From: a virus
Taxonomy: Duplodnaviria > Heunggongvirae > Uroviricota > Caudoviricetes
Virus record (IMG/VR): IMGVR_UViG_2565956629_000010
Direction: 5' to 3' (one strand)
Length of the DNA stretch: 26,233 bases
The translations under genes were made by a program, and so were the position numbers. Below the pieces are notes generated by a model. That model saw nothing but the letters and a program-made list of their open reading frames with translations, ran no database searches and was not told the DNA's origin. How positions within the stretch are numbered: position 1 is the first letter of the stretch; every line of letters starts with the position of its first letter. Positions 1 to 26,233 of this stretch are shown one piece after another.

Positions 1-1053
1 TTACGGGGTAATGCCAACCGCTGCCGCCACTTTGTCGCCACTTGGCAGCGTTGCCAGAGGATTGAAACGGAGCGCCGTTTCCAGATGATCCGGTGCCAGA
101 TGTGCGTAACGCATAGTCATTTTTATATCGTGGTGTCCGAGAATTTTTTGTAAAGCCAGAATGTTTCCACCCGACATCATGAAGTGCGCCGCAAACGTAT
201 GGCGCAGAACGTGTGTGAGTTGACCGCGAGGGAGCACGATAGACGTTTTTTCCATCACGGATAAAAATTGAAAATAGCAGTCTGTGAAGAAATTGAACCC
301 ATCAAGCGCCATGATCTCTTCGTAAAGCTCTTTACTGATAGGGATGCTTCTGTTTTTCTTCCCCTTCGTTCTTACAAAGGTAATTCGGTATTTGGTCACC
401 TGTGAGCGGGTAAGATTTACGGCTTCTCGCCAGCGTGCGCCTGTGCTTAAGCATATCTTAACTACCAGTGCCAGAATTGGGTCCTGACGTTTGCAATCAG
501 CTAGTAATTCAACAATCTGCTCATGGGTAAGCCATGCCATCTCTTTTTCTGCGATGGTGAATTTTCGCATGTTCTCCAGTGGGTTCGGATACGACCATTC
601 GCCCAGGCGGGATAGTTCGCTAAAAACACTACTTAGATAGCTTTGCTCCAGGTTAATGGTGACCGGGCTTGCTCCTTTCTTCCATTTCTCACTGAAGTAG
701 ATCTCACCTGTCAGGCGTTTATCTCGATAGTGGGCAAACATTTTAGAGGTTAGATCAGTTGCAAGGGGATTGCCCAGAGCGTCAACCATCAGCAGCAATT
801 TGTCATAGACATGCTGCCCAGCAGTCAGAGATTTACCATGTAGTTTGAACCATAGCTCAACCACGTCTTTCAGTGTTCGACGATCCACTGATTCACCCAG
901 CCAGGGCTTTGCTTCGGTTTCTTCCATCGTGTGACGCTCAAAAGCCAGTGCTTCGCCTTTGGTGGCGAATTGTTTACGCACACGACGCCCACTACGTCCG
1001 GCGGGGTAACATTCGCAAAGCCATTTTCCTGTGGTGAGTTTTCGTACTGCCAT
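1..1053 (-). CDS. int: P2/186-family tyrosine integrase
   Basis: 350-aa ORF. N-terminus MAVRKLTTGKWLCECYPAGRSGRRVRK is, from memory, typical of P2-like integrases. C-terminal catalytic region has HxxR (HVLRHTFA) and a terminal Tyr (MTMRYAHL). Stop codon is at window position 1-3, so the gene is complete and attL lies outside the window. Confidence 0.9.
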   Translation of the reverse strand: MAVRKLTTGKWLCECYPAGRSGRRVRKQFATKGEALAFERHTMEETEAKPWLGESVDRRTLKDVVELWFKLHGKSLTAGQHVYDKLLLMVDALGNPLATDLTSKMFAHYRDKRLTGEIYFSEKWKKGASPVTINLEQSYLSSVFSELSRLGEWSYPNPLENMRKFTIAEKEMAWLTHEQIVELLADCKRQDPILALVVKICLSTGARWREAVNLTRSQVTKYRITFVRTKGKKNRSIPISKELYEEIMALDGFNFFTDCYFQFLSVMEKTSIVLPRGQLTHVLRHTFAAHFMMSGGNILALQKILGHHDIKMTMRYAHLAPDHLETALRFNPLATLPSGDKVAAAVGITP

Positions 1054-1058
1054 AATAA

Positions 1059-1078
1059 AGCCCTCATATCAGAGGGCT
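1059..1078 (-). promoter_or_regulatory. stem-loop overlapping the int ribosome-binding site
   Basis: Perfect 7-bp inverted repeat AGCCCTC (1059-1065) / GAGGGCT (1072-1078) with a 6-nt loop. On the minus strand the 3' arm contains GAGGG about 7 nt upstream of the int ATG, followed by TTTATTATG. Confidence 0.3.
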
Positions 1079-1139
1079 AAATTTAACTGTATGTTTGACC
1101 AGTGGTCAATGTATGGTTTAGTTTATTCAAACAATGCTT

Positions 1140-2657
1140 TTAATCAAATGATGTGGCCAGTTCAATTAATTCAATGTAATTATGTAAGGCATAAAAAGAT
1201 GTATTCAGACCATTCTCTATAAGGGCTCCTTGCAAATACTTTATAGCTGTATCACCATCAATAGGGCCTTGTTGAGATATAATCATTAGTGAATTTTGCC
1301 CATTGTTTTTTATACTTGATTTAAGCATGTTTATATTATTAATAAAATACAATGCAACATCTAAGTAATTTATTAATGTTAAATTTATTTTGGGCTCGAT
1401 CTGTGAGATGAATAATCTACTGCTCGCCGTTCTATAGATATAATTGACACCTATTCTTTGCTGATTTGTATCAAGATTTAATTCAAGGATGGCTTGAGAA
1501 ACACCTTTTAAATTGGAGCTTTGCTTTATCGAATCAGTGAAACGTTGTGCTGCATTTCTTCGACCAATTAGTCCATCTATAATTTGACGATCCTTATCAT
1601 ATATAATCATTAGCGAAATTATAAAAATATAATCTACTTTCTTTTTGACTAAATCAGATTTAAGAATGTCTATTAACCTTTCAGTATTTCGGATTGAGTC
1701 TCTTAGATTTAACCCAAATGCTTCAAATACGTTGGAAATATTTATTGAAAAGTCTTCTAATGTTGCTGTTAGTGGGTATGTTTTTGATGTGATATTTTCA
1801 AAATCGGTACCAATATAATCACCAACAACACCATTAATTAAATCTTTAAGTTCAGGTTGTTTTAAAGTAAATCTTCTATGAAAAAAACGGCCTAAATAGT
1901 CATTTGCGGAAAAATCATTACCGTAAACATTCTTGATTGAATGTTGTAATTGATCTGTGTCAGTAGCAATAATAAAGACAAAATTTTTAATATCGAATAT
2001 ATGTTTAACAATCTCTAAAAGAGAAATTGCATAATCTGGCCTGCATCTGTCTAATTCATCTATAAAGATAAATATAGGACATGAAAAACTATTTTCATAT
2101 GCCAACCTAGACCATAACGTTAGTTCTTTTTTTAATACCTTAATGCTCTTCAGTTTTTCCTGGTGTTCCTTCAGCATTATTAATGAGGCTTCTTTGGCTA
2201 TATCACCTACGTTATCTACTCCTGCATAAGTCTTGATTAGGCCAGATATGATTTCAGGTAGAACACCTTTTGTAAAGCGTCCGATAGCATGGCCGCTTTG
2301 TATCAATCGAGCATCAAGTTTTCCTGCATATGTTTGCAATTGTTGTGACAAAGAAGAAAAAAGGGTTAAAAATGCATCATCAGAAAAGTCTTGCTTCCAG
2401 GCATCAATGTAAACGCATGGGTGTGCATCTTTTATTGAGTTATAAAATCTCTTTATGAAAAAACTTTTACCAGCTCCCCATTCTGCATTAAGGTTGATTA
2501 CCGTGTTGTTCTTTTGCCCCTTTTCCTTAAGATAAAAATATAGATATTCTGCATAGTGTCTCCGATTAAGTTTGTCTTTGGAAAGAATTTCCTCTTCGTC
2601 GTCTAATATAAAGGTAGTTTCTTCATCCCAGTTCCAATTACAATCACCACATTTCAC
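1140..2657 (-). CDS. KAP-family P-loop NTPase (putative defence or abortive-infection effector)
   Basis: 505-aa ORF. Walker A NAEWGAGKSFF; Walker B-like hhhhDELDRC (IFIFIDELDRCRP), which I recall as characteristic of KAP NTPases. GTG start at 2657 with GGAG about 9 nt upstream. Visibly AT-rich compared with flanking phage genes. Only 25 bp downstream of the preceding gene on the same strand. Confidence 0.55.
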   Translation of the reverse strand: MKCGDCNWNWDEETTFILDDEEEILSKDKLNRRHYAEYLYFYLKEKGQKNNTVINLNAEWGAGKSFFIKRFYNSIKDAHPCVYIDAWKQDFSDDAFLTLFSSLSQQLQTYAGKLDARLIQSGHAIGRFTKGVLPEIISGLIKTYAGVDNVGDIAKEASLIMLKEHQEKLKSIKVLKKELTLWSRLAYENSFSCPIFIFIDELDRCRPDYAISLLEIVKHIFDIKNFVFIIATDTDQLQHSIKNVYGNDFSANDYLGRFFHRRFTLKQPELKDLINGVVGDYIGTDFENITSKTYPLTATLEDFSINISNVFEAFGLNLRDSIRNTERLIDILKSDLVKKKVDYIFIISLMIIYDKDRQIIDGLIGRRNAAQRFTDSIKQSSNLKGVSQAILELNLDTNQQRIGVNYIYRTASSRLFISQIEPKINLTLINYLDVALYFINNINMLKSSIKNNGQNSLMIISQQGPIDGDTAIKYLQGALIENGLNTSFYALHNYIELIELATSFD

Positions 2658-2682
2658 TATGAAGTCTCCATGAAAAATTTAC

Positions 2683-3606
2683 TTAATGTAAACAACTTAT
2701 AATAACTTTTGCAATAAACTCAATATCTGTAAGCGAACATTCAAAAGAGTGATTTTGGGATGAAATATAAACTCGTCCTTTAGGTAGTCGAGTTATCATT
2801 CTAAATGAATTCTCTCCATCAATATTTACTAGCCACTTACCATCATGTACATCTTTAAAACCCATTTCACATATTAATTCAGAGTCTTCGGTAGATACTA
2901 CGAATGCATTTTTTAAATTGGAAGGTAGAAAGCATGGGTCAAATAAATATGAGCCATCATTTATTAACTTGCCATTGATTAATACTTTTTTCACTAATGT
3001 TAAAGTATCTTTATTTTTTGCGTTTTTCATTTCTCCTGTACCAAATGAAATCCATTCAATAGAATGGCCCGTTTCTATTGCACACTGCAAAACCCAGTCT
3101 GCAGGAAAAATGTCACGCATGTATCGTGTGGCTAATGTGCTTTTTGAAATACCTAGGTGATCAGCTAATGCTTGGCGCGTTTTGTAACCGTAAGCCTCGA
3201 CAATTCGTTCTATTGTTGCCTTACCCCCTCGGTTAAAATTCATGAGTTTTTCATTATCGAACTTTATAGTGGGAATGTATACTTCATTGCAAAGGCCATT
3301 AACGGCATGTTTTTCAGAATATTGCTCTGATGAAGGAGCAGTATCTGAACCAAGAACTAACCATTCAATTGATGCTCCTGTTTCTATGGAACATATAACA
3401 ACCCAATCTGCAGGAAAGGTATTACGTGCATATCTGTTGGCCATAGTACTTTGGGAAATACCTAGATGATTACATAATGCCTGTCGTGACTTGAAGCCAT
3501 AGGCTAGGAGTATACGCTCAATAACTTTTTGCCCTCCACGATTCTGCATAACTATTGCTTTCAGATCGTTTTTGATATGGCTAAATTTTAATTTTTGAGT
3601 TGACAT
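2683..3606 (-). CDS. CI-repressor paralog with tandemly duplicated N-terminal HTH domain
   Basis: 307-aa ORF. Two consecutive copies of the CI N-terminal domain (RGGQKVIERILLAYGFKSRQALCNHLGISQSTMANRY...FPADWVVICSIETGASIEWL and RGGKATIERIVEAYGYKTRQALADHLGISKSTLATRYMRDIFPADWVLQCAIETGHSIEWI), then a C-terminal domain homologous to the CTD of the adjacent 191-aa repressor (KLINDGSYLFDPCFLPSNLKNAFV...HDGKWLVNIDGE...ITRLPKGR). Confidence 0.6.
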   Translation of the reverse strand: MSTQKLKFSHIKNDLKAIVMQNRGGQKVIERILLAYGFKSRQALCNHLGISQSTMANRYARNTFPADWVVICSIETGASIEWLVLGSDTAPSSEQYSEKHAVNGLCNEVYIPTIKFDNEKLMNFNRGGKATIERIVEAYGYKTRQALADHLGISKSTLATRYMRDIFPADWVLQCAIETGHSIEWISFGTGEMKNAKNKDTLTLVKKVLINGKLINDGSYLFDPCFLPSNLKNAFVVSTEDSELICEMGFKDVHDGKWLVNIDGENSFRMITRLPKGRVYISSQNHSFECSLTDIEFIAKVIISCLH

Positions 3607-3656
3607 ATTTTTTACACCACAACAAATGCTTTACCAAGCATAAAAACATTCCTATA

Positions 3657-4232
3657 TTACTCAAAGTACTTAACTGTTATGCTTATAATTTTTCCAATAA
3701 TTTCGATTTCTTCTTTTTTACATTCGAAAGCCCTATTTCCACCTTCAACTAAGATTCTTCCACCAGGTAAACGAGTGATATCGCGGATTGTTACTTCGGC
3801 ATCAATACTTATTACCCATTTGCCGTCACGAATATCGTTAAACTCTTTATCGCAAATAAAAACGGAATTGTTATCGGTGATTACAAACGGATTTTTGAGC
3901 GTAGATGGTAGAAATTCTTTATCGAAAATATAAAAACCATCTTCCTGCAAGGTTCCATCAGATAATACATATTTAACGACTTCCATAGTATTTGTATTAC
4001 CTGAAGTTTGCTTTGAACCATGTCCGGTCGTGAGCCAGTTAAGCGAGGCGCCCGTTTCAAGTGCGCACTGGATTACCCATTCAGCAGGGAATGAGTCACG
4101 CATATAGCGTGTGGCGAGAGTACTTTTAGAGATTCCTAAGTGATCGCACAACGCCTGTCGAGTCTTGAAGCCATATGCTTCTACCATGCGCTCTATAGCG
4201 CCTCGTCCGCCTTTCTCCAAATTCATGGTCAC
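3657..4232 (-). CDS. cI: 186-type CI immunity repressor
   Basis: 191-aa ORF divergent from the apl-like gene. N-terminal HTH region (AYGFKTRQALCDHLGISKSTLATRYMRDSFPAEWVIQCALETGASLNWLTTG) and C-terminal domain. Size and position match my recollection of phage 186 CI (about 192 aa). Confidence 0.7.
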   Translation of the reverse strand: MTMNLEKGGRGAIERMVEAYGFKTRQALCDHLGISKSTLATRYMRDSFPAEWVIQCALETGASLNWLTTGHGSKQTSGNTNTMEVVKYVLSDGTLQEDGFYIFDKEFLPSTLKNPFVITDNNSVFICDKEFNDIRDGKWVISIDAEVTIRDITRLPGGRILVEGGNRAFECKKEEIEIIGKIISITVKYFE

Positions 4233-4351
4233 TCCAAGTGAACTTTTGTCTTGACGATTTCATTATGCGATCGTATGTTTATGATGTTCACAAAATACAA
4301 ACGATCCGTATTCGTCCTGATTAATCAACATTAAACGAGGAATGTTGCATC
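4233..4351. promoter_or_regulatory. immunity switch region between cI and apl (candidate lytic and lysogenic promoters and operator half-sites)
   Basis: Rightward candidate: -35 TTGACG (4251-4256), 17-nt spacer, -10 TATGTT (4274-4279). Leftward candidate: -35 TGAACA (complement of 4284-4289), -10 CATAAT (complement of 4262-4267). Inverted half-sites GTGAAC (4238-4243) / GTTCAC (4286-4291) flank them. GAGGAA RBS precedes the apl ATG. Confidence 0.3.
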
Positions 4352-4573
4352 ATGAAACCTAACATTTCAATCACTCTTACCACGCCTCATGTGACTATTG
4401 AACGTTATAGCGAGCTGACAGGGCTATCCATCGATACTATCAATGACATGTTGGCTGATGGACGTCTTATCCGTCACCGTCTGCGGAAAGATAAAAAACG
4501 CGAAAAAGTGATGATCAACATAGCAGCCATGACCGTTGATGCGCTTTCAGAATGCAATCTAAACCTTAATTAG
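4352..4573 (+). CDS. apl: Apl/Cox-like excisionase and switch regulator
   Basis: 73-aa basic ORF immediately divergent from cI, the position of apl (186) or cox (P2). Contains an HTH-like segment ([22 protein letters not shown]). Confidence 0.5.
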
Positions 4574-4605
4574 TTCGATTCTGAAATACATCAGAGGCAT
4601 TGACC

Positions 4606-5115
4606 ATGTTTGATTACCAAGTTTCCAAACACCCGCATTTTGATGAAGCCTGTAGAGCTTTTGCACTTCGTCACAATATGGCGAAGCTGGCAGAACGTGC
4701 AGGAATGAATGTCCAGACTCTGCGAAACAAACTCAACCCAGATCAACCGCATCAGCTCAATGCGCCAGAAATCTGGCTGCTTACCGATCTGACTGAAGAT
4801 TCAACGCTGGTAGATGGCTTTCTGGCACAGATTCACTGCCTGCCATGTGTACCGATTAATGAGGTGGCAAAAGAGAAACTGCCGCATTACGTCATGAGTG
4901 CAACTGCAGAGATAGGGCGTGTCGCGGCAGGTGCGGTTTCTGGCGATGTAAAAACCAGTGCAGGCCGTCGTGATGCGATCAGCAGCATTAACTCTGTTAC
5001 ACGACTGATGGCGCTGGCTGCTGTTTCATTGCAGGCCCGTTTACAGGCTAATCCTGCGATGGCGAGTGCAGTTGATACCGTGACTGGCCTCGGTGCTTCA
5101 TTCGGTTTGCTGTGA
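4606..5115 (+). CDS. cII: CII-like lysogeny-establishment activator
   Basis: ATG at 4606 with GAGG RBS at 4594-4597; the ORF-track start at 4600 is a TTG. Gives 169 aa, the size I recall for 186 CII. N-terminus [43 protein letters not shown] contains an HTH and matches my memory of 186 CII. Confidence 0.6.
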
Positions 5116-5122
5116 GGTGCTT

Positions 5123-5323
5123 ATGCTGACGAAAGAACCATCATTTGCATCGCTGCTGGTAAAACAAAGTCCGGCAATGCACTACGGTCACGGCTGGATC
5201 ATGGGTGAGGATGGTAAACGCTGGCATCCGTGCCGTTCACAAGATGAATTGCTGGCAGAACTATCAACGAAAAAACGGGGGAACCAATGGCTATTGAAGG
5301 CGCTGCGGCGACTGTTCCATTAA
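5123..5323 (+). CDS. hypothetical early protein (fil position in 186)
   Basis: ATG at 5123 preceded by GAGGTG. 66 aa, basic, Cys/His-containing. Position after cII. Confidence 0.3.
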   Translation: MLTKEPSFASLLVKQSPAMHYGHGWIMGEDGKRWHPCRSQDELLAELSTKKRGNQWLLKALRRLFH

Positions 5324-5628
5324 GCCCCGGTGAACGCCTGAATGGACTTAATCATATTGCGGAATTAAGAGCGAAAGTTTTTGGCCTGAATATTGAGTCA
5401 GAGCTTGAGCGGTTTATTAAAGATATGCGTGATCCACGGGATATCAATAATGAACAAAATAAACGGGCACTGGCTGCCATATTCTTTATGGCAAAAATTC
5501 CAGCTGAACGTCATAGCATCAGCATTAATGAGCTGACCACTGACGAAAAGCGGGAGCTGATTAAAGCAATGAATCATTTTCGTGCAGTGGTGAGCTTATT
5601 TCCCAGACGGCTAACCATGCCGAATTAA
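5287..5628 (+). CDS. hypothetical early protein
   Basis: 113-aa ORF in the early rightward operon. No recognisable motifs. Confidence 0.4.
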   Translation: MAIEGAAATVPLSPGERLNGLNHIAELRAKVFGLNIESELERFIKDMRDPRDINNEQNKRALAAIFFMAKIPAERHSISINELTTDEKRELIKAMNHFRAVVSLFPRRLTMPN

Positions 5629-5695
5629 CCAACTAATGAAATTCATGGCGTAAACCCGCCAGGCATCCCTTTATCTAAATTCAGGAGAATTGATT

Positions 5696-5929
5696 ATGCG
5701 TAATATTGAAACCCTCACGACTAAAACCGGACTGGATGATGCAGGGCTTAATATTTTACTGACAGAGGCTCGTCTGGAAGAACGCCGGGCAAGGGCTGAA
5801 GCAATGGCAGCTCGCCTTGATAGCTTGGCGTGTCATATCACATCCCGCCAGCTAAACCACGTCGAAGCGGCAGAACTGCTGCGTGTGACTGCTGAAGCAA
5901 TCCAGAACGAAGCGCAGGAGATCCACTGA
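5696..5929 (+). CDS. hypothetical early protein
   Basis: ATG at 5696 with AGGAG at 5683-5687. 77 aa. Stop overlaps the start of the next gene (ATGA). Confidence 0.45.
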   Translation: MRNIETLTTKTGLDDAGLNILLTEARLEERRARAEAMAARLDSLACHITSRQLNHVEAAELLRVTAEAIQNEAQEIH

Positions 5930-6156
5930 TGGCTGATGCAATGGATCTCGTACAGCAGCGCGTTGAAGAAGAACGCCAGCGTCATATCCGTGCTGCCCGC
6001 GCCAAAACGCCGGGCGTATCCCGCGTGCTTTGCATTGAGTGTGAAGCACCAATTCCGCCAGCACGACGTCGCGCCATTCCGGGTGTGCAGCTTTGCATTA
6101 CCTGTCAGGAAATCGCAGAGCTGAAAGGCAAACATTACAACGGAGGTGCTGTATGA
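5929..6156 (+). CDS. TraR/DksA-family C4 zinc-finger protein
   Basis: 75 aa with CIECEAPIPPARRRAIPGVQLCITCQE, a C-x2-C-x17-C-x2-C pattern typical of TraR/DksA-type zinc fingers found in P2-like early regions. Confidence 0.65.
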   Translation: MADAMDLVQQRVEEERQRHIRAARAKTPGVSRVLCIECEAPIPPARRRAIPGVQLCITCQEIAELKGKHYNGGAV

Positions 6157-7010
6157 GCACCATCCTGAAATGGGCGGGTAATAAAACCGCCATTATGCCA
6201 GAACTGAAAAAATACCTTCCTGCTGGCCCGCGACTGGTTGAACCTTTCGCGGGTTCTTGTGCTGTGATGATAGAGACGGATTACCCCAGCTATCTTGTTG
6301 CGGATATTAATCCTGATTTAATCAACCTCTATAAAAAGGTTGCTGCTGATTGCGAGGCGTTTATATCTCGTGCCAGAGCTTTATTTGAGGAAGCAAACAG
6401 GGAGGTGGCTTATTACAACATAAGGCAGGAGTTTAATTACTCCACTGAAATTACTGATTTCATGAAAGCGGTATATTTCCTGTATCTCAATCGTCATGGT
6501 TACCGTGGGTTATGTCGCTATAACAAGAGCGGGCATTTCAACATTCCCTACGGGAATTATAAAAATCCGTATTTCCCTGAAAAAGAAATTCGCAAATTTG
6601 CAGAAAAAGCCCAGCGAGCAACGTTTATCTGCGCCAGCTTTGATGAAACGCTGGCGATGTTGAAGGCGGGGGATGTGGTGTATTGCGATCCGCCTTATGA
6701 CGGTACGTTTTCCGGCTATCACACTGATGGCTTCACTGAGGATGACCAGTATCACCTGGCATCCGTTCTTGAACATCGATCATCTGAAGGTCATCCGGTC
6801 ATTGTTTCTAACAGTGACACATCCCTGATTCGTTCGCTGTATCGCAATTTCACTCACCACTACATCAAGGCAAAACGCAGCATCGGCGTGTCGGCTGGCG
6901 AGAGTAAATCTGCAACAGAAATCATTGCTGTTTCCGGGGCGCGCTGCTGGGTGGGATTTGATCCTTCGCGTGGCGTGGATAGTTCTGCTGTGTACGAGGT
7001 GCGTGTATGA
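6153..7010 (+). CDS. dam: Dam-type DNA adenine (GATC) methyltransferase
   Basis: True start ATG 6153 with GGAGG at 6143-6147; the ORF track extends upstream spuriously. Resembles E. coli Dam along its length: [35 protein letters not shown] catalytic motif ([10 protein letters not shown]). Confidence 0.85.
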
Positions 7011-9421
7011 GTCATGATGATATGAGCAACTCTAGCGGCTTTAACGAGGCCGCTGCAGCATTTTCATGGAACGGCCCGAAAAAGGCCATTAACCCTTATC
7101 TGGACCCGGCGGAAGTTGCGCCGGAGTCTGCACTTTCAAACATGATCACTCTGTACGCTGCCGATAACGAGCAGGAACAGCTGCGCCGCGATGCACTGAG
7201 TGAGCAGGTCTGGGAGCGTTATTTCTTTAATGAATCCCGTGATCCTGTCCAGCGCGAAATGGAGCAGGATAATCTCATTAGTCGGGCAAAGCTGGCGCAT
7301 GAGCAGCAGCGTTTTAACCCGGACATGGTCATTATGGCGGACGTCAGCGCCCAGCCCACCCACATCAGCAAGCCGCTGATGCAACGTATCGAATACTTCA
7401 GCAGCCTGGGCAGGCCAAAGGCTTATTCCCGCTATTTGCGTGAGACGATTAAGTCATGTCTGGAGCGACTGGAGTATGTACGCGACAGTCAGCTATCCGC
7501 TTCTTTCCGTTTTATGGCAAGCCATCAAGGGCTTGAGGGCCTGCTGATCCTGCCTGAAATGAGTCAGGATCAGGTAAAACGCCTGTCCACCTTGGTAGCA
7601 GCGCATATGAGCATGTGTCTTGAGGCCGCTTGTGGTGATTTGTATGCCTCCGATGACGTTAAGCCAGAAGAAATCCGCAAGACATGGGAAAAGGTGGCAG
7701 CGGAAACCCTGCGTCTGGATGTTATCCCGCCTGCGTTTGAGAAACTCCGTCGGAAAAGAAACCGCCGCAAACCCGTGCCCTATGAACTCATACCGGGTTC
7801 GCTGGCACGTATGCTTTGCGCCGACTGGTGGTATCGAAAATTGTGGAAGATACGTTGCGAATGGCGGGAAGAGCAGTTGCGTGCTGTCTGCCTGGTCAGC
7901 AAAAAAGCATCTCCCTATGTCAGCTATGAAGCAGTGACGCATAAACGTGAGCAGCGCCGCAAGTCGCTGGAGTTTTTCCGTTCTCATGAACTGGTGAACG
8001 AAGACGGCGACACGCTGGATATGGAAGATGTGGTAAACGCCAGCAGCAGCAACCCGGCGCACCGCCGCAATGAGATGATGGCCTGTGTTAAAGGTCTGGA
8101 GCTTATCGCGGAAATGCGTGGTGACTGCGCCGTTTTCTACACCATTACCTGTCCGTCACGTTTCCATTCTACGCTCAATAACGGCAGACCAAACCCAACC
8201 TGGACAAATGCGACGGTAAGACAAAGCAGCGATTATCTGGTCGGCATGTTTGCTGCATTTCGTAAGGCTATGCACAAAGCCGGGTTGCGCTGGTATGGCG
8301 TGCGGGTGGCTGAGCCGCACCATGACGGTACTGTGCACTGGCATCTCATGTGTTTCATGCGCAAAAAAGACCGCCGCGCCATTACTGCATTGTTGCGTAA
8401 GTTTGCCATCCGTGAAGACCGCGAGGAACTGGGCAATAACACGGGTCCACGCTTTAAGTCTGAGCTGATAAACCCGCGCAAAGGAACGCCGACAAGCTAC
8501 ATCGCGAAATACATCAGTAAGAACATTGACGGACGTGGTCTGGCTGGCGAGATCAGCAAGGAAACGGGTAAATCCCTGCGTGATAACGCCGAATACGTTA
8601 ATGCCTGGGCGTCTCTGCATCGTGTTCAGCAGTTCCGCTTCTTTGGTATTCCGGGGCGTCAGGCGTACCGTGAACTTCGCTTGCTGGCTGGTCAGGCGGC
8701 AAGGCAACAGGGTGACAAAAAAGCAGGTGCGCCGGTACTGGATGACCCGCGCCTTGATGCCATCCTGGCTGCCGCTGATGCTGGCTGTTTTGCCACCTAC
8801 ATCATGAAGCAGGGCGGCGTACTGGTTCCCCGCAAATATCACCTTATCAGAACAGCTTATGAAATTAACGAAGAGCCGACCGCTTATGGCGATCACGGTA
8901 TTCGTATTTATGGCATCTGGTCACCCATTGTACAGGGCAAGATCTGCACTCATGCAATGAAATGGAAAATGGTTCGTAAGGTCGTTGACGTTCAGGAGGC
9001 GGCAGCCGACCAGGGCGCTTGCGCCCCTTGGACTCGTGGCAATAACTGTCCCCTTGCTGAAAATTTGAACCAACAAGGGAAAGACAAATCAGCTGATGGG
9101 GACTCCAGAACGGATATTACCCGTATGAATGACAAGGAGTTGCACGATTACCTGCACAGTATGAGCAAAAAAGAGCGCCGGGAACTGGCTGCAAGGTTAC
9201 GCCAGGTGAAACCGAAACGGCGTAAAGACTACAAACAGCGAATTACAGACCATCAGCGACAGCAGCTCGTCTATGAACTGAAGTCCAGGGGATTTGATGG
9301 CAGCGAGAAAGAAGTCGATTTGCTCCTTCGCGGCGGCAGTATTCCGTCAGGAGCAGGCCTGCGTATCTTCTATCGGAACCAGCGTCTGAAGGAAGATGAT
9401 AAGTGGCGGAACCTATATTAA
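7007..9421 (+). CDS. A: P2 gpA-like rolling-circle replication initiator endonuclease
   Basis: 804-aa ORF following the early genes. HUH-type motif [13 protein letters not shown], and YIAKYISK with candidate catalytic tyrosines. Start overlaps the dam stop. Confidence 0.85.
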
Positions 9422-9516
9422 TTACGCGGGTTAACAATTCGTGCTCTTAATAATACCAGGCATATCAGGCCGATGAACGTAAAAAAAACGTTTTACATCA
9501 GTAAGATTATTATATA

Positions 9517-9532
9517 CTGTAAATATAAACAG
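9517..9532 (+). promoter_or_regulatory. LexA box (SOS operator) upstream of the tum-like/dinI-like genes
   Basis: CTGTAAATATAAACAG matches CTGT-N8-ACAG exactly with an AT-rich centre. Lies about 45 bp upstream of the 9575 start, within an AT-rich promoter-like stretch. Confidence 0.6.
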
Positions 9533-9574
9533 TGGTTATGTGTACAGTATTGTTTTGGTGTCATAGGAGGAAAG

Positions 9575-9763
9575 ATGCAGGACTATTTTTTGGAGTCTTT
9601 GAAGCTCCAGCGCATTGATTTTTTTCTTAAGCTTGTAGCGGCTAGTGAGTGTAGTGATGAAGAGAAGGGGCTGGCTCTGCAGTGGGTTTCTGAATTGACT
9701 GATGAACTCATGGCAAAAATCAGAAGCCACGAATACAACCGCTCAATGGATGTCATCAGCTGA
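9575..9763 (+). CDS. small SOS-controlled protein, possible Tum-like antirepressor
   Basis: ATG at 9575 with AGGAGG at 9565-9570. 62 aa. Sits between the LexA box and the DinI-like gene; in 186 the LexA-controlled gene at this position is tum, whose C-terminal part I recall as DinI-like. Assignment is by position only. Confidence 0.35.
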   Translation: MQDYFLESLKLQRIDFFLKLVAASECSDEEKGLALQWVSELTDELMAKIRSHEYNRSMDVIS

Positions 9764-9773
9764 GGTGACTTTT

Positions 9774-10007
9774 ATGCGCATTGAAATAATGATCGATAAA
9801 GAGCAGAAGATTAGCCAGTCTACCCTGGACGCCCTTGAATCCGAGCTTTACCGCAATCTGCGCCCCCTGTATCCCAAAACGGTAATTCGCATTCGCAAAG
9901 GTAGCTCTAACGGTGTGGAACTAACCGGACTGCAACTGGATGAAGAAAGAAAACAAGTGATGAAAATTATGCAGAAGGTGTGGGAGGACGACAGCTGGCT
10001 GCATTAA
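9774..10007 (+). CDS. dinI: DinI-family protein
   Basis: ATG at 9774 with GAGG at 9763-9766. 77 aa. MRIEIMIDKEQKISQSTLDALESELYRNLRPLYP...KVWEDDSWL parallels E. coli DinI as I recall it (MRIEV...ETWESADDWF), including the acidic C-terminus. Confidence 0.7.
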   Translation: MRIEIMIDKEQKISQSTLDALESELYRNLRPLYPKTVIRIRKGSSNGVELTGLQLDEERKQVMKIMQKVWEDDSWLH

Positions 10008-10199
10008 GAAATGTTGCCCCCAGGAGGATTCATTCTGATGGGGGCTAGTTTGGGCAATGAGTGAAATAAGGCGTAAGGTGGGCGGTTATTTTGATAAGTG
10101 ATCGTCCGCTTTGTGTCAGAAGCAGAAGTGGGAGTGTCTGAGACTCTCTAAAAGTTGATGATTCACTTACAAAACCATTTTCCTGATGGATGCTTACAC

Positions 10200-10535
10200 T
10201 TACGAATGATCATTCTGTTTAGTCTTCATGAGAAAATCCCGAATCTTTGCCAAGTTTGAATTTTCGGGGATTGAATCCATGTACGGATCACGCTCAAACA
10301 CTAATTGCTCAGATTCAACGAAAGCCTGCCACTCTACTGGGTCTAGCTCAAATCCCATTGCTGTCATATCACTTTCATCTTCCCCCTCGATCCAGTGGAC
10401 TAAATAAAACAATTCATCATCAGGAGAATCATCCTCACCATCAACAATATCAACATCGGTTACAGTGATACGTAGGGTGGGATCGATTTTTGAGACATAA
10501 ATTCCTAACTGTGGTATAGGGGGAATATTGTTCAT
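10200..10535 (-). CDS. small highly acidic protein of unknown function
   Basis: 111-aa ORF. ATG at 10535 with AAGGAG about 8 nt upstream on the minus strand. Runs of D/E (DVDIVDGEDDSPDDE, IEGEDESD). Sits between the replication/SOS module and cos, where P2 carries old/tin. Confidence 0.5.
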   Translation of the reverse strand: MNNIPPIPQLGIYVSKIDPTLRITVTDVDIVDGEDDSPDDELFYLVHWIEGEDESDMTAMGFELDPVEWQAFVESEQLVFERDPYMDSIPENSNLAKIRDFLMKTKQNDHS

Positions 10536-10847
10536 GGAAACTCCTTTTATTGGTGTTTGCTATTTGAATAAAAATACGCCAAACAGAGTGTTAACTGTGA
10601 ATATGGAAAGAATCGTTGTAAGTACCCCGCTTAGGTGTCCCATTCTATTTTAGAGGTTCTCGTGCATATGGATTATGTTATCTGAAAGTTAACTTCCGCT
10701 TCCCGTTCACAGCGAACATTCATCTTTGTAAACCCGTATGATCCGTTTTTCAAGTGGCCATTCAGATACGGATTTTTACTTCTTTGACAGTGCATGACTA
10801 TGCTGCATGAAATCGCATGATCGATTGAGGATCGTCTTTGCTCAGAT

Positions 10848-10870
10848 CCGCCAGAACTGGCGGGCTTTTG
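10848..10870 (+). terminator. candidate intrinsic terminator upstream of cos
   Basis: GC-rich inverted repeat CCGCCAG (10848-10854) / CTGGCGG (10857-10863) with a very short loop, followed by GCTTTTG. Confidence 0.3.
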
Positions 10871-10914
10871 CTCATGTCATGCATGTGCATGAAAACCACT
10901 GCATAAAGCGGGCA

Positions 10915-10933
10915 GGCGTGGCGGGGATACGAG
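10915..10933. other. candidate cos site (cohesive-end region)
   Basis: GGCGTGGCGGGGATACGAG followed by CGCGCGC. From memory the P2 left end begins GGCGAGGCGGGGAAAGCAC, giving a 13-nt core match with one mismatch. It is a GC-rich island in an otherwise AT-rich non-coding stretch, and its orientation toward Q is the same as in P2. Confidence 0.4.
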
Positions 10934-11014
10934 CGCGCGCAATGCTATGATCTGGCTCTTTCAAAACTGTTAACGGTTCTTCACATTCTTAAATGATCAT
11001 GGTAGCTTAAGCAT

Positions 11015-11145
11015 GCACATGTAGGCAGATTTGTTGGTTGTGGTATCGCAATCAGTGATCTAAATGTTAGATGGATTCGCCTTCTGACATCCTTGTAGCC
11101 ATTCTTGGGCTGTCCTATGCTTTGCGTAAGAGTGCCTACATGTGC
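11015..11145 (+). ncRNA. putative retron msr-msd locus bounded by a2/a1 inverted repeats
   Basis: Perfect 13-bp inverted repeat GCACATGTAGGCA (11015-11027) / TGCCTACATGTGC (11133-11145) enclosing 105 nt, immediately upstream of the RT gene on the same strand. A G at 11028 directly follows the left repeat (possible branching G). Internal stem ATCTAA-ATG-TTAGAT at about 11058-11072. Possible promoter -35 TTCACA (10980-10985). Confidence 0.5.
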
Positions 11146-11180
11146 CTACCCTAACTGATAATCAAGGTTGATTTTTAGAT

Positions 11181-12938
11181 ATGGCACCCCTATCAATTTT
11201 AGAACGTTTACAAAACGCTGCTAACAGGCAAGATTTGGCTAGTATCTTGAATCTTAAAACTGCTTTTCTTACGGATGTTATTTATCGTTTAAAAGCTGAA
11301 ACGCAGTATACACAATTTACTATTCCTAAAAAAAACGGAGCGCCGAGAGTCATATCAGCACCTACCACTAAGCTCAAAGATATTCAACGTAGATTAGCTG
11401 ATGTTTTATATTTATGTCGTGCAGAAATTTATAAAAAATATAATATTAATCCAGTTTTATCTCATGGGTTTGAAAAAGAAAAGTCAATTATTACGAATGC
11501 TGAACGGCATAGAGGTAAAACGCTACTACTAAATATAGATCTTGAGGATTATTTTGATAGTTTTAATTTTGGACGTGTTAGAGGTTTTTTCTTATCAAAC
11601 AGAGATTTTAGATTAAATAATACTGTTGCTACAACGATCGCACAAATTGCATGTTTTCAGAATGGACTTCCTCAAGGAAGCCCATGCTCTCCAATTATAA
11701 GTAACTTAATCAGTGGAATTCTTGATATAAGATTATCAAAGTTAGCAAAGAAATACGGATGCAATTATTCACGGTATGCTGATGATCTTACATTTTCAAC
11801 TAATAAAAAAACATTTCCAAAAGAGATTGCTGATGTTGGCGGAGAGTCTGTAACCCTAAGTCCAACTTTAATTAAAGAGATTATAAAGGCTGGCTTTAAA
11901 ATAAATGATAAAAAGACAAGGGTTTGTTATAAAACATCACGACAAGATGTTACTGGGTTGACTGTTAATAAAAAAGTGAATGTTGGCAAAGAATATGCAA
12001 AAGTAACGCGTGCAATGGCTCATTCTCTTTATAAAGATGGTTCTTTTGTTATTGTTACTGAATCAGGAAAGATTGAAAAAGGTACATGTGCTAAATTAGA
12101 AGGCCGTTTTGGATTCATTGACTCAATAGATAAATATAATAATTTAAAACTAAAGAACGCAAGACAGTTGGAAAAGTACCAAAGTGTAAATCATGGATTA
12201 AACTACACTGCAAAATTGAATTCGAGAGAAAAAGCCTACAGTTATTTTCTATACTATAAAAATTTTCATGGAATGGAAATGCCAACAATACTCACTGAGG
12301 GTAAAACAGACCGTGTATATTTAAAGTGTGCTTTGAAGTCATTGGCGAATTCATATCCTTTATTGTTTAATTCTTCTGATGATAGCTCTAAAAATGAGTA
12401 TCGTGTTAATTTTTTTAAAGCAACTGAAAAAACAAGCTATTTTCTTGACATTTCTGGCGGTGCTACAGACTTCAAAAGATTTATATTAAGATACCAAGAA
12501 CAAAAAAAGAGGTTCGAGAAATTTAAACCAAAGCACCCTGTTATTATGCTTCTTGATAATGACTCAGGCCCTAAAGATTTATTAAATCACTTAAAGGATA
12601 AAGTAAAAAATTGTCCAAATGATGTTGATACTATTCGTAAGGCAAGGTATACCCACATATTTGACAATCTCTATTTGTTATTAACACCATTGCTTCCTGG
12701 AGGGAAAGAGTCTTGTATGGAGGATTTATTTGATAGCACGGTACTATCAACGGTGCTTGATGGAAAGACATTTAATAAATCTAATGATACGGATACAAAA
12801 ACAGAATATGGTAAGCATGTGTTTTCAACAAAGGTTATAAAGGCAAATTGTAAAACAATTAGTTTTGAAAAGTTTAAAGTTATTTTTGATGGTATTGAGG
12901 AAATTATTGCAGATTATTCAAAGAGGTGCAAAGTATAA
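11181..12938 (+). CDS. retron-type reverse transcriptase with C-terminal Toprim-like domain
   Basis: 585 aa. RT motifs: FTIPKKNGAPRVISAP, LLLNIDLEDYFDSF, LPQGSPCSPIISNL, and the catalytic YADD in YSRYADDLTFS. The C-terminal half has Toprim-like EG..D (PTILTEGKTDRVYL) and DxD (VIMLLDNDSGPKD). AT-rich. Length is close to the 586 aa I recall for the retron-Ec67 RT. Confidence 0.8.
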   Translation: MAPLSILERLQNAANRQDLASILNLKTAFLTDVIYRLKAETQYTQFTIPKKNGAPRVISAPTTKLKDIQRRLADVLYLCRAEIYKKYNINPVLSHGFEKEKSIITNAERHRGKTLLLNIDLEDYFDSFNFGRVRGFFLSNRDFRLNNTVATTIAQIACFQNGLPQGSPCSPIISNLISGILDIRLSKLAKKYGCNYSRYADDLTFSTNKKTFPKEIADVGGESVTLSPTLIKEIIKAGFKINDKKTRVCYKTSRQDVTGLTVNKKVNVGKEYAKVTRAMAHSLYKDGSFVIVTESGKIEKGTCAKLEGRFGFIDSIDKYNNLKLKNARQLEKYQSVNHGLNYTAKLNSREKAYSYFLYYKNFHGMEMPTILTEGKTDRVYLKCALKSLANSYPLLFNSSDDSSKNEYRVNFFKATEKTSYFLDISGGATDFKRFILRYQEQKKRFEKFKPKHPVIMLLDNDSGPKDLLNHLKDKVKNCPNDVDTIRKARYTHIFDNLYLLLTPLLPGGKESCMEDLFDSTVLSTVLDGKTFNKSNDTDTKTEYGKHVFSTKVIKANCKTISFEKFKVIFDGIEEIIADYSKRCKV

Positions 12939-12948
12939 CTGTAATTAC

Positions 12949-12972
12949 AGGCAAAGAGTATGCTCTTTGCCT
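12949..12972. terminator. hairpin between the convergent RT and portal genes
   Basis: 10-bp perfect stem AGGCAAAGAG / CTCTTTGCCT with 4-nt loop TATG, followed on the plus strand by TGTATTGT. Lies in the 49-bp gap between the RT stop (12938) and the Q stop (12988). Confidence 0.45.
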
Positions 12973-12987
12973 TGTATTGTGGGACGA

Positions 12988-14022
12988 TTACATATCTAAG
13001 TTATATTCTGTAAATGCGATAATATCTGTACCTAACCAGACATTAATCTCCTTGATCCGTTTTTGCATTGATATCAATTCGTTTCTTACGAATACCTTAC
13101 TAGCCTTTTCCACATCCCCAAACCCCCCAACATTATTAGGCATAATCCCCATCATTTGCGGCGGCACGCGGTGCGCAGCCATCATGTCATCGCGGCTGAC
13201 ATTTTTGATATTCAGAAACTCATCCTTCGCCGCGACCTCTGACAACGGGATAATCTGAAGCCCGTCTTTTTTGCCGTTAGGCGAGTACATAAACAGATTG
13301 CGGAAGTTGCCAGGGCCTTTGGCGCTTTTCATCGCATTGCGGAGGTTGTTCACATCCTCCTGGTTCTGCGCGGCATCGGTCATGTACATGATGAAGCCTG
13401 CATGACTACCGTTAATGTAATATTTGCGGCGGAACAGCGTGGCGGACTCGTTGAGCAAAGCGGATGGGATGGCAGAAAGATAGCCGGGCAGGCCGTAGAT
13501 CTCCTGATTAATATCCGGTTCCATCAGATGAAAAATGCTGCCTTTCGTGAACTGATACGGCTGGGTTGTCATACCGTATTGCACAAACCAGTAGATATCC
13601 AGGTCTAACCCGCGTCGGGTATATTTTGCCAGGGCAGGCTCAAGGGCGATAACTTCACCGAAGCGGTTCGTGCGTTTCTCCAGGTAGGCGTTACCAAATA
13701 CCAGGTAGTCCTGCACAAAACGTGAAAAAGCCTGCTGGCTGAGCAGCGGGTGAGGGATATAGGTACTGGTCAGAATGTTGCACTTTACTGCAATCGGGGA
13801 ACTGTGATGCACGGCAGCGCGGAAGGTGCGCGCCAGTCCGTCAAAGCTGACGGGCGGCTCATACCAACGGTCCATCTGTACGCATTCCACATAGTCCAGT
13901 AATTCTCGGCGGTCCAGAACAGGAACGGGATCGCCGAAGCTGAATGCTTCGGCTGTAGTTTGACTTTTAAGCTGGATCTGATTCGTCGCCGCAGCGCGGT
14001 TCTTCTTACTCTTTCCCATCAA
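12988..14022 (-). CDS. Q: portal protein (P2 gpQ-like)
   Basis: 344 aa, same length as P2 Q as I recall it. Overlaps the terminase gene by 4 nt and is transcribed with it, divergent from the O operon. Confidence 0.85.
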   Translation of the reverse strand: MMGKSKKNRAAATNQIQLKSQTTAEAFSFGDPVPVLDRRELLDYVECVQMDRWYEPPVSFDGLARTFRAAVHHSSPIAVKCNILTSTYIPHPLLSQQAFSRFVQDYLVFGNAYLEKRTNRFGEVIALEPALAKYTRRGLDLDIYWFVQYGMTTQPYQFTKGSIFHLMEPDINQEIYGLPGYLSAIPSALLNESATLFRRKYYINGSHAGFIMYMTDAAQNQEDVNNLRNAMKSAKGPGNFRNLFMYSPNGKKDGLQIIPLSEVAAKDEFLNIKNVSRDDMMAAHRVPPQMMGIMPNNVGGFGDVEKASKVFVRNELISMQKRIKEINVWLGTDIIAFTEYNLDM

Positions 14023-15785
14023 AAAATCTCCACAATATTGCTGGTATTGGCGGATTCGCCCTGCAGCGGTTCGTTAAACAGTGCGTGCATCGTTGCCCAT
14101 GCCAGATCGGCGTGGCTGGCTTCTTCGCTGCGGCTGGCTTCATAGGTCGGGCGGTTGCCACTGGCGGTGGTGGAGCGACGGATTGCCATAAAGGACTGCG
14201 CTATGTCGGTGTGTCCGGCGTCAAACTCCAGACGGCGGTGGCTGATAATGTCGTAGGCCTTGAGTACCAGGGCGTTTTTAACGTTGGGGTTGTAGACAAA
14301 CTCCCGGACGGCAGGAAAGAACGCTTTCACGTTCTCATAAACCCCGTGACCAACGCCGGTTGAGTCGATACCGATATAGGTCACGTTGTACTGTTCGGTC
14401 AGTTTTTTGATGGCGTCAGCCTGGGCGCGAAAGTCCATCCCGCGCCACTGGTGACGCTCAAGAATGCGGAACTTGCCGCCCGGCACGGCTGGCGGTGCCA
14501 CCACCACGCATCCGGCACTGTCGCCGTTCTGCGTACCTTTCGCCGGGTCATAACCGATCCACACTTCGCGCCAGCCAAATGGGCGCAGTGCCAGTGCATG
14601 AAAGTCGGTCCAGACTTCCCAGCTGTCCACCATGCACGCCTGCAGCTCGCTGAGTGGGAACACAGACGCGAGATCGTCCACAAACTCGCACATCAGCAGG
14701 TTCTGGTATTCGTCCGGGCTGTACTCCATGCGTAACTGATCGAGGTCGAACAGGTTACATCCGCCGCGCACTGCATCTTCCACGGTGACTATCTGGCGGT
14801 ATTGCCCGTCTGCGCACAGCAGGCCGGGGGCCAGATTGCTGTGGGACAGGTCGATGTCCACCTTATCGGCTTTGTTGCGCCCACGGTTGAACAGCGCACC
14901 GGACCAGAACGGATAAGCACTGTGTGTCAGGCTGGATGGCGTGGAAAAATAGGTTTGTCGCCATTTTTTGTGAATAGCCATACCGGAAGCCACTTTGCGC
15001 AGCTCCTGGAATTTCGGTATCCAGAAATATTCATCCAGATACAGGTTGCCGTGGTAACTCTGGGCTGTGCGGGCATTGGTGCCGAGGAAGTAAAGCGTGG
15101 CCCCGTTGGGAAGCACCATCGGATCGCCTTTCAGCTCCACCTCCACTTCTTTGGCGAAGTCGATGATGTACTGTTTAAAGACGTGGGCCTGTGCTTTACT
15201 GGCGGAAAGGAAAATCTGGTTACGTCCAGTCAGAAGGGCGTCAATCAGGGCTTCACGGGCAAAGTAAAAGGTCGCGCCGATCTGGCGTGACTTCAGCAGG
15301 TTGCGGATGCGGTTGGTTTTTCCGGCTTCCCACCAGTGGCGCTGGTAGTTGAACATGGAGGAATGGAAGATTTCTTCCAGCTTCTCAATCTGCTCATCGG
15401 TGAAAACATTCTTTTCCGGCTGACGGCGTGGGCCTTTATTGCGGTTGGCGACGTTAGGGTTTAAGTCGGCTTCGTTGCCGCCATTGTTAAACTTGCCGAT
15501 CCGCGCGTGGCGCTCCGACTGGCGCGCCAGCAGGTCAATCTCTTTGAAATCTTTCCCTTCTTTGTGCTCCTTCATGATGAGCTGGCAGTAGCGTGCGGCG
15601 GTGGTGAGCTGCATCTGATCCAGCGGCCCATAGTCACCCCACTTGTCGCGTTTTTTCCAGCTGTGAACGGTTGCAACTTTCTCGCCCAGCATTTCAGCAA
15701 TGCGGGCTACGCGGTATCCCTGAAAGTACAGCAGCATGGCCTGCCGACGGGGATCGAGATCTGCGGGTGTCAGTGTGGTGTTCAT
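14019..15785 (-). CDS. P: terminase large (ATPase) subunit (P2 gpP-like)
   Basis: 588 aa (P2 P is about 590). Position upstream of Q, divergent from the scaffold/capsid operon. Confidence 0.85.
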   Translation of the reverse strand: MNTTLTPADLDPRRQAMLLYFQGYRVARIAEMLGEKVATVHSWKKRDKWGDYGPLDQMQLTTAARYCQLIMKEHKEGKDFKEIDLLARQSERHARIGKFNNGGNEADLNPNVANRNKGPRRQPEKNVFTDEQIEKLEEIFHSSMFNYQRHWWEAGKTNRIRNLLKSRQIGATFYFAREALIDALLTGRNQIFLSASKAQAHVFKQYIIDFAKEVEVELKGDPMVLPNGATLYFLGTNARTAQSYHGNLYLDEYFWIPKFQELRKVASGMAIHKKWRQTYFSTPSSLTHSAYPFWSGALFNRGRNKADKVDIDLSHSNLAPGLLCADGQYRQIVTVEDAVRGGCNLFDLDQLRMEYSPDEYQNLLMCEFVDDLASVFPLSELQACMVDSWEVWTDFHALALRPFGWREVWIGYDPAKGTQNGDSAGCVVVAPPAVPGGKFRILERHQWRGMDFRAQADAIKKLTEQYNVTYIGIDSTGVGHGVYENVKAFFPAVREFVYNPNVKNALVLKAYDIISHRRLEFDAGHTDIAQSFMAIRRSTTASGNRPTYEASRSEEASHADLAWATMHALFNEPLQGESANTSNIVEIF

Positions 15786-15831
15786 GGCACAAACCTACAA
15801 CCTTGAATGAAGGCTTTCCCCGCCTGCGGTT

Positions 15832-15849
15832 TGTGTGGTTGTCGGTACA
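15832..15849. promoter_or_regulatory. Ogr/Delta-type late-activator site (TGT-N12-ACA) in the P/O divergent promoter region
   Basis: TGT GTGGTTGTCGGT ACA, exactly the TGT-N12-ACA dyad of P2-family late promoters, about 87 bp upstream of the O start codon. Confidence 0.55.
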
Positions 15850-15927
15850 AATACCGCGCATTGTTTCACTGCCCCCATCACCGCAACCATAAGGCTCCAG
15901 TAAGTTTTTTCTAACGGAGCACGGCTC

Positions 15928-16761
15928 ATGACAGTGAAAGCAAAGCGTTTTCGCATCGGGGTGGAAGGTGCCACCACCGACGGACGCGAAATCCAGCGTG
16001 AATGGCTGGAACAGATGGCAGCCAGCTACAACCCGGCGGTGTATACCGCGCTGATTAACCTTGAGCACATCAAGTCTTATCTGCCGGACAGCACCTTTAA
16101 CCGCTACGGCAAGGTGACGGCGCTGTTTGCTGAAGAAATCAAGGAAGGTCCGCTGGCAGGCAAGATGGCGCTGTATGCCGATGTTGAGCCAACGGAGTCC
16201 CTGGTGGAACTGGTGAAAAAAGGCCAGAAATTATTCACATCTATGGAAGTCAGCCCGAAGTTCGCTGATACGGGCAAAGCCTACCTGGTCGGCCTGGCTG
16301 CCACTGATGACCCTGCCAGTCTGGGCACTGAAATGCTGACATTCAGCGCCAGTGCAGCCCATAACCCGCTGGCAAACCGCAAGCAGAATCCCGCCAATCT
16401 TTTTACCGCTGCAGAGGAAACGGTGATCGAACTGGAAGAAATCCAGGATGACAAACCGTCCCTGTTTGCCCGTGTCACGGCGCTGTTCACCAAAAAAGAG
16501 CAGTCCGATGACGCCCGGTTCTCTGATGTGCATAAGGCCGTGGAACTGGTCGCCACTGAGCAGCAGAACCTGAGTGCGCGCACCGAAAAATCCCTGTCTG
16601 AGCAGGAAGAACGCCTGTCTGAGCTGGAGACTGCCCTGCAGGCACAGCAGACCGCCTTTAACGAACTGGTGGACAAGCTGAGCCATGAAGACAGCCGCCA
16701 GGACTACCGCCAGCGTGCAACAGGCGGTAACGCCCCCGCTGACACTCTGACCAATTGCTGA
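15928..16761 (+). CDS. O: capsid scaffolding protein (P2 gpO-like)
   Basis: 277 aa, ATG with GGAG RBS. First gene of the rightward late operon, followed by the major capsid gene. Acidic coiled-coil-like C-terminal half. Confidence 0.8.
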   Translation: MTVKAKRFRIGVEGATTDGREIQREWLEQMAASYNPAVYTALINLEHIKSYLPDSTFNRYGKVTALFAEEIKEGPLAGKMALYADVEPTESLVELVKKGQKLFTSMEVSPKFADTGKAYLVGLAATDDPASLGTEMLTFSASAAHNPLANRKQNPANLFTAAEETVIELEEIQDDKPSLFARVTALFTKKEQSDDARFSDVHKAVELVATEQQNLSARTEKSLSEQEERLSELETALQAQQTAFNELVDKLSHEDSRQDYRQRATGGNAPADTLTNC

Positions 16762-16777
16762 TGGAGCACAAAACCTG

Positions 16778-17836
16778 ATGAAGAAGAATACCCGCTTTGC
16801 TTTTAACGCTTATCTGCAGCAACTGGCGCGTCTGAACGGTGTGGCAGTTGAAGAACTGTCCAGCAAGTTCACCGTAGAGCCGTCCGTGCAGCAGACATTG
16901 GAAGACCAGATCCAGCAGTCCGCCGCTTTCCTGACGCTGATTAACGTCACGCCAGTGACTGAGCAGTCCGGTCAGCTGCTGGGGTTGGGAGTTGGCAGCA
17001 CCATTGCCGGAACCACTGATACCACCGCGAAAGAGCGTGAACCTGTCGATCCGACGCTGATGGTCGATGTGGAATATAAATGCGAGCAGACCAACTTTGA
17101 CACGGTACTGACCTACGCGAAGCTGGACCTGTGGGCGAAGTTTCAGGATTTCCAGGTGCGTATCCGTGACGCCATCGTGAAACGTCAGGCACTGGACCGC
17201 ATCATGATCGGCTTTAACGGCCTGAAGCGTGCGAAAACCTCCAACCGTAGTGAAAACCCGCTGCTGCAGGATGTGAACAAAGGCTGGCTGCAGAAAATCC
17301 GTGAGGATGCACCGGATCACGTCATGGGCAGCACCACCACGGGCGGCGAAACCACACCGGGTGCGGTGAAAGTCGGGAAAGGTGGCGAATATGCCAACCT
17401 GGACGCTGTGGTGATGGATGCCGTCAATGAGCTTATCGACGTGGTTTACCAGGACGATGACGATCTGGTGGTGATTTGCGGTCGTGAACTGCTGTCTGAC
17501 AAGTATTTCCCGCTGGTCAACAAAGAGCAGGAAAACAGTGAAAAACTCGCTGCCGATATGATCATCAGTCAGAAACGCATGGGTGGCCTGCAGGCCGTGC
17601 GTGCGCCGTTCTTCCCGCCGAATGCGCTGCTAATCACCCGTCTGGATAACCTGTCCATCTACTGGCAGGAAGACACCCGCCGCCGTTCAGTTATCGACAA
17701 TCCGAAACGTGACCGGATTGAAAATTTTGAATCCGTTAACGAAGCCTATGTGGTTGAGGACTACCGCTGCGCCGCACTGGTGGAAAACATCCAGATTGGC
17801 GACTTCAGCGCCGCCGCAGCAGAAATCGGAGCGTAA
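16778..17836 (+). CDS. N: major capsid protein (P2 gpN-like)
   Basis: 352 aa (P2 N about 357) in the canonical position between O and M. Confidence 0.85.
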   Translation: MKKNTRFAFNAYLQQLARLNGVAVEELSSKFTVEPSVQQTLEDQIQQSAAFLTLINVTPVTEQSGQLLGLGVGSTIAGTTDTTAKEREPVDPTLMVDVEYKCEQTNFDTVLTYAKLDLWAKFQDFQVRIRDAIVKRQALDRIMIGFNGLKRAKTSNRSENPLLQDVNKGWLQKIREDAPDHVMGSTTTGGETTPGAVKVGKGGEYANLDAVVMDAVNELIDVVYQDDDDLVVICGRELLSDKYFPLVNKEQENSEKLAADMIISQKRMGGLQAVRAPFFPPNALLITRLDNLSIYWQEDTRRRSVIDNPKRDRIENFESVNEAYVVEDYRCAALVENIQIGDFSAAAAEIGA

Positions 17837-17839
17837 TCC

Positions 17840-18490
17840 ATGAGCCTGAGTCCCGCACGGCAGCATCGCCTGCGCGTTCAGGCTGAACAGGCCGCCCGTG
17901 AGGGCGGCAGTGTTCGCCACGCGTCGGGCTATGACCTGATGCTGCTGCAACTGGCGGAAGACCGCCGCCGTCTCAAGGGCGTTCAGTCCACGGTGAAAAA
18001 AGCGGAAATAAAGGTGGAGCTGCTGCCGAAGTACGCCGCCTGGGCAGAGGGCGTCCTGGCTGCCGGAGGCACTCAACAGGATGACGTGCTGATGTACGTG
18101 ATGCTGTGGCGCATTGATGCCGGAGATTATGCCGGGGCGCTGGAGATCGGGCGTCATGCCCTGCGTCATGGCTGGGTGATGCCGCTGGGTAACCGCAACG
18201 TGCAGACCGTGCTGGCAGAGGAAATGGCAGATGCGGCGCAGAGCGCAATGCTTGCCGCCACCGGCTTTGATGCCGATCTGTTGCTGCAGACGCTGGAGCT
18301 GACAGACGGTCTGGATATGCCGGACCAGTCACGGGCGCGTCTGCATAAAGCGATTGGCGCTGTCCTGAGTGAAAGCAACCCGGCTTCCGCCCTTAATCAT
18401 CTCAACCATGCGTTACAGCTCGATCCCCGCTGTGGCGTGAAAAAAGACAAACAGCAGCTGGAGCGCAGACTGCGCAATGACAGCCGCTGA
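17840..18490 (+). CDS. M: terminase small/endonuclease subunit (P2 gpM-like)
   Basis: 216-aa ORF directly after N, GGAG RBS. Position as in the P2 O-N-M-L order. Confidence 0.75.
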   Translation: MSLSPARQHRLRVQAEQAAREGGSVRHASGYDLMLLQLAEDRRRLKGVQSTVKKAEIKVELLPKYAAWAEGVLAAGGTQQDDVLMYVMLWRIDAGDYAGALEIGRHALRHGWVMPLGNRNVQTVLAEEMADAAQSAMLAATGFDADLLLQTLELTDGLDMPDQSRARLHKAIGAVLSESNPASALNHLNHALQLDPRCGVKKDKQQLERRLRNDSR

Positions 18491-18585
18491 CAGAACGTGC
18501 CCCCGCGCACGGGCGGCACGGGGTGGCGAAAGGCACTGCCACATCAAAGCCCCGTCCACCGCCCTCTATTTCAGGAGAAAGCAGC

Positions 18586-19050
18586 ATGAAGTTTGTTGCG
18601 CCAGAACAGGCACCGGAACAGGCGGAAATCATCAGGAATACGCCGTTCTGGCCTAATGTGGACCTGTCGGAGTTTCGCAGCGTGATGCGCACTGACGGCA
18701 CGGTGACGCAGCCGCGTTTAAAACAGGTTGCCCTGTCGGCAATTTCGGAGGTCAACGCAGAGCTGTATGAGTTTCGCAGACGCCAGCAGATGCTGGGATA
18801 TGCCTCGCTGGCAGAGGTTCCGGCAGAACAGCTGGATGGGAAAAGTGAGCGTATTCAGCACTATTTCAACGCGGTTTACTGCTGGGCACGCGCCATGCTC
18901 AACGAACGTTACCAGGACTATGACGCCACGGCATCCGGTGTTAAGCGGGGCGAGGAACTGGCGGAAGCCAGCGGTGATTTATGGCGTGACGCCCGCTGGG
19001 CCATCAGCCGGGTACAGGACGCGCCGCACTGCACAGTGGAGCTTATCTGA
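18586..19050 (+). CDS. L: head completion/stabilisation protein (P2 gpL-like)
   Basis: ATG at 18586 with AGGAGA RBS; the ORF-track start at 18523 is a GTG with no RBS. 154 aa. Position after M. Confidence 0.7.
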   Translation: MKFVAPEQAPEQAEIIRNTPFWPNVDLSEFRSVMRTDGTVTQPRLKQVALSAISEVNAELYEFRRRQQMLGYASLAEVPAEQLDGKSERIQHYFNAVYCWARAMLNERYQDYDATASGVKRGEELAEASGDLWRDARWAISRVQDAPHCTVELI

Positions 19051-19253
19051 TGAAAGTGCGTGCGCATCAGTATGACACGGTGGACGCGCTTTGCTGGCGT
19101 CATTACGGGCGCACGCAGGGTGTCACGGAGCAGGTACTGAAGGCAAATCCGGGGCTTGCCGAATACGGCCCCTTTTTACCTCACGGGCTGCAGGTGGAGC
19201 TGCCGGACATTCCGACCACCACCACCGTGCAGACCGTCCAGCTATGGGACTGA
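19050..19253 (+). CDS. X: tail protein X (P2 gpX-like)
   Basis: 67 aa, identical in length to P2 X. Start overlaps the L stop (TGATG). Confidence 0.75.
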   Translation: MKVRAHQYDTVDALCWRHYGRTQGVTEQVLKANPGLAEYGPFLPHGLQVELPDIPTTTTVQTVQLWD

Positions 19254-19256
19254 ATT

Positions 19257-19472
19257 ATGACGCTTGAGCGAATCAGCGCCTTTATCACGTATTGCATCGC
19301 CGTCGTGCTGGCCTGGCTGGGCGATTTGTCCATCAAGGATGCCTCAACGCTGGGCGGCCTGATGATTGGTGTGCTGATGCTGGCTATCAACTGGTACTAC
19401 AAACACAAAGCCTACCAGCTTCTGCGCGACGGGCAGATCTCGCGGGAGGATTATGAATCCATCAATCGTTAA
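19257..19472 (+). CDS. holin
   Basis: 71 aa with two hydrophobic segments (ISAFITYCIAVVLAWLGDL, LGGLMIGVLMLAINWYY) and a charged C-terminus, immediately upstream of the endolysin gene. Confidence 0.7.
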   Translation: MTLERISAFITYCIAVVLAWLGDLSIKDASTLGGLMIGVLMLAINWYYKHKAYQLLRDGQISREDYESINR

Positions 19473-19965
19473 ACGCTGCCTTGTCGGGACCGTGCTGGCT
19501 ATTGCTGCCACGCTGCCGGGTTTTCAGCAGCTTCACACCTCCGTGGAGGGGCTGAAACTGATTGCCGATTACGAAGGCTGTCGTCTGCAGCCGTATCAGT
19601 GCAGCGCGGGTGTCTGGACCGATGGCATTGGTAATACATCGGGCGTCATTCCCGGCAAAACCATCACGGAACGACAGGCAGCGGAAGGGCTGATCTCCAA
19701 CGTGCTGCGTGTGGAGCGGGCGCTGAAAAGGTGTGTGAAGCAACAGCCGCCGCAGAAGGTGTATGACGCTACGGTGTCGTTTGCCTTCAACGTGGGGACG
19801 GGCAATGCCTGTAGTTCCACGCTGGTGAAATTGCTCAATCAGCGGCGCTGGGCGGATGCGTGCCGACAGTTGCCGCGCTGGGTTTATGTGAAAGGTGTTT
19901 TTAATCAGGGGCTGGATAACCGCCGTGCGCGGGAGATGGCCTGGTGCTTACAGGGAGCAAACTGA
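19453..19965 (+). CDS. endolysin, T4-lysozyme-like muramidase with N-terminal signal-anchor-release (SAR) segment
   Basis: 170 aa. Catalytic E-x8-D-x5-T triad (YEGCRLQPYQCSAGVWTDGIGNT). N-terminal weakly hydrophobic segment CLVGTVLAIAATLPGF typical of SAR endolysins. GGAGG RBS. Confidence 0.8.
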   Translation: MNPSIVKRCLVGTVLAIAATLPGFQQLHTSVEGLKLIADYEGCRLQPYQCSAGVWTDGIGNTSGVIPGKTITERQAAEGLISNVLRVERALKRCVKQQPPQKVYDATVSFAFNVGTGNACSSTLVKLLNQRRWADACRQLPRWVYVKGVFNQGLDNRRAREMAWCLQGAN

Positions 19966-19966
19966 A

Positions 19967-20344
19967 ATGAAAAAGAAATTAATCAGCGGACTGTTTCTGA
20001 TGTTATGGATGGCGCTGTTAATCGCAGCAATGGTGTATCCGCAGGGGATTTTTCCGGTACTGGCAGCGTCCGGCGTTTGGGTAGCCTGTTTGCTGACATG
20101 GGCGGTAATTCCGGTAGCACTGGCTGCGTTAATTAAGAATGGCCCGCTCTGGCAGGAGTTAAGGGCATCTTTGCTGAAGACAATTACCCGAAAAGAAAAC
20201 GTATTTACCAGTTGGGTGATGCGATTGCTGATTGTTGTAAGTCTCGCCTGGACGGGGTGGGCTATTACCCTGGTCTTTTATCTACTGACCGTTATTGCCT
20301 TCTGGATCACCCGTAATCAGATGGCGCAACAGGTAGCAGCATGA
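19967..20344 (+). CDS. lysA: LysA-like lysis membrane protein
   Basis: ATG at 19967. 125 aa with several predicted transmembrane helices. Position after the endolysin, as in P2. Confidence 0.6.
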   Translation: MKKKLISGLFLMLWMALLIAAMVYPQGIFPVLAASGVWVACLLTWAVIPVALAALIKNGPLWQELRASLLKTITRKENVFTSWVMRLLIVVSLAWTGWAITLVFYLLTVIAFWITRNQMAQQVAA

Positions 20345-20769
20345 ACCGGTTGCTGCTGGTTGTGCTGACGTTATTACTGGCGGCGCTGGGCTGGCAGACG
20401 TGGCGGCTGGCTGATGCCAGCCAGACCATCAGCACGCAGGCAGACGAGCTGCAGAGCAAAAGCCAGGCACTGGCAAAGAGCAATAGCCAGCTTATCAGCC
20501 TGTCCATTCTGACTGAAACCAATAACCGGGAGCAGGCGCGGCTCTATGCCGAAGCAGAACAGACCAGCACGCTGCTGAGACAACGACAACACCGGATCGA
20601 GGAACTGAAACGTGAGAACGAGGATTTACGCCGCTGGGCTGATACTCCTTTGCCTGCTGACATTATCCGGCTGCGGAAACGTCCGGCACTCACCGGAGGT
20701 ATGGCTTACCGTCAGTGGTTGTCCGCGAGTGACGCCGTGTCGGCTGGATCAGGCAACGCCGCGCACTAA
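20341..20769 (+). CDS. lysB: LysB, Rz-like inner-membrane spanin
   Basis: 142 aa. N-terminal TM helix (LLLVVLTLLLAALGW) followed by a coiled-coil-like periplasmic region. Start overlaps the lysA stop. Confidence 0.7.
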   Translation: MNRLLLVVLTLLLAALGWQTWRLADASQTISTQADELQSKSQALAKSNSQLISLSILTETNNREQARLYAEAEQTSTLLRQRQHRIEELKRENEDLRRWADTPLPADIIRLRKRPALTGGMAYRQWLSASDAVSAGSGNAAH

Positions 20770-20902
20770 CGGTGATCTGAACGCGTTGCTGGATGAAACG
20801 GAGGCCGCCTGGGCGGTCTGTGCAGACAAAGTGGACATGATTATTGCGTGTCAGGAGCGAAACAGTGAACAAACCACAATCCCTGCGCCACGCCCTCAAT
20901 AA
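20612..20902 (+). CDS. lysC: LysC, Rz1-like outer-membrane lipoprotein spanin (embedded, out of frame in lysB)
   Basis: GTG start at 20612 with GAGGAA RBS. Lipoprotein signal with lipobox LTLSGC. 96 aa. Begins inside lysB in another frame. Confidence 0.6.
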   Translation: MRTRIYAAGLILLCLLTLSGCGNVRHSPEVWLTVSGCPRVTPCRLDQATPRTNGDLNALLDETEAAWAVCADKVDMIIACQERNSEQTTIPAPRPQ

Positions 20903-21296
20903 AGCGGTGCCTTATGTCCGCAATAACCCGGACAAACTGCATCTGTTTGTGGATAACGGTTCGCTGGTTGCCACGGGGGCCAGCTCCATGTCGTGGGAGT
21001 ACCGTTACACACTGAACGCGGTGATTGAGGATTTCAGCGGCGACCAGAATCTGCTGATGGCCCCGGTTTTGCTGTGGCTGAGGGATAACCAGCCCGATGC
21101 CATCAATAACCCGGCGTTACGGGAAAAGCTATTCACCTTTGAGGTGGATATTCTGCGCAACGATGTCTGTGATATCAGCCTGAACCTGCAACTGACGGAA
21201 CGTGTGCTGGTCAGCACTGACGGCAGTGTGTCGAGCGTTGAAGCTATAGCGGAACCTGATGAACCTGAAGAAATGTGGACGGTGAAACGTGGCTGA
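20865..21296 (+). CDS. R: tail completion protein (P2 gpR-like)
   Basis: Probable GTG start at 20865 with AGGAG at 20853-20857. About 143 aa. Position after the lysis genes, as in P2. Confidence 0.65.
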   Translation: MNKPQSLRHALNKAVPYVRNNPDKLHLFVDNGSLVATGASSMSWEYRYTLNAVIEDFSGDQNLLMAPVLLWLRDNQPDAINNPALREKLFTFEVDILRNDVCDISLNLQLTERVLVSTDGSVSSVEAIAEPDEPEEMWTVKRG

Positions 21297-21735
21297 ATTG
21301 CAGAAGGTGGACGACTGGTTGAGTGCCTTGCTGGCGAATCTGGAACCAGCCGCCAGAAGCCGCATGATGCGCCAGCTGGCGCAGGAACTGCGCCGGACAC
21401 AGCAGCAGAATATCAGGATGCAGCGCAATCCTGATGGCAGCAGTTATGAACCGCGCAGGGTAACAGCACGCAGTAAAAAAGGCCGTATCAAACGTCAGAT
21501 GTTTGCAAAGCTGCGCACCACAAAATACCTGAAAACTGCCGCCAGCACCGACTCTGCCAGCGTGCAGTTTGAAGGCAAGGTGCAGCGCATTGCCCGCGTT
21601 CACCATTACGGCCTGCGAGATCGCGTCAGTCGCAAAGGACCGGAGGTCCGTTACGCAGAGCGCCGCCTGCTGGGTGTAAATGATGATGTTGAGGCAATGA
21701 CCCGCGACATGATTCTGCAATGGCTGGCGGGGTGA
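21289..21735 (+). CDS. S: tail completion protein (P2 gpS-like)
   Basis: 148 aa (P2 S about 150). GTG start overlapping the R stop. Confidence 0.7.
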   Translation: MAELQKVDDWLSALLANLEPAARSRMMRQLAQELRRTQQQNIRMQRNPDGSSYEPRRVTARSKKGRIKRQMFAKLRTTKYLKTAASTDSASVQFEGKVQRIARVHHYGLRDRVSRKGPEVRYAERRLLGVNDDVEAMTRDMILQWLAG

Positions 21736-21739
21736 TCTT

Positions 21740-21757
21740 TGTATCAGCACTGATACA
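21740..21757 (+). promoter_or_regulatory. Ogr/Delta-type late-activator site (TGT-N12-ACA) for the V-W-J-I-H operon
   Basis: TGTATCAGCACTGATACA, a near-perfect palindrome (TGTATCAG / CTGATACA) with TGT-N12-ACA spacing, in the 68-bp gap before the V start codon at 21804. Confidence 0.6.
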
Positions 21758-21803
21758 AGTTGCAGCACTGCCGCCTTTCTTCCCCTGATGGCAACCTTTC
21801 CCT

Positions 21804-22382
21804 ATGAACGCACAATTAACCGAAATCATGCGCCTTATCACCAACCTGATTCGCACAGGGGTAGTCACCGAAGTGGACAGGGAAAACTGGCTTTGCCGGG
21901 TGAAAACGGGCGAGCTTGAAACCAACTGGATTAGCTGGCTGACGCTGCGTGCCGGGAATGCCCGCACATGGTGGCGACCATCGGAAGGTGAGCAGGTGGT
22001 GCTGCTGAGTCTGGGCGGCAATCTGGAAACCGCCTTTGTGCTGCCCGCTGTCTATTCGAATCAGTTCGCACCACCGTCGACGTCGGCGGACGCCTGCGTG
22101 ACAGAACATCCTGACGGTGGCTGGTTTGAATACGAACCCGCCACCGGGCGCTGGTATGTCAGGGGTATCAAATCAATGGTCATTGAAGCCGCTGACAACA
22201 TCACCATGAAAACCAGTGAGTTTGTACTGGAGGCTGACCGCACGCGCATTAACAGCGAAGTGGTGATCAATGGTGGCGTTACCCAGGGCGGCGGAGCGAT
22301 GAGTTCTAACGGGATCGTGGTTGATGCGCATCAGCATACTGGCGTCCTGAAAGGCGGCGATACAACCGGAGGCCCGGTATGA
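21804..22382 (+). CDS. V: baseplate spike/assembly protein (P2 gpV-like)
   Basis: 192 aa. First gene after the late promoter site. Glycine-rich C-terminus. Order V-W-J-I-H as in P2. Confidence 0.75.
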   Translation: MNAQLTEIMRLITNLIRTGVVTEVDRENWLCRVKTGELETNWISWLTLRAGNARTWWRPSEGEQVVLLSLGGNLETAFVLPAVYSNQFAPPSTSADACVTEHPDGGWFEYEPATGRWYVRGIKSMVIEAADNITMKTSEFVLEADRTRINSEVVINGGVTQGGGAMSSNGIVVDAHQHTGVLKGGDTTGGPV

Positions 22383-22738
22383 CGCTTTATATCGGGATGA
22401 ACAATACCAGCGGTAAAGCCATTACTGATATTGACCATCTGCGTCAGTCGGTGCGGGACATTCTACTGACACCGCAGGGTAGCCGCATTGCCCGTCGTGA
22501 ATATGGTTCCCTGCTGTCGTCGCTAATAGACCAGCCACAAAATCCGGCATTACGCCTGCAGGTCATGTCGGCAGTGTATGTGGCGCTGAGTCGCTGGGAG
22601 CCACGGATGACGCTGGATTCCATCACCATCAACAGCAATTTTGACGGTTCAATGGTGGTGGCGCTGAGCGGGCGGCGTAATAACGGTGTGCCTGTGTCCC
22701 TTTCCGTATCAACAGGAGCAGAGAATGGCAGTGATTGA
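22379..22738 (+). CDS. W: baseplate wedge protein (P2 gpW-like, gp25-like)
   Basis: 119 aa (P2 W about 115). Start overlaps the V stop. Confidence 0.75.
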   Translation: MTLYIGMNNTSGKAITDIDHLRQSVRDILLTPQGSRIARREYGSLLSSLIDQPQNPALRLQVMSAVYVALSRWEPRMTLDSITINSNFDGSMVVALSGRRNNGVPVSLSVSTGAENGSD

Positions 22739-23633
22739 CCTTTCGCAGTTGCCTGCGCCGCAGATTGTGGATGTGCCGGACTTTGAGACGCTGCTTGCCG
22801 AACGCAAGGCCGAATTTGTTGCGCTTCATCCGAAAGATGAGCAGGAAGCAGTGATCCGCACGCTGGAACTGGAATCTGAACCCGTCACCAAATTGCTGCA
22901 GGAGAACGCTTACCGTGAGTTGCTTCTGCGCCAGCGCATTAACGAAGCCGCGCAGGCTGTGATGGCGGCTTACGCGATGGGCAGCGATCTTGACCAGCTC
23001 GCTGCCAACTACAACGTAAAACGCCTGACGGTGACGCCTGCTGATAATGACGCTGTGCCGCCCGTTGCAGCTGTGATGGAAAGCGATGAAGCGTTACGCC
23101 TGCGTGTGCCTGCAGCCTTTGAAGGGCTTTCAGTTGCGGGGCCAACTGCAGCTTATGAATTTCATGCCCGAAGCGCCGACGGTCGGGTGGCGGATGCCAG
23201 TGCAACCAGCCCGGCACCTGCAGAGGTGGTGCTGACTGTCCTTAGCCGCGAAGGCGATGGAACTGCAGAAAAAGACCTGCTGGACGTGGTGGAAAAAGCT
23301 CTGAACAGTGAGAACGTCCGCCCGGTGGCTGACCGTCTTACGGTTCGCAGCGCAGAAATCATCCCGTATCGCGTGGAAGCCACCATTTTTCTCTATCCTG
23401 GACCGGAAGCAGAGCCGGTAATGGCAGCGGCAAAAGCCAGCCTGCAGAAGTACATCGCCAGTCAGACGCGTCTTGGTCGGGATATTCGCCGTAGCGCCAT
23501 CTTTGCCGCCCTGCATGTTGAGGGTGTGCAGCGTGTGGAGCTGGCTTCTCCTCTGGCGGATGTGGTCCTGAACAAAACACAGGCGGCATCATGTACGCAG
23601 TGGAGCGTAACCAACGGAGGAACGGATGAATAG
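22725..23633 (+). CDS. J: baseplate protein (P2 gpJ-like)
   Basis: ATG at 22725 with AGGAG RBS gives 302 aa, the length I recall for P2 J. Confidence 0.8.
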   Translation: MAVIDLSQLPAPQIVDVPDFETLLAERKAEFVALHPKDEQEAVIRTLELESEPVTKLLQENAYRELLLRQRINEAAQAVMAAYAMGSDLDQLAANYNVKRLTVTPADNDAVPPVAAVMESDEALRLRVPAAFEGLSVAGPTAAYEFHARSADGRVADASATSPAPAEVVLTVLSREGDGTAEKDLLDVVEKALNSENVRPVADRLTVRSAEIIPYRVEATIFLYPGPEAEPVMAAAKASLQKYIASQTRLGRDIRRSAIFAALHVEGVQRVELASPLADVVLNKTQAASCTQWSVTNGGTDE

Positions 23634-24231
23634 TCTGCTGCCACCGGGTTCAACACCACTGGAGCGCCGACTGGCGCAAACCTGCAGCGGGATTTCTGAT
23701 CTGCAGGTGCCGCTTCGTGACTTGTGGAATCCGGCAACCTGTCCGGTCAGTTTCCTGCCTTATCTCGCCTGGGCGTTCTCTGTGGATCGCTGGGACGAGG
23801 GCTGGACAGAAAGCGTCAAGCGCCAGGTGGTGAAGGATGCTTTTTATATTCATCAGCATAAAGGGACCACCAGTGCCGTGCGGCGGGTGGTGGAGCCGTT
23901 CGGCTTTCTGATCCGCATTATTGAGTGGTGGCAGACCGGAGAGGCACCGGGCACGTTTCGCCTGGATATCGGCGTGCAGGACCAGGGCATCACTGAAGAT
24001 ACCTATCTGGAACTTGAGCGACTGATAAGCGATGCCAAACCATGTAGCCGCCACATGATCGGCATGTCCATCAATCTGCAGACCAGCGGCCCGCATTGGG
24101 TGGGAGCCGCCAGCTATCTTGGCGAAGAAATCACGATCTATCCGTATATCAACGAAACAATTATTTCCGGCGGCACCGCGCATGAAGGCGGGGCGGTCCA
24201 TGTTATTGACACAATGAGAGTGAATCCATGA
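23626..24231 (+). CDS. I: baseplate/tail protein (P2 gpI-like)
   Basis: 201 aa, between J and the tail fibre gene. Start overlaps the J stop. Confidence 0.7.
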   Translation: MNSLLPPGSTPLERRLAQTCSGISDLQVPLRDLWNPATCPVSFLPYLAWAFSVDRWDEGWTESVKRQVVKDAFYIHQHKGTTSAVRRVVEPFGFLIRIIEWWQTGEAPGTFRLDIGVQDQGITEDTYLELERLISDAKPCSRHMIGMSINLQTSGPHWVGAASYLGEEITIYPYINETIISGGTAHEGGAVHVIDTMRVNP

Positions 24232-25970
24232 GCACAAAATTTTATACCCTGCTGACGGATATTGGCGCGGCGAAACTTGCCAGCGCCGCCGCGCTCGGTG
24301 TGCCGCTAAAAATTACCCATATGGCGGTGGGCGATGGCGGCGGAGCATTGCCGACGCCGGACGCAAAGCAGACGGCACTGGTAAATGAGAAACGCCGGGC
24401 TGCGCTGAATATGCTCTATATCGACCCGCAGAACAGCAGCCAGATTATTGCTGAACAGGTGATCCCTGAAAATGAGGGTGGTTGGTGGATACGTGAAGTG
24501 GGTCTGTTTGATGAGTCCGGGGCATTGATTGCCGTGGGCAACTGCCCGGAAAGCTATAAGCCGCAACTGGCTGAAGGCAGCGGGCGCACCCAGACCGTGC
24601 GCATGGTGCTGATTACCAGCAGCACGGACAATATCACCCTGAAAATCGACCCTGCCGTCGTGCTGGCAACCCGCAAGTATGTGGATGACAAGGTACTGGA
24701 GCTGAAGGTGTTCGTGGATGATAAGATGGCAAAACATCTTGCCGCACCGGACCCGCATTCACAGTATGCACCCAAAGAAAGCCCGACATTGACCGGAACA
24801 CCCAAAGCGCCAACGCCAGCGGAGGGGAATAACACCACGCAGATTGCGACCACCGCGTTTGTTCAGGCCGCTATTACTGCTCTGATTAACGGTGCGCCAG
24901 CCACGCTGGACACACTGAAAGAAATTGCCGCAGCCATTAACAATGACCCGAAATTCAGTACCACCATTAACAATGCGCTGGCACTAAAAGCACCGCTGTC
25001 GAGTCCGGCACTCACCGGAACGCCAACAGCACCTACTGCGGCACAGTCGGTTAACAATACACAGATTGCCACCACGGCTTTTGTGAAATCGGCAATTGCG
25101 GCAATGGTGGGGTCTGCACCTGCTGCACTGGATACACTGAACGAACTGGCTGCGGCGCTGGGGAATGACCCGAACTTTGCCACGACAATGCTTAATGCAC
25201 TGGCAGGTAAACAACCGCTGGACAATACGCTGACTAATTTGAGTGGAAAGGATGTAGCTGGTCTTCTCACATACCTTGGTTTGGGAGAAGCCAGATTCTC
25301 TGGTCGTTTGTTAAACACGAATATTTTTAAAAGCTCTGGAAAATATATCCCAACACCAGGGACAAAAAAGATAAGGGTCATTGCCTCTGGTGGCGGTGGC
25401 GGCGGCGGTGGGGTTCCTGAAACAACAGAAAATCAGCAGGCAACAGCCGGAGCTGGATTGAGCGGTGCATTTATTGAAGCATTTTTCGAGGTTGATAATG
25501 ATTTCGAAGTCAACGTTATTATCGGTGCTGCAGGTAAAGGGGGGGGAGCCGGAAGAAATTCAGGTAGTGAAGGTGGCACAACTTATTTCGGTTCCCTGAT
25601 AACTGCACCGGGTGGTACAGGCGGTGGCGCGGGGGGAGCATCTGCAAACACATCATATATTCAGGGTATTTCATGGGGTGCCAGTCCGACATCGTCCGGT
25701 ACTGTACTAAGAGCATTTCGCTGTAGTGCAAAAACACCAGGAGCAATGGTTATCTCTGTTAAAGCTGTTGCAGGTGGTACCGGGGGGGATACACCACTAG
25801 GTTCAGGCGGTATCGGTGGTGCAAGTTCTTCATCATTCAGCGGACGTGGTGGTGGTAAAGCTGAGGGCTTTGGTGCTGGCGGAGGCGGAGCCTGCGCATC
25901 TGCCGGAAGTGAGGCTCAATCGGGAGGTGACGGTGCCCCGGGAATAGTTATTGTTGAGGAGTATGCCTGA
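24228..25970 (+). CDS. H: tail fibre protein (P2 gpH-like) with mosaic glycine-rich distal domain
   Basis: 580 aa. N-terminus MSTKFYTLLTDIGAAKLA. Two tandem repeats of about 70 aa (SPTLTGTPKAPT...NNTTQIATTAFVQAAITALINGAPATLDTLKEIAAAINNDP and SPALTGTPTAPT...NNTQIATTAFVKSAIAAMVGSAPAALDTLNELAAALGNDP). C-terminal third is Gly-rich (GGGGGGGG, GGTGGGAGG) and lower in GC. Confidence 0.85.
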   Translation: MSTKFYTLLTDIGAAKLASAAALGVPLKITHMAVGDGGGALPTPDAKQTALVNEKRRAALNMLYIDPQNSSQIIAEQVIPENEGGWWIREVGLFDESGALIAVGNCPESYKPQLAEGSGRTQTVRMVLITSSTDNITLKIDPAVVLATRKYVDDKVLELKVFVDDKMAKHLAAPDPHSQYAPKESPTLTGTPKAPTPAEGNNTTQIATTAFVQAAITALINGAPATLDTLKEIAAAINNDPKFSTTINNALALKAPLSSPALTGTPTAPTAAQSVNNTQIATTAFVKSAIAAMVGSAPAALDTLNELAAALGNDPNFATTMLNALAGKQPLDNTLTNLSGKDVAGLLTYLGLGEARFSGRLLNTNIFKSSGKYIPTPGTKKIRVIASGGGGGGGGVPETTENQQATAGAGLSGAFIEAFFEVDNDFEVNVIIGAAGKGGGAGRNSGSEGGTTYFGSLITAPGGTGGGAGGASANTSYIQGISWGASPTSSGTVLRAFRCSAKTPGAMVISVKAVAGGTGGDTPLGSGGIGGASSSSFSGRGGGKAEGFGAGGGGACASAGSEAQSGGDGAPGIVIVEEYA

Positions 25971-26233
25971 TGAGTAATTTTGCTCTGATTGAACATGGCG
26001 TGGTGAAAAATATTATTATCTGGGATGGAGAGGGTGATTTATTCTCTAACTGCGAAATTATAAATATTGATCATATAGATGCAGGCGTCGGTTGGTTCTA
26101 TTCTGACGGAGAGTTTATAGCACCACCGGAACCGGAAATGACTGAATATGATGTTGGTAATATCGACGCGGTGATGGAATCAGATACCAGCACCGCGTCG
26201 GACGTCATCTGGCCTGAACTGCCGGAGGCGTAG
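25970..26233 (+). CDS. short tail fibre assembly/chaperone protein (gpG-like C-terminal motif)
   Basis: 87-aa acidic ORF immediately after H, start overlapping the H stop. Ends VIWPELPEA, reminiscent of the conserved C-terminal motif of tail fibre assembly proteins as I recall it. AT-rich like the distal part of H. Stop codon is at the window end. Confidence 0.5.
   Translation: MSNFALIEHGVVKNIIIWDGEGDLFSNCEIINIDHIDAGVGWFYSDGEFIAPPEPEMTEYDVGNIDAVMESDTSTASDVIWPELPEA

Follow-up and report, generated by a model that had tools for sequence, protein, structure and literature searches.

A KAP NTPase of the PDC-S20 defence-candidate family beside a stranded double-HTH repressor in the cI-int interval of a 186-like Escherichia coli prophage: a probable recombinational mosaic

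The interval between repressor and integrase of a 186-like E. coli prophage was analysed in a 26,233-nucleotide stretch of viral DNA (IMG/VR record IMGVR_UViG_2565956629_000010), which is referred to as the window. The 2.5-kb stretch in this interval is probably a recombinational mosaic, in which a self-contained PDC-S20 KAP module lies next to a stranded former primary repressor and the two are not partners. An initial annotation had described the same genes as a candidate undescribed two-gene defence module, made up of a CI-like sensor and a KAP NTPase effector. On the reading favoured here, this apparent new system resolves into a catalogued single-gene candidate and a by-product of recombination. 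The features concerned are as follows.

1..1053, minus strand: tyrosine integrase, 350 aa, left border of the cargo slot (Pfam Int_N, 3.2e-32; Phage_integrase, 7.2e-22)
1059..1078, minus strand: GC-rich hairpin AGCCCTC-N6-GAGGGCT just 5' of the int start codon, in the conserved int leader (segment common to relatives)
1140..2657, minus strand: stand-alone soluble KAP-family P-loop NTPase, 505 aa, PDC-S20-type defence candidate of PADLOC
2666..2669, minus strand: GGAG ribosome-binding site, 8 nt 5' of the KAP GTG (read from the sequence)
2683..3606, minus strand: double-HTH 186-type CI, 307 aa, orphan without its own switch (Pfam, 2FJR match, AF2 model, mosaic BLAST, alignments)
3612..3641, minus strand: recombination scar, a truncated ydcA-family ORF (MLGKAFVVV-stop) where the common cI module meets that of the double-HTH CI (DNA alignment, sequence)
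3657..4226, minus strand: resident immunity repressor cI, 189 aa, single HTH plus CI_C, adjoining the switch (Pfam, RefSeq annotation)
4227..4351, no strand assigned: lysis-lysogeny switch; hexamers resembling promoters occur on either strand; immunity type that of L017, not the double-CI type
4352..5115, plus strand: apl/cox-like gene (4352-4573) and cII (4600-5115), right border of the immunity region (Pfam Phage_CP76, 1.1e-43; relatives' annotations)

According to the ORF list, the minus strand carries int, the KAP NTPase gene, the double-HTH CI gene and the resident cI in this order; for cI the ATG of RefSeq was used, as the ORF list itself gives 3657-4232. About 2.5 kb of AT-rich DNA is indeed present between cI and int on the same strand, as first described. 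The GC content is 0.27-0.33 across approximately 1050-3000, compared with 0.46-0.51 in int and 0.42-0.54 rightward. However, the strongly AT-rich block (approximately 1116-3040) covers KAP but, of the double-HTH CI, no more than its C-terminal domain, whereas the two-HTH part of this protein (3040-3606) has a GC content of 0.38-0.40 and a separate ancestry. Because of these differences in GC content and ancestry the cI-int interval is not one uniform insertion, and the description as an AT-rich insert holds for KAP and the CI C-terminal domain but not for the two-HTH part. The statement that cI and int lie close together in 186/P2-type phages needs a similar qualification, since the commonest relatives have a small ydcA-like ORF between the two, which are thus not direct neighbours. 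A convincing intrinsic terminator was not found on the minus strand from cI to int, and Rfam and tRNA scans of the whole window gave no matches.

The mosaic structure became apparent from DNA comparisons with related prophages. Positions 1-1115 are 96-97% identical to many E. coli relatives, and positions 3616-6200 share 94% identity with L017 (cI and the initial 26 nt of ydcA), an example of the common E. coli prophages without cargo, where this cI module is the only one. Positions 3039-3614 are 78-79% identical to the double-CI prophages L004 and L005, while the CI C-terminal domain and KAP form one AT-rich block that is collinear with a Klebsiella locus. The crossover position lies at approximately 3612-3617, and the old pR -35 hexamer TTGACA survives at 3600-3605, in overlap with the double-CI ATG. 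Mosaic BLAST and DNA alignment thus point to a displaced primary repressor left by recombination, instead of the cargo paralogue of CI that had been proposed. The ancestor would have had the order int - KAP - double-HTH CI - switch. Through an illegitimate crossover, the cI, switch and apl of the commonest E. coli relatives would then have come to lie before the double-HTH CI, and the same event would have shortened the ydcA-like ORF and severed the old switch just past its -35 hexamer. Such a tandem order illustrates a route by which illegitimate recombination in the immunity region could yield a two-immunity prophage.

In five diverged alleles int, KAP, double-HTH CI and cI are all intact, and the tandem order is constant despite variation among the int alleles, at 85 synonymous and 28 non-synonymous sites. 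The orphan repressor has 3 synonymous and 3 non-synonymous variable sites in the same five alleles, which is too sparse for judging selection. All 17 carriers of the full cargo are at least 99% identical, and given this identity the tandem arrangement may simply be young. When the exact double-HTH CI protein was looked up, all matches were in the tandem arrangement, and no phage with the chimeric CI in primary position was among them.

The duplicated DNA-binding domain of the CI-like protein was confirmed by Pfam, which assigned two Phage_CI_repr stretches (3.8e-56) and one Phage_CI_C domain (1.5e-25) to the 307 aa, compared with one HTH and CI_C in the resident cI. HTH1 (aa ~22-86) is followed by a disordered linker (aa 89-123), HTH2 (aa ~127-190) and a beta-rich C-terminal oligomerisation domain (aa ~200-306). 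Full-length coliphage 186 CI (PDB 2FJR, 2FKD) aligns with HTH2 and the C-terminal domain (aa 131-302 match 2FJR at 1e-22), in agreement with the Pfam domains, and relatives hold the same genome position. In contrast to 186 CI, the protein has an extra N-terminal HTH, joined through a 35-aa linker that is disordered in the AF2 model, and in the window it lies off any switch and downstream of another cI. The gene is chimeric: its HTH1-linker-HTH2 part is of the E. coli double-CI type, and its HTH2 and C-terminal domain are of the KAP-linked Klebsiella type.

Double-HTH CI is the sole switch-adjacent repressor in phage 4LV2017, in L004 and L005 and in other sampled E. coli prophages, where unrelated genes follow it, and dozens of clusters of 290-330-aa CI proteins were found across Enterobacterales. 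It is a widespread primary repressor type. The count of double-CI prophages by HTH1 DNA is blurred by cross-matches to single HTH domains. Tandem-HTH 186-type repressors appear to be common as primary repressors, and a description of them was not found in the literature searched. A search for second repressors in prophages, judged on titles and abstracts, gave no relevant paper.

In the window, the cI gene and the recombination scar intervene between the double-HTH CI and the switch, which is adjoined by cI, and the double-HTH CI start has no obvious Shine-Dalgarno sequence. In L005, whose double-CI is the primary repressor, both recognition helices are the same as in this protein. As recognition helices are near-identical even among phages whose switch sequences visibly differ, binding specificity is not readable from sequence. 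The pattern GTGA-N8-TCAC, a candidate and not an established operator of double-CI phages that was deduced from three switch regions after comparing ten, is absent from the whole window.

The product of 1140-2657 is a KAP NTPase, as had been annotated: it matches the Pfam profile KAP_NTPase (PF07693) at 1e-45 (156.7 bits against a cutoff of 20) over aa 32-303, and Walker A (AEWGAGKS, aa 58-65) and Walker B (IDELDRC, aa 199-205) are both intact. The start features were also found as reported, with a GTG at 2657, the GGAG at 2666-2669 and a gap of 25 nt to the TAA of the upstream gene; the same CI-KAP spacing of 25 nt occurs in the orthologous loci of Klebsiella and Enterobacter. The protein consists of an N-terminal beta region (aa 1-30), the NTPase core (aa 32-303), a poorly conserved C-terminal domain (aa ~276-500) and a conserved tail. 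Among 75 KAP homologues W60, G61, G63, K64 and I199-C205 are invariant, and the C-terminal 200 aa are poorly conserved. Transmembrane helices in or beside the NTPase domain are frequent, but not universal, in the KAP family. The protein studied here has no transmembrane segment (highest 19-residue Kyte-Doolittle mean 1.43), and its low-confidence insert at aa 129-142 is not hydrophobic. Neither a nuclease, TIR or deaminase domain nor a membrane domain was detectable, and a PDB sequence search with the KAP profile gave no match.

Comparison with PADLOC supports the earlier placement of the KAP gene among defence candidates. The protein matches PDC-S20 (PDLC04959, a candidate consisting of a single gene, an architecture shared by the gene studied here) at 8.2e-78 over aa 20-389, which leaves out its variable C-terminal ~115 aa. 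Two other KAPs, from E. coli W and NGF1, also match PDC-S20, the one of NGF1 over its full length at 2.4e-171. In the literature searched no paper names PDC-S20, and the family remains a candidate. RdrA of RADAR, a KAP/STAND-like ring ATPase, has a similar fold, but the KAP protein shares only 11-15% identity with it and is ~300 aa shorter. Membership of RADAR was rejected, as the neighbours are int and CI, an RdrB adenosine deaminase is not adjacent and PADLOC gave no match to RdrA or RdrB. QatABCD was rejected likewise, the partial match to a QatA-like NTPase (7e-14) being accompanied by no other Qat genes at the locus. The KAP protein is also not PifA of the F plasmid (720 aa), with which it aligns over the NTPase part alone (profile positions 15-261 of 720, 1e-16), and the lack of a transmembrane segment rejects a membrane KAP of the Tmn or EF_KAP type.

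Single-gene KAP defences have already been tested experimentally. EF_KAP of E. faecalis requires its Walker B motif (PMC12632615) and, in contrast to the KAP protein of the window, has two N-terminal transmembrane helices; Reve, from a P4 hotspot, is reported in PMC13586616. EF_KAP, Reve, PifA and the protein studied here are all encoded on mobile elements, and in each an uncharacterised C-terminal region comes after the KAP P-loop domain.

To place the locus among its relatives, 5426 E. coli genomes were searched. Whereas 1336 of them match the 5.2-kb int-cII region, the full cargo was present in only 17, and the KAP gene is accessory. In sampled rows from the 1336 genomes the slot was empty or contained AAA+DUF4276, DUF4041/SNIPE-associated, ATP-dependent nuclease, DUF2971, KAP, IS or hypothetical genes. 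The cI-int interval is therefore a hypervariable prophage defence hotspot, with many unrelated cargos between conserved flanks. A retron RT-Toprim is located in the other hotspot of the same prophage. Cargo that varies while its place between conserved genes stays fixed is also known from the defence hotspots of P2-like prophages, in which, according to PMC13586616, 8% of the defence systems sit between integrase and primase, a minor hotspot; a cI-int hotspot of P2-related K139-like Vibrio phages is described in PMC9122126. The available text of the two papers contains no KAP genes or tandem repressors in the slot of 186-like E. coli prophages and no detailed description of this slot. A literature search for the P2-like prophage of strain E2348/69 gave no match. 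With a catalogued KAP family, tested single-gene relatives and published precedent for the slot, the term undescribed no longer applies to the module.

The proposal that the double-HTH CI senses DNA or the CI state and gates the NTPase, so that both form one defence system, was weighed against surveys of both gene neighbourhoods and appears highly improbable. The two genes are tightly spaced, the CI C-terminal domain and KAP were inherited in the block collinear with Klebsiella, a CI gene immediately precedes KAP in most of the phage-borne relatives examined, and in Klebsiella and Enterobacter, the two closest, CI similarity declines together with KAP similarity. Nevertheless, the CI in these relatives is the phage's own primary repressor with a single HTH, and not a dedicated sensor. 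KAP orthologues (79-38% identity) follow such a CI directly in Klebsiella, Enterobacter, Serratia and E. cloacae (L008, L011, L102, L104). Another gene separates CI and KAP in Yersinia (L014), and in Pectobacterium (L103, 48% identity) neither phage genes nor CI or int are nearby. Among 80 species-representative loci of more distant KAPs, 75 have no CI, int or cII within 6 kb, and the sampled neighbours are housekeeping genes. The KAPs of E. coli W and NGF1 occupy the same prophage slot behind other CI types. Conversely, double-HTH CIs elsewhere precede unrelated cargo; the exact pair of double-HTH CI and KAP was found in one lineage of 17 genomes only, and each component occurs elsewhere without the other. 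A sensor-effector pairing was rejected in view of this lack of conserved co-occurrence, PDC-S20 is classed as single-gene by PADLOC, and no functional link is needed to account for the joint inheritance of the two genes, which recombination at the closest conserved sequence (HTH-coding DNA and int) explains. A related idea is that KAP and the CI C-terminal domain are functionally coupled in the phage-borne clade. KAP would then sense whether its cognate CI is intact or how it is oligomerised, with CI inactivation by the antirepressor of an incoming phage as an example of a cue, and the double-HTH CI would have been retained because KAP needs it. It is kept open because the C-terminal domain and KAP came as one AT-rich block although the phage already had another cI, and we regard it as very unlikely.

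For the mosaic reading, the KAP protein is most likely, judging from its fold and family, an RdrA-like stand-alone defence ATPase that is transcribed with cI. In phage lambda, the exclusion genes rexAB follow the repressor directly in the lysogenic transcript. The KAP gene has the same placement, immediately after the repressor genes in the lysogenic operon as initially annotated, although the proteins are unrelated and lambda belongs to a different phage family. To judge from gene order, the spacing of 25 nt and the absence of a convincing terminator, KAP would be transcribed in the lysogen from the lysogenic promoter together with cI, and the intact double-HTH CI gene would presumably still be part of this transcript. 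The block has a GC content of 30%, however, and in E. coli H-NS could silence it. Acting as an RdrA/STAND-like sensor ATPase, KAP would recognise a cue from the infecting phage through its fast-diverging C-terminal domain; NTP binding or hydrolysis at the Walker motifs would then lead to a conformational or oligomeric change and phage growth would be blocked. The gene represents a soluble KAP ATPase lacking a recognisable effector in the reference EPEC strain E2348/69, in a slot that is predicted to be expressed with the repressor. A positive phenotype of KAP would validate PDC-S20 and provide a minimal model for partner-free KAP/RdrA-like ATPases.

That KAP is not anti-phage, and instead serves lysogeny maintenance, plasmid or conjugation exclusion or another fitness effect of prophage or host, seems unlikely. 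PDC-S20 is unnamed in the literature searched, no effector domain was found, many family members stand alone among housekeeping genes outside recognisable defence islands, and the physiological role of PifA is itself debated (PMC12632615). On the other hand, sister prophages have defence-type genes in this slot (AAA+DUF4276, SNIPE-associated, nuclease and others), the other hotspot of this prophage contains the retron, and other single-gene KAPs defend (PMC12632615; PMC13586616). The RdrA-like fold, variable C-terminal domain, patchy distribution and low GC content of the KAP gene point in the same direction.

As to the fate of the double-HTH CI, it may, and probably does, give immunity in trans against competing double-CI prophages, which have a near-identical integrase and use the same rcdA-side site. 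A milder version, in which the orphan repressor is only a second, trans-acting immunity against competitor phages at the same attachment site, is considered a tentative possibility. Equally tentative is the view that it is a neutral, not yet decayed relic without function in cis or in trans, so that only KAP matters. The loss of its switch and its poor ribosome-binding site are in line with such a relic, as is the short time implied by the identity of the 17 carriers, and the 3:3 ratio of synonymous to non-synonymous sites gives no signal of constraint. Moreover, tandem CI was found in only 1 of 60 rows sampled among 1337 matching records, and this row belongs to the 17-genome lineage. Against the relic view, however, none of the alleles examined has a disrupted ORF, not even those from lineages with exchanged int alleles, no convincing terminator separates it transcriptionally from cI, and both recognition helices are still those of a primary repressor.

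The leftmost 5 kb of the window carry the immunity and integration genes at one end of a 186-like (Peduoviridae) prophage, which in E. coli relatives adjoins rcdA/ybjJ; the sequence is 99.8% identical to that of a prophage in EPEC E2348/69. It is organized as follows:

1-1053, minus strand: int (ORF list)
1140-2657, minus strand: KAP NTPase, 505 aa (Pfam KAP_NTPase, 1e-45)
2683-3606, minus strand: double-HTH CI, 307 aa (Pfam, two Phage_CI_repr and one Phage_CI_C)
3657-4226 (RefSeq; GTG at 4232 in the ORF list), minus strand: resident cI (Pfam, one Phage_CI_repr and one Phage_CI_C)
4352-4573, plus strand: apl/cox-like gene (ORF list, Pfam, RefSeq annotation)
4600-5115, plus strand: cII (ORF list, Pfam, RefSeq annotation)

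The GC content falls to 0.27-0.33 at ~1050-3000. The KAP gene begins with GTG, 8 nt behind a GGAG motif, and 25 nt separate it from the preceding stop codon. Pfam, GC content and sequence thus agree with what the initial annotation had observed here. A GC-rich hairpin, AGCCCTC-N6-GAGGGCT (1059-1078, minus strand), ends 5 nt ahead of the int ATG in a leader that is conserved in relatives; when int is read from the lysogenic transcript, this hairpin could attenuate or occlude its expression. The int-KAP-CI-cI module also occurs in strain 100181 (locus L101), there on a 150-kb record labelled plasmid (NZ_JBRERE010000002.1) and flanked on the left by a serine acetyltransferase gene instead of rcdA; the cause could be another integration site or a problem of assembly or labelling.

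The KAP protein matched the PADLOC single-gene candidate PDC-S20 (8.2e-78), while PifA and QatA gave only partial matches to its NTPase domain. Walker A (WGAGKS) and Walker B (IDELDRC) were invariant in 75 homologues, among which the C-terminal ~200 residues were weakly conserved. No transmembrane segment was found in the protein, and neither an RdrB-like nor another partner gene is present beside it. Single-gene KAP defence has been demonstrated for EF_KAP, where it depends on Walker B (PMC12632615), and for Reve (PMC13586616).

The initial annotation had proposed a candidate undescribed module in which the double-HTH CI might act as a sensor and gate the KAP effector. Same-slot KAP orthologues of Klebsiella (79% identity), Enterobacter (63%), Serratia (49%) and E. 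cloacae (38%) are preceded by an ordinary single-HTH CI of 186-190 aa, the repressor adjacent to the lysis-lysogeny switch of the respective phage. In Yersinia (51%) a 327-aa gene lies in between, and the Pectobacterium orthologue (48%) has asnB and miaB-like genes on either side and no phage gene in its vicinity. In species-representative genomes, 75 of 80 loci (28-44% identity) lacked CI, int and cII within 6 kb, and the neighbours were housekeeping genes in five sampled loci of these 75. In E. coli W and NGF1 the slot holds two further PDC-S20 KAPs (483 and 443 aa), downstream of CI types that differ again. These single-HTH, interrupted or CI-free contexts do not support the sensor-effector pairing; the KAP gene is stand-alone and does not depend on the CI gene. 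Of the proposal, the assignment to defence candidates stands, in a catalogued family; both its kind (PDC-S20, itself a candidate) and the type of hotspot are known.

Of 5426 complete E. coli genomes, 1336 were hit by the 5.2-kb int-cII query and only 17 carry the present cargo, so the gene pair is not conserved core. The slot is a hotspot: some sampled int-cI intervals were empty save for a 63-aa ydcA-like ORF; others held hypothetical genes, AAA ATPase with DUF4276, DUF4041/SNIPE-associated genes, an ATP-dependent nuclease, DUF2971, KAP genes or IS elements. A cI-int hotspot is described for Vibrio P2-related phages in PMC9122126, and 8% of P2-like prophage defence systems lie between integrase and primase according to PMC13586616. 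Loci L002-L005 and L014 (Yersinia) supplied hypothetical proteins of 324, 349, 201 and 327 aa, for which PADLOC gave no matches, and also a 558-aa DUF4041+T5orf172/MUG113 protein; all five are candidates for defence.

Across Enterobacterales, proteins of 290-330 aa with the double-HTH architecture fall into dozens of clusters. Klebsiella phage 4LV2017 and E. coli strains WP4-S18-ESBL-08 and H15 each have such a protein as their sole CI, next to the switch and with unrelated hypothetical genes behind it. The structural model comprises two five-helix HTH domains separated by a 35-residue disordered linker, and a confident beta-rich C-terminal domain; HTH2 plus this domain align to full-length coliphage 186 CI (PDB 2FJR, 1e-22). 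Two-HTH 186-type CI appears to be a widespread class of primary repressor in Enterobacterales prophages (among them loci L002, L004 and L005), and the copy in the window is a displaced primary repressor. No description of such repressors was found in the literature searched; the class and the tandem-repressor scar described below are minor points without an earlier report that we could find.

Module boundaries were obtained by pairwise BLAST against relatives. The Klebsiella int-KAP-CI locus is collinear with 42-3201 (77%), up to the HTH of CI. The two-HTH part of E. coli double-CI genes, with 8 nt ahead of the ATG, matches 3039-3614 (78-79%), and the commonest cargo-less E. coli relative matches 3616-6200 (94%), beginning 26 nt inside its ydcA-like ORF. 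Two short features mark the junction (~3612-3617), at which the old switch has lost all but its -35 hexamer:

3600-3605: TTGACA, -35 hexamer of the old switch, overlapping the double-CI start codon (sequence, DNA alignment)
3612-3641, minus strand: ydcA-family ORF remnant, 9 codons (MLGKAFVVV-stop)

Both are scars left when illegitimate recombination gave rise to the tandem repressor genes. The three modules and their junction show that a common cI+switch module thereby came to lie ahead of an older one, double-CI+KAP. The double-CI gene is itself chimeric, with its breakpoint in conserved HTH2-coding DNA, and for this reason the AT-rich block takes in the CI C-terminal domain along with the KAP gene. 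Their co-inheritance follows from recombination at the nearest conserved sequence, so functional coupling is not needed.

We favour the KAP protein as a stand-alone RdrA/STAND-like defence ATPase, probably expressed from the lysogenic transcript, with the variable C-terminal domain as a possible sensor. The orphan repressor is either a still-active second immunity against double-CI prophages or a neutral relic. Double-CI prophages apparently occur in up to ~350 E. coli genomes and share the rcdA-side site and an integrase gene 97% identical in DNA. Every ORF is intact in five alleles, and the three synonymous and three non-synonymous variable sites of their double-HTH CI gene are too few to decide between immunity and relic. 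The candidate double-CI operator, itself a weak assignment, is absent from the window.

A second AT-rich cargo (11181-12938, plus strand, GC ~0.32) encodes a fusion of a retron-type reverse transcriptase with Toprim, 585 aa long (PADLOC RT-Toprim type I-C, 2.7e-223; Pfam RVT_1, 5e-27). No Rfam family matched the ncRNA expected upstream. The fusion gene is placed after the replication gene (7007-9421) and before an ORF (12988-14022, minus strand) taken from its position as the portal gene; on that reading, this location would correspond to the classical P2 A-Q defence hotspot. Downstream of the replication gene, a DinI-like ORF is located at 9702-10007 (plus strand; Pfam, 1.2e-22).

Follow-up and report, generated by a model that had tools for sequence, protein, structure and literature searches.

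KAP-family P-loop NTPases were put forward two decades ago as conflict proteins; evidence that they protect against phages is recent. EF_KAP and KAP NTPases from gut metagenomes defend Enterococcus against phages, an effect that depends on Walker B as well as on the C-terminal region (PMC13552941, PLoS Biol 2026). "Reve" is an active single-gene KAP system of P4 satellites (PMC13586616, NAR 2026). PifA of the F plasmid, which excludes T7, has a KAP NTPase domain and is said to be without transmembrane helices (PMC13001434). RdrA of the RADAR system, described as a two-layered AAA+ heptamer with no hint of transmembrane segments in the description, is partnered by a separate deaminase, RdrB (PMC9994260), and QatA belongs to QatABCD. 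Tmn, a YobI-family P-loop NTPase, shows a further arrangement, a defence protein that has no effector and whose assembly itself gives the output (ATP turnover, Mg2+ export) (PMC13001434).

The window examined here, the whole 26,233-nucleotide stretch of DNA, is an E. coli prophage of the 186-like type, and EPEC E2348/69 carries a counterpart of 99.7% identity. At 1140-2657 on its minus strand it carries a gene for a KAP-family P-loop NTPase of 505 aa, for which ORF, Pfam, PADLOC and RefSeq agree; the RefSeq annotation of E2348/69 has the same coordinates (WP_000649630.1, "KAP family P-loop NTPase fold protein"). An initial annotation had proposed a KAP-type NTPase starting at GTG directly after a CI paralog, and this stands. 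The GTG is the earliest start codon past an upstream in-frame stop, the ORF is intact, a GGAG Shine-Dalgarno sequence (2666-2669, minus strand) lies 8 nt upstream of the start, and 25 nt separate the GTG from the stop codon of the CI paralog. The start is conserved: the genes of relatives open at the corresponding site, with TTG where the protein is 79% identical and with ATG where it is 63% identical, and GGAG or AGGAG precedes each. By profile search the KAP signature is a strong one: Pfam KAP_NTPase (PF07693) matches with 156.7 bits, where the curated gathering cut-off is 20 (E = 1e-45), and aligns residues 32-303 to profile positions 1-257 of 293. Both diagnostic motifs are present in the translation, a Walker A of the type GxxGxGK[ST] (AEWGAGKS, residues 58-65; 2463-2486, minus strand) and a KAP-type Walker B of the form hhhhDE[LI]DR (IFIFIDELDR, residues 195-204; 2046-2075, minus strand). 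W60, G61, G63 and K64 of the first, and I199 to C205 around the second, are invariant in 44 relatives. A check for homology to a housekeeping NTPase produced no characterised match, with none in sequence and profile searches of the PDB and only weak similarity to QatA and HypB in NCBIfam.

Judged by its sequence, the gene is a real, conserved member of a catalogued candidate anti-phage family, PDC-S20 of PADLOC. The best profile match (PDLC04959, 8.2e-78, 261 bits) takes in residues 20-389, or 73% of the prophage protein, and profile positions 11-382 of 464 (80%), placing the protein in the family with borderline coverage at the C-terminus, where about 115 residues lie beyond the alignment. 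Since the match ends at residue 389, the C-terminal part differs from the seeds of the profile. The abbreviation PDC stands for "phage defence candidate" (PMC11514479), and its entries are bioinformatic candidates. Sister alleles from the same slot in E. coli NC101 (2e-171) and E. coli W (4e-82) also match PDC-S20 models, and the single-gene context is shared as well, the slot neighbours being only cI and int. A literature search for "PDC-S20" or WP_000649630 returned no mention and no published PDC-S20 assay, and to our knowledge no member of the family has been tested experimentally.

Structural comparison with known defence NTPases gives RdrA (PDB 8fnt, 8fnu) as the closest solved folds. 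Sequence identity to RdrA is only 11-13%, however, and no RdrA HMM matches at E <= 0.01; RdrA is also larger (about 790 aa) and works with RdrB, whereas the prophage gene has int and the CI paralog as neighbours and no RdrB. PifA is alike in its KAP NTPase domain (1.1e-16 over residues 26-273 of the prophage protein) and in being a single protein on a mobile element (PifA excludes phages), but only positions 15-261 of its 720-position profile align, the C-terminal regions are unrelated, and the homology is thus not full-length. Similarity to QatA is local, near Walker B (PADLOC 6.8e-14; NCBIfam 1.9e-11), with an NCBIfam score of 43.3 bits against a cut-off of 600 and no QatB, QatC or QatD genes nearby. 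EF_KAP, the other tested Gram-positive KAPs and Reve are likened to the prophage protein by description, not by sequence: all are single proteins on mobile elements, with an N-terminal KAP NTPase and a C-terminal region of no known fold. EF_KAP differs in coming from Firmicutes and in having two modelled transmembrane helices (PMC13552941), which the prophage protein lacks. Tmn differs further, as an integral membrane decamer with transmembrane helices inside its P-loop domain; by analogy it may serve as a model for defence by a protein without an effector domain.

Transmembrane helices tied to the NTPase domain are a common but not universal KAP trait, and the initial annotation saw no clearly hydrophobic insert of this kind between the Walker motifs. 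Kyte-Doolittle hydropathy bears this out. The peak 19-residue window of the protein reaches 1.43 against the usual threshold of 1.6, lies after Walker B and contains K, H, D and K, and between Walker A and Walker B the maximum is about 0.65 (hand calculation, same scale). The helical insert that links strand 2 to Walker B (residues 86-190; 2088-2402, minus strand), recognised from AlphaFold2 secondary structure, hydrophobicity and conservation, sits where membrane KAPs have their transmembrane hairpin and is soluble by hydrophobicity. Scores above 1.6 occur in 18 of 120 relatives; in the ten highest-scoring of these the window includes charged residues and falls outside the insert, whose own maximum is at most 1.25. 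One segment of the insert, K130-P134-G146, combines conservation with low confidence in the AlphaFold2 model. Its hydrophobicity is low (Kyte-Doolittle 0.65, Eisenberg H <= 0.42, muH <= 0.47), and no amphipathic membrane helix stands out in the insert by Eisenberg H and muH. Solubility is not unusual for KAP-type defence ATPases, since PifA is said to be without transmembrane helices and the description of RdrA gives no hint of any.

The C-terminal 250 residues had been characterised as rich in Asn, Ile and Lys and as having no recognisable effector motif. Residues 256-505 are indeed rich in Ile (13.6%) and Asn (8.8%), as well as Leu (11.6%), but Lys, at 5.6%, is less frequent than in the N-terminal half. 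The Ile/Leu/Asn richness is attributable to the GC content of the gene, which is 31.9%, compared with 51.3% elsewhere in the prophage. As modelled by AlphaFold2, the region is neither low-complexity nor disordered, residues 296-505 having a confidently predicted fold (pLDDT 91.6, pTM 0.89). Its first 40 or so residues probably belong to an AAA+ lid, a reading drawn from helix order and an invariant Arg319. The helical bundle that follows the ATPase core (residues ~266-335; 1653-1862, minus strand) has predicted helices at 270-281, 283-292, 300-314 and 318-333, and Arg319, invariant among the KAP relatives aligned, is a candidate sensor-2 arginine. Because those first 40 residues are probably lid, the part without assignment shrinks to about 170 residues, a family-specific alpha/beta domain (residues ~336-505; 1143-1652, minus strand) with a conserved tail Y-x4-ELxTSF[D/E].

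No effector could be recognised in this domain, in keeping with the earlier description: Pfam assigns it to no family, the PDB gives no match by sequence or by profile, and no meaningful structural relative emerges. Pfam searches of the C-terminal part at E <= 10 return only sub-threshold noise (PIEZO 0.02, SPATA2 0.08), and PDB searches with the protein alone and with profiles of the full-length and C-terminal alignments return nothing meaningful (best C-terminal E-value 0.22). A profile of the domain run against 1.84 billion representatives matches 54 clusters, all of them C-termini of KAP-sized proteins of ~480-570 aa or else short proteins that may be fragments. Among the matches listed no other architecture bears the domain, and the last ~170 residues appear, on these profile matches, to be confined to the prophage KAP subfamily.

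The position of the gene is conserved. It sits between cI and int, on the same strand as both, with a 186-type regulatory region, cII, fil and gpA upstream. The order cI, zero or one extra gene, KAP, int is found in 29/29 of the best IMG/VR loci, and the same cI-KAP-int order recurs in six loci examined separately (Klebsiella, Enterobacter, Yersinia, an E. coli isolate assembly, E. coli W and NC101); across these 29 viral and six separate loci KAP identity ranges from 34 to 100%. The downstream border of the slot is a P2/186-type tyrosine integrase (int, 1-1053, minus strand; Pfam Int_N and Phage_integrase, RefSeq), and a GC-rich hairpin picked up by a terminator-like scan (1059-1078, minus strand) separates the stop codon of KAP from the ATG of int. 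On the other side, beyond the CI paralog, an ordinary 186-type cI repressor (3657-4232, minus strand; Pfam and RefSeq, with the RefSeq start at 4226) stands beside the pR/pL switch. A candidate lysogenic promoter pL (4262-4290, minus strand) faces a candidate pR (4251-4279, plus strand), an arrangement known for 186-type switches (PMC7498355). Both are consensus matches and candidates only, as a promoter scan of the window finds no more sites than in shuffled sequence. The KAP gene, which lies in the cI-int slot and runs in the same direction as cI, is therefore probably expressed in the lysogen from pL, as gene order and short gaps suggest.

The KAP gene is foreign and patchy cargo, as seen from its atypical GC, its rarity and the mismatch between int and KAP identities. 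Of 5426 complete E. coli genomes, 17 have the prophage allele, intact in every one, whereas about 1135 of the 5426 match part of the 4.4-kb int-KAP-cI2-cI region, with int in the records listed. KAPs are no more than 45% identical in 52 of 105 locus pairs whose int genes are at least 95% identical. Pairwise identities of KAP and cI correlate modestly (Spearman 0.36), with 0 discordant pairs in 36 loci, and this strict co-inheritance is equally compatible with linkage and with function, including one bound up with the immunity region of the phage itself. Synonymous sites are saturated between KAP alleles, and dN/dS is limited to the comparisons that permit an estimate. Where estimable it is 0.03-0.31 (0.03-0.08 in the core, 0.12-0.31 in the C-terminal domain), and the gene is therefore under purifying selection. 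With dN/dS well below 1 in every segment where it can be estimated, diversifying selection at domain level finds no support; a dN 3-4-fold higher in the C-terminal domain is the only selection signal.

From all this we read the gene as accessory cargo of a 186-like temperate phage, probably expressed in the lysogen and most likely guarding it against other phages as a single-gene NTPase. The protein would be a KAP ATPase of the AAA+/STAND-like kind, soluble and probably ring-forming, with an ATPase module resembling that of RdrA. Conserved Lys64, Asp200/Glu201 and the sensor-1 region T232-D233-T234, together with invariant R257, R262 and R319, suggest ATP binding and oligomerisation-dependent hydrolysis. 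A phage-derived cue would be recognised by the faster-evolving C-terminal domain with its acidic N-terminal hairpin. Output may then come from the ATPase itself, for example by draining ATP, or by using it to remodel or sequester a component of the phage; it might alternatively come from the novel C-terminal domain, rather than from a linked effector gene.

Two competing explanations give the protein a partner. The nearest candidate is the CI paralog, cI2 (2683-3606, minus strand), a protein of 307 aa with two Phage_CI_repr HTH domains and one CI_C domain by Pfam, encoded upstream of the KAP gene and transcribed in the same direction. A functional pairing of the two had been suggested, and cI2 could in principle serve the NTPase as antitoxin, regulator or sensor: the genes are 25 nt apart on one strand, and the KAP allele and full-length cI2 are each found in 17/5426 complete E. 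coli genomes, with coinciding accessions among those listed. However, the closest KAP relatives (79%, 63% and 34% identity) lie directly behind an ordinary single-HTH cI of 186-187 aa, and the distant ones are chromosomal singletons, so the paralog is not a required partner. Residues 122-307 of cI2 are simply ordinary cI (69% identical to the one preceding the closest KAP relative); in Klebsiella phage 4LV2017 a double-HTH CI is the only annotated repressor and is followed by an unrelated gene, and similar single-piece CIs of other Klebsiella phages are annotated "repressor protein CI". Distant KAPs have no HTH neighbour. We regard such a two-gene module as very improbable. A partner encoded elsewhere, in the host or the prophage, with the KAP ATPase merely sensing and activating in the manner of RdrA or QatA, is an unlikely explanation but the better of the two. 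The RdrA folds with their separate deaminase, the local likeness to QatA and the lack of a recognisable effector domain all speak for it, as against the missing RdrA match, the confinement of the QatA matches to a local stretch and the absence of adjoining RdrB or QatBCD genes. Mechanical clustering of upstream and downstream ORFs likewise yields no conserved partner gene among 130 relatives, nor is there one in the prophage slot: the largest clusters have 9 and 14 members, and the cluster representatives scanned have no Pfam family or are unrelated genes (GH108 endolysin, GcvP, TauE, DUF6414). KAP relatives in Pseudoalteromonas and Aeromonas are chromosomal singletons, and an unlinked partner would hinder transfer among such unrelated genera.

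About as unlikely is abortive infection in the manner of PifA, in which the protein would bind the inner membrane peripherally through the K130-P134-G146 segment, sense a phage protein and cause leakage or depolarisation. The N-terminal 250 residues do resemble PifA (1e-16), which acts at the membrane though reported without transmembrane helices (PMC13001434), and the conserved, low-confidence and mildly hydrophobic segment lies at the hairpin site of membrane KAPs; yet the resemblance stops at the NTPase domain, the hydrophobicity of the segment is low, and no amphipathic membrane helix stands out. A role in the phage's own cycle, with the ATPase acting on CI or Int, say, or otherwise serving lysogeny, immunity, integration or prophage maintenance, seems to us a little less likely still. 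It would fit the constant place between cI and int, the co-inheritance with the cI allele and a small HTH gene that lies just upstream of some non-phage relatives (Ewingella). Against it, 4LV2017 and vB_EcoM-813R9 are viable with different cargo in this position, phage 186 itself is not known to have a KAP gene, many relatives are singletons outside prophages, the slot elsewhere holds a defence gene that has been validated, and the GC of the KAP gene is atypical. In a bolder version of the defence reading, the ~170-residue domain would have a fold not described before and would itself provide the sensing or the output of a soluble, effector-less KAP ATPase. That version also takes the KAP-cI co-inheritance and the HTH genes upstream of some non-phage relatives as functional, so that the protein might guard prophage immunity and fire when a competing phage or satellite disturbs the repressor; we give this conjunction a similarly small chance.

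Single-gene defence cargo, the reading preferred here, does not overturn current views; its value is as a well-defined candidate for experiments. The KAPs tested so far are Enterococcus and gut-metagenome proteins (the modelled one with transmembrane helices) and Reve of P4 satellites, and the prophage family is a soluble Gram-negative counterpart to them. It is readily recognised by its fixed cI-KAP-int address, found in 186-like prophages from E. coli, Klebsiella, Enterobacter, Yersinia and other hosts; among the E. coli carriers are the laboratory-tractable E2348/69, W and NC101. This makes it a convenient system for asking how a defence ATPase without a recognisable effector stops a phage. 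Natural alleles differ mostly in the C-terminal domain, and swaps could map specificity.

The cI-int slot of 186-like phages is a cargo and defence hotspot. In phage vB_EcoM-813R9 it holds PD-Lambda-1 (3e-120) and in Klebsiella phage 4LV2017 an unrelated gene of 349 aa. Known hotspots are int-primase in P2-like phages and cI-int in Vibrio P2-like phages (PMC13586616, PMC9122126). With the KAP alleles and PD-Lambda-1, a slot for defence cargo is documented at the cI-int junction in 186-like phages of E. coli; surveys of P2-like phages had listed this slot as a minor hotspot only. Rfam gives no match in the window, the expected msr/msd region of a retron included. The same prophage carries a type I-C retron at the classical gpA-portal hotspot.

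The window covers the left part of a 186-like (Peduoviridae) prophage whose first 4.4 kb there are 100% identical to E. coli Ec1117; EPEC E2348/69 matches the window at 99.7% identity, with the insertion adjoining rcdA/ybjJ. The minus strand carries int (1-1053), the KAP-type P-loop NTPase gene (1140-2657), the CI paralog cI2 (2683-3606; 307 aa, two Phage_CI_repr HTH domains and one CI_C domain) and the ordinary repressor gene cI (3657-4232; 191 aa), and the plus strand the lytic operon (an apl/cox-like gene, cII, fil, DUF5347, DUF2732, a TraR-like gene, dam and gpA). The initial annotation had the KAP gene starting at GTG directly after the CI paralog, and so it does: the 505-aa ORF has GGAG 8 nt upstream, lies 25 nt from the cI2 stop, and coincides with the RefSeq CDS. 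Relatives use TTG or ATG at the homologous position, with the same Shine-Dalgarno ahead, so the start is sound.

The two Walker motifs recognized by eye are AEWGAGKS (residues 58-65) and a KAP-type Walker B, IFIFIDELDR (195-204), both invariant in 44 relatives, and profile search returns the KAP signature (Pfam KAP_NTPase, 1e-45). The interval between these motifs is the site of the transmembrane hairpin in membrane KAPs. The protein was thought to lack such an insert, and no 19-residue stretch of it attains transmembrane hydrophobicity; the maximum, 1.43, falls on the strand and helix after Walker B, which include K, H and D, and values between the motifs reach about 0.65 (among 120 relatives, the 10 most hydrophobic go no higher than 1.25 there). 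The C-terminal half, described as Asn/Ile/Lys-rich, is rich in Ile and Asn, and also in Leu, but not in Lys, a composition due to the gene's GC content of 31.9% (versus 51.3% for the rest of the prophage).

A full-length AlphaFold2 model (mean pLDDT 83, from a 44-sequence alignment) opens with an acidic beta-hairpin (residues 1-31, window 2565-2657, minus strand; pI 4.05, net charge -7.5) found throughout the family, with W10 and D28 invariant. There follow a P-loop core with a helical insert of about 105 residues between strand 2 and Walker B, a helical bundle with the appearance of an AAA+ lid, and an alpha/beta C-terminal domain. R319, invariant at the start of a lid helix, is a candidate for the sensor-2 arginine, and the tail motif ELxTSF[D/E] has two further invariant residues, Y494 and E499. 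The helical insert holds a conserved segment, G126/K130/P134/G139/L140/K142/G146 (residues ~126-146, window 2220-2282, minus strand), modeled at low confidence (pLDDT 44-64) where membrane KAPs carry their transmembrane helices.

A profile of the C-terminal domain, run against 1.84 billion representative proteins, matched just 54 clusters; every one is either the C-terminus of a KAP-sized protein or a short protein that may be a fragment. Between KAP alleles, synonymous sites have reached saturation; where omega could be estimated, the ATPase core has 0.03-0.08 and the C-terminal domain 0.12-0.31, with dN in the latter 3-4 times the core value. Column conservation agrees, at 0.65-0.89 in the core and 0.25-0.36 over residues 361-480, rising again at the tail. 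Purifying selection acts on both halves, and it is the C-terminal domain that diversifies.

The gene already carries the RefSeq annotation KAP family NTPase, and PADLOC already places its product in PDC-S20 (8e-78), a family of candidate single-gene defence systems. Weaker PADLOC matches to PifA (the F-plasmid T7 exclusion protein) and QatA are confined to the NTPase domain, the NCBIfam QatA score is far under its cut-off, and the PHROGs match, phrog_8614, is a family without assigned function. PifA and RdrA (the RADAR ATPase) are soluble KAP-type defence ATPases already known, and the present protein likewise has no transmembrane insert. Among the candidates scored, 912 relatives have E < 1e-5, full-length in Enterobacterales and Aeromonas and at ~70% coverage in Pseudoalteromonas and Vibrio. 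Matched stretches that encode relatives number at least 596 in species-representative genomes and 353 in IMG/VR viral contigs.

In 186-like prophages the gene has a fixed address, between cI and int: so in Klebsiella (79% identity), Enterobacter (63%), Yersinia (51%) and an E. coli isolate (34%), in all 29 of the best 29 IMG/VR loci, and for the divergent alleles of E. coli W and NC101, at the same attachment site. The slot varies in content between phages. In Escherichia phage vB_EcoM-813R9 it encodes (4636-6312 of that locus) a 558-aa PD-Lambda-1 match (PADLOC 3e-120; DUF4041 plus T5orf172/MUG113) labeled "chromosome segregation ATPase" in GenBank, and in Klebsiella phage 4LV2017 an unrelated 349-aa gene. 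Surveys in the literature report int-primase as a minor hotspot of P2-like phages (8% of P2 systems) and cI-int as a hotspot in Vibrio K139-like phages (PMC13586616, PMC9122126). Our literature search found no description of a cI-KAP-int address fixed across many genera or of the family-specific C-terminal fold, and no experimental test of the gene; all three make it a good experimental candidate, yet no surprise.

The paralog cI2 stands in tandem behind the ordinary cI, giving the prophage two repressor genes. Its residues 122-307 share 69% identity with the ordinary 186-aa cI ahead of the closest KAP relative (Klebsiella), and Klebsiella phages (Peduoviridae) also have CI proteins of the full-length double-HTH kind, as the sole annotated repressor of 4LV2017 and, in similar form, as "repressor protein CI" in the ST437-OXA245phi4.2 group. 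Full-length cI2 is found in only 17 of 5426 complete E. coli genomes, which appear to be the 17 genomes with the window's KAP allele (the accessions listed coincide). The simplest reading is a Klebsiella-type cI2-KAP block placed behind a resident cI of E. coli type; cI2 may provide a second immunity specificity.

The best explanation, and a probable one, is that the KAP gene is a lysogen-expressed, single-gene anti-phage function. It draws on PDC-S20 membership, the RdrA-like fold, foreign base composition, patchy distribution, and a lysogenic-operon cargo slot that elsewhere is home to a validated defence gene. The prophage also has a second defence-type cargo locus, a 585-aa retron-type RT fused to Toprim (11181-12938, plus strand; PADLOC RT-Toprim type I-C, 2.7e-223; Pfam RVT_1, 5e-27) at the classical gpA-portal defence hotspot. 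KAP NTPases with uncharacterised C-terminal regions have, moreover, recently been shown to protect against phage in a Walker-B-dependent manner (PMC13552941; "Reve", PMC13586616). The protein would assemble as an ATP-dependent ring and recognize its trigger through the variable C-terminal domain; with no linked effector, output would come from the ATPase assembly or from the novel domain itself.

An effector encoded elsewhere, in the RADAR/Qat-like mode, is unlikely; no conserved neighbour family was found among 130 relatives, and the remoter ones are chromosomal singletons flanked by housekeeping genes. Just as improbable is PifA-like membrane action through the conserved K130-P134-G146 segment, a segment of low hydrophobicity. 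That the gene serves the phage's own immunity or integration module is quite unlikely, though co-inheritance with cI would fit it: no KAP allele was separated from its cI in the sampled loci. KAP alleles are swapped independently of int, with KAP at most 45% identical in 52 of the 105 pairs of loci whose int is at least 95% identical. That cI2 and KAP form one system is very unlikely; a KAP gene directly behind a CI gene is the family's canonical arrangement, not evidence for a two-gene system.

Some prophages have one more gene placed between cI and KAP. The one in Yersinia enterocolitica (4986-5969 of that locus) encodes a 327-aa protein whose coiled-coil matches are weak and below cut-off; the one in NC101 (4158-4340) is a 60-aa ORF. 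PADLOC matches neither, and they may act as accessory partners or be cargo in their own right. Between gpA and the retron lie a DinI-like protein (9702-10007, plus strand; Pfam 1.2e-22) and a 111-aa ORF (10200-10535, minus strand) with no family match; the msr/msd RNA expected upstream of the RT (10536-11180) gave no Rfam match, even at E <= 1. In Ewingella americana, outside prophages, a 76-aa HTH_3/XRE gene (6713-6943 of the locus) precedes a KAP relative (7001-8509; 37% identity), an order that echoes cI-KAP in prophages; no small upstream HTH gene was seen in the Pseudoalteromonas or Aeromonas relatives. Between KAP and int, just ahead of the int start codon, a GC-rich hairpin (AGCCCTC-loop-GAGGGCT, 1059-1078, minus strand) could limit read-through into int or occlude the int ribosome-binding site.

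Follow-up and report, generated by a model that had tools for sequence, protein, structure and literature searches.

A tandem-head CI repressor displaced from its native switch in a P2/186-like prophage of Escherichia coli, and its possible role in a second immunity

In one prophage lineage of Escherichia coli, a CI repressor with two DNA-binding heads in a single chain lies behind a canonical CI that owns the genetic switch. A recombination joint ahead of the tandem-head gene separates it from its native switch and puts a canonical cI191 and its operator cassette in front of it, and we regard the anatomy and the origin of the locus as well supported, with little room for doubt. As to function, a trans-acting second immunity against phages of the tandem-CI type, carried as a passenger of the lysogenic operon, may be proposed with an even chance of being right. 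Recombination between heteroimmune relatives largely explains the puzzle raised in an earlier note on this DNA, which had seen a CI paralog with two tandem copies of the repressor DNA-binding domain.

The window, by which the whole analysed stretch of 26,233 nucleotides is meant (IMG/VR record IMGVR_UViG_2565956629_000010), is the left two-thirds of a P2/186-like prophage of E. coli. The features discussed here are collected in Table 1.

Table 1. Features of the immunity region and its surroundings, with positions in the window
Feature	Position	Strand	Basis
Integrase, last gene of the presumed lysogenic operon	1..1053	-	ORF call; 96-97% nucleotide identity to both parental phage types
KAP-family P-loop NTPase, 505 aa, further cargo between cI and int	1140..2657	-	PF07693 E 1e-45; PADLOC PDC-S20 E 8e-78
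Tandem-head 186-type CI repressor gene, NTD1-linker-NTD2-CTD, 307 aa, ATG start	2683..3606	-	ORF call, internal repeat, PF07022 twice and PF16452, PDB matches, AF2 model
C-terminal oligomerisation-type domain, PF16452	2686..3024	-	Pfam, blastn, beta-rich AF2 model
Head 2 (NTD2), residues 125-194, recognition region GISKSTLATRYMRD	3025..3234	-	Internal alignment, domain hits
Inter-head linker, residues 92-124, 33 residues, predicted disordered	3235..3333	-	pLDDT, homologue alignments
Head 1 (NTD1), residues 22-91, class A, recognition region GISQSTMANRYARN	3334..3543	-	Domain hits, class assignment
N-terminal extension, residues 1-21 (MSTQKLKFSHIKNDLKAIVMQ), typical of class-A heads	3544..3606	-	F8, R9 and H10 conserved in homologue alignment
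Leftover -35 hexamer TTGACA of the former lytic pR (putative), overlapping the tandem cI start codon	3600..3605	+	Comparison with 4LV2017 switch TTGACA-N17-TATTCT; promoter predicted from sequence
Recombination joint	3611..3618	.	blastn and megablast: tandem-CI phage homology to 3614, cI189-only homology from 3616
Nine-codon remnant ORF (MLGKAFVVV, stop)	3612..3641	-	Sequence reading, alignment with locus L149 (2638-2663)
Resident canonical CI, 191 aa, GTG start, owns the switch	3657..4232	-	ORF call, Pfam; about 89% nucleotide identity to cI of 513 E. coli genomes
Resident pR/pL switch	4233..4351	.	Consensus matches for promoter and operator
apl-like gene, 73 aa	4352..4573	+	ORF call; rightward side of the switch
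cII gene	4600..5115	+	ORF call; rightward side of the switch
DinI/Tum-like ORF	9702-10007		Present in the prophage

Architecture of the tandem-head CI

In Pfam, the tandem CI matches PF07022 (Phage_CI_repr) in two stretches, residues 22-91 and 125-194 (E 3.8e-56), and PF16452 (Phage_CI_C) at residues 207-302 (E 1.5e-25), while its sequence matches in the PDB are the 186 CI entries 2FJR (E 1e-22) and 2FKD. The internal repeat, residues 11-87 against 114-190, aligns without gaps at 60% identity and is significant (E 6e-32); since this alignment begins at residue 11, part of the N-terminal extension is repeated before head 2. Residues 122-302 are 56% identical to the resident 191-aa CI (E 2e-77), and head 1 is 58% identical to it. 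The recognition region of head 2 reads QALADHLGISKSTLATRYMRD, that of the 191-aa CI QALCDHLGISKSTLATRYMRD and that of head 1 ISQSTMANRYARN, with head 2 and the resident CI being the same or one residue apart. The earlier note had read these three sequences in the same way, and its description of two 186-type CI DNA-binding domains in one chain, followed by a domain homologous to the CI oligomerisation domain, is borne out by the domain matches.

The AlphaFold2 model, built with 45 homologues, contains two helical heads of five to six helices each and a beta-rich C-terminal domain with pLDDT above 90. Linker residues 89-123 have pLDDT below 50 and the pTM is 0.40, values which point to heads and a C-terminal domain without a fixed mutual position, arranged in the model like beads on a string. 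Among homologues, the linker varies in both sequence and length, and its alignment columns give no consensus. As the C-terminal domain is an oligomerisation domain, a dimer of the tandem CI would carry four heads. No match to PF00717, the S24 peptidase domain of self-cleaving repressors of the LexA/lambda CI type, was found by Pfam in the tandem CI, and the 191-aa CI reaches only a sub-threshold score for this family (17.1 bits, cut-off 23.3). Neither of the two CIs matched a model of PADLOC-DB 2.0 at E values up to 0.01.

The closest reference is the CI of coliphage 186, which forms a 14-mer wheel of seven dimers with DNA wrapping (PMC3675496). Both proteins contain PF07022 and PF16452, and head 2 with the C-terminal domain aligns end to end with 186 CI (E 1e-22); the tandem CI differs in its additional N-terminal head and the roughly 33-residue disordered linker. 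The gene neighbourhood (int, cI, apl, cII) is also that of 186, but the 186 cI lies at the switch, whereas the tandem cI in the window lies away from it.

Engineered single-chain 434 repressors contain two DNA-reading units in one chain. Natural proteins of this kind have been described as well, namely an XRE protein of phiCDKH01 with two HTH domains in one chain (PMC11172241) and a monomeric mycobacteriophage repressor with two DNA-binding domains (PMC9283540). Like them, the tandem CI could read two half-sites with one chain and without dimerising. These repressors, however, belong to unrelated families, and in the tandem CI the heads come from different CI classes and are joined to an oligomerisation domain. 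Repressors with two DNA-binding units are thus known from other phage families. No description of tandem-head 186-type CIs turned up in the literature searched, which yielded nothing relevant on 4LV2017 or Phage_CI_repr either.

Distribution of tandem-head CIs and classes of head 1

A protein search with the tandem CI returned 610 homologues, and the best 120 of them, together with the 191-aa CI of the window, were scanned for domains. Two heads are present in 47 of these 120, and 45 of the two-headed proteins are full-length (291-330 aa). The tandem-head subclass, defined here as head, linker of about 35 aa, head and C-terminal domain in 290-330 aa, accordingly comprises, among the best 120 of the 610 homologues, about 45 clusters at 90% identity. 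They come from the Enterobacteriaceae, with Escherichia, Salmonella, Klebsiella, Enterobacter, Citrobacter, Kosakonia and Edwardsiella as the genera represented in that sample. In the Klebsiella phage 4LV2017 (Elveevirus), the 'repressor protein CI' (ARB15674.1, 313 aa) has the same tandem architecture and is 62% identical to the tandem CI. Together with the homologues from E. coli and Salmonella (P0002-P0006), which share the gene order, the identities range from 55 to 62%.

All other contexts examined have the tandem CI as their sole repressor, beside apl. This applies to 4LV2017, to three of the contigs with homologues (P0002, P0004, P0005), to two loci among species-representative genomes (L003, L004) and to about 55 IMG/VR loci. 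In the window, on the other hand, the position adjacent to the switch is held by the 191-aa CI, and the start of the tandem cI lies 626 bp farther off. The earlier note had called duplicated-HTH repressors inside the immunity region unusual. The architecture itself is in fact widespread and normally serves as the sole repressor at the switch; what is rare is to have a canonical cI ahead of it.

The same note had taken head 1 for a diverged copy within a paralog of CI, which is not what the comparisons indicate. With its QSTMANRYARD motif and its 21-aa N-terminal extension, head 1 belongs to a separate class of N-terminal domains (class A), which also occurs in single-headed CIs of 201-209 aa from Enterobacter, Buttiauxella, Lelliottia, Pantoea, Xenorhabdus and Photorhabdus. 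Over residues 1-86, the closest single-headed CIs (Dryocola, Buttiauxella, Enterobacter and Lelliottia) are 68-72% identical to head 1, compared with 60% for its own head 2. Four classes of head 1 are found among tandem CIs, SQSTMANRYARD (35 of 46), SSSTLANRYTRD, SASTMGTRWMRD and SKSTLATRYMRD, and in no tandem CI is the protein's own head 2 nearest to its head 1, which rules out a recent duplication within the gene. Heads of different CI classes therefore seem to have been joined in the tandem form, and this joining would either have happened repeatedly or be old, with the first head swapped since. A profile search of genome contigs with the head-1 alignment revealed no further double-repressor loci and returned mostly single-headed class-A CIs. 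The genera returned were mainly Xenorhabdus, Photorhabdus and Pantoea, and are useful for classing head 1.

Switch, operators and expression

In native contexts, the switch between the tandem cI and apl is compact, about 90 bp (88 bp in 4LV2017), compared with about 130 bp in 186, and the layout of the half-sites is also different. Conservation of these switches is strong, despite an identity of only 44-62% between the proteins. From the cI start to apl, the consensus reads CAT-..-TG(T/C/A)GA(T/A)CC-TATTCT-CCGnnn-TGTGA(A/T)GTT-N3-5-GTCACGA-..-GCTCACCACAAG-..-apl ATG, in which the spacer from TGTGA to TCAC is variable and contains indels. The left half-switch, with two direct TGTGA elements around the -10, is present also in phages with single-headed class-A CIs, while the right half-switch (GTCAC, CTCAC) is found in tandem-CI phages only. 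This distribution fits a model in which the left elements would be the targets of head 1 and the right elements those of head 2; the exact operators and the pL of the tandem-type switch are likewise a model. The GTGA/TCAC core of the half-sites is common to tandem switches and to the FL, FR and pB sites of 186, which they resemble. Because this core is shared and the recognition helices are nearly invariant across the CI family, specificity is probably set by half-site layout and flanking bases.

The resident switch matches the consensus of a 186 A-type palindrome, TCAC-N5-GTGA, at 4229-4241 and of a putative pR, TTGACG-N17-TATGTT, at 4251-4279, and the spacer of this pR has TTATGCGATC in common with tandem-type switches. 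A search for FL- or FR-type flanking sites for either CI gave the A-type palindrome only once near the switch, at 4229-4241, and the other one-mismatch match, at 13712, is within chance expectation. For the tandem-type operator, a putative element defined from switch conservation, neither the window nor the whole E2348/69 prophage contains a match: GTGA-N8-10-TCAC occurs 0 times against 2.4-3.0 expected, and the direct TGTGA pair 0 times against 0.04-0.06 expected. By this definition, the prophage appears to offer the tandem CI no operator of its own type.

Read along the minus strand, the genes follow in the order cI191, nine-codon remnant ORF, tandem cI, KAP NTPase and int, an arrangement that agrees with the lysogenic operon of 186. 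A terminator or other structure that would insulate the tandem cI from cI191 was considered and rejected, as prediction gave neither a terminator-like site nor a stable hairpin between the two genes (hairpin z = -0.15). Read-through from pL/pE, as in the lysogenic operon of 186, is hence the expected source of tandem cI expression. The ribosome-binding context of the gene is weak. The remnant ORF, which is the 5' end of a 63-aa gene downstream of cI in cI189-only prophages, has its stop 5 nt upstream of the tandem cI ATG, so that translational coupling of the two is possible.

The recombination joint

Comparison with the two parental prophage types places the joint precisely. In blastn against 4LV2017, int is 96% identical, the 5' two-thirds of the tandem cI (3039-3614), which covers both heads, is 79% identical at the nucleotide level, and the region from apl onward is 86-96% identical. 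Segment 3615-4337, containing cI191 and the switch, stands in place of 65 bp of the 4LV2017 switch. 4LV2017 has no repressor other than its tandem CI, 88 bp from apl, whereas the tandem CI of the window is second in line behind the canonical cI, and both the C-terminal domain and the downstream cargo differ. As blastn covers only 3039-3614 of the gene, with no nucleotide similarity of the C-terminal segment to the 4LV2017 tandem cI, the tandem cI gene is itself a mosaic.

The second parental type is represented by the cI189-only prophage at the rcdA/ybjL site of E. coli strain 64. Its int is 97% identical, and from 3616 rightward the identity is 91-97%, with segment 1116-3615 (KAP NTPase and tandem cI) standing in place of about 295 bp. 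In megablast, homology to the cI191 cassette begins at query base 57, which corresponds to 3616 of the window, in 513 E. coli genomes, BL21 included. A trace of the lost switch is the TTGACA hexamer, which survives because it overlaps the start codon of the tandem cI, whereas the matching -10 and the operators of the former tandem pR are absent here. The gene very probably arrived by recombination with a heteroimmune relative, as the blastn joint indicates, and not as a paralog of the resident cI, as had been assumed earlier.

Both parental prophage types are inserted between rcdA and ybjL, a site that is also used by the tandem-CI prophages of E. coli and Salmonella. With a shared attachment site, one illegitimate deletion in a tandem double lysogen would give the observed structure, and another conceivable route to it would be one homologous and one illegitimate crossover. 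The IMG/VR contig L148 carries two cII-cI-int modules about 4.8 kb apart, which suggests that double-module arrays exist.

Conservation of the double-repressor lineage

Of 5426 complete E. coli genomes, 17 carry the int-KAP-tandem cI-cI block at 99.4-100% identity, four E2348/69 records among them; the identity is 100% to E. coli Ec1117 and 99.7% to the enteropathogenic strain E2348/69. In IMG/VR, five contigs have a canonical cI before a tandem cI, all of them at least 99% identical to the window. Each of two IMG/VR surveys of 80 loci contains five double-repressor loci, and since the second, seeded with the 191-aa CI, returned the same five near-identical loci, the layout is one lineage, which probably goes back to one event. 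Its members come from humans, dogs, pigs, river water, seawater and oregano. In six copies compared, the tandem cI is intact, with no indel or stop, and the differences from the window sum to 10 synonymous and 5 non-synonymous substitutions, none of them in either head. These are too few to establish constraint or selection, and the persistence of a young single lineage says little on selection.

The tandem cI and the KAP NTPase are co-directional, 25 nt apart and together in every copy of the lineage. The cI-int interval is a variable cargo space, as in relatives it holds GmrSD_N and HEPN, or unknown genes and ASCH, where the window has the NTPase matching PDC-S20. Defence and cargo hotspots of P2-like prophages have been reported (PMC9122126, PMC13586616), and the latter, a 2026 survey, counts the integrase-primase interval among the minor defence hotspots of these phages. 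Like the cargo so described, the tandem cI sits with a candidate defence NTPase between the integrase and the early region. In a term search of PMC13586616, 'repressor' occurs once, and repressors as hotspot cargo are unmentioned. The main A-Q hotspot of the same prophage contains a retron RT-Toprim I-C.

Possible functions

Normally, the tandem CI is the only repressor of P2/186-like prophages of the Elveevirus type and would act on a compact switch of roughly 90 bp with several GTGA-type half-sites. Recombination of two heteroimmune relatives with a common attachment site very probably severed the gene from this switch, leaving only 8 bp of native upstream DNA and placing cI191 with its own operators ahead. 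Co-transcribed from pL/pE in the lysogen, the tandem cI would give a product that meets no cognate operator in its own prophage; its target would be the early promoter of incoming phages of the tandem-CI type, which it would repress. A second specificity would thus be added to the immunity of the lysogen, and the hybrid phage itself would escape it. As the C-terminal domain is unlike that of 4LV2017, only the conservation of the two heads suggests that the protein may still bind the tandem-type operator. Potential targets are frequent, since the head-1 segment is matched over at least 80% of its length in 239 of 5426 complete E. coli genomes (about 4%).

A parallel is offered by the heteroimmune repressor/operator pairs of P2, P2 Hy dis and W-phi (PMC1904263, PMC1904268). 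There too, close phages differ mainly in repressor and operator layout, and the benefit proposed would lie in having one type of immunity without being sensitive to the other. The P2 C repressors, however, belong to a protein family other than the 186-type CIs, and neither of the two papers contains a case of one prophage with two such repressors in tandem. Heteroimmunity was one of several roles suggested in the earlier note and is now placed first, at the even chance given above. A broader proposal would combine a single-chain class, in which each chain would read two GTGA-type half-sites and thereby shrink the 186-type switch to about 90 bp, with repeated joining of heads and with a rival's repressor serving as a mobile anti-phage hotspot gene; that all of its parts hold jointly is doubtful, and it is put forward tentatively.

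The serious rival to the second-immunity reading is that the tandem cI is a neutral relic, a roleless by-product of recent recombination that is intact for lack of time, although we consider this unlikely. It agrees with the rarity of the layout, with the near identity of the copies (at least 99.4%), with the loss of the gene's own promoter and operators, and with the cI189-only prophages, which manage without a tandem cI and have the same pB region. The latter also eliminates repression of the late-activator promoter pB as the reason for keeping the gene: the pB region hardly differs between tandem-only (4LV2017), cI189-only (strain 64) and double-repressor (E2348/69) prophages, so that the tandem CI is dispensable for pB. 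Against a relic speak the absence of any stop, frameshift or head-domain substitution in the copies, the excess of synonymous over non-synonymous changes, the spread of the lineage over such different sources and the position of the gene within an operon for which transcription is expected in all lysogens.

Less probable still, and in our view improbable, is a modulator of the resident switch, which would shift lysogen stability or the induction threshold by head 2 acting on resident half-sites, by co-assembly through the C-terminal domain or as a sponge for a Tum-like antirepressor. Given the likeness of head 2 to the resident CI in the recognition region and the shared TTATGCGATC, the tandem CI may act on the switch of its own prophage; the 56% identity over head 2 and the C-terminal domain and the DinI/Tum-like ORF are in line with this. 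The head-2 helix, however, is ancestral and the same in 4LV2017, and thus has not been fitted to the present neighbour. Moreover, head 2 and the C-terminal domain are nearest to other single CIs (70-72%), and there is therefore no sign of co-adaptation with the resident CI or of gene conversion. For the decoy, antirepressor and mixed-oligomer roles that the earlier note had suggested, the findings speak neither in favour nor against.

The tandem CI might also serve as a regulator or sensor dedicated to the KAP NTPase, with the two genes making up a defence module; the earlier note had suggested this in the form of a regulator of the downstream gene. The two genes are adjacent and constantly paired within the lineage, but unrelated cargo lies behind other tandem CIs, no KAP homologue above 31% identity is found in phage records, so that no conserved pairing was seen, and only the NTPase matches PADLOC, as PDC-S20, one of the S-class candidates (PDC-S). 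The partnership is not supported and appears very improbable. Finally, an assembly or annotation artefact fusing two cI-like genes, the objection that the earlier note raised against itself, is ruled out for practical purposes by the 45 homologous protein clusters with the same architecture and by the uninterrupted ORF in 17 complete genomes and 5 viral contigs.

Significance

Coliphage 186 CI serves as a reference for cooperative control of genes by a protein wheel. With a widespread natural variant that has two heads and a much shorter switch, it could be tested how specificity and cooperativity depend on head number, linker length and half-site layout. A natural experiment is provided by E2348/69 and 16 further complete E. 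coli genomes, in which a single prophage contains two complete repressors that differ in immunity type. Should the tandem CI be without a role, the locus would still be a cleanly resolved case of how a mosaic immunity region is formed. If the second repressor acts in trans, repressor genes would be among the cargo that prophages exchange to exclude competitors, and hybrids of co-resident prophages would be a route to new combinations of immunity.

The switch and the two-headed repressor

Among the phages that have a two-headed (tandem) CI as their only repressor, the cI-apl switch is much better conserved than the repressors themselves, with insertions and deletions falling in the spacer that separates the invariant TGTGA from TCAC. 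In the window, the gene of the 307-aa tandem CI is preceded by a remnant ORF, and since the stop codon of the latter lies 5 nt ahead of the tandem cI start, translational coupling of the two is possible. At two other loci the tandem cI gene is broken after the second head, which could mean either a pseudogene or a naturally occurring variant made of heads only. The DinI-like ORF follows the replication gene, the place taken by the Tum antirepressor in 186, and the tandem CI, the resident 191-aa CI or both may be targets of its product.

Features of the prophage and of related loci
Feature	Location	Strand	Remarks
Hairpin, GC-rich, 7 bp (AGCCCTC...GAGGGCT)	window 1059-1078	-	directly upstream of int start codon
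KAP P-loop NTPase	window 1140-2657	-	PADLOC phage-defence candidate PDC-S20, E 8e-78
9-codon remnant (MLGKAFVVV)	window 3612-3641	-	from 63-aa gene 3' of cI in cI189-only prophages
DinI-like ORF	window 9702-10007	+	PF06183, E 1e-22
Reverse transcriptase, 585 aa	window 11181-12938	+	PADLOC retron RT-Toprim type I-C, E 3e-223; Pfam RVT_1
cI-apl switch, 88-96 bp	L001 (Klebsiella phage 4LV2017) 3845-3932; also L064-L127		common to tandem-CI phages
Tandem cI broken after head 2	L003 (Dryocola sp. BD586) 7995-8690		231-aa two-head ORF without C-terminal domain
Tandem cI broken after head 2	L087 6001-6940		split into 237-aa and 97-aa ORFs

Candidate defence cargo and other parts of the prophage

The reverse transcriptase gene lies in a block (10018-13054) that the window does not have in common with the cI189-only prophage of E. 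coli strain 64; in P2-like phages, this is the A-Q cargo hotspot. The KAP NTPase shows a lesser resemblance to PifA and QatA than to PDC-S20, and phage records contain no homologue of it above 31% identity. The hairpin, which could be a terminator, an attenuator or a control element of int translation, belongs to a segment 96% conserved with respect to 4LV2017. In the prophage of EPEC E2348/69 (L062), the block of baseplate and tail-fibre genes (23232-26717) is oriented oppositely to that of the window. One gene for virion morphogenesis is also annotated there as truncated, and this copy may be defective.

Single-headed relatives and arrays

Almost all species representatives of Xenorhabdus and Photorhabdus (L015-L061) carry single-headed CIs of 201-208 aa that resemble class A, the class to which head 1 of the window's tandem CI belongs. 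Many of them adjoin a RepA-like gene while no apl, cII or int can be recognised with them, and so they may be parts of P2-derived remnants. An IMG/VR contig (2609459890_000006, L148) holds two cII-cI-int modules spaced by about 4.8 kb, apparently related elements in an array, a type of arrangement from which hybrids could arise.

Follow-up and report, generated by a model that had tools for sequence, protein, structure and literature searches.

Our results show that the small acidic gene at positions 10,200..10,535 of the window (minus strand) is a genuine gene under purifying selection and not a chance open reading frame; by "the window" we mean the whole stretch of 26,233 nucleotides that was analysed (IMG/VR record IMGVR_UViG_2565956629_000010). 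As judged from alignments, the gene occupies the slot left of cos that holds orf97 in phage 186, and it is independent of the retron, of the KAP module and of any other particular cargo. The encoded protein belongs to the family DUF8087. We think that DUF8087 is best explained as a stand-alone accessory gene (moron) that is expressed in the lysogen and whose product acts as a decoy, preferably against a target in a rival phage, and we give this explanation a probability of roughly one in three. The family has already been catalogued as uncharacterised in Pfam, in PHROG and in the table of Rousset. New in this study are the exact slot, the separation from the retron, the anatomy of the cassette and its origin from a lysogeny operon, the variable slot between flkN and int, and the fold class.

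The gene was taken from the listing of open reading frames, starts with ATG and encodes 111 amino acids. The protein contains 15 aspartates and 11 glutamates versus 4 lysines and 3 arginines, which amounts to a net charge of about −19 (−19.3) and a pI of 4.05. Its acidic residues form the runs VDGEDDSPDDE (residues 31–41) and EGEDESD (residues 50–56). The GC content of the gene is 40.5%, versus 49% for the window and 50–53% for the phage core genes. A Shine-Dalgarno sequence, AAGGAG (10,546..10,541, minus strand), was read from the sequence 5 nt before the ATG, where the minus strand runs ...AAAAGGAGTTTCC-ATG into the start codon, and it is kept in every copy of the cassette described below. 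The sequence-only reading had described an acidic minus-strand protein of this length with D/E-rich runs and a strong ribosome-binding site, and both parts of that description are borne out.

Pairwise dN/dS among DUF8087 genes ranged from 0.06 to 0.38 and was mostly 0.1–0.2, with a value of about 0.2 for cassette copies from different hosts and contexts; the 132 near-identical E. coli copies of the solo allele give no measure of selection on that form. We regard the open reading frame as a genuine gene because of this low dN/dS, its 61 homologues and its annotation in RefSeq, where the identical protein is WP_001059831.1, 'DUF8087 domain-containing protein'.

The protein matches phrog_17127 over positions 1–111 of 111 (2e-70), and PF26332 (DUF8087) is the precomputed assignment of every one of the 61 homologues; on these matches it classifies as a full-length member of the family. 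The homologues come from Enterobacterales, in the genera Escherichia, Raoultella, Providencia, Morganella, Citrobacter, Edwardsiella, Enterobacter, Serratia, Pectobacterium, Xenorhabdus and Klebsiella. When 1.84 billion representative proteins were searched with a profile, just 35 representatives came up at E ≤ 1e-3, and hence the family is small and specific. Its distant relatives are 70–105 amino acids long and span residues 5–80 of the query. Domain fusions were considered as a clue to function and dismissed, as the long homologues (P0003, P0039, P0043 and P0054) are frameshift or read-through artefacts. DUF8087, PF26332 and WP_001059831 were not mentioned in the literature that we searched, which also yielded no published function. 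WP_001059831 does appear 50 times in Table S5 of an earlier survey, always as 'hypothetical' (Rousset, 2022, PMC9122126).

Carriers of the gene, with open reading frame and ribosome-binding site intact, make up 214 of 5426 complete E. coli genomes, and include BL21(DE3), REL606, E. coli W and EPEC E2348/69. Searches with tblastn and blastn did not find the gene in 50,697 deposited phage genomes. This absence from phage records fits a gene of prophages and islands; also, no plaque-forming phage is known to need DUF8087. Among plasmids, a single plasmid-labelled record carries the gene, and this record is an episomal prophage-like element.

A prophage of E. coli Ec1117, integrated beside rcdA/ybjJ, has the same sequence as the window, which is recognisable as a 186-like prophage of the P2 family. 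The window starts with int, a KAP NTPase (PADLOC candidate PDC-S20), two CI-like genes, CII, Fil, Dam and gpA. After gpA come a small ORF (phrog_698), a DinI-like gene (9,775–10,007), which is the neighbour of the slot of the acidic gene, the acidic ORF itself on the opposite strand and a retron of the Ec67 family (RT-Toprim), beyond which lie the portal gene Q, terminase P and the late genes. The acidic gene is thus flanked by the DinI-like gene on one side and by cos on the other, between the replication/SOS genes and cos as originally proposed. The cos sequence GGCGTGGCGGGGATACGAG (10,915..10,933, plus strand) was spotted by eye as a cos of the 186 type and then confirmed by comparison with the annotated 186 record. 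It agrees with the 186 cos GGCGTGGCGGGGAAAGCAT at bases 1–13 of 19, and the alignment continues through the junction of the 186 ends. The P2 cos sequence was also sought in the window and has no exact match there.

The annotated right end of 186 reads A, p95 (LexA-controlled), tum, t95a, orf97, t95b and cos, and its left end reads cos, the terminator tW and the portal gene. Corresponding features can be placed in the window. A LexA box, CTGTAAATATAAACAG, lies at 9,517 in the SOS (tum/DinI) operon, to which the acidic gene is antisense. Just past the DinI-like gene, a t95a-like GC-rich hairpin (GCCCCCA...TGGGGGC, 10,016..10,045) marks the left border of the slot, in a flank that the alignment shows to be common to a prophage with a longer insert (L049) and the empty-site phage 813R9. 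A t95b-like hairpin with a run of T (10,847..10,864, plus strand) marks the right border, within a conserved cos-proximal block that is invariant in the alignment of the window, 813R9, Fels-2 and L049. The borders were fixed by aligning the window with vB_EcoM-813R9 (empty site), Fels-2 and L049. The acidic gene accordingly occupies the interval from t95a to t95b, the orf97 slot of 186.

P2 carries old and tin in the accessory region between gpA and gpQ (Rousset, 2022, PMC9122126). The earlier equation of the position with that of old and tin was therefore right in substance, since the gene lies in the gpA-gpQ region, and is here refined to the 186 orf97 slot. DUF8087 resembles 186 Orf97 and P2 Old and Tin in this equivalent position, from the replication/SOS genes to cos, and in its low GC content and accessory look. 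For orf97, the 186 record carries the annotation 'expression from plasmid blocks 186 infection'. The likeness does not extend to the proteins. 186 Orf97 and Fels-2 STM2726 have 243 amino acids, belong to phrog_1353 and are encoded on the strand of the SOS operon, whereas DUF8087 has 111 amino acids and is encoded on the opposite strand. P2 Old is an ATPase-Toprim nuclease, whereas DUF8087 is without a recognisable enzymatic domain. Sequence similarity of DUF8087 to 186 Orf97, P2 Old or Tin was not found, and neither was a PADLOC match.

The position of the retron is a different matter. Homology of the window to BL21(DE3) ends at about 10,944, barely past cos, and the junction of retron Ec67 lies near 10,945, between cos and the portal gene Q. 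Retrons are known to insert just past cos (Dodd and Egan, 1996, as cited in PMC6868368 and PMC7826664). A retron is indeed nearby, as had been pointed out from the sequence, but it sits beyond cos, in a different slot. Across 27 IMG/VR prophages of the lineage, the identity of DUF8087 is 96–100% and its distance from cos is constant; between cos and Q, these same prophages have at least 20 unrelated cargos, and one of them (L042) has none. The kinds of cargo flanked by DUF8087 include Ec67, Ec86, GmrSD, DprA/PRTase, AIPR, an ATPase and a SIR2-like protein. For instance, the identical protein is found beside retron Ec86 and its effector in BL21(DE3), beside a GmrSD enzyme in E. coli W and beside a DprA-like gene in EPEC E2348/69.

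Such a variety of cargos, and an empty site, next to the same protein argues against a partner in either the retron or the KAP module, and across the cargos surveyed we found no consistent co-occurrence of DUF8087 with one retron RT/ncRNA. The Ec67 junction occurs in only 7 of the 214 E. coli carriers, KAP homologues occur in few carriers and are absent from most, and members of the family are also found in elements with neither retron nor KAP. Moreover, the Ec67 retron matches single-gene RT-Toprim models, and cos stands between it and the acidic gene. The suggestion that the acidic protein gives immunity to, or neutralises, a partner in the Ec67 retron or the KAP NTPase module had nearness in the window in its favour and nothing else; it is contradicted by these observations, and we consider it scarcely credible. 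DUF8087 is thus independent of retron, KAP and any particular cargo.

What does move with the gene is its own surroundings. A cassette of a leader of about 175 nt, the DUF8087 ORF and 45–250 nt of downstream sequence recurs in the 186-like slot, in an E. coli island by a 1589-aa helicase, in a Morganella island by the Mokosh type II protein MkoC, in a lambdoid prophage of Edwardsiella and in Xenorhabdus. In the window the conserved leader covers 10,536..10,710 (minus strand), and it is kept in four unrelated contexts. Its 3' part contains a hydrophobic stub of 27 codons (10,560–10,643, minus strand) that ends ...LFGVFLFK-TAG and aligns to the 3' end, the tail anchor, of a Flk_N-like gene in another prophage (L057), with the same stop codon, spacer and ribosome-binding site. 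Two other explanations of the leader were rejected. A structured RNA, riboswitch or sRNA gave no Rfam match and a fold z of −0.64, and the gene stub explains the leader better. The 27-codon mini-ORF is not favoured as a type I toxin, as it is without a ribosome-binding site, has lost its ATG in Morganella and is homologous to the Flk_N-like tail anchor. A scan for a consensus sigma-70 promoter upstream of the acidic gene found none, and we can therefore offer only a candidate weak promoter on the minus strand (TTCACA at 10,601–10,596, a spacer of 19 nt and TATTTT at 10,576–10,571).

On the other side of the gene lies a decayed N-terminus of a P2-type integrase, MIIRKCKHPSGKWFCK followed by a stop (10,163..10,213, minus strand), whose ATG overlaps the last codons of DUF8087. 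A longer integrase stub of 71 amino acids is present in three other prophages (L049, L020 and L021), and intact integrases begin at the same overlap in four more (L004, L057, L060 and L076). The intact operon has the order cI, flkN-like, DUF8087 and int, with DUF8087 overlapping the start of int, and occurs in P2-like prophages of Klebsiella, Buttiauxella, Rahnella and others. With a flkN-like stub upstream and an integrase stub downstream, the cassette was evidently cut from such a lysogeny operon. Our results show that DUF8087 was first inserted in the small gap between the flkN-like gene and int of a P2-family lysogeny operon, and that the cassette was excised with stubs of both neighbours and landed on the opposite strand in the 186-like orf97 slot.

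The gap in the lysogeny operon has other states as well. Erwinia pyrifoliae and E. amylovora have an intact Flk_N-like gene with int directly after it and no DUF8087 in between. In Hafnia, where the Flk_N-like gene is also intact, a different gene of 242 amino acids fills the gap. Hence, the flkN-int gap is itself a small variable slot, and the Flk_N-like gene is no obligate partner of DUF8087. A further gene, p127 (127 aa, phrog_26730), encodes a protein whose N-terminus has a hydrophobic segment. It comes after the integrase stub in several contexts, among them the 186-like slot of three prophages (L049–L051), where it is followed in turn by a GNAT gene. The form in the window looks like a deletion derivative of the longer insert of the L049 type. 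Among E. coli genomes, 84 have p127, in each case together with a DUF8087 allele of about 90% identity; p127 without DUF8087 was never seen in E. coli, and the occurrences are mostly from one clonal island. DUF8087 without p127 occurs in 132 E. coli genomes, and this solo allele is nearly clonal.

Distant relatives in elements of the Nitrosospira type, from betaproteobacteria, adjoin int and are divergent from an HTH_17/GPA replication operon, which is followed by TIR-STAND, BglII restriction-modification or Gabija cargo. Defence genes among the neighbours of DUF8087 comprise MkoC, a TmtA/MkoA-like helicase, the TIR-STAND protein and Gabija. In the Morganella island, a gene of the ArdB/KlcA type ('Antirestrict') lies about 4 kb from DUF8087.

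AlphaFold2 was run twice to predict the structure of the protein, on 27 and on 39 aligned sequences, and the results agree. Mean pLDDT was 75.9 and 77.8 and pTM 0.61 and 0.63, respectively, and the five models of the second run ranged from 74 to 78. Strands are placed at residues 11–15, 22–31, 43–50, 61–64 and 78–82, and helices at 66–76, 84–87 and 94–109. The predicted fold is a five-stranded barrel of the SH3/Tudor-like kind, in which one helix is inserted between strands and a helical tail forms the C-terminus. Residues 31–41 and 50–57 make up two long acidic loops, and the loop at 32–42 is modelled with low confidence. EGEDESDM and ELDPxEW are conserved motifs of the protein. The closest comparisons among small barrels are DUF1653 (PDB 3be3), FeoA and Tudor/CarD-N. 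A profile search of all PDB sequences gave nothing beyond a chance match (E = 0.29).

DNA mimicry had been suggested from the composition of the protein, with Ocr and ArdA named for comparison. Ocr (T7 gp0.3) and ArdA are small, very acidic and encoded by mobile elements, as is DUF8087. However, the predicted small barrel bears no resemblance to either of them and lacks the elongated fold with a B-DNA-like display of carboxylates, and no match to the Ocr or ArdA families was found in Pfam, NCBIfam or PADLOC. DUF8087 is unrelated to Ocr, to ArdA and to any solved anti-defence protein. DNA mimics come in many unrelated folds, and therefore this result excludes membership of the Ocr and ArdA families but not a mimic mechanism. 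From charge and size alone, a role as nucleic-acid mimic or inhibitor is plausible. CarS of Myxococcus xanthus, an anti-repressor that is acidic and SH3-like, mimics operator DNA. Its acidic surface occupies the DNA-recognition helix, so that a fold of the SH3-like class can serve as a DNA mimic. CarS would be similar to DUF8087 in size and in its SH3-like five-stranded barrel, as far as the model of the latter is correct.

We therefore return to the decoy as the explanation that we prefer. DUF8087 would be made in the lysogen and not as part of the lytic programme. Expression on the side of lysogeny is suggested by its place in the cI-to-int operon with an overlap of the int start, by its position beside int and divergent from the HTH_17-rep operon in the betaproteobacterial GPA-replicon elements, and by the antisense orientation of the window copy to the LexA-controlled SOS operon. 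The protein would then act as a stoichiometric polyanion, a mimic of nucleic acid that covers the basic surface with which another protein binds nucleic acids; we assume that its acidic residues are grouped on one face. The charge (net −19 in 111 amino acids), the size and the context would suit such a mechanism. Its preferred target would be a protein of a competing phage that handles DNA or RNA, which would result in exclusion, as with P2 Tin and 186 Orf97. The exclusion reading draws on the 186 orf97 slot, the old/tin locus and the defence-gene neighbours found elsewhere. Counting against the decoy, the window copy is without a consensus promoter, and its expression is a prediction. The main alternative target of the decoy would be a host defence nuclease, and whether the protein serves exclusion or counter-defence is nearly an even bet.

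More tentatively, DUF8087 might represent a new class of inhibitors that use an SH3/Tudor-like barrel to mimic nucleic acids, a moron of about 0.6 kb that neutralises a DNA- or RNA-binding protein of either rival phages or host defence. Such a class would span P2-family and lambdoid prophages and integrative islands of Enterobacterales, with distant relatives in betaproteobacterial GPA-replicon elements.

Several other explanations deserve consideration. The protein might be a counter-defence DNA mimic that blocks a nuclease-type defence of the host or of a co-resident element (restriction-modification, RecBCD-linked, BREX, Mokosh etc.) and so would shield the DNA of the prophage or island at entry or induction. 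It is small, mobile and carries a net charge of −19, properties common to Ocr, ArdA, AcrIIA4, gp5.9 and Arn, all of them small, acidic anti-defence proteins encoded by mobile elements. To our knowledge, exclusion and defence proteins are seldom small and acidic, while many anti-defence proteins are. DUF8087 also moves among many kinds of mobile elements, its Morganella copy has the ArdB/KlcA-type gene as a near neighbour, and a gene of a lysogeny operon would be on early as lysogeny establishes. Yet, apart from its lack of any likeness in sequence or fold to Ocr, to ArdA and to anti-defence proteins of solved structure, its positions are on the lysogeny side and not early lytic, and it is missing from isolated phage genomes and from plasmids, bar the one episomal prophage-like record. 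Very few anti-defence genes, of known families only, were reported in 1511 P2-like prophages (PMC13586616, 2026). We consider counter-defence of this kind less likely than exclusion, though not by much. We are more doubtful about a soluble partner (neutraliser, sensor or regulator) of a membrane-anchored protein, either the Flk_N-like protein or p127, in a two-part exclusion system like Rex or a toxin-antitoxin module, of which the window copy would be an orphan. The flkN-like/DUF8087 pair is retained while FlkN identity falls from 97% to about 40%, p127 of E. coli is found only beside DUF8087 (84 genomes), the block of DUF8087, truncated int and p127 shifts among a lambdoid prophage, islands and the 186-like slot, and the Flk_N-like protein and p127 are both predicted to be membrane-anchored. 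Nevertheless, the idea of the Flk_N-like protein as an antitoxin pair or obligate partner is weakened by the intact flkN-like genes of Erwinia and Hafnia, DUF8087 stands alone in the 132 E. coli genomes and in other contexts, and about 200 nt of decayed integrase stub lie between it and p127. With pI values of 5.5–6.6 the candidate partners are not basic, and thus the acidic surface would be left unexplained. There is no adjacent cognate partner gene beside the acidic gene in the window, and our literature search on prophage Flk-like proteins returned nothing relevant.

Alternatively, DUF8087 might regulate the cycle of its own prophage, as an anti-repressor that mimics an operator, as a modulator of Int/Cox or as a modulator of the SOS (Tum/DinI) switch. 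The overlap with the int start in the ancestral operon, the adjoining tum/DinI operon in the window, the immunity-like position between int and the HTH_17-rep operon in betaproteobacteria and the precedent of CarS would all suit a regulator. A regulator would be improbable, however, given that the identical protein accompanies CI repressors that are 38–100% identical to the CI of the window, that it persists in islands without phage regulatory genes, and that P2-like prophages of the same lineage manage without it. Finally, the gene might be an inert hitch-hiker, a promoterless relic of the excised lysogeny operon with no current function. The gene stubs on both sides, the lack of a consensus promoter and the near-clonal solo allele are what one would expect of a relic. 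But the ORF and its strong ribosome-binding site are intact in all 214 E. coli carriers, dN/dS is about 0.2 across the cassette copies, and the leader is conserved alongside the gene, which makes this very improbable. Among these possibilities, the decoy made in the lysogen remains the explanation that we favour.

These results remove a tempting but wrong link to the retron and define a clean candidate for functional work. The presence of the gene in BL21(DE3), REL606, E. coli W and EPEC E2348/69 allows simple knock-outs and expression. Anti-phage systems are well known to reside in the region between gpA and gpQ of P2/186-like prophages, where the DUF8087 gene has been anonymous so far. If its function were confirmed, either the small exclusion factors would gain a new member or anti-defence a new fold; and if the mimic reading is true, DUF8087 would be the first such factor for the lysogeny-side slots of P2/186-like phages. 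For the P2 family as a whole, our findings indicate that prophages have extra small variable slots, between tum and cos and between flkN and int, beyond the known cos-Q hotspot.

The interval between cos and the portal gene Q is hypervariable: at least 20 unrelated cargos were found in 27 186-like prophages from IMG/VR (loci L026-L052). These cargos include Ec67- and Ec86-type retrons, GmrSD, AIPR, DprA with a PRTase, OLD/AAA ATPases, and SIR2-like and TIR-like genes, and in every case the cargo ends no more than about 30 nt from cos. One prophage, L042, has an interval without any cargo. In the window, the insertion point lies exactly between cos and the terminator of the portal gene, and is occupied by a complete Ec67-family retron of type I-C with a single RT-Toprim gene (10945-12938; NCBIfam retron_Ec67_fus, 2.8e-217). 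The retron consists of an ncRNA region at about 10945-11180 and the RT-Toprim coding sequence at 11181-12938 (+), and a hairpin lies at 12950-12971. Within the retron region, msr/msd gave no Rfam match, even at E ≤ 1.

The interval between the CI repressor and int is a third accessory slot of this prophage, and other prophages of the same lineage carry other genes there. In the window it holds a 505-aa KAP-family P-loop NTPase (PADLOC candidate PDC-S20, 8e-78) and a second CI-like protein of 307 aa, which is longer than the CI repressor itself (together 1140-3606, minus strand).

The SOS operon of the window (9517-10007) has a LexA box, CTGTAAATATAAACAG, at 9517. After it come two separate genes, a phrog_698 ORF of 62 aa (9575-9763) and one that is DinI-like (9775-10007). 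Together, these two genes represent a split form of tum, the SOS gene that phage 186 carries as a single gene. The longer ATG-started ORFs called at 9473 and 9702 probably have wrong starts. The 5' edge of the mobile cassette that carries DUF8087, the small acidic protein gene next to cos, contains a hexanucleotide unit that reads GGAAGC on the strand of the gene and CTTCCG on the plus strand. It occurs in one or two copies in the window, at about 10690-10710, and in about six tandem copies in the 186-like prophage L049, at about 7700-7760. It could be a slippage-prone tract bordering the cassette.

Outside P2-like phages, large defence-like genes adjoin DUF8087 cassettes: a DUF4365-TPR protein of 646 aa in Edwardsiella and Lonsdalea (L015, about 8223-10163; L023, about 9232-11172), and a full-length Mokosh type II MkoC in Morganella (L009, 3242-6751; 1497 bits).

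P2-like prophages whose integration site adjoins pgsA/uvrC (L003-L008, L025, L057-L061, L071-L077) regularly carry, in the cI-int lysogeny operon, a gene for a tail-anchored protein of ~210 aa (phrog_5825). This protein contains a Flk_N domain (NCBIfam Flk, 3e-16) and weakly resembles the Ant C-terminal region. Between this gene and int lies a small variable slot that contains, depending on the prophage, nothing, DUF8087 or a 242-aa gene. A diverged DUF8087 copy of Pantoea (33% identity; L065, 7001-7309) stands alone, with an MFS transporter gene on one side and pgsA/uvrC, the attachment region of Klebsiella and Erwinia P2-like prophages, on the other. It looks like the sole gene left from a decayed prophage.

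Follow-up and report, generated by a model that had tools for sequence, protein, structure and literature searches.

The window, i.e. the whole 26,233-nucleotide stretch of viral DNA analysed here, is 100% identical to part of the chromosome of Escherichia coli Ec1117, and its genes were assigned using the RefSeq annotation of that chromosome together with the ORF map (Table 1). It belongs to a 186/P2-like (Peduoviridae) prophage, which comprises 35,081 bp between 14-bp direct repeats. The integrase gene is followed by two CI-type repressor genes and then by the early operon, and further genes for scaffold, capsid, lysis, and tail functions are located downstream of the portal gene. All genes expected from int to ogr, including those for the portal, both terminase subunits, capsid, tail, and lysis, are annotated as intact in the 100%-identical record; the genes from that for the tail sheath to D and ogr lie just outside the window and are also intact. 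The length of 35.1 kb is within the range observed for records of related phages, e.g. 35,155 bp for SopEPhi. The prophage is a complete 186-like element.

Table 1. Features of the window discussed in the text.
Feature	Position	Strand	Basis or remark
Integrase gene	1–1053	-	RefSeq annotation and ORF map
KAP-family P-loop NTPase gene and adjoining extra CI-like repressor gene (two CI HTH stretches)	1140–2657 and 2683–3606	-	Between int and the 186-type cI
DNA adenine (Dam) methylase gene	6093–7010	+	Upstream of the replication endonuclease gene
Replication endonuclease gene	7007–9421		RefSeq annotation and ORF map
Small hypothetical gene	10200–10535	-	Near a DinI-like gene; RefSeq annotation and ORF map
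Inverted repeat TCCGCCAGAACTGGCGGG, terminator-like hairpin	10847–10864	+	50–70 bp before the predicted cut site
Part of the cos core on the right-end side (-29 to -1), TGCATGAAAACCACTGCATAAAGCGGGCA	10886–10914	+	Columns conserved in the window, MLG42, 186, P2, and P4; part of the ∼55-bp P2/P4 homology
Predicted cohesive end GGCGTGGCGGGGATACGAG, 19 nt; predicted left end of the packaged genome	10915–10933	+	In register with the annotated cos of 186 and P2
Part of the cos core on the left-end side, CGCGCGC followed by AA	10934–10942	+	GCGCGC invariant in the five aligned sequences; conservation ends here, ahead of the cargo
Exchangeable cargo cassette: retron, hairpin, and last ∼16 portal codons	10943–13035	+	GC content ∼0.3; blastn against siblings with other cargo
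Retron ncRNA (msr-msd)	11015–11145	+	a1, 11015–11027; a2, 11133–11145; alignment to Ec67-family loci
Candidate branching G in CAGA	11026–11029	+	Motif as described for Ec67
RT-Toprim fusion gene (585 aa), Ec67/Eco2 family, type I-C	11181–12938	+	PDB, PADLOC, Pfam, and RefSeq matches
GC-rich hairpin separating the RT gene from the convergent portal gene	12949–12972	.	10-bp stem, 4-nt loop, T-rich tail on the + strand
Portal gene, homologue of P2 Q and 186 W	12988–14022	-	Aligns end to end with 186 W and P2 Q; Pfam Phage_portal
Intact gene for the large (ATPase) terminase subunit, homologue of P2 P	14019–15785	-	ORF; 'terminase ATPase subunit family protein' in the 100%-identical record
Intact gene for the small (endonuclease) terminase subunit, homologue of P2 M	17840–18490	+	ORF and annotation

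Several other genes of this prophage deserve a brief description. Like 186, it possesses an SOS module of the LexA/DinI type. In PADLOC, the KAP-family NTPase hits the candidate defence family PDC-S20 (8e-78), with weaker matches to PifA and QatA; the segment that it forms with the extra CI-like repressor gene looks like a second cargo slot and is absent from the sibling prophage L136. The Dam methylase gene belongs to the ordinary gene set of the lineage and also occurs in siblings that carry no retron; it presumably corresponds to the 'Dam methylase' that early publications attributed to a 34-kb 'retron-Ec67 element'. In the part of the prophage outside the window, a gene for a 'recombinase family protein' (11887–12453 of locus L010) adjoins the tail-fibre and tail-fibre-assembly genes, an arrangement suggestive of a Gin/Cin-type invertible segment that would switch host range through the tail fibre.

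The 26.2 kb of the window was searched on both strands with a degenerate P2/186 cos consensus, allowing up to three mismatches. The only match, which contains no mismatch, is the 19-mer GGCGTGGCGGGGATACGAG at 10915–10933, directly followed by CGCGCGC at 10934–10940, i.e. the segment that the original prediction had singled out as the best cos-like sequence. Shuffled sequences yielded a mean of 0.18 matches at the three-mismatch threshold, and a chance origin of the match was rejected on the basis of this value, the lack of mismatches, and the in-register conservation of the flanks. Even with three mismatches, no second cos-like site was detected on either strand of the 26.2 kb, and the consensus search detected no cos-like sequence beside the portal stop codon (12940–12990).

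The site was then aligned with the cos regions of 186, P2, and P4, anchored at their annotated cut sites or cos features and using the circularised ends of 186 and P2, and the corresponding region of Yersinia phage vB_YpM_MLG42 (MLG42) was added. In this alignment the 19-mer is in register with the cos of all three reference phages, and the conserved columns of the five sequences extend from about -30 (TGCATnAAAACC...AAGnGGGC) through the cohesive end to the GCGCGC at +7, corresponding to a core conserved from -30 to +26 when counted from the cut. The window shares with 186, P2, and P4 a 19-nt 5' cohesive-end sequence of the GGCGWGGCGGGGA... type, this conserved core, and its adjacency to the portal/terminase operon. 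When aligned at the annotated cos features, the 19-mer is identical at 15 of 19 positions to that of 186 and at 14 of 19 to that of P2; the positions differing from 186 are 14, 16, 17, and 19 (ATACGAG in the window versus AAAGCAT). The homology between the P2 and P4 cos sites is given as ∼55 bp in the portion of PMC9594776 that cites Ziermann & Calendar (1990). The gene order around the site is likewise P2-like, i.e. replication endonuclease A, the DinI-like gene, cos, cargo, portal, and terminase.

In a megablast search of the phage collection, segment 10789–10942 matched 45 records of P2-like phages with 87–92% identity and E-values down to 1e-51. The 19-mer and the following CGCGCGCAA are identical in MLG42, which was isolated on Y. 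pestis, indicating that a viable phage carries exactly this cos-homologous variant; the variant, which differs from 186 at 4 of 19 positions, was found in MLG42 and in at least 120 viral contigs. Judged by its sequence, 10915–10933 is a homologue of the P2/186-type cos, by homology and not by chance, and cleavage of this prophage by terminase at 10915/10933 would be predicted from the same homology. The inverted repeat that precedes the site has counterparts in 186, MLG42, and P4 and is absent from P2; it could be a terminator or a portion of an extended terminase recognition region or cos. Its identification as t95b of 186 was considered and rejected, because t95b is located ∼160–190 bp before the end of the 186 record and the 186 repeat that aligns with 10847–10864 is another element.

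The DNA between this site and the portal gene contains a retron. Its ncRNA aligns with that of canonical Ec67 (locus L008) and those of two other Ec67-family retrons, the msr being conserved and the msd divergent. In the consensus fold, a1 pairs with a2 over 13 bp with four compensatory pairs, and the minimum free energy of the ncRNA fold is -54.8 kcal/mol (z = -5.2). The CAGA motif after a1, which includes the candidate branching G, has been reported for Ec67 (PMC6868368). A search of 9500–13500 against Rfam with a permissive E-value gave no match for a retron ncRNA. No sigma-70-like promoter on the + strand upstream of msr scored above the threshold of the scan, and the sole candidate, TTCACA-17-TAGCTT at ∼10982–11010, was read by eye and is weak.

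The RT-Toprim protein matches the 'Retron Ec67 protein' of PDB (9lm3/9i2f) over residues 4–579 (E = 5e-217), with the YADD, TEGKTD, and DND motifs conserved, the PADLOC model RT-Toprim_I-C over residues 5–583 (2.7e-223), and Pfam RVT_1 (5e-27), and is named 'retron Ec67 family RNA-directed DNA polymerase/endonuclease' in RefSeq. It shares ∼57% global protein identity and ∼65% DNA identity with canonical Ec67 (Eco2). On these matches, the cargo retron is a divergent, single-gene member of the known Ec67/Eco2 family. Eco2 forms a pre-assembled, msDNA-caged RT-Toprim trimer; degradation of the msDNA by a nuclease of the incoming phage (DenB) frees the Toprim, which then cleaves tRNAs (PMC12916289). 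By homology to Eco2, the retron of the window may produce msDNA and confer a defence phenotype; at ∼57% identity, its trigger and target could differ from those of Eco2. The GC-rich hairpin that separates the RT gene from the portal gene is likely to be a terminator for both genes, and occupies the position equivalent to that of tW/tQ in 186/P2, with an unrelated sequence.

Among 5426 complete E. coli genomes, the retron cassette is present in 14, which come from varied hosts. An identical RT (WP_023145585.1) is encoded by a sibling prophage with different accessory genes, and an IMG/VR viral contig (L099) carries an RT with ∼97–99% identity in the same slot between cos and portal. These distributions support the proposal that the retron spreads with the phage. 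Megablast of 10540–13000 against the phage collection matched the cos flank only, indicating that no deposited phage genome contains this retron variant at the ∼85% DNA identity required by megablast. As for the family in general, an Ec67-family retron occurs in 541 E. coli genomes, in most of them as a copy that is ∼53% identical in protein; in JJ1887 (ST131; 2501–4418 of locus L007), the one genome inspected, this copy is located near dhaR, outside a P2-like prophage and beside an ABC-three-component system, in a setting that looks like a chromosomal defence island.

The limits of the cargo were defined by blastn comparison with siblings that carry other cargo. Homology to these siblings stops at 10942–10944 and resumes at 13032–13036, i.e. 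45–48 nt inside the portal coding sequence; in strain 18KM2445, the identity up to the left break is 99.9% over 4.4 kb. The retron (msr-msd plus RT) is a cargo between cos and the Q homologue, as had been proposed, and the spacer of 2054 bp (10934–12987) agrees with the proposed distance of about 2 kb between cos and portal. The original prediction had contrasted this distance with a P2 cos lying only a few tens of bp from the Q stop codon, a figure that needs correction: the spacers of P2 and 186 are 167 and 176 bp, respectively, including the tQ/tW terminator. The first base after the 26-nt core differs from that of the window in 81 of 120 viral contigs among the matches listed, whereas the right homology breakpoints in 83 viral contigs scatter over 12992–13103 in the portal gene. 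The left boundary of the cassette is very sharp and the right boundary is spread. The last ∼16–40 codons of the portal gene (12988–13103) have a GC content of ∼0.3–0.35 versus ∼0.5–0.6 further into the gene, and the DNA of this 3' end differs between prophages with different cargo, each cargo being accompanied by a low-GC form of its own, with the encoded C-terminus still homologous.

Various cargos occupy the same slot in related elements: an Sll1717-family P-loop ATPase in a sibling, retron Ec86 with its effector in BL21, canonical Ec67 in L008, another Ec67 variant in L009, and a Hypoth_Ymh protein in phage 813R9; in phage MLG42, the slot is an 'empty' 158-bp spacer with a terminator. A scan of IMG/VR for the exact 26-nt cos core identified at least 120 contigs, and the 86 of them with a portal gene were analysed. 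The portal gene lies downstream on the minus strand in all 86 of these contigs, and cos and portal are separated by 153 to 3531 bp (median, ∼1.6 kb); the 2054-bp gap of the window is therefore typical for the lineage. The slot contents of the same 86 contigs, which come from the at least 120 listed, fall into 63 sequence clusters, with 12 contigs being 'empty' and 7 containing retron-type RTs. The interval between cos and portal is a variable cargo hotspot that includes empty sites. Because cos in this lineage is often 1–3.5 kb from the portal gene, the short spacer of P2 is unsuited as a rule for locating cos in prophages.

The opposite flank of cos is also subject to replacement. The sibling prophage L136 (strain PS3Tanimalfeces2), which encodes the identical RT and contains no KAP NTPase gene, carries genes for a SIR2-family protein and an ATP-binding protein at 11395–14294, on the right-end side of cos, where this pair replaces the small hypothetical gene of the window. 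Both sides of cos are thus variable, and the presence of an identical RT with different accessory genes indicates that the modules assort independently. In another IMG/VR contig (L076), two exact 26-nt cos cores are present in opposite orientation at 3440–3465 (-) and 6704–6729 (+), ∼3.2 kb apart, which could represent two adjacent elements or a rearrangement.

We consider it highly probable (roughly 0.88) that 10886–10942 is the cos of a complete 186/P2-like prophage and that 10943 to ∼13035 is an exchangeable retron cassette in a variable slot between cos and portal that has long been known, a reading that brings together what was computed here on the homology of cos, the boundaries of the cassette, the family of the retron, the completeness of the prophage, and the variability of the slot. 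After induction, the two terminase subunits (14019–15785 and 17840–18490) would make staggered nicks flanking 10915–10933, so that the left end of the linear genome would begin at 10915 and, by the P2/186 map convention, the cassette would form its extreme left end, the place that the original prediction had given to the retron. In the lysogen, the retron would act, by homology to Eco2, as an abortive-infection defence. The slot would tolerate cargo because it is located outside all operons: on one side is the cos core, ending 7–9 bp beyond the cohesive end, and on the other the terminator of the leftward operon for portal and terminase.

The cargo may be swapped by homologous recombination between related phages, with one crossover in the 3' end of the portal gene. 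The other boundary would be set by cos, as the linear genetic map ends there, and a single crossover in the portal 3' end would, as in classical phage genetics, exchange the terminal cargo only. The boundary pattern, sharp at cos and diffuse in the portal gene, fits ordinary homologous recombination by this putative route. A more specific version, which we put forward tentatively and regard as rather doubtful, is that the unit of exchange consists of the cos end, cargo, terminator, and portal C-terminus, with the low-GC portal end travelling with each cargo by single crossovers in the portal 3' end and the other edge being fixed at cos+7. This unit might also move to and from P4-like satellites, which hold cargo on the same side of a near-identical core. 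If the C-terminal segment of the portal protein were co-adapted with the cargo or the DNA end, it would represent a new constraint on defence-gene traffic.

Of the other explanations, the one that survives best is that the prophage is packaging-defective (cryptic) and the site a relic of its cos, so that the retron resides in dead phage DNA and is never packaged. Defective relics of this kind do exist, an example being the Ec86-bearing relative in BL21, in which the replication endonuclease gene is a truncated pseudogene. For the prophage analysed here, however, this explanation is unlikely, given the intact annotation from int to ogr in the 100%-identical record, the full conservation of the cos core, in which the 19-mer and CGCGCGCAA are identical to those of an isolated plaque-forming phage, and a length in the range of functional relatives.

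It is less probable still that the retron was placed at the left end in order to enter a new host first and to act early in exclusion or defence, although the predicted linear genome does have the cassette at its end and, more speculatively, the strong conservation of the cos flank on the right-end side would be in line with packaging from that side, which would make the left end the last in and the first out. The slot harbours many unrelated cargos, and 12 of the 86 contigs are empty, suggesting that position reflects insertional tolerance rather than retron-specific timing; an Ec67-family retron is also found outside prophages, near dhaR in ST131. Phage DNA ejection takes seconds to minutes, and circularisation precedes expression. 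The original prediction had reasoned from the left end to the first DNA to enter and from there to an early-acting function, and this reasoning is unsupported, since the sequence gives no indication of which end leaves the virion first. No statement of which end of P2/186 DNA is tail-attached or injected first was found in the literature searched. The right end of both P2 and 186 DNA is reportedly attached to the tail (Chattoraj & Inman, 1974), in which case the left end would enter last. In addition, the mechanism of Eco2 needs a pre-formed msDNA-protein complex in the resident cell (PMC12916289) and is independent of the order of entry.

The idea that the functional cos is elsewhere, e.g. 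at 12940–12990 by the portal stop codon, with 10915–10933 being a duplicate or decoy, is very improbable, because nothing was found in its favour other than an expectation from P2 geometry, whereas the window contains no second consensus match at three mismatches, 12939–12987 holds only a hairpin, and the relatives all have a single cos at the equivalent of 10915, irrespective of cargo length.

The preferred reading, a retron cassette in the slot between cos and portal, corresponds to an arrangement that is already known, and the prediction is in this respect correct. As cited in PMC6868368 and PMC5694545, Dodd & Egan (1996, Virology 219:115) placed retron Ec67 in a 186-related prophage between cos and portal. 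The Ec67 prophage has the same order, with a 186-type cos, msr-msd, and a gene for a ∼585-aa RT-Toprim protein directed toward portal, which replace a cos–terminator spacer of ∼180 bp; in L008, which carries the canonical Ec67, the cos 19-mer and CGCGCGC are identical to those of the window and are directly followed by the retron. The window differs from it in the sequence of the msd stem-loop, the msr and the a1/a2 stems being conserved, and in the right junction, which falls within the portal coding sequence and not at the terminator. Retron Ec86 (Retron-Eco1) in the 186-like prophage of E. coli B/BL21 has the same cos core and slot, with homology to the window ending at 10944 and resuming at 13034, but is another type of retron with a separate effector gene and an RT of the 'St85 family' that is only distantly related to that of the window (E = 6e-33).

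The divergent Ec67-family variant (∼57% identity to Eco2; 14 of 5426 E. coli genomes) and the right junction inside the portal coding sequence are mildly new, descriptive features. Otherwise, the window represents a textbook temperate phage with a predicted retron defence in its cos-proximal slot, which is of little importance beyond correct annotation. The interval between cosL and Q has been noted as a hotspot for foreign genes in phiCTX and phiRSY1 (PMC5694545), and Rousset et al. (2022) catalogued 1,650 arrangements, retrons among them, in the cos-proximal gpA–gpQ region of P2-like phages, which they described as a hotspot of defence genes (PMC9122126). Their P2 locus extends from gpA to gpQ and thus covers both sides of cos, whereas the retron of the window is on the portal side. 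P2 and 186 themselves have only their short spacers in place of the 2054 bp found here, and P4 carries variable genes (gop/beta/cII) on the same side of a near-identical core, with CGCGCGCAA after the cohesive end. As in the window, highly variable accessory or defence genes are located directly beside cos in the hotspots of P2-like and P4-like elements, and nothing essential differs between them.

What the first reader, a model, noticed from the sequence alone, without database searches (positions are those of the whole stretch)
11015..11145. Retron msr-msd candidate defined by a perfect 13-bp a2/a1 inverted repeat
GCACATGTAGGCA (11015-11027) and its exact reverse complement TGCCTACATGTGC (11133-11145) bracket 105 nt immediately upstream of an RT gene, with a G directly after the left repeat. 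The enclosed length fits an msdRNA of about 58 nt plus an msDNA of about 67 nt with a short 3' overlap, the dimensions I recall for msDNA-Ec67. No ORF is predicted in this stretch.
Basis: partly seen in the sequence, partly recalled or inferred. Interest (0 to 1): 0.6.

Follow-up and report, generated by a model that had tools for sequence, protein, structure and literature searches.

The report
Ec67-family retron msr/msd gene
The 13-bp inverted repeat is real and marks the non-coding RNA gene (msr/msd) of a type I-C retron, a diverged sibling of the well-studied anti-phage retron Ec67/Eco2, carried in the known defence hotspot of a P2/186-like E. coli prophage; it is a correct call of an ordinary, already understood kind of element.

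Summary
Observation confirmed. GCACATGTAGGCA (11015-11027) and TGCCTACATGTGC (11133-11145) are a perfect 13-bp inverted repeat with a G at 11028, ending 35 nt upstream of a 585-aa RT-Toprim gene (11181-12938).

The retron reading is supported. The RT is a PADLOC type I-C RT-Toprim (E 2.7e-223) and 57% identical to the structurally solved Retron-Eco2 (Ec67). The 131-nt stretch matches the published Eco2 ncRNA element for element.

In 46 distinct type I-C ncRNAs (RT identity 31-100%), all 12 a2/a1 pairs and 5 of 7 msr-hairpin pairs show compensatory changes. A covariance model built only from distant, non-E. coli relatives gives one significant hit in the 26-kb window: 11016-11144 (+), 84 bits, E about 3e-20.

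It is not Ec67 itself. The msd centre is unrelated, and the predicted msDNA is about 66 nt. The 2.1-kb, 31%-GC cassette replaces the Ec67 cassette between cos and the portal gene of an otherwise 99.5%-identical prophage.

The likely mechanism follows Eco2: branched msDNA cages the Toprim nuclease, phage nucleases destroy the msDNA, and tRNA cleavage follows. This allele is unannotated at the RNA level and untested. It is a new member of a known kind and of low interest.

The parts
10915..10933 (+). cos-like cohesive-end site of the 186/P2-like prophage, immediately left of the retron cassette
   Evidence: GGCGTGGCGGGGA is a unique match in the window. It aligns with the annotated cos at bases 1-19 of phage 186 NC_001317, about 15 of 19 identical by eye.
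10941..12987 (+). Retron cassette (promoter, msr/msd, RT-Toprim, terminator-like hairpin) swapped into the cos-portal slot
   Evidence: The flank is 99.5% identical to the Ec67-bearing prophage L004 up to 10940, and identity resumes (93%) at 13043 inside the portal gene. GC is about 31% against 43-60% in the flanks. The right edge is imprecise; the portal stop codon is at 12988.
10980..11008 (+). Putative sigma-70 promoter: -35 TTCACA (10980-10985), 17-nt spacer, -10 TAGCTT (11003-11008), predicted start near 11014-11015
   Evidence: Read from the sequence; inference only. It falls below the threshold of the consensus scan. The position agrees with the Ec67 msdRNA 5' end 14 nt before the branch G.
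11015..11027 (+). a2 (IRa2), the 5' arm of the closing stem
   Evidence: I3. The 12 stem pairs all show double-sided compensatory changes across 46 ncRNAs.
11028..11028 (+). Predicted branching (priming) guanosine, equivalent to rG15 of Eco2, within CAGA
   Evidence: G and the following A are invariant in all 46 aligned ncRNAs. The CAGA context is reported for Eco2 (PMC6868368) and the rG15-dT1 2',5' bond is seen in cryo-EM (PMC12405507).
11029..11032 (+). ssRa, the single-stranded AUUU linker
   Evidence: Identical to Eco2 rA16-rU19.
11033..11056 (+). msr stem-loop (RSL). The covarying helix is 11036-11042 with 11047-11053; the loop is GUAU, 1 nt longer than in Eco2
   Evidence: 21 of 24 positions identical to Eco2. 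5 of 7 pairs show compensatory changes and 96.6% of cells are paired.
11057..11065 (+). ssRb, ending in the conserved AAAU. U11065 is the predicted flipped-out stop nucleotide (Eco2 rU51)
   Evidence: Homology mapping. Eco2 termination occurs at G52:dC67 with U51 stacked on F46, and F46 is conserved here.
11066..11131 (-). msd. The + strand RNA is the template, and the predicted 66-nt msDNA has the - strand sequence 5'-TCTTACGCAAAGCATAGGACAGCCCAAGAATGGCTACAAGGATGTCAGAAGGCGAATCCATCTAAC-3'
   Evidence: Mapping onto Eco2: dT1 lies opposite the A two bases 5' of IRa1, and the last template base is G52. The ends are predicted, not measured.
11132..11132 (+). Unpaired spacer G between the msd template and a1, part of the near-invariant GCGUAAGAG|U motif
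11133..11145 (+). a1 (IRa1), the 3' arm of the closing stem
11181..12938 (+). RT-Toprim fusion protein (585 aa), the retron type I-C reverse transcriptase and effector
   Evidence: Pfam RVT_1 5e-27. PADLOC RT-Toprim_I-C 2.7e-223. PDB 9lm3/9i2f 'Retron Ec67 protein' 5e-217. YADD, F46, R184, H281 and the Toprim residues E373, D377, D459, D461 and E514 are retained. RefSeq names it 'retron Ec67 family RNA-directed DNA polymerase/endonuclease'.
12949..12972 (+). Terminator-like G+C-rich hairpin after the RT stop codon, between the RT and the convergent portal gene
   Evidence: Consensus scan only. It is not shared with the Ec67 cassette.

Best explanation
Window 11015-11145 (+) is the msr/msd non-coding RNA gene of a type I-C retron of the Ec67/Eco2 family. 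It is co-transcribed with the downstream RT-Toprim gene from a promoter just upstream. In the transcript, a2 (11015-11027) pairs with a1 (11133-11145) and presents the 2'-OH of G11028 to the RT. The RT recognises the msr hairpin (11033-11056), copies the msd template from A11131 leftwards, and stops at G11066 where U11065 flips out. This gives a branched RNA-linked msDNA of about 66 nt. By analogy with Eco2, three RT-Toprim:msDNA units assemble into a trimer in which the msDNA cages the Toprim nuclease. Phage nucleases (DenB, A1) degrade the msDNA, and the freed Toprim cuts tRNAs and shuts down translation, aborting the infection. The prophage carries the cassette as a superinfection-exclusion module in the cos-proximal hotspot. 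Shown here by computation: the repeat, its covariation, element-by-element homology to the Eco2 ncRNA, retention of the catalytic residues, and the cassette swap. Taken from the literature on Eco2: priming, termination, the trimer, the trigger and tRNA cleavage. Inferred for this allele: all of the biochemistry.
For: The inverted repeat and the G are as described and are improbable by chance (5 of 5000 shuffles). The RT is a type I-C RT-Toprim, 57% identical to the solved Retron-Eco2 protein, with catalytic and RNA-contact residues conserved. The canonical Ec67 ncRNA (L004) has the same 131-nt span. It is identical in the G plus AUUU (5/5), 21/24 in the msr hairpin, and 8/10 in the GCGUAAGAG motif. 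Among about 100 related loci, the best inverted repeat upstream of the RT, chosen without any G requirement, was usually an 11-15 bp repeat followed by G and spanning 123-148 nt. In 46 distinct ncRNAs, 98% of cells are paired against 31-41% when the partner is slid. All 12 a2/a1 pairs and 5 of 7 hairpin pairs show double-sided changes, and no shuffle out of 500 reaches the observed values. A test anchored on conserved motifs that ignores pairing gives 11-12 of 12 pairs at the homologous site and 2-8 at decoys. A covariance model built from 39 distant ncRNAs, with no E. coli allele among them, gives a single hit at 11016-11144 (+), 84.4 bits, E 3e-20; the next hit scores 9 bits. BLAST homology to other E. 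coli alleles begins exactly at 11015. The location between cos and the portal gene of a 186-like prophage is the site where Ec67 and Ec86 are known to sit, and it is a documented P2 defence hotspot. The Eco2 mechanism is taken from PMC12405507 and PMC12916289.
Against: There is no experimental evidence for msDNA, transcription or defence from this allele. Rfam has no matching family, so no curated RNA model supports it. The predicted msDNA has no stable intramolecular fold (z = 0.17), although the same holds for Ec67 (z = 0.04). The trimer-contact loop is only 32% identical, R332 (needed for Eco2 defence) is K, metal-B ligand S513 is C, and T249 is C, so assembly or regulation could differ. 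The promoter is weak by consensus and was not picked up by the scan. The sequences aligned in A2 were chosen by looking for an inverted repeat plus G, which inflates the pairing percentage for the closing stem. address this.
Confidence: 0.92

Rival explanations
1. It is a genuine retron ncRNA gene by descent, but the system is inactive or silenced in its host: no msDNA is made, or no defence results. Causes could be the substitutions in the trimer loop or Toprim domain, or H-NS silencing of the AT-rich cassette.
For: R332 to K, S513 to C, T249 to C, and 32% identity in the trimer loop. The promoter is weak by consensus. The cassette is 31% GC. A preprint turned up in the literature search reports that H-NS silences AT-rich immunity loci (10.64898/2026.09.05.749240).
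Against: The ORF is intact and all catalytic residues are retained. The identical protein occurs on about 510 public contigs, and its 90% cluster has 886 members in E. coli and Salmonella. The ncRNA is 99.6-100% conserved in 14 complete genomes. Both substitutions are conservative, and C at the S513 position is the majority residue among the four E. coli alleles.
Confidence: 0.05
2. The inverted repeat is a regulatory hairpin, terminator or attenuator, or part of the cos/packaging region, and not a retron priming stem.
For: It lies in an intergenic region about 80 nt from a cos-like site. The wider intergenic region holds other repeats and a terminator-like hairpin at 10847-10864.
Against: The stem encloses 105 nt and is not followed by a T run. 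It belongs to the swapped cassette, not to the conserved phage flank, which ends at 10940. The same architecture accompanies RT-Toprim genes in unrelated genomic contexts such as L002, L003 and the metagenome contigs.
Confidence: 0.02
3. It is a chance inverted repeat, or the terminal repeats of a small mobile element such as a MITE.
For: A second perfect 13-bp inverted repeat exists in the window at 12575/12770 and appears to be chance.
Against: Only 5 of 5000 shuffles reproduce it. Covariation is strong across 46 sequences. There is one copy per genome, not multicopy (median 1 place per genome). The covariance-model hit has E 3e-20.
Confidence: 0.01

Closest known systems
Retron-Eco2 (Ec67), type I-C1; PDB 9LM3, 9I2F/9I2G/9S1F
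   Same: The protein is a single RT-Toprim fusion (585 aa here, 586 aa in Eco2). The ncRNA has the same 131-nt a2-to-a1 span. Both have the CAGA branch context, the AUUU linker, a single msr hairpin, the AAAU|G stop context and a GCG(U/A)A(A/G)GAG|U 5' template end. YADD, NAxxH, VTG, F46, R184, H281 and the Toprim E/D/DxD/E residues are shared. Both sit in the same cos-portal slot of a 186-like prophage.
   Different: The RT is only 57% identical, and 32% in the trimer-contact loop, with R332 to K and S513 to C. Three outer a2/a1 pairs are changed by compensatory substitutions, and the G-U wobble of Ec67 is an A-U pair here. The msr loop is GUAU rather than AAU. The msd centre is essentially unrelated (20 of 47), and the predicted msDNA is 66 nt rather than 67 nt. 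This allele is untested experimentally.
The common 'retron Ec67 family' allele of E. coli, e.g. next to dhaR in AR_0086 (L002), and the allele in 2021CK-01361 (L003)
   Same: The msr is near-identical, including the GUAU loop, and the GCGUAAGAG motif is the same. The a2/a1 stem is 13 bp and differs from the window at two positions by compensatory changes: T-A to C-G, and C-G to T-A or U-G.
   Different: The RTs are 53-54% identical. The span is 129 nt and the msd centre differs. These alleles lie in chromosomal islands, not in the P2-like prophage hotspot.
Retron-Eco1 (Ec86), type II-A
   Same: It occupies the same cos-to-terminator site of a 186-related prophage (Dodd and Egan 1996, as cited in PMC6868368). 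It has the same general msr/msd logic of a2/a1 plus a branch G.
   Different: It has a stand-alone RT with a separate effector, and the RT matches only at E 6e-33. Its ncRNA architecture differs: two msr hairpins and a TAGC branch context.

Membership tests
Retron (msr/msd + RT) | Inverted repeats a2/a1 flanking the msr-msd and forming the priming stem | tested here: met
   A 13/13 perfect repeat. All 12 stem pairs covary across 46 homologues. Met also in the pairing-blind anchored test.
Retron (msr/msd + RT) | Conserved branching guanosine immediately 3' of a2 | tested here: met
   G11028. The G and the following A are invariant in the 46-sequence alignment. The context is CAGA, as reported for Eco2.
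Retron (msr/msd + RT) | Adjacent retron-clade RT with YADD, NAxxH and VTG motifs | tested here: met
   Y199-A-D-D202, N106-A-x-x-H110 and V257-T-G259 are invariant among the four E. coli alleles. All best PADLOC hits are retron RT models.
Retron (msr/msd + RT) | Production of a 2',5'-branched RNA-linked msDNA | not testable with these tools
   Needs nucleic-acid extraction, urea-PAGE and debranching.
Type I-C retron (Eco2/Ec67-like) | A single protein with an N-terminal RT fused to a C-terminal Toprim nuclease, and no separate effector gene | tested here: met
   PADLOC RT-Toprim_I-C 2.7e-223 over residues 5-583. Full-length match to PDB 'Retron Ec67 protein'. The cassette holds only this ORF.
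Type I-C retron (Eco2/Ec67-like) | Complete Toprim active site (Eco2 E374, D378, D460, D462, S513, E515) | tested here: met
   E373, D377, D459, D461 and E514 are conserved. S513 is replaced by C512, which is also the majority residue in the other alleles. The paper's K562 could not be placed: that position is D in L004 and S in the window.
Type I-C retron (Eco2/Ec67-like) | The family ncRNA architecture: one msr hairpin, an AUUU linker, an AAAUG stop context and GCGUAAGAGU before a1 | tested here: met
   A covariance model from 39 distant I-C ncRNAs scores 84.4 bits, E 3e-20, full length, and is the only significant hit in the window.
Type I-C retron (Eco2/Ec67-like) | A 3:3 trimeric RT-Toprim:msDNA assembly that cages the nuclease, with a nuclease trigger and tRNA cleavage | not testable with these tools
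   Known only for Eco2. Here the trimer loop is 32% identical and R332 is K.
Retron Ec67 (Eco2) itself | The same RT and the same msDNA-Ec67 sequence | tested here: not met
   RT 57% identical. The msd centre matches at 20 of 47 positions. The exact ncRNA is absent from the census supplement, which lists Eco2.
Rfam curated RNA families | A match to any Rfam 15 covariance model | tested here: not met
   No match at E up to 1 in 10500-11700 on either strand. No curated family covers this ncRNA.

The most novel reading that the evidence does not exclude
This allele keeps the Eco2 msr and the RT recognition elements but has an unrelated msd centre and a strongly diverged trimer-contact loop. Its msDNA cage may therefore be built differently, with a different junction or stoichiometry, and may respond to a different set of phage nucleases than DenB and A1. 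If so, the series of Ec67-family cassettes swapped into the same cos-portal slot would be a natural set of sensor variants.
Probability: 0.25. Interest if true: 0.4.

Novelty: new member of a known kind. Interest (0 to 1): 0.15.

Why it matters
The finding adds little conceptually. Type I-C retrons, their ncRNA layout, their mechanism and their residence in the P2/186 cos-proximal hotspot are all published. There are three practical points. First, the msr/msd of this common allele is unannotated in RefSeq and invisible to Rfam, although the exact protein is on about 510 public contigs in E. coli and Salmonella. The boundaries, branch G and predicted 66-nt msDNA given here would let it be annotated or engineered. 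Second, the 46-sequence alignment and covariance model show that type I-C ncRNAs can be found reliably from sequence. Third, this allele and Ec67 sit in near-identical prophages, which makes them a clean pair for asking what the variable msd and trimer loop contribute to trigger specificity.

Tried and rejected
Rfam scan of 10500-11700 at E up to 1 found nothing.

The consensus promoter scan found no site upstream of a2. The promoter proposed in the report was read by eye and falls below the scan threshold.

The genome-contig scan returned only 6 loci, so the metagenome and viral collections supplied the diversity.

tblastn against deposited phage genomes found no close relative; the best hit was 40% identical. 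A megablast of the left flank against phages found the conserved 150-nt cos-flanking region but no annotated cos feature. cos was instead assigned by comparison with phage 186.

The DNA fold of the predicted msDNA shows no stable hairpin, and neither does Ec67. The classical 'long msd hairpin' criterion is therefore uninformative for this family, consistent with the three-way-junction model in PMC12916289.

The second perfect 13-bp inverted repeat at 12575/12770 was rejected as chance. It is AT-rich, arises in 38 of 2000 shuffles of the ORF, and only 4-7 of 13 positions are complementary in diverged alleles.

The MITE and terminator readings were rejected: one copy per genome, no T run, and the repeat travels with the RT gene.

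The census supplement was searched for this exact ncRNA and for WP_023145585; both are absent.

L068 and L078 were dropped from the alignment because the automatic pick chose a wrong 9-bp repeat. Their true stems carry one internal mismatch. A subgroup with longer RT matches (L057, L060-L066) showed no clear homologous repeat with this search and was not pursued.

Full report
**Observation**

The two arms GCACATGTAGGCA (11015-11027) and TGCCTACATGTGC (11133-11145) are present exactly as described. They are 13/13 complementary, with 105 nt between them and a G at 11028. The stem cannot be extended on either side.

A perfect 13-bp inverted repeat with a 20-200 nt spacer arises in 5 of 5000 dinucleotide shuffles of the 645-nt intergenic region, and in 7 of 200 shuffles of the whole 26-kb window. 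The + strand RNA folds at -54 kcal/mol (z = -6.2), closed by this stem.

Only a trivial 27-codon ORF overlaps the stretch. A 585-aa ORF starts 35 nt downstream at 11181.

**The neighbouring gene**

The ORF has a Pfam RVT_1 domain. Its best PADLOC match is RT-Toprim_I-C, E 2.7e-223, over its full length. It also matches the PDB chains named 'Retron Ec67 protein' (9LM3, 9I2F) at E 5e-217. RefSeq annotates the identical protein as 'retron Ec67 family RNA-directed DNA polymerase/endonuclease'.

Global identity to the canonical Ec67/Eco2 protein is 57%: 59% in the RT domain and 53% in the Toprim domain.

The residues that published work shows to matter are mostly retained:
- YADD 199-202.
- F46, which stacks on the flipped stop nucleotide.
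- R184, which contacts the branch G.
- H281, which stacks on the msr loop.
- The Toprim residues E373, D377, D459, D461 and E514.

Four differences stand out:
- S513 is replaced by C.
- T249 is replaced by C.
- R332 is replaced by K.
- The trimer-contact loop is only 32% identical.

**Comparison with the published Ec67/Eco2 ncRNA**

Locus L004 (E. coli FHI_NMBU_11) carries the canonical Ec67 RT and ncRNA. Its ncRNA has the same sequence and boundaries as in the supplement of the retron census (PMC10849725). It spans 131 nt from a2 to a1, the same as the window.

The cryo-EM descriptions of Eco2 (PMC12405507; PMC12916289) give these elements:
- IRa2, running up to rA14.
- Branch rG15.
- ssRa, 16-19.
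- The msr stem-loop, 20-42.
- ssRb, 43-51, with U51 flipped out.
- The last template base G52, paired with dC67.
- dT1, opposite the A two bases 5' of IRa1.

Every element maps onto the window:

| Element | Window coordinates | Identity to Eco2 |
|---|---|---|
| a2 | 11015-11027 | 11/13 |
| Branch G plus AUUU | 11028-11032 | 5/5 |
| msr hairpin (loop GUAU, 1 nt longer) | 11033-11056 | 21/24 |
| ssRb | 11057-11065 | 6/9 |
| msd template (centre only 20/47) | 11066-11131 | not computed as a whole |
| TGCGUAAGA + spacer G (template 3′ end) | 11123-11132 | 8/10 |
| a1 | 11133-11145 | 10/13 |

The branch G sits in CAGA, the context reported specifically for Eco2 (PMC6868368). The homology-predicted msDNA is 66 nt.

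**Covariation**

I collected about 100 loci encoding relatives of the RT, at 31-100% identity, from genomes, viral contigs and metagenomes. Without requiring anything but complementarity, the best inverted repeat upstream of the RT was, in most loci, an 11-15 bp repeat. It spanned 123-148 nt, ended usually 15-50 nt (range 3-130 nt) before the RT, and was followed directly by G. The arm sequences were very different, for example GGCTTATGGGCA, GGTGTGCAGGCA, GACCCACTCGGCA and AAACGTGTGGTTA.

In an alignment of 46 distinct ncRNAs (A2), RNAalifold recovers the closing stem and the msr hairpin. Pair counts are as follows:
- 98.0% of cells form a standard pair, against 31-41% when the 3' partner is slid by 1-3 columns.
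- 17 of 19 pairs show double-sided changes: all 12 in the closing stem and 5 of 7 in the hairpin.
- The covariation score is 0.777 against 0.295 in shuffles, and 0 of 500 shuffles reach the observed value.

The segments were chosen by looking for an inverted repeat plus G, so the closing-stem percentage is partly circular. Two tests avoid that problem:
- Anchoring only on the conserved motifs GA[TA]NN and [AT]NNGAG, without looking at the arms, gives 11-12 of 12 pairs at the homologous site and 2-8 at decoy anchors.
- A covariance model built from 39 distant ncRNAs only (RT no more than 52% identical, no E. coli allele) scans the whole window with filters off. It returns one significant hit, 11016-11144 (+), 84.4 bits, E 3e-20, full length; the next hit scores 9 bits.

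Among the four E. coli alleles alone, the stem already shows compensatory changes.

**Genomic context**

The window is 100% identical to a P2/186-like prophage of E. coli Ec1117, integrated next to rcdA.

The retron lies between a cos-like site and the convergent portal gene. The cos-like site is at 10915-10933 and matches about 15 of 19 bases of the annotated cos of phage 186. The portal gene occupies 12988-14022.

Compared with the Ec67-bearing prophage L004, the flanks are 99.5% identical up to 10940 and resume at about 13043. Between them, the two prophages carry different Ec67-family cassettes. The cassette is 31% GC.

This is the site where Ec67 and Ec86 were reported to replace DNA between cos and a packaging-gene terminator of a 186-related prophage (Dodd and Egan 1996, as cited in PMC6868368). 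It is also the gpA-gpQ defence hotspot of P2-like phages, which is known to hold retrons (PMC9122126).

**Distribution and annotation**

- 14 of 5426 complete E. coli genomes carry this allele at 98% identity or more.
- About 527 further genomes carry other Ec67-family alleles at about 66% DNA identity.
- The ncRNA is 99.6-100% conserved in the 14 genomes and has no annotated feature in any of them.
- BLAST homology to the other alleles starts exactly at 11015.
- The exact protein is on about 510 public contigs, and its 90% cluster includes Salmonella.
- Rfam has no matching family.
- The census supplement lists Eco2 but not this ncRNA.

**Mechanism**

The best-supported explanation, at confidence about 0.92, is that this is a working type I-C retron. 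The steps below are established for Eco2 and are inferred, not shown, for this allele:
1. The a2/a1 stem presents G11028.
2. The RT copies 11131 down to 11066 into a branched msDNA of about 66 nt.
3. RT-Toprim:msDNA units assemble and the msDNA holds the Toprim nuclease inactive.
4. Phage nucleases degrade the msDNA.
5. The freed Toprim cleaves tRNA and stops translation.

The main residual rival is that the allele is silent or defective in some respect (0.05). A regulatory hairpin (0.02) and chance or a MITE (0.01) are effectively excluded.

**Verdict**

- This is a diverged sibling of Ec67, not Ec67 itself.
- The predicted msDNA is 66 nt.
- The RNA-DNA overlap in the mature complex is 11 bp.

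It is a new, unannotated and untested member of a thoroughly characterised kind. Interest is low.

Noticed in passing
window 12575-12587 and 12770-12782: A second perfect 13-bp inverted repeat (AGATTTATTAAAT / ATTTAATAAATCT, 182-nt spacer) lies inside the Toprim-coding part of the RT gene. It is AT-rich, arises in 38 of 2000 shuffles of the ORF, and only 4-7 of 13 positions are complementary at the homologous positions of four diverged alleles. It is most likely chance.
   Followed up: yes
window 10789-10942: About 150 nt left of the cassette, including the cos-like site at 10915-10933, several TGCATGA repeats and a terminator-like hairpin at 10847-10864, is about 90% conserved in P2-like phages of Klebsiella, Salmonella (SopEPhi), Yersinia and Erwinia. 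It is presumably the cos-flanking packaging region, and no record annotates it.
   Followed up: partly
window 10200-10535 (-): A 111-aa, very acidic hypothetical protein (WP_001059831.1) has no Pfam or PADLOC hit. It is conserved next to the hotspot in prophages carrying different retron cassettes. An acidic small phage protein next to a defence hotspot could be a DNA mimic or anti-defence factor, but this was not examined.
   Followed up: no
window 9702-10007 (+): A DinI-like protein (Pfam PF06183, 1.2e-22) lies downstream of the replication endonuclease. From memory, this recalls the Tum antirepressor of phage 186, which fits a 186-type SOS-inducible prophage.
   Followed up: no
window about 1140-2657 (-), from L001 2541-4058: A KAP-family P-loop NTPase sits between the integrase and two CI-type repressor genes, one of them unusually long at 307 aa. 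It may be a second accessory or defence cargo position in this prophage.
   Followed up: no
window about 6153-7010 (+), from L001 7554-8411: A DNA adenine methylase gene lies directly upstream of, and overlaps, the replication endonuclease gene. From memory, this matches the Dam methylase originally described as part of the 'retron-Ec67 element', which supports the view that these elements are 186-like prophages.
   Followed up: no
loci L057, L060-L066 (metagenome contigs): A subgroup of longer RT-Toprim relatives (RT 37-40% identical, match about 1960-2060 nt) showed no clear Ec67-type a2/a1 repeat plus G within 330 nt upstream under my search. Their ncRNA may be placed or built differently.
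   Followed up: no
L002 5177-6791 and L003 6281-6973: Other E. coli Ec67-family alleles sit in chromosomal defence islands. One is next to ABC-three-component system genes (L002) and one near a TIR-domain gene (L003).
   Followed up: no
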